Shown piece after piece: positions 1 to 64,000 of a stretch of 64,000 nt of DNA (position 1 is its first letter; every line of letters begins with the position of its first letter). The notes beneath the pieces are model-generated. The model made no database searches and was not told the DNA's origin. It worked only from the letters and a program-made list of their open reading frames with translations. The position numbers were made by a program, and so were the translations under genes. This DNA is from Octopus sinensis. Taxonomy: Eukaryota. The stretch spans positions 1-64,000 of the forward strand of contig NW_021832981.1 of assembly GCF_006345805.1 (NCBI RefSeq). The letters are read 5' to 3'.

Positions 1-27887: not shown

Positions 27888-28226
27888 ATAATATCCTAAA
27901 ATATTTCTGAATTGATTTTGAAGAAGGTATTCTTTGTATTTCACATTCGTAATGACCCTCATCGCTACAAGTTATCTTTGACAAAGTTAGAGACACTTTC
28001 ACATTGCCCGAATGAAGACTGTGTACCTCTGTCTTGACGCGTTTCATATAATGTGGATCTAACCAAGCAGGGCCTGTGCTGTTGTTGACATGAACCAAGG
28101 GTACCTTTCCTTTTTTAAATGCAACACCGTAAACGTGTGATTTGTAATAATCGCTACACGTCATCGTAACGTTTGCTTTTCCTGATGCGAGAGTGCCTCG
28201 AATTTTGAAGTCAAGTGCTCCATTGT
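27888..28226 (-). CDS. Internal coding exon encoding one Ig-like (V/I-set) extracellular domain of an unidentified IgSF protein
   Basis: Minus strand has pyrimidine-rich acceptor ...tttttatatgtttcag|AC AAT GGA and donor TTA T|gtaagt. Length 339 bp (113 codons), phase 1-1 symmetric, as is typical for Ig-domain exons. Translation DNGALDFKIRG...VTMTC...GVAFKK...VSLTLSKITCSDEGHYECEIQ...KYFRIL has a B-strand Cys, a DxGxYxC F-strand motif 70 residues later, and sequons NVT, NNS, NST. Confidence 0.87.
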
Positions 28227-29324
28227 CTGAAACATATAAAAATGAAAAAAAAAAATCTGGTAGTTTTCGTATGACCATTTCCTGTTTCCAAAGAATTATA
28301 CGTAAATTGCAGTTGAAAAATTAAAAATAAATACATGCATTGACATGAAAAATCAGGCTCTTAAAATAGAAGAGAAAGGTTCTACAGATTTTTATGAGAG
28401 ACATATAGTTAATTCGCGTTGCGTTAGGATGTGATTTCGATTACGGGACCGGGCTCTGCGTTGCGTGCTTGAGCAAGCCACTTTATGTTACGTTGCTCTA
28501 GCTACTAAATGAATACTAGAATCACTTAAGAATTCGGGTTATTGTGACACGTGTCCTGTTCCCTGAGAAGTCCGGTATTTTCAGTCGTTTAAACGCATTG
28601 AAAACTGCTATACTACCCGGCTTAACAGATCTAGGTTCGATACCTGCACTTTAACCTTTATAGATTTTTTTACATAGTTTGTGGATATTAAATTTCTTTT
28701 TAAATAATATTTCTTGTTTTTGTATAGTAATTCACTGAAGTTTATGGCTTACTTAGTTTATCGATTCTAAAAGGAGTTTTAAGGTAAAATTAGTCCTGGG
28801 CAAATAAAACTTATAATATAACAACAATATTTGATCACCTGAAAATGAAAATGACTATATCTAAAACAGGTATTATAGCATCTATATTTGAGAATTTCTT
28901 AATTGTTATCAGAGTGAGAAGTGAAATTAATCCGAGCGTTAATTGATCCTTAAATGGAATCCCCAAACTTCTTAATTCTGCTCTTTATCATCAAATTGTT
29001 CTTAATTGCCCGGTTAGCAATTTGTATAGTTGCCTCGTAAATAAAAGGTCTAGAGTAGGCACCATCCCAACATATGAGTAGTAAACGTTTACTGTTTATG
29101 TAACAATCATTACAGTAGTAGTTTACTGCGACACACATAAAGCTGATTATCGGATTTGTAATATGACAAATCACAGGGATCCTAGGGAAACCAATAATTC
29201 CATAGGCGTTTAACTGTGAAGCGAAATCACTGTTAATTCAGGCAAATTCCGCTGTCGATCGAGACGTCTAAAAAGAAGACGACATTGCAGGGCATAGAAA
29301 AATTGAGGGCATACCCAAAAGGCG

Positions 29325-29878
29325 AGTAGTTTGGGGGAGGGGTTAGCCGATTATAGTGACCCCCAATATTCAATTGGTACTTATTTTATCGATCCCGAAA
29401 GGATGAAAGGCAAAGTCGACCTCGGCGGATTTTGAACTCAGAACGTAACGGCAGACGAAATACCGATTTCTTTACTACCCACAAGGGGCTAAACACAGAG
29501 ATGAGAAACAAGGACAGACAAACGGATTAAGTCGATTATATCGACCCCAGTGCGTAACTGGTTCTTGTTTAATCGACGCCGAAAGGATGAAAGGCAAAGT
29601 CGACCTCGGCGGAATTTGAACTCAGAACGTAACGACAGACGAAATACCTATTTCTTTTTTACCCACAAGGGGCTAAACACAGAGGGGACAAACAAGGACA
29701 GACAAACGGATTAAGTCGATTCTATCGACCCCAGTGCGTAACTGGTTCTTGTTTAATCGACGCCGAAAGGATGAAAGGCAAAGTCGACCTCGGCGGAATT
29801 TGAACTAAGAACGTAGCGATAGACGAAATACTGCTAAGCATTTCGCCCGGCGTGCTAACGATTCTGCCAGCTCGCCAC
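29325..29878 (-). mobile_element. SINE family A trimer
   Basis: One head at about 29878, two ~181-bp body-tail1 units, then a body with tail2. Junctions at about 29456-29470 and 29641-29654. Confidence 0.9.
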
Positions 29879-30605
29879 TCTTCTACCATTTCTGCCTTCT
29901 GTCTACCATTTCTAATAGGTAAAACATCCTAATCCCTCACTGGGGACAGCCTGATTCATTATGGTGAAGCAGTCGTACCTCGCAATCTTCCAGCCGACAA
30001 TATCGCACCAAGTATAGTAATATGAAGTCCATACATTATTAAGAGATAGACTACCACCATCTTTTATAACGAGATTTCGAAAGAAGCGGACGGGAAAAAG
30101 ACGTATTCAGACGACGCAAGACTTTCACACCAGAATTATTTTGCCTTTGTGAATGATACGCTTCACTGTTGTCAAACTACGACAGCGTTCATGACAGAGC
30201 ATATTGTCATCAATATCAATGTAGAAGAGGTTGAAAACAAGAATTTCCAGCGAGAAGATGGATGATCATTTAAATGCTAGACAATATATCTTGGGAATTT
30301 ACATACGAGCCATTCATCATTTCCTGACACGACAAATGAAGTATCAATAAGAGAGAATTGTATTGCGGTCATCTTGAAGAGTTAAAAGAAAATATTCATA
30401 GCGCCATTGCTAAGAATGCAAAGAAAAAAAAAAGGTAGGGTGTTGCAGAATCTTAACTCTTTTGAGACACAAGGTGTTTTGGTATGTGTACACAAACGAC
30501 CAATCTTTTTTTTTTTTTTCTCTGTTGCGATACATGTTCTGAAAGACGATCTCTGATTAGCTATTACACATCAAAACCAACCATTCACAACATTTGTTCT
30601 ATCGG

Positions 30606-30977
30606 GACGGCAGAAACGTTAGCGCGCTACGTTCTGAGTTCAAATTCCGCCGAGGTCGACTTTGCCTTTCGCCTTTCAGGGTCGATAAATTAAGTACCAG
30701 TTACGCACTGGGGTCGATATTATCGTATTAATAGCCATGTCTGTCCTTGTTTGTCCCCTCTATGTTTAGTCCCTTGTGGGTAATGAAGAAATAGGTATTT
30801 CGTCTGCCGCTACGTTCTGAGTTCAAAATCCGCCGAGGTCGACTTTGCCTTTCATCCTTTCGGGGTCGATAAATAAAGTACCAGTTTCGCACTGGATTCG
30901 ATGTAATCGACTTAATCCGTTTGTCCGTCCTTGTTTGTCCCCTCTATGTTTAGCCCCTTGTGGGTAGTAAAGAAATA
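30606..30977 (+). mobile_element. SINE family A dimer
   Basis: Two body-tail1 units joined at gaaataggtatttc (30788-30801). Confidence 0.88.
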
Positions 30978-31136
30978 TACATAATCTGAGATGATATGGG
31001 GAACTAGCTTAACAAAATAGTAGTTTACATTGGTACTAAGACAAGTTTGTTCAGTAAATGTTGAAAGATAAGGGAAAATATGCAGAAAAATAATTAACAT
31101 AAGGAAACGATTCATCATAACTATATTATCCCGAAC

Positions 31137-31521
31137 GTGGAGGCGCAATGGCCCAATGGTTAGGGCAGCGGACTCGCGGTCATAGGATCGCGGTTTCGAT
31201 TCCCAGACCGGGCGTTGTGAGTGTTTATTGAACGAAAACACCTAAAAGCTCCACGAGGCTCCGGCAGGTGATGGTGGTGATCCCTGCTGTACTCTTTCAC
31301 CACAACTTTCTCTCACTCTTACTTCCTGTTTCTGTTGTACCTGTATTTCAAGGGGCCGGCCTTGTCACTCTCTGTGTCACGCTGAATATCCCCGAGAACT
31401 ACGTTAAGGGTACACGTATCTGTGGAGTGCTCAGCCACTTACACGTTAATTTCACGAGCAGGCTGTTCCGTTGATTCGGATCAACCGGAACCCTCATCGT
31501 CGCAACCGACGGAGTGCTTCC
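31137..31521 (+). mobile_element. Full-length SINE family C with TSD
   Basis: TSD attatcccgaac at 31125-31136 and 31522-31533. Confidence 0.92.
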
Positions 31522-32747
31522 ATTATCCCGAACGAAGAGATGGAAGTTACAATATCACTTGGACTTGGATTTGAACTCAGAACCTAACAAAGAGATATGA
31601 GCCCTTGCAAGTTTTTTGAAAACAGTTTTGAATATTTATTCCTACATAAGGTGTCGAGTTGGCAGATTCGTTACTGCACCGGGCGAAAATGTATGTCCTG
31701 ATTTGGTCGTTCTGAGTTCAAATTCCGCCGACGCCGATTTTAGTTTTTATCCTTTAGATGGTGGTGGTGGGGGTCGATAAATTAAATACGGGTGAAACAC
31801 TGGAGTCGATGTAATCTACGTACCAAAGCTTGAAACCAGTATTCATTCCAGCAATAACTATTTCTTATTTAGATACAAAGGCAGCAAATGTTAGGAAAGT
31901 TAACTAAAAATTACTATCGATTTAGGACTTGACTGGGTTCTTTATTTGATCGACCCCCACAAAGGATGAAAGGCAAAGTTACCCTCGGTGAGATTTGAAA
32001 TGGGAACATAAAGACTCGGAAGAAAATAGCATAAAATATTTTATCCCACACTTCGAAACTTTTACCCTCTCGGGTCACCCAGGCCGATTGATCGGCCCAA
32101 GTGATACAAGCTGAAAGAACTTTGTTTAACAGTAAAACAGCAGAATTCTGAAAAATTACTGACGGGCCTATGTCACTATGTCAGTAAATAGTAAGTAAAC
32201 ATGGCTCAGAACGGAATATATTTTACCTCGCGGCAAAATAATTTATTCCGGTTTGCGAATTATCCTATTGCACACTTCATCATATTTCACTGTCACTTAC
32301 AAGTGAGTATGAATTAGTTATATATACCCGACTCTCGCTAATTGTTCAGTGCGTTTATGTCGTTGCAAGCAAAAATCGATGCTTTCTCGGCACCCTCACT
32401 CTTTATCTAGCGGAGCCTCCAGGATGTGACAGGATTTGTGTGTGTATGTATGTATGCGTGAGAGAGAGAGAGAGAGAGAGAGAAAGAAAGAGAGTGTGTG
32501 TGTATAAGAGAAAGTGTCTGTTAGAGAGCGTGTGTGTGAGAGAGAGCGTGTTTATGTGTATGTGAGAGAGTGTGTATGTGTGAGAGAGAGTGTGTGTGTG
32601 AGAGAGGCTGCGTGTGTAAGAGAGATAGAGAGTGTGTGTGAGAGAGAGGGTGTGTGTAAGGGAGAGAGAGTGTGTGTGAGAGAGAGAGAGAGTGTATGTG
32701 TGCGAGACAGAGAGAGAAAGTCTGTATGTGTGAGAGAGAGCGTGTGT

Positions 32748-32780
<33 letters not shown>

Positions 32781-33867
32781 GAAAAGAGGTGACTTCATCA
32801 GCTCACGGCTGGTGATTATTTACGGTTCAGTAGACTGGGGCAACGTGAGATGAATTGTCTTGAAAGGAAACGGCGTGTGGATCGATCCAGGAATTGAACC
32901 CATGATCTCATCATCAGTGGAACACCCTTGACGCGTTTTTACTGCTTCCTTTTATATTTTGCTCGTTTCACTTACAATAAGGGAACCATGCCGGGGGCGG
33001 TGCCTTGAAGGGTTTAGTCGAACAAATCGACTCCAGTTATTAGGCGGTGATAGGGGACAGACAGACAGACACAGACACACACATACACGATGGGTTTGCA
33101 TACAGTTTCTACCTACAATTTTAACGTGTACCGCTCAATTTCTCTTTGAGAGTTTGCATTTTTCTTTTTTTTCTTAGTTGTGAACAACTAATTATCAGTT
33201 ATATATGTGCTTATGTGTATACACACAATTATATACCTATATATGCCTGCGTAGGGGTGTCTATATGTCTCTGTGTATGAATACACCAGCACGTAAAATA
33301 TTGTCCTACCGTTTACACGTACATTAAAGTCCTATGTCATACAATGCTTTTTCATTGAATGTTCAAGATATTTTTGTGTAACACAAGTACAAAGAAAATA
33401 AATTTCCTCATCCGCCGTGTATCTCGATCTCTTTAAGCTAACGACCTGAAATCAAACTCTGCTGCTGACGAAGATGAAAAACACTCGAAAATCATGGATC
33501 AACTTCGTTGTTGAAATTTTTTGTTGTGTGAGTTTTGTCCTCTTTATGATGTCTATATTTCCACGCGATTGTTTGAAACCTGGACTAATCAGAGAAAAGA
33601 ACATGCTGCCAGGAATATTTTACGGCCTAACATTTCCTTTGCTCAGACTTTTCCAGGCTTTTCACTCATCGTTCCAACCTTCTCCGTGCATAGATATTAC
33701 AAAAGTCCTTCTTCATATACATAGATTTGGTGATACAAACAGGAAATGAGGACTCAATACATGAGTATGTATATATGTATGCAGGCATGTATGTATGTAT
33801 ATGAATATATGTATTAATATACATATATATCTGTATATCAATATTTGTATATATGAGGGTATGTCTT

Positions 33868-33944
<77 letters not shown>

Positions 33945-34192
33945 ACACACACACATAATATACATTTCTATACATACATGTATGCATACATACATACATA
34001 CAGGCTTGCATAAACATCGTATTATTAATCGGCATAGGTTACGTAGTGACTGAAAAGTTTGGGATTGTTGGTATGGCTGTTTTTGTATATGTGGAATAGC
34101 ATCATATCATATTCTTTTGATATATATATAAGTGTGTGTGTGTGTATGTATACAATGGATAAATTGTCGCCACTTTATGTTTTTAATATATG

Positions 34193-34230
<38 letters not shown>

Positions 34231-34252
34231 TATGTATGTATATATATACATA

Positions 34253-34300
<48 letters not shown>

Positions 34301-34377
34301 TATATACATATGAATTATAAATCTCTGAGTCAGACGTGTAACAGTAGCAGCTCGAAATCGTAAACTGTATTTACCAC

Positions 34378-34683
34378 TTAAATGTGGCGGACCGACTGAG
34401 GACGATGCTACTGTTGTTTATAGCCCCAGGAAGACATCTCCTCCAGCCGGCTAACGACACACAATCGGTGTCCGATTAGTATTTGCGAGGGGAAATCTTC
34501 GTTCCAATCTCTAGCCTTACGTGATACACACGTACCCGGGTTTCTGAGAAGTAACCCGTCATACATACGCTGACGCACATATTAATCGGACACAGATAAT
34601 ATGTCGTTAGCTAGCTGGATGAGATGTCTTCCTAGGGCTATAAATAAGAGTAGCATCGTTCCCTATGGGTCCATCACATTTAG
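34378..34683. mobile_element. Older palindromic MITE-like element
   Basis: Imperfect inverted arms of about 100 bp, e.g. gacgatgctactgttgtttatagccccaggaagacatctc versus gagatgtcttcctagggctataaataagagtagcatcgtt. Confidence 0.8.
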
Positions 34684-35462
34684 GTAGGAAATATACTTCA
34701 CGATATATATACAAATGTGTGTGTGTGTGTGTATAATTATATTTATAAGTAACCATACATATATTCTATATCATAGATATGCGTATATATGCATATATAT
34801 TATACATACATATTCACACACATACATATACACACACACACACACACACATACATACACACATATATGTATACATGTATCGGTTGTATGATAAAAGAAAA
34901 ATCAAGGATTTGACATTTTCAGTCAGGTACAGAAGAAGCATAATAAAGAAAAACGAAAATAGTAAGGAATCTGCCAAAAAAGAAAATGGTATTAGAATGG
35001 CAAGACTGTCCACCACAATAAATAAAATTGTCATGAACTGTTTATTATATCTGCCAGCGACAATAGCAACACACAACATTGAACAGCTATCAACGAGGTA
35101 GACTCTATGTCACTTGGCGTCCCACTAGACACGGCAGACATTTTTTTTACCTCTTTTCATATCATAATGCACCTATTTTCTATATGATATTAGATCATAG
35201 GTCTGCGCAAGTAGGTCAGAGTTGGGGATATAAAGCAGTAGCAGCAGTGTCAGTGTTAGTAGTGACAGCAACAACAGCAGCAGTGGAGGCGCAATGGCCC
35301 AGGGGTTAGGGCAGCGCACTCGCGGTCGTAAGAACGCGGTTTCGATTCCCAGACCTCGGCGGAATTTGAACTCAGAACGTAGCGGCAGGCGAAATACCGC
35401 TAAGCATTTCGCCCAGCGTGCTAACGCGTCTGCTAGCTCGCCGCCTCCAAAATTGATTTCAA

Positions 35463-35529
<67 letters not shown>

Positions 35530-35869
35530 TAATAATAATAATAATAGTAATAATAGTAATAATAATAATCCTGTCTACTAAAGGCACAAGACCTGAAATT
35601 TTCGGAAAGTGCACTAGTCGATTACATCGACCCCAGTTTTTCACGGTTACTTAATTTACCGACCTCGGGGTCGGTAAATTAAGTAACCGTGAAAAACTGG
35701 GGTCGATGGATGAAAGGCTAAGTCGAGTTCGGCGGAATTTGAACTCAGAACATGAAGACGGACGAAGTGCTGTGAAGCATTTTTGTCCGGCGTCATTACG
35801 GATTCTGCCAGCTCACAGTCTCAACCAGAACGACAATAATGGTAACCGTTACAAGTAGTGACATGCTTA

Positions 35870-36213
35870 GACACTACTACCATCACCACCGTCGCCGCCG
35901 CCACCACCACTAGATGCTTCATTGGTATTATAGCGCCACCACCAACACCACAACAACAGTAACAACCACCACCACTACCACCACCACAAGCACCAAACGA
36001 CAATAGCAATACCAGCAGCAGTAGCAGCAGCACCTTCATCAACACCACCGCCATGACGCCGCCGCAACCGCCACCACCGCCACCACCACCACCACCGCCA
36101 CCACCACCACCACAACCAGCACCACCAGCACCAGCACCACCACCACAACCACCACAACCAGCACCACCAGCACCACCACCGCCACCACCACCACCACAAC
36201 CAGCACCACCACC

Positions 36214-36244
<31 letters not shown>

Positions 36245-36294
36245 CAACACCACAACCAGCACCAACCACCACCACCGCCACCACCACCACCACA

Positions 36295-36325
<31 letters not shown>

Positions 36326-36690
36326 CAACCACCACAACCAGCACCACCACCACCACCACCACCACCGCCACCACCACCACCACCACCACCGCCACCACCA
36401 CCACCACAACCAGCACCACCACCACCACCGCCACCACCACCACCACCACAACCAGCACCACCGCCACCACCACCACCACCACAACCACCACCACCACCAC
36501 TGCCGCCAACACCACCACTACCACCAACTCTACCACCACCGCAGCCGCCGACCCCACCAGCACCAGCACCACCACCACCACCAGCACCAGTACCACCAGC
36601 ACCACCACCAGCAGCACCACCATCACTATCTACACAGCAACAACACCAACGACACCAACAACACCATCAACAACAACAGCAGCTGTAGTT
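35870..36690. repeat. (CCA)n-based trinucleotide array with recurring ccaccacaaccagca sub-units
   Basis: Direct reading; no stop codons in several frames purely from base composition. Confidence 0.9.
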
Positions 36691-37037
36691 GAAAAGTACC
36701 AAACGAAAACGTATAACGGAATGTTTGTGTTGTTTGCTTTGAAAACAGCAATTACATTGTTAGAGAGACGACGATCAATTCCTAAGACAAGACATGTTCT
36801 GGCAGCCAACCTGGCGTCGCCAAACGCCGTAAGTCTGCCATTTCCAAGAGATGACCATCACCATCAATACCACCGCCGCCGCCGCCGCTACCGCCGCCTC
36901 CATCACTACTAATACTACTACTACTACTACCACCCCTTCTACTAGCACTAATACCAATACTACGATCACAAAAGGAACAGAGCGACCACACACGTATGCT
37001 CTCTCTCTCTCTCACTGACGAACACGCACATACATAG

Positions 37038-37072
<35 letters not shown>

Positions 37073-37166
37073 GCTGCTGCTGCAACTACTGATACTACTA
37101 CTTATCTGTTTGCTATTTAATTTCAAAGGCCATTTATTTTTGCCTTGGCGCAAATGTATGAGAATA

Positions 37167-37262
<96 letters not shown>

Positions 37263-37279
37263 GTTTGTCTATCTGTCTA

Positions 37280-37315
<36 letters not shown>

Positions 37316-37416
37316 TCCGAGTGGATAGCGCTACAGAAGATTTGGCAGGCTGAAACTGAAAGAAGCCCGTCAAACATACATACATACATACATACAGACA
37401 TACATACATACATACA

Positions 37417-37447
<31 letters not shown>

Positions 37448-38297
37448 GCATTTCGTCCAGGAAGTTAATATTACTCTACCTCCGGTATTCGAGTACTATT
37501 TTTCCCAACCTTGTTTCACATATATGTGATTACTCTGATATGCATACACACATATATACGTGTGTGTGTATGTGTGTGTGTGTGTGTATGTATGTATGTG
37601 TGTATGTGTGTAAAGATATATTGCTTAAGTATTGCGAGTCTAATTACCTGATGTATAACTCAGCCTGATAGACAAATATAGAGTGGTAATAAGAAAAAAA
37701 AAAGATGTCAAAGTAAAAACGATTATGTTATGTAGTTCAGTAGCTTACAGGTGTTTCCGCTATAAGATGCAGTGGACTAATAGTTGAGCGCCTGAATAAC
37801 ACCTTATCACTTATCGGGGGTAGCATATGGAGTACAGAGCAAAGTGGCAATAATAAATGTCAAAAGAACACGAATTACACAATTAATTAACCTAAAGATC
37901 CTCCAGCAAAGCGAACGAAACAATGCTAACTCGATTATCCTCAGATCCAGAATAAATTTGAGGATGCAGACTGAATATTGGAGTTAACAAGACATCCAGC
38001 TAAATATGTTGAAAGTTCGTGTATTGTAAGTGCGGTGTTGCATTCGTATATATTAACCTGTGTTAATGTTATAGACACACCTCACAAGGGCCAACTAGGC
38101 CATTTCTACTTACTGACTAGACTTGCTAGGAATAACAATGAAATCCCCCTCAAAGCATTTTCGAAAAGATGCTTTTGTAAAGGAAAGAATGACACATTCG
38201 GCAGTCTTCCTAGATATATCCACACGCACGCACATAAATATTTCTAAGTTTAGCTGAAAAAAGAAGGCCTTGTCTTTCTAATACTGACCTGCTTGAT

Positions 38298-38717
38298 TTA
38301 CTCTTTACTCTTTTACTCTTTTACTTGTTTCAGTCATTTGACTGCGGCCATGCTGGAGCACCGCCTTTAGTCGAGCAACTCGACCCCGGGACTTATTCTT
38401 TTGTAAGCCTAGTACTTATTATATCGGTCTCTTTTCGCCGAACCGCTAAGTGACGGGGACATAAACACACCAGCATCGGTTGTCAAGCAATGCTAGAGGG
38501 ACAAATACACACAAACATATACACACACATACATATACATATATATATATATCCGACAGGCTTCTTTCAGTTTCCGTTTACCAAATCCACTCACAAGGCA
38601 TTGGTCGGCCCGAGGCTATAGCAAAAGCCACTTGCCCAAGATGCCACGCAGTGGGACTGAACCCGAAGCCATGTGGTTGGTAAACAAGCTATTTACCACA
38701 CAGCCACTCCTGCACCT
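38298..38717 (-). mobile_element. Full-length CORE-type tRNA SINE (family B, OR2-like)
   Basis: Head ggagtggctgtgtggtaa...ggttcagtccc, CORE-like catcttgggcaagtggctt, internal microsatellite, (AGTAAAAG)n tail. Confidence 0.88.
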
Positions 38718-39732
38718 GCTTGAATTACGTAAACAATTCAAATAAATCTCAAAGACAAAGATGCTTATATACATACATGCATGTATACTTATACGCACGT
38801 ATATACTTATGCATACATATATACATACATGCAAACATTCGTACTTGCGACTACTCATAAGTTTTTTGAGTTGCCGTCGCACCATCAATCAACGTTCGTT
38901 GAGAAGAAATAAGATGCGTTACTTAGCAAAGCTAAACATTAAAAATACATGCTAAATAACAGTATTAATATCACAATTGATTCACTCTGGAGAAAAGTGA
39001 TAAAGACAATGAACTATAACAACGAAATTAAAGCAATTGATGCAGAGATAGTGCTGCTGCAACCATTGCACAGACATGCAGTAGACACGAAGAAATAGAA
39101 ATGAGAGAAGGCTTCGAAGAGCCTAAAATAAATTTCACTATTTACCTCAACAAGCTACTAAATGAAAGAACGATTTTGACACGAGCATATTGAAGAAAAA
39201 AAAAGCGGGGAGAGATAGAGAAAGAATATATAAAATTGATGCTATCTGTGATCGATCTAATCGTTGAAGAACACCTAGTACAAATTGAAGCTTCCAGTTT
39301 TTAGACACTGAATATCCTAATGCATTTCTGTTGCAATTATCGTTTGCCAATAGACAGGAGTAACTGAAATCTATCGATTGATAACACAACCAAAATGGAT
39401 TACTTCTCTCCAAAACAACATCGATTGACTAACTAGAAACATCGGACAATTGGGTGTACTATCATTAGATGCAAAGTGAATAATGAATTCCTGTAACACT
39501 AGCTACGGTGTTACGATAGACTATCGAAACTGTACTGGAACTGCCATTATTAGACACAGATAAACATGTTGTCCTTAAACATGAAATACGAGTGGTAAGT
39601 AAAATGTTTTGTTATCACAATAAATTACACGGACTTTGGTTATTATCAATCTAAATTTGCATTAAAACCCTCAAACTGTACACCGCAGTATAAACGGCAA
39701 TATCATCGACGTTTTATATCCTTCTCAGCATG

Positions 39733-40354
39733 TTGATGTTGCTGTTTGTTCCTCCTCGAGCCATGCCTGGCTCATAAGGGCCGGTTTCCCGGTTTCCTTG
39801 GCGTATAGGTTCCCCACCTGGACGGGACGCCGGTCCGTCGCACTTGAGCTGCAAGATGCAGGAGGAAAGGGTGAGAGAAAGTTGTGGCGAAAGAGTCAGC
39901 AGAAGTTTCGCCATTACCTTCTGCCGGAGCCGCGTGGAGCTTAGGTGCTTTGCGCATAAACACACGATGCTCTAACCACTAAGCCATGGGCCTCCACAGT
40001 ACGATTTGTATACTGCCCAATTCTTTAAATGAAACATTAATAGTTTGTTGTTTGTTCCTTCTCGAGGCATGCTCTGGCTCATAAGAGCCGGTTTCCCGGT
40101 TTCCTTGGCGTATAGGTTCCCCACCTGGACGGGATGCCGGTCCGTCGCAGGTGAGCTGCAAGATGCAGGAGGAAAGATTGAGAGAAAGTGGTGGCGAAAG
40201 AGCCGGCTGAAATTTCGCCATTACCTTCTGCCGGAGCCGCGTGGAGCTTAGGTGTTTCGCTCATAAACACACACATCGTCCGGTCTGAGATTCGAACCCG
40301 CGATCTCTCGACCGCGATTCCGCTGCTTTAACCACTAGGCCATGTGCCTCCCAC
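39733..40354 (-). mobile_element. SINE family E dimer bounded by one 15-bp TSD
   Basis: atccttctcagcatg at 39718-39732 and 40355-40369. The downstream monomer (head at 39997) lacks its B box. Confidence 0.85.
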
Positions 40355-40677
40355 ATCCTTCTCAGCATGATCTGGAGTCATTCCTGTTGAAACAGAATCT
40401 GCTATTTAACCAAGCTGTAATATCGATAAATGAGTTATGGAAGGTAGTACTGAATAGACGTCTTTCCTAAAAGAATGACATCAATTGTGAAGCTCTCTCT
40501 CTCAAGATGATGCTACGTCATCATCAGCGGCAGTACAAAATGGTCTGTAAGGTCCTACCTTCTCATAAGACACGTCGCTGTTATTATAACTATTATAACT
40601 ATCTGCAATGCTTGCCATAGAAAGAATAATCGGGGAAGCCATAGTAAAAACTTAGCAGAACAAGAATGTATCCTTAC

Positions 40678-40725
40678 CTTATAAGGAAAGAATACTGGAA
40701 GAACATTGCTTTAAAAATAGCAATC
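40678..40725 (-). other. Tentative 48-bp upstream exon (possible 5' exon of the Ig gene)
   Basis: Good acceptor gttttatttgcacag| and donor AAG|gtaagg in unique sequence. Contains ATG (MFFQYSFLI) but ends in phase 2, so it cannot join the phase-1 Ig exon directly. Confidence 0.2.
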
Positions 40726-40835
40726 CTGTGCAAATAAAACATTTATTGACATTCGTCAAAGCTGAGAAGAGACAGACGATGAAATATTGCTCCCAGATAT
40801 AGGACAGTTAGGCTCCACAAGTACGACCTTAGTTG

Positions 40836-40947
<112 letters not shown>

Positions 40948-41284
40948 CTCTTTCCCCCTCTCTCTCTCCATCTCTTTTTCTGTCTATCTTGGGCCGTATC
41001 TAGAAAAGAACCACCCAACTAATTAGCATGTTTAACAGACACACTTCGGTCTCAGACTCACAGTCTCTCTCCCCTTCTCTCACCCTCACCCTCCTTCTCT
41101 CTCCCTCTTCCTTTCTTTTTCTCTCCCTCTCTCTTTTTTCTCCCTCCCCTTAAATGTCGTGCACTGCTTTAGATGCGAAAATACCGCGTAACATTGCAGA
41201 GGGAGAGAGGGAGAAAGAGAGAGAGAAGGAGAGAGAGAGACGGAAACTGAAAGAAGCACGTTGTATAAGTATATATATATATAT

Positions 41285-41529
41285 ATACAAAATTAAGAGG
41301 AATGACCACTAAAGTGGACACCCTATATGCTAAACATAGACGTCAAATCGCCATTACCACGAAGAATGTGTTCTCAAGAAAATAGAATCAGCAAAAACCC
41401 ATTTTCACATTTTGGCGTTTGGCTGGGATTTTTTTCTTGAGAACACATTCTTCGTGGTAATGGCGATTTGACGTCTATGTTTAGCATATAGGGTGTCCAC
41501 TTTAGTGGTCAGTCATCTTAATTTTGTAT
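41285..41529. mobile_element. Young palindromic element, 98-bp arms
   Basis: 41285-41382 versus 41432-41529 differ at only 2 positions; the 49-bp spacer is itself partly self-complementary. Confidence 0.9.
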
Positions 41530-41617
41530 GTAACACAATTTTTAATCTTCGGATTTTTTAAATATGCTAAGCCACTGGTTTTAGTTGATTAATATCAATT
41601 TCTAACCTTATTATCTA

Positions 41618-41655
<38 letters not shown>

Positions 41656-42189
41656 TGGGTTTGCAAACTTCAATAAAAGCATGCATCATACCAATGCTAT
41701 CCTACCCCACACAATAGCAAAATATACATATTATTATGTTGTAATGCATTGTGTAACCACATGAGGGTTCTTCTGTACTGTGCGGGTGCATTCCATTCCA
41801 TTATATCGTTCCTTCACCCACAAGGGAGAAGTTCAGATGTAAGCCGAAACGATCGTCGTGCTAAATAAAGCTTACAGTACGCTTTGTCTTCACAATGGAT
41901 TATTTAATGTGTATGTGTGTGTGTGTGCATGTGTGTGTATGTATATGTGTCTTTGTGTCTCTGTGTGTGCTCCACCAACGCTTGACAACAAGTGTTGGTG
42001 TTTTTACGTTCCTGTAACCTAGCTGTTCGACAAATGCACTCGATGAAATAAGTACCAAACGATGGGTCGATTCATGGCGATACCTTGGCATGGCCATAGT
42101 CTAGGGACTGAAATAAGTAGTAAAAAGATAAAAAATATATATATATATATACATATACGAATATTTTCTTATTACATAACAAAAAGGAT

Positions 42190-42437
42190 AAAGGTCTTTC
42201 TCGTGTCATGGAGACTCTTAAGGGCTGGTTTCCCAGTTTCCACGGCGTATATATCCCCCACTTGGACGGGACACCGCACCGTCGCAGGATTACTCATGTT
42301 TGCCAGCTGAGTGAACTGGAGCAAAATGGAACGAAGTGTTTTGCTCAAAAACACAACGCGTCGCCCGATCCATGAATCGAAACTACAATCTTACAATCAC
42401 GACTCAATCCCCTAACTACGAAGCCATACACCTACAC
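42190..42437 (-). mobile_element. SINE with tRNA head, CORE-like body and V-like 3' half
   Basis: ttgagcaaaacacttcgttccattttgctccagttcactcagctgg followed by cctgcgacggtgcggtgtcccgtccaagtggggg...ggaaactgggaaacc, as in family E. Confidence 0.7.
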
Positions 42438-43130
42438 AGTCTATTACAAGATATATACATGATACAAAGATATTACGTAAGATTCTGGCATCAAGTGCAA
42501 ATTCTTCACTAATATAGATTACTACTAGACGCAAACGATGTCCGGAAGAACAAGAAGAAAGATCAGAACAGTCTAGACAGTCTTTGACTATTGCATTTTA
42601 TCACTAATGCAGGCAGTACATGTTGAACGACAGATGCAAAAATGAAGACACGAATTGAGTTTAAAAAGTGTAGATAGAATTATTTTCCAAGTCAGAATGT
42701 AAATTATTTTCTAAGACGGAATGTAGTTCGTCTAGAAACAGTAAATATAAGATGATATCAAATGCGATTACATAAATGATTAGTTTTTTTTTTTTTTCTG
42801 AAGAGAAAATCTGGTTTTAACACATTTTTCGTACAAAAAAGTAGATATGCAAATACATTTATACTGTACACTTCAAAATTCTTACATTTTAAGTTCACGA
42901 GAAGTGTAGCCATTCTTGAATTATTCATCTCTTTATCACATCAGGTTTCGAACATTAAGTATTTGTAATCCTAAAGCAAGGGAATGGCAACACAATGCTT
43001 GGTGAGAATAATCTTGAAATTGATGCGTGACTCATTATTGCGGTTATGTCATATGTGTATACATGGTCGTACTTTATGGCACCTCATCAGTTTCAGGCCG
43101 TAGAAGGGAGAGTGAATTTGGGGAGTTTTT

Positions 43131-43548
43131 TTTTACTTGTTTCAGTCATTTGACTGCGGCCATGCTGGAGCACCGCCTTTTAGTCGAGCAAATTGACCCC
43201 GGGACTTATTCTTTGTAAGCCTAGTACTTATTCTATCGGTCTCTTTTGCCGAACCGCTAAGTGACGGGGACGTAAACACACCACCATCGGTTGTCAAGCA
43301 ATTCTAAGGGGACAAACACACACACACAAACACACACACATAAACACATACACATGCACACACATATATATATATACATATATACGACAGGCTTCTTTCA
43401 GTTTCCGTCTACCAAATTCACTCACAAGGCATTGGTCGGTCCGGGGCTATAGCAGAAGACACTTGCCCAAGATGTCACGCGATGGGACTGAACCAGGAAC
43501 CATGTGGTTGGTTAGCAAGCTACTTACCACACAGCCACTCCTGCGCCT
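43131..43548 (-). mobile_element. Full-length SINE family B
   Basis: Same architecture as 38298-38717. Confidence 0.88.
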
Positions 43549-43940
43549 ATTTACTAGCAAATTCTTAGCCTTTCGTGCCAGAGCTACGGTGAAGACGTCG
43601 GCAGCGGGTCGTTGGATAAATCACAAAGCGGAGGAGTCCTAGGCCAACGGCTTGAGGTTTACTGCGACCAAGCGGAAGATCTGTGTCATCAGACAAAGGT
43701 TGGGCGTCAACTAATGAGGGAGCTGCTACCTTGAGGTAGCCTGATGGTAGGCCACGCTCGTTCCACTCTTGTACAGCTCTTGATACTTGGAGTGGAGATT
43801 CAGAGAGACAGTCTGGTTGGTAAGGGCGGGTGACGCTAAATGCCTTACTCACCGTCCAAAGGCGTTTTGTTCTGAAAAGAGGTCTTAACACCGACGTACG
43901 ACGTACAGCTGACGACTACGGACATACTCTTCACTCTTAT

Positions 43941-44320
43941 CTTTTTACTTGTTTCAGTCATTTGACAGCGGCCATGCTGGAGCACCGCTTTTAGTTGAAC
44001 AAATCGGCCCCATAATTTACACTTTGCAAACGTAGTACTTATTCTAGAGGTCTCTTTCCCGAACCGCTAAGACCAACATCTATTGTCAAGCGATGGTGGA
44101 GGGATAAACACAGACACATAAACATGCACACACACGAACATACACACACACACACACACACACGACGGGCTTCTTTCAGTTTCTGTCTACCAAATCCACT
44201 CGCGAGGCTTTTGTCGGCCCAAGGCTATAGCAGAAGACACTTGCCCAAGGTGCCATGCAGTGAGACTGAACCCAGAACCATGTGGCTGGTAAGCAGACTA
44301 CTTACCACGCACCCACTCCT
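43941..44320 (-). mobile_element. Full-length, more diverged SINE family B
   Basis: Same architecture as 38298-38717. Confidence 0.85.
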
Positions 44321-44525
44321 GTGTGTATATACATATACACACGCACACACACATATAACACATACACAGCCATACACGCATACAGGATGTGACGGCGAGT
44401 ACAGATACATAGAAACACACATATGTTTTATTATGTGCAGTGAGAGATAGCATAAAACGACTAGAATGGATGGATAGATAAATAGATAGATATAGATAGA
44501 TATAGATAGATAGATTGATATAGAC

Positions 44526-44603
<78 letters not shown>

Positions 44604-45611
44604 GGAAAGAGAGAGAGAGAGAAGTGGAAAGGGAATAAAAGATAAGGACAGAAAGGAAGAGTGAGATAGTAGTAGAGAGAGAGAGGAAAGAGAGAGACAG
44701 AGAGAGAAAGGGAGAAAGTAAAGAACAGTAAAGGAATTCAACAATCATATCCTATAATAATCGTTAAGATTTCTACAAAAATAATATCGGAGAAATAACT
44801 AGAAAATTATTGTTTCAAAGAAAAATGAATAGAAAATTGAAAATATGCTTGTGTGTTTTTGTCATATTGTATTTTTTTTTTTTGCCTCTTTCGTTAAAGA
44901 ATCTCATTCTAAGTTAGATAAAATGATTAAATCAATAGAAATATCTTACGGAAAAAAACTCCAGAGAGGAACGGCAGACAAAACATGAAGATAAAATTTG
45001 TAGAAAAGGAAAAAAGATTTTTATTAAAAACGAAGATAAACGCGGTCAATCATTTTATGCTGTTGTTTTGAATAAAGTTTTTTTCTTAGGTTAAAATTGA
45101 TTAATTCTTAAGAATTTACAGTACAATAAATAATACGACGGAGTTTATTAGAATGTACTTTAATGTTATTGAACTTTTATTTCAAGGAAACCAATATATA
45201 TATTATATATATATAAGAAGAAAATAAATATATTCTGATACATTCTTGAAAAAGAAATTTTATTTTTAAATAAATGTTACATTTATAAATGATTCATTTG
45301 TCAGAATTGATAAATATATAAACGAAAACGAGGCAATGTCTTAACGTGGCTATGAGAATTTGTTGAACGAGTCTATAAAGACAGGGTCTAAAAGCATCTA
45401 TGCACGATTTTGGCTACACACACACACACACACACACTCACAAACACATATATGTATATGTATACATATATGTATTTATATATATGTATATATACATACA
45501 TATATGTATAAATATGTATATATATGTATGTATATATATATATATGTATGTATAAATATATATATACATATATATAAATATATATTTCTATGTATGTAAT
45601 ACATATATGCA

Positions 45612-45650
<39 letters not shown>

Positions 45651-45832
45651 ATATATGTGTGTGTGTAAGTGTGTGTGTGTGTATACATACATACATATAT
45701 ATATAGATATAGATATAGATATAGATATATATAGATATATATTCATATATATATATATACATACATATATATATGTATATATATGTGCATAGATATATGT
45801 GTGTGTATGTATATGTGTGTATATATATATAC

Positions 45833-45871
<39 letters not shown>

Positions 45872-46343
45872 CATAGATACATACATACATATATATATAC
45901 ATATATATACATATATATGAAATAAATATATATGTGTGTGTGGTGTGTGTGTGTATGCCGGTATGTATGAATACATGTATTACGTTTACATTCCAGTAAA
46001 GTATTTGTTTAAGGACTGGCTCTGTTGATATAGATGATACTGTGTTTGCCTTCGGCTCTCGGCGTCTCAAAGATAAATATTTATTTATTGTACACATTCA
46101 GACCAACTACTATGTTGGATATTGTCCATTGATTAAACTTTTCATGTCAAGAGATCACTGGATGATGACACAAATTGATTTCATGGACTGAACTGGATTG
46201 GCATAATGGCTGCAGTGACAATCATGCCTTTCCGAAAAGCATTAAGTAGCTGAGTAAATGAAATAGCAGCTATTTAAACTATTAATGATAATAATAATAA
46301 GAAGATTGAAAATAAGAAGAAGAAGAGCAACAACATCAACAAA

Positions 46344-47006
46344 GGATCTTTTCGGTTTGAACGGCAGTTTTTTCTAGCGGTGTCATATGAAATTGTCACC
46401 CATAATTATGACCCTAGTATCGATCGATTGCATTTCAATCTCTTTTAAGGTTAGGGTTGGGGTTAGGGGTGGGGAGAAGGGTATCTTTTTTCTTCACAAA
46501 TGTAAATAAACCCAATCTGTTCCTTAAACGAGGGACATATTCATACGGCACAGAATGCTTTTTACCTCAATAGACGTCACGGATTGGTTGAAATTGCAGA
46601 AATTAAAGAAAAAACACAGCAAATATCTTACAAATTATAGAATTTTCTCAATAAAGCCAAGAGAAAAAGATGTTTTATAAACACATTCTACCAGTATACG
46701 AAATTTAAAATATTTTAGTTACCTAGAAATTATGTTAAAAACTGCCGTTCAAACCGAAAAGATCCCAGAATGCTTTTTAACTCAATAGACGTCACTGATT
46801 AGTTGAAATTGCAGAAATTGAAGAAAAAAAATAACAAATATCTTACAAACTATAAAATTTTCTCAATATAGCCAAGAGAAAAAGATTCTACCAGTATACG
46901 AGAAAAAGATTCTACCAGTTAACACATTCTACCAGTATACGAAGTTTAACATCTTTTAGTTACCTAGAAATTATGTTAAAAACTGCCGTTCAAACCGAAA
47001 ATATCC
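46344..47006. mobile_element. MITE with GGATCTTTTCGGTTTGAACGGCAGTTTT TIRs and a duplicated right half
   Basis: Left TIR at 46344; right TIRs end at 46765 and 47006. 46766-47006 duplicates 46551-46765. Flanks tcaacaaa/tcaacgaa are a possible 8-bp TSD. Confidence 0.85.
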
Positions 47007-48537
47007 TCAACGAAAACTAGAGCAAAGAGAAGAACTAAAAGCCAGTCGTAACTAATTACAGGAGTTAGATAAGTCTAGTCATCAAGCATGTCAGGTACAG
47101 GTGAGTAGTGGTAGCGAAAGCGGCTTTTGCTACACATTAAAACATCTGAAGGAACAGGTAGTGTTTTCATTACGAACAATAAATTAGTAAGCCTGTGGCT
47201 TTTAACTTAGTTTTATGGCTGCCGTTGCGTTGAAGTCGTTGTTAGTTCGTATTTAAAGCTGTTAGCGCCTCTATGTGCGGTGTTCACACACAGTGAGTGA
47301 TGTTAATATTATTATTGTTATTATTATTAGTGGCGACGGTGGAGATGGAGGTGGTGGTGGTTTCTGTTCGGCTGCATGTTAGCAGTGTTTGTTAATGCCG
47401 AGTGTTTGGCAGGGATGGCGGGGCAGCACAGCGCTGCATTTAATATGGTAAATGTACATCAACAATAAAGATCTACCTGCTGTGTGTCACTACATTCTCT
47501 GTCCCTCTTTCTCCCCTTCTCTCGTTCTCTTACTCTGTCTTTCTTCACCGCTCTCTTCCTCTCTCTCTCTCTCTCTCTCTCTGCCTCTCTCTGTCTCTAT
47601 GTCTCTGTCTCTCTGTGTCTATCATTCTCTGCCTCTAAATTTAGATTCGTACCTGTTACATAGGAACGTATACTGACAGATACTGACTCTCCCAAACACA
47701 CATTTACACACATACACACAGGCGCACGAGCACACACACACACAAATACTCACATGCATGCACACGCACACGCACGCACAAACACGCACACACACGTGCA
47801 TGCACACGCGCACACACACGCGCACACATACACATACGCGCACAGACATACACACACACTCACGAGTTCACACGCACATATATATCTATATCCAAATACA
47901 TACATATAAATGTATGTGTCTGTGTATATACACAAATATATACATACAAATATACATATACACACATATATTGACTTGTGTGTACAGGTATATCGATATA
48001 TATACAGGTGAATGTATATATATATATATACACACGTATATAAGTATATATCTAAATAAATATATACAAGAATATTATGAGTATATTGATGTGAATTTGC
48101 ATGTTTGCAAATATATGTATATATGTGTATATATGTATATTTATATATATATACACATAAGCTCGAGTGTACACTCAGGCACACATTCACATTAACACAT
48201 AGACACCGCCACACAACACCCACATACACACATATGCACACGCACACGCATGCATTCATAATATATAGATACACAATTATACATATCCATGTGTCATAAT
48301 GTTATATACATACATACATTATATAATAATATATATTATATATATATATATATACCAAAAATAATAAAAAAACATAGCATATATACATACATACATGTAC
48401 GTGCCTACATCTATATATGTATATACATGCATATTTATAAATATATATATATATTATATATATATATATAATAATATATATATATATATATACATACATA
48501 TATATATTATATATATTATATATATATATATACATAC

Positions 48538-48569
<32 letters not shown>

Positions 48570-49158
48570 ATATATGTACATACATACATATACATATATA
48601 TAGAACATATAGCTTGTGGCCAATTTTCAATGGTAAACCGGGGTAACAAATGAGAAGCTATCACCTGTTAACGATGTTTTAAATCCCAGTAGCGGCATAT
48701 ATAACAGAGAGACATGCGACCGTTATTACTGCTTCTAGAGACATATAAATGGTGGTGGTTGTTATATTCAGGTTTGCATTTAAAAGAATTATTTCCTCTG
48801 AAAATACGAAAGTTGAACCGATGAATTAATTAGCCATTACTCTTTATATTTCTGATTCCCTCTTCTCTCTTTCTTCTTTCTTTCTTTCTCTCTCTGTATC
48901 ACCCTGCACAGATGTTTCATAATACACACTCACACACACACACAATTATATAATATTATAATATAAATAATATAATATAATATAATATAATATAATATAA
49001 TATAAATATATAGATTATATATATATATATATATATATATACTACATATATATTATATTATATTATATTATATTATATTATATTATAATATGTGTATATA
49101 TAGTGTGTGTGTGTGTGCGTGTATGTATTATGAAACACATCTGTGAAGAGTGATACAG

Positions 49159-49190
<32 letters not shown>

Positions 49191-49192
49191 GA

Positions 49193-49223
<31 letters not shown>

Positions 49224-49369
49224 TTGTGTATGTGTGTATTTTTTCTTTTACTTGTTTCAGGCATTTAACTGCAGCCATGCTGGAGCACAGCCTTTAGTCG
49301 CACAAATCGAATTCAGGACTTATTCTTTGTAAGCCTAGTACTTATTCTATCGGTCAACTCCAACAGTAA

Positions 49370-49862
49370 ATTTTGCAAATTTCCGAAACTTTCTTTAATG
49401 GTCACATATTTCAAAAGTAGATTAGGAAGATCTCCAATGCTACTATCCAACAATAATGCCAATATGGAAACAAGAAAACCTTTATAAAACTCTCACCACA
49501 TAGAATAGTAAATATGTTTTAAAAAGCAATTATACTGTGCCGTTGTATCATCTGGAAAGGATTGAACTTGCTATATTGGTGTAACAGAAAACATTCAAAA
49601 TCTGCCTTGCTCATTCTATCACCACATCTGAACAAAATACAATGCTGTCCAAACACAAGAAGGAAAAGGACGTTGGAATAACGAGAGTCATCATATTGAC
49701 AGCCGTAGACACGGAACACTAACACACAAGAACTCCTTCAAGATCTACTACCTTTCTCTCAGATGGAAAATCGAAATCAGTCGTCATCCGTCCGGATTCT
49801 TAAAAAGAATGAGAGCTCATCGCAACTTGTCACCATATAACAAAGTTTCTGTTAAGTAACCT
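49370..49862 (+). mobile_element. Decayed Penelope-like element, GIY-YIG region
   Basis: Frameshifted remnants YIGVTEN(T)FK, NTMLSKH and ELIATCHHITKFLLSN occur in the order expected for Penelope GIY-YIG C-termini. Confidence 0.65.
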
Positions 49863-50322
49863 GAAAGCTGCTTAAAAGCTTAAGATAAAGAGGGAAAAGA
49901 AAATTAACACGTCCATTCAATTTTACACATCAAACGGCGAAATACGACTTAAAATCTGAAACCAGGCGATCTTCTGTCTTATTTCTTAAAGACTGGATCA
50001 CATCATCAATAGTTACGAACATGTGATTAATTCTGAAGTAGAAACCTAGCACTACTCGTCAGTAAAGAGAACCAACAGGTGTCCAATCAGTTAATGAACT
50101 GTACAGCTAATCAATAGACAAATAACACTTGTTAATATTCACGCCATCATTTTGTCTCTTCGAGTATAGCACCGGACAGGGCCGACTAACATGAGCTGGG
50201 CGGAATCTTTCGGTATGGGGAAATATTCGGTTTGCCATATACATACATGCATGCATACATACATACATACATACATACATACATACATACATACATACAT
50301 ACACGTGCATGTATATATGTAT

Positions 50323-50354
<32 letters not shown>

Positions 50355-50511
50355 GTGTGGTGTGTGTGTGTGTGTGTGTGTATGTATATATATATATAAA
50401 TTTACATATAAACATATACATAAAATTAAGTGCGTATATACATACATATGCTGTATATACATACATAAGTGCATATGCATATACACATGCCTATATATAT
50501 TACTCTCTCTT

Positions 50512-50607
<96 letters not shown>

Positions 50608-50933
50608 GTGCAACATATGTTAAAAGTGCTACTAAAATATATCTGTTTCTGTGTTTGAGTGTGAGTGCGTATGTGTGTATGCGTACGTGTGTATGTGTGT
50701 TAATATTTTAATAATTGATATCTTTCCAGGCGTGTGTAATTAAAAAGACAATTGAATTTACATTTACAAATTTAACTAATTAGACTTTTTCACCCATATT
50801 CCGTTTGTCTTACATCTTAGGCTTCGCAATAAATTTCACTTCCTGTTTAACATTATTAGAACTGAAGCACTACATTATCCAGTTTCTCCTTATACAAACT
50901 TGCTAACGTGTATTAACCAATTATACTTCATTA

Positions 50934-51316
50934 GTGGAGGCGCAATGGCCCAGTGGTTAGGGCAGCGGATTCGCGGTCGTAGGATCGCGGTTTCGATTCC
51001 CAGACCGGGCGTTGTGAGTGTTTATTGAGCGAAAATACCTAAAAGCTCCACGAGGCTCCGGCAGGGGATGGTTGTGATCCCTGCTGTACTCTTTCACCAC
51101 AACTTTCTCTCACTCTTACTTCCTGTTTCTGTTGTACCTGTATTTCAAGGGGTCGGCTTGTCACTCTCTGTGTCACGCTGAATATCCCCGAGAACTACGT
51201 TAAGGGTGCACGTGTGTGGAGTGCTCAGCCACTTACACGTTAATTTCACGAGCAGGCTGTTCCGTTGATTCGGATCAACCGGAACCCTCATCGTCGTAAC
51301 CGACGGAAGTGCTTCC
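50934..51316 (+). mobile_element. Full-length SINE family C with 14-bp TSD
   Basis: TSD attatacttcatta at 50920-50933 and 51317-51330. Confidence 0.92.
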
Positions 51317-52076
51317 ATTATACTTCATTAACTGCCTTCGGTTTATAAACCAGCAACTGTGTATTGATTGGCTGCACGTATAATCCTTTATTCTTTTATT
51401 ATCATTTCATTTGTTTCAGTCATTCGACTGAGGCCATACTGGAGCACCATCCTAGAATGGTTTACTCAAAGAAATCGACACCAATCGGAGTGGTGCAGTG
51501 GCTGTGTGGTAAGTAGCTTGTTTACCAGCCACATGGTTCCGGGTTCAGACCCACTACGTGGCACCTTCGGCAAGTGTCTTCTACAATAGCCTCGGGCCGA
51601 CCAAAGCCTTGTGAGTGGATTTGATAGACACACAGTCTGTTTACTAAATTCATTCACATGGTGGCAATCGCCCCGGGATTATAGCTGTGCAGCGAAACTG
51701 AACTCAAAACCACGTCTTTGAGAAGAGTACTACTTAACGATGCAATTATACCTTCACCCATATATACCTATAGCATATACCTATAAGGCGGAGAATTGGC
51801 AGAAACGTTAGCATGCCGGGCGAAATGCTTAGCCGGTACGTTCTGATTTCAAATTCCGCCGAGGTCGACTTTGCCTTTCATCCTTTCGGGGTCGATAAAT
51901 TAAGCACCAGTTACGCATTGGGGTCGATGTAATCGACTTAATCCGTTCGTCTGTCCTTGTTTGTCCCTTCTATGTTTAGCCCCTTGTGGGTAGTAAAGAA
52001 ATATATATACCTATAGCATACACACAAACATATGCTCAATCATAAATACACCCACGCATATATTTTCAATTCGATG

Positions 52077-52114
<38 letters not shown>

Positions 52115-52118
<4 letters not shown>

Positions 52119-52935
52119 CTTGTTTCAGTCATTTGACTGCGGCCATGCTGGAGCACCGCCTTTAATCGAGCAACTCGACCCCGGGACTTATTCTTTGTAA
52201 GCCCAGTACTTATTCTATCGGTCTCTTTTTGCCGAACCGTTAAGTAACGGGACAAACCACACCAGCATCGGTTGTCAAGCAATGCTAGGAGGACAAACAC
52301 AGACACACAAACATACACTCACATGCATATATTATATATATACGAACAGGCTTCTTTCAGTTTCCGTCTACAAAATCCACTCAAGTCTTGGTCGGCCCAA
52401 GGCTATAGTAGAAGACACTTGCCCAAGGTGCCACGTAGTGGGACTGAACCCGGAACCATGAGGTTGGTAAGCAAGCTACTTACCACACAGCACTCCTACG
52501 CTCATATATATATATATCTATATATATATAATATAGTTACTTTTTTCAGTTCAGTCATTTGACTGCGCCATGCTGGAGCCAACCGCCTTAATCGAGCAAC
52601 TCGACCCCGGGACTTATTCTTTGTAAGCCCAGTACTTATTCTATCGCGGTCTCTTTTTGCCGACCGTTAAGTAACGGGACATAACCACAACCACCATGCA
52701 TCGGTTGTCAAGCAATGCTAGGAGGACAAACACAGACACACAAACATACACTCACATGCATATATATATATATATACGACAGGCTTCTTTCAGTTTTCCG
52801 CTACCAAATCCACTCACAAGTCTTTGGTCGGCCCAAGCTATAGTAGAAGACCTTGCCCAAGGTGCCACGTAGTGGACTGAACCCGGAACTGAGGTGGTAA
52901 GCAAGCTACTTACCACAAACAGCCACTCCTACCTC
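52115..52935 (-). mobile_element. Two tandem SINE family B copies (52115-52500 and 52537-52935)
   Basis: Both share private variants; the second differs mainly by small indels. Confidence 0.85.

Positions 52936-64000: not shown

What the first reader, a model, noticed from the sequence alone, without database searches (positions are those of the whole stretch)
27888..28226. Lone divergent Ig-domain exon with Trp-to-Phe core and an extra cysteine
Seen: the only clear coding exon in 64 kb. The C-strand has F (GVAFKK) where Ig domains usually have W, and a third Cys in ITCSDEGHYEC has no partner within the exon; three N-glycosylation sequons are present. No second Ig exon was recognised in the window. 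Inference: a member of a lineage-specific IgSF family (adhesion, neural recognition or immune receptor) whose free Cys may mediate dimerization.
Basis: partly seen in the sequence, partly recalled or inferred. Interest (0 to 1): 0.7.

Follow-up and report, generated by a model that had tools for sequence, protein, structure and literature searches.

The report
Octopus Ig V-domain exon, giant-intron gene
The "lone" exon is real: it is the V-type immunoglobulin exon of an already-annotated but unstudied octopus gene for a small two-Ig-domain membrane protein. It looks isolated only because the gene's introns are far longer than the 64-kb window.

Summary
Window 27888-28226 (minus strand) is a 339-nt phase 1-1 exon with a strong acceptor (Y-tract + AG) and a GTAAGT donor. 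It encodes a 113-aa V-set Ig domain (Pfam 26.2 bits, cut-off 26).

Its peptide is 100% identical to residues 25-137 of the Octopus vulgaris predicted protein CAI9736927.1. That protein is named "uncharacterized LOC106882031"; the O. sinensis gene is LOC115222062.

The protein reads N-terminal exon, V-set, CD80-like C2-set, transmembrane helix with a CCxC motif, then an acidic tail. The O. vulgaris gene spans about 204 kb. Its annotated first coding exon lies in the window at 43853-43925(-). The second Ig, TM and tail exons lie beyond the window start, so that intron exceeds 27.9 kb.

The exon is under purifying selection (dN/dS 0.17; exon 94% vs introns 78-88% identity to another octopus). It is spliced into intron-less transcripts of more distant, probably squid-like, relatives.

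Phe-for-Trp in strand C and the extra Cys are invariant across the family and absent from 26 neighbouring V domains.

Searches found no paralogues and no relatives beyond these cephalopod sequences. This is an ordinary new member of the IgSF; function untested.

The parts
27888..28226 (-). Exon 2 of the gene: complete V-set Ig domain (113 codons plus split codons), phase 1-1
   Evidence: Sequence reading; Pfam V-set; 100% identity to P0098 residues 25-137; dN/dS 0.17
28227..28252 (-). 3' splice site of intron 1: polypyrimidine tract and AG (28228-28227)
   Evidence: Read directly. The read-through residues FLYVS are identical in the other-octopus contig P0001/L001
27882..27887 (-). 5' splice site of intron 2: GTAAGT
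   Evidence: Read directly. The read-through residues CKY* are identical in P0001. The junction RIL|S(K/R)PGPL is used in intron-less transcripts L002-L007
43853..43925 (-). Coding part of the annotated exon 1 (MSVVVSCTSYVGVKTSFQNKTPLD + G), followed by the donor GTGAGT at 43852-43847. It is not a convincing signal peptide
   Evidence: tblastn of P0098 residues 1-24 gives 22/24 identical; sequence read. The 5' flank 43925/43942-44071 is a copy of a dispersed repeat
28227..43852 (-). Intron 1 (15,626 nt), rich in microsatellites and SINE-like repeats
   Evidence: Follows from the two exon positions; repeats
1..27887 (-). Proximal 27.9 kb of intron 2; contains no further exon of the gene
   Evidence: tblastn of P0098/P0099/P0005 finds no D2, TM or tail exon. 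The O. sinensis D2-to-3' locus L009, including 10 kb upstream of D2, shares only repeats with the window

Best explanation
The feature is exon 2 of a single-copy gene found so far only in coleoid-cephalopod-type sequences. The gene is LOC106882031 in O. bimaculoides and LOC115222062 in O. sinensis; the O. vulgaris proteins are CAI9736925-7.

The gene encodes a roughly 320-370-aa single-pass type I membrane glycoprotein. From the N-terminus it has:
- a leader;
- a membrane-distal V-set domain, which is this exon;
- a CD80-like C2-set domain;
- a TM helix ending in a CCxC/CCCY motif;
- a cytoplasmic acidic Ser/Asp/Glu cluster.

Each Ig domain is one phase-1 exon. The exons are separated by very long introns, which is why a 64-kb window shows only the V exon.

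Shown:
- the exon boundaries, and its identity with the annotated protein;
- purifying selection on the exon;
- the domain architecture;
- use of the homologous splice junction in cDNAs of distant relatives;
- conservation of F37 and C87.

Inferred:
- The protein acts as a cell-surface adhesion or recognition receptor. The fast-evolving V domain (51-55% identity octopus vs distant relatives) would carry the binding face. The slower-evolving D2/TM/juxtamembrane module (64-76%) would carry structural, cis-interaction or trafficking constraints.
- The extra Cys in the D1 E-F turn faces the top of D2. It most likely pairs with D2's invariant odd Cys in the C'-E region, locking the D1-D2 hinge.
- The CCxC motif is a palmitoylation site, and the acidic cluster is a CK2-type sorting signal.
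For: Exon anatomy and phase.

Domain assignments:
- V-set 26.2-27.4 bits vs cut-off 26.
- D2 as C2-set_2: 22.8 bits vs cut-off 21 for P0098, and 28 bits for the Argonauta protein.

Identity and gene structure:
- 100% identity of the exon peptide to P0098 residues 25-137, with the names of the orthologues.
- Gene range of 203.9 kb in O. vulgaris.
- D2, TM and tail exons mapped in O. sinensis L009, with no colinearity to the window.

Selection and expression:
- Exon 93.8% vs introns 88% and 78% identity; 12.5 synonymous vs 8.5 non-synonymous changes; dN/dS 0.17.
- Intron-less 2.1-2.3-kb contigs with a contiguous leader-V-C2-TM-tail ORF occur in at least 24 sequencing runs. The genomic D2 exon of a close relative stands alone, with no V exon within 10 kb.
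- The three O. vulgaris isoforms come from a transcript-aware pipeline (Iso-Seq/RNA-seq, PASA; PMC10700109).

Conserved residues:
- F61, C48, C111, C119 and C206 (P0098 numbering) are invariant.
- Among 26 neighbouring V domains, W occupies the F position in 19 and F in 0. Cys occupies the C87 position in 0.
- Per-domain identities.

No paralogues or further relatives.
Against: - No octopod gene model has a convincing signal peptide. The O. vulgaris exon 1 is only weakly hydrophobic. The O. bimaculoides and Argonauta models start at an internal Met of the V exon. The O. sinensis models skip the V exon altogether. No better leader exon was found in the window.
- I saw no octopus transcript directly. 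Splicing of this exon in octopus rests on the O. vulgaris annotation and on conservation.
- Function is entirely inferred. Matches to characterised IgSF proteins are weak (best profile E 7.6e-7 to VEGFR2 D7; ALCAM, BCAM and PVR at 4e-4 to 1e-2).
- The AF2 models were poor (mean pLDDT 37 and 55; D2 30-60), so the D1-D2 disulfide is untested. The Foldseek hits are generic two-Ig proteins at TM about 0.3.
- Octopods have a seventh ectodomain Cys (RLCGE), so parity does not close there.
Confidence: 0.85

Rival explanations
1. One reading: the third Cys of the V domain is unpaired within the chain and forms an interchain disulfide, giving a covalent homodimer or a link to a partner chain.
For: C87 (C111 of P0098) is invariant and sits in a surface turn. 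A symmetric dimer with D1-D1' plus D2-D2' bonds would also satisfy the even Cys count of the non-octopod orthologues. Octopods have an odd total of 7, so at least one Cys there is free or interchain.
Against: The E-F turn lies at the membrane-proximal end of a V domain, next to D2. This follows from standard Ig topology and is an inference. D2 carries an equally invariant odd Cys just before strand E, at its D1-facing end. No structural or biochemical test was possible.
Confidence: 0.25
2. The exon is a decaying or non-functional relic, or an optional cassette, that is normally skipped, as suggested by the O. sinensis RefSeq models that start in the D2 exon.
For: O. sinensis isoforms X1 and X2 lack the V exon. 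No octopus transcript-derived protein with this exon turned up in the searches.
Against: The frame is intact, and the splice sites are canonical and conserved in a second octopus. dN/dS is 0.17, and the exon is better conserved than its introns. The exon is included in the models of O. vulgaris, O. bimaculoides and Argonauta, and in every transcript contig of the distant relatives. The O. sinensis models begin at an internal Met, with the upstream part of the D2 exon (KPGPLK) and its acceptor intact. That is the signature of a truncated prediction. A Met-start inside an Ig domain with no leader makes no functional type I protein.
Confidence: 0.05
3. It belongs to a diversified, multi-copy immune-type receptor family, or to a giant multi-Ig matrix protein (hemicentin/perlecan-like), as the names of the top heterologous hits might suggest.
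For: The phmmer hits with the lowest E-values after the orthologues are fish multi-V proteins named hemicentin-like or perlecan-like.
Against: Those E-values come from summing many weak repeats (7-25 stretches at 30-45% identity over short segments). All orthologues have exactly two Ig domains plus a TM. No paralogous exon is in the window, and no paralogous cluster is in the databases.
Confidence: 0.03

Closest known systems
Annotated orthologues: O. vulgaris CAI9736925-7, O. bimaculoides XP_052830655.1 (LOC106882031), O. sinensis LOC115222062, Argonauta hians GAB1605342.1
   Same: This is the same gene. The exon peptide is 100% identical to the O. vulgaris protein, 92% to O. bimaculoides and 77% to Argonauta. 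The V / C2 / TM / acidic-tail order is the same.
   Different: All are only 'uncharacterized protein' predictions with incomplete or doubtful N-termini. The window's exon-1 peptide differs at 2 of 24 residues from O. vulgaris, so the window comes from a very close relative or another individual. O. sinensis is a guess. The O. sinensis RefSeq models omit this exon.
Two-domain V + C2-set_2 receptors (CD80/CD86-type; also D1-D2 of PVR/nectin, ALCAM/CD166, BCAM/Lutheran)
   Same: A membrane-distal V-set domain followed by a Pfam C2-set_2 domain, then a single TM and a short tail. These give the best profile-to-PDB matches for D2 and D1-D2: ALCAM 3.9e-4, BCAM 2.9e-3, PVR 7e-3.
   Different: The similarity is weak and generic, with no orthology. 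There are two Ig domains, not three (nectin/Necl) or five (ALCAM/BCAM). F replaces the core Trp. Each domain has an extra Cys. The CCxC + acidic-cluster tail is not a feature I know from those families.
CTX/JAM/CAR family (V + C2, type I)
   Same: Two-domain V + C2 architecture with additional cysteines in the C2 domain. There are weak matches to the CAR V domain (E about 0.05).
   Different: From my own knowledge, CTX-family Ig domains are encoded by split half-domain exons. Here V is one exon and D2 is one exon. No significant sequence relationship was found.
Siglecs / MAG (V-set to C2-set interdomain disulfide)
   Same: They are a precedent, from established knowledge, for an odd Cys in a V-set D1 bonding to an odd Cys in a C2-set D2. 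Siglec-10 is among the generic Foldseek hits.
   Different: Siglecs have an unusual intrasheet disulfide in D1 and use a Cys elsewhere in D1. Here the canonical B-F pair is kept and the extra Cys is in the E-F turn. This is an analogy only, and the bond itself is unproven here.

Membership tests
Ig V-set domain (Pfam PF07686) | Profile score at or above the curated gathering score | tested here: met
   26.2 bits for the exon alone and 27.4 for P0098, against a cut-off of 26. This is borderline. The squid-like P0005 scores 23.5, below the cut-off
Ig V-set domain (Pfam PF07686) | B- and F-strand cysteines about 65-75 residues apart, with a D-x-G-x-Y-x-C motif before the F-strand Cys | tested here: met
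   C24 and C95 of the exon are 71 residues apart; DEGHYEC is present; all are invariant in the family
Ig V-set domain (Pfam PF07686) | Core Trp in strand C | tested here: not met
   Phe (GVAFKK) is invariant in all orthologues. W occupies this position in 19 of 26 neighbouring V domains and F in none. It is a conservative aromatic replacement and does not remove the fold assignment. AF2 places strand C at exon residues 32-39 with pLDDT about 78-83
Ig V-set domain (Pfam PF07686) | One domain per exon, flanked by phase-1 introns | tested here: met
   339-nt exon, phase 1-1
CD80-like C2-set domain (Pfam PF08205) for domain 2 (outside the window) | Profile score at or above the gathering score | tested here: met
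   P0098 22.8 and Argonauta 28.0, against a cut-off of 21. P0005 scores 18.2, below it
Nectin / Necl (CADM) / PVR | Three Ig domains (V-C2-C2) in the ectodomain | tested here: not met
   There are only two Ig domains before the TM in every orthologue
Nectin / Necl (CADM) / PVR | Significant sequence relationship | tested here: inconclusive
   Profile vs PVR D1-D2 gives E 0.007-0.01; nectin-2 gives 0.27
CTX / JAM / CAR family | Ig domains encoded by split (half-domain) exons (definition from my own knowledge) | tested here: not met
   The V domain is one exon. D2 is one exon in L008 and L009
Siglec | Intrasheet disulfide in D1 replacing the canonical B-F pair, plus a D1-D2 interdomain disulfide (definition from my own knowledge) | tested here: not met
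   The canonical B-F Cys pair is retained. The interdomain bond could not be tested
Rearranging or antigen-receptor-like V(J), or mollusc FREP-type molecules | J-like FGxG motif in strand G, or an attached fibrinogen or chitin-binding domain, with multigene diversification | tested here: not met
   Strand G reads SIQKYFRIL with no FGxG. There is no other domain than C2-set_2 and the TM. The gene is single-copy

The most novel reading that the evidence does not exclude
A receptor specific to coleoid cephalopods (octopus, squid, cuttlefish) that arose or diverged beyond recognition in that ancestor. Its V and C2 domains would be covalently locked by an E-F-turn to C'-E-loop disulfide, a linkage position not known to me from other IgSF families. 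Its rapidly evolving V face would serve cell-cell recognition, for example in the expanded cephalopod nervous system.
Probability: 0.25. Interest if true: 0.4.

Novelty: new member of a known kind. Interest (0 to 1): 0.22.

Why it matters
The main value is a clean-up. An apparently orphan Ig exon is placed in a known gene model.

The work also shows that the octopod models of this gene are incomplete at the 5' end. The O. sinensis RefSeq models miss this exon altogether, and no octopod model has a proper leader.

Biologically, this is one more small, conserved, lineage-restricted IgSF membrane protein in animals whose cell-recognition repertoire is of interest. It has two unusual but conserved structural details, a Trp-to-Phe core change and paired odd cysteines, which could be tested cheaply.

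It opens no long-standing question, and a specialist would not be surprised by it.

Tried and rejected
1. Paralogous or second Ig exons in the window. tblastn with the exon and with full-length orthologues found none.

2. A hit at 27286-27396(-), just downstream of the exon (E=1.2). Its ORF has no Pfam domain, so I treat it as chance.

3. A real signal-peptide exon in the 36 kb upstream. I used donor- and phase-constrained scans and local alignment to the squid-like leader. Only microsatellite-derived artefacts turned up.

4. AF2 of the full-length protein (pLDDT 37) and of the ectodomain (pLDDT 55; D1 about 78, D2 30-60). Both were too poor to test Cys proximity, and the tool gives no coordinates.

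5. Foldseek against PDB on that model. It returned generic Fab, Siglec, CD226 and IgLON two-Ig hits at TM about 0.3, which is not informative.

6. Profile search for relatives outside the family. It returned the same five clusters.

7. Fetching the O. vulgaris locus. The isoforms P0098 and P0099 are not on record.

8. Literature search by gene id, accession and run accession. Nothing on this gene was found. A SPLASH paper mentioning octopus and V-set was unrelated.

9. The top phmmer hit P0002, a 2764-aa metagenome protein. I dismissed it as a repeat-summed artefact.

10. A tRNA scan for the SINE-like repeats found none.

Full report
**1. The observation**

The feature lies on the minus strand. 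Reading the reverse complement gives three parts:
- a long pyrimidine tract ending in tttcAG (AG at 28228-28227);
- an open frame from 28226 to 27888 (339 nt);
- the donor GTAAGT at 27887-27882.

The exon starts with two bases of a codon and ends with one. Both flanking introns are therefore phase 1, the usual arrangement for one-domain Ig exons.

The peptide is DNGALDFKIRGTLASGKANVTMTCSDYYKSHVYGVAFKKGKVPLVHVNNSTGPAWLDPHYMKRVKTEVHSLHSGNVKVSLTLSKITCSDEGHYECEIQRIPSSKSIQKYFRIL.
- GVAFKK;
- ITCSDEGHYEC;
- three Cys;
- the sequons NVT, NNS and NST. The last two overlap.

Pfam gives V-set at E=9.7e-6 and 26.2 bits, just over the gathering score of 26. PDB sequences give only weak V-like matches such as pIgR, CEACAM and light chains.

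This is the longest high-complexity open frame in the window. None of 20 other such frames has a Pfam domain.

The rest of the window is AT-rich (about 36% GC) and packed with microsatellites and dispersed repeats.

**2. What it belongs to**

A phmmer scan of 1.84 billion representatives gave two informative hits.
- P0001 is 94% identical. It is an ORF called on a 1.4-kb genomic contig of another octopus-like species, reading through the same intron flanks.
- P0005 is 51% identical over the whole domain. It is a 319-aa protein with a classical leader, this V domain, a second Ig domain, a TM helix and an acidic tail.

Searching with P0005 returned P0098, which is O. vulgaris CAI9736927.1. Residues 25-137 of P0098 are 100% identical to the window's exon.

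Cluster members are:
- O. vulgaris isoforms of 322, 356 and 366 aa;
- O. bimaculoides XP_052830655.1 (LOC106882031);
- O. sinensis LOC115222062 isoforms X1 and X2;
- Argonauta hians GAB1605342.1.

All are named 'uncharacterized'. I found no paper on the gene.

**3. Gene structure and why the exon looks alone**

tblastn of P0098 against the window finds two things:
- the V exon;
- the annotated first coding exon at 43925-43854(-), 22/24 identical.

That first exon ends G|GTGAGT in phase 1, which joins correctly to AC.. of exon 2 to give Asp. Intron 1 is therefore 15.6 kb.

No D2, TM or tail exon is present in the 27.9 kb downstream.

The O. vulgaris gene range is 203,883 bp for a 366-aa product. 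The median gene in that annotation is about 20 kb and the median intron about 2.5 kb (PMC10700109).

In O. sinensis the part from the D2 exon to the last exon spans 51.9 kb (L009). Neither that part nor its 10-kb upstream flank is colinear with the window; they share only repeats. Intron 2 is thus more than 37.9 kb if the window is from that species. By subtraction in O. vulgaris it is roughly 136 kb, which is an inference.

D2 is a single exon in O. sinensis (L009 9974-10315) and in a squid-like genomic contig (L008). In L008 no V exon lies within 10 kb upstream.

**4. Is the exon functional?**

I compared the window with the other-octopus contig L001.
- The exon is 93.8% identical with no indels.
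- The upstream intron flank is 88% identical.
- The downstream intron flank is 78% identical, or 71% counting gaps.

By Nei-Gojobori, dS = 0.19, dN = 0.033 and dN/dS = 0.17.

The residues produced by reading through both splice sites (FLYVS... and ...CKY*) are identical in the two species. The splice-site nucleotides are therefore conserved.

In the distant relatives, contigs of 2.1-2.3 kb from at least 24 sequencing runs carry a contiguous leader-V-C2-TM-tail ORF. Given the genomic separation seen in L008, these contigs are cDNAs. They use the homologous RIL|SRPGPL junction.

'Squid or cuttlefish-like' is my inference from 59-62% identity to the octopus protein.

The three O. vulgaris isoforms come from a pipeline that adds alternative forms from transcript assemblies.

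The O. sinensis models that lack the exon start at an internal Met of the D2 exon. The upstream KPGPLK and its acceptor are intact there. This points to truncated prediction rather than genuine skipping.

**5. Anatomy of the protein**

Pfam gives V-set for D1. For D2 it gives C2-set_2 (CD80-like), at 22.8 bits for P0098 and 28 for Argonauta against a cut-off of 21.

The TM segment reads ELGVEEIAGITAGCLLAALILLGFCCWC, followed by QRRKQYSEDDSDDEDEKQRMEPD.

| Region | Octopus vs distant relatives | vs Argonauta |
|---|---|---|
| D1 (V-set) | 51-55% | 77% |
| D2 (C2-set) | 75-76% | 92% |
| TM | 64% | 89% |
| Juxtamembrane/acidic | 70-74% | 83% |

The V domain is therefore the fastest-evolving folded part.

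**6. The two 'odd' features**

F at the strand-C Trp position, and the Cys eight residues before the F-strand Cys, are invariant in all orthologues.

I aligned the exon to 26 neighbouring V domains from the heterologous hits that span both canonical Cys.
- The F position holds W in 19, Y in 1 and F in 0.
- The extra-Cys position holds Cys in 0.

They are family signatures rather than decay.

The extra Cys occupies the E-F turn. By standard Ig topology this turn lies at the end of the V domain that abuts the next domain (inference).

D2 also has an invariant odd Cys (TSCQYH/TTCQYY) just ahead of strand E, at its D1-facing end. This placement rests on the alignment to ALCAM D2.

The non-octopod orthologues have 3 + 3 ectodomain Cys. 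Octopods add a seventh in RLCGE.

An intrachain D1-D2 disulfide is the most economical reading. A symmetric covalent dimer is not excluded.

Two AF2 runs on the shallow family alignment gave mean pLDDT of 37 and 55. D1 scored about 78 and D2 30-60. The question stays open.

Foldseek returned only generic two-Ig hits.

**7. Comparison with known families**

The architecture, a V domain plus a C2-set_2 domain, a TM and a short tail, resembles CD80/CD86-type two-domain receptors. It also resembles D1-D2 of PVR/nectin, ALCAM and BCAM.

Profile-to-PDB E-values are only 4e-4 to 1e-2.

The protein fails the defining features of four families I considered:
- nectin/Necl, which have three Ig domains;
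- the CTX/JAM family, which has split Ig exons;
- Siglecs, which have a non-canonical D1 disulfide;
- V(J)- or FREP-type immune molecules.

A profile of six orthologues recovered only the same five clusters among 5.8 billion proteins. The single-domain scan found no closer non-cephalopod relative.

At this sensitivity, and with these databases, the gene is single-copy and restricted to coleoid-type sequences.

**8. Verdict**

It is wrong in treating the exon as isolated and its Cys as partnerless.

This is an ordinary, already-annotated but uncharacterised gene with very long introns. Interest is low to modest.

Open items:
- the true leader exon in octopods;
- direct transcript evidence in octopus;
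- the disulfide pattern;
- expression site and ligand.

Noticed in passing
window 43925-44071 (-), with copies at 43130-43261, 38299-38450, 52079-52964 (433-nt tandem, 2.1 copies), 49246-49355 and 51399-51448: A dispersed repeat about 80-86% identical between copies. One copy abuts the ATG of the annotated exon 1, so the annotated 5' end of the gene starts inside or next to a repeat. That adds doubt about whether it is the true first exon.
   Followed up: partly
window 29375-29831, 30625-30977, 62558-62922 (184-nt units in tandem pairs); related ORF fragments near 11.6, 13.2, 21.2 and 24.0 kb: A SINE-like element (…GTTCAAATTCCGCCGAGGTCGACTTTGCCTTTCATCC…) scattered on both strands. Its read-through ORFs give 'RPRKDERQSRPRRNLNSER'-type peptides. 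ARAGORN finds no intact tRNA in the window.
   Followed up: partly
window 31137-31527, 50934-51322, 6904-7265 (-): An element of about 390 nt that is 91-96% identical to two copies inside the O. sinensis locus L009. It appears to be a young, high-copy repeat family shared with O. sinensis.
   Followed up: no
window 2815-4986, 18246-19278, 19494-19902, 36067-36626, 25538-25974, 58423-58663, 60248-60594: Very long microsatellites: (AT)n up to 2.2 kb, (ACC)n of 560 nt giving a GC skew of -0.44, plus (TCTA)n, (CTAT)n and (TTA)n. They generate most of the long 'ORFs' in the mechanical list.
   Followed up: no
window 8102-8431 (+), within the GC-richer block at about 6-8.5 kb: An ORF containing '…RRLRWFGHACRRP…GGQLKTWVTTIKE…'. 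From memory it resembles the C-terminal tail of non-LTR retrotransposon ORF2 proteins. It has no Pfam hit, so this is only a lead.
   Followed up: partly
L009 (O. sinensis) 34196-34264 and 35491-35559; also 10835-10900: The cytoplasmic-tail exon (KQRMEPDSEISMSKMPKPN) occurs twice about 1.3 kb apart with identical translation. A partial copy of the 3' end of the D2 exon lies about 500 nt downstream of the real one. These are local duplications or assembly artefacts.
   Followed up: no
Orthologue models P0099/P0102 (O. sinensis), P0103 (O. bimaculoides), P0105 (Argonauta), P0098 (O. vulgaris): No octopod gene model has a classical signal peptide. Two start at the internal Met of MTCSD in the V exon, two start at MENINN in the D2 exon, and one has a weakly hydrophobic 24-aa exon. 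The squid-like transcripts have a normal leader (MHPHLLPFWVYILVGLVYA…). The octopod 5' end is probably mis-annotated.
   Followed up: partly
P0002 (JGI/IMG metagenome protein, 2764 aa): It ranked second in the phmmer scan (E 3.5e-37) only because about 25 identical repeats each match a short stretch of the query. It is unrelated to the finding and is a reminder that summed repeat scores inflate significance.
   Followed up: no
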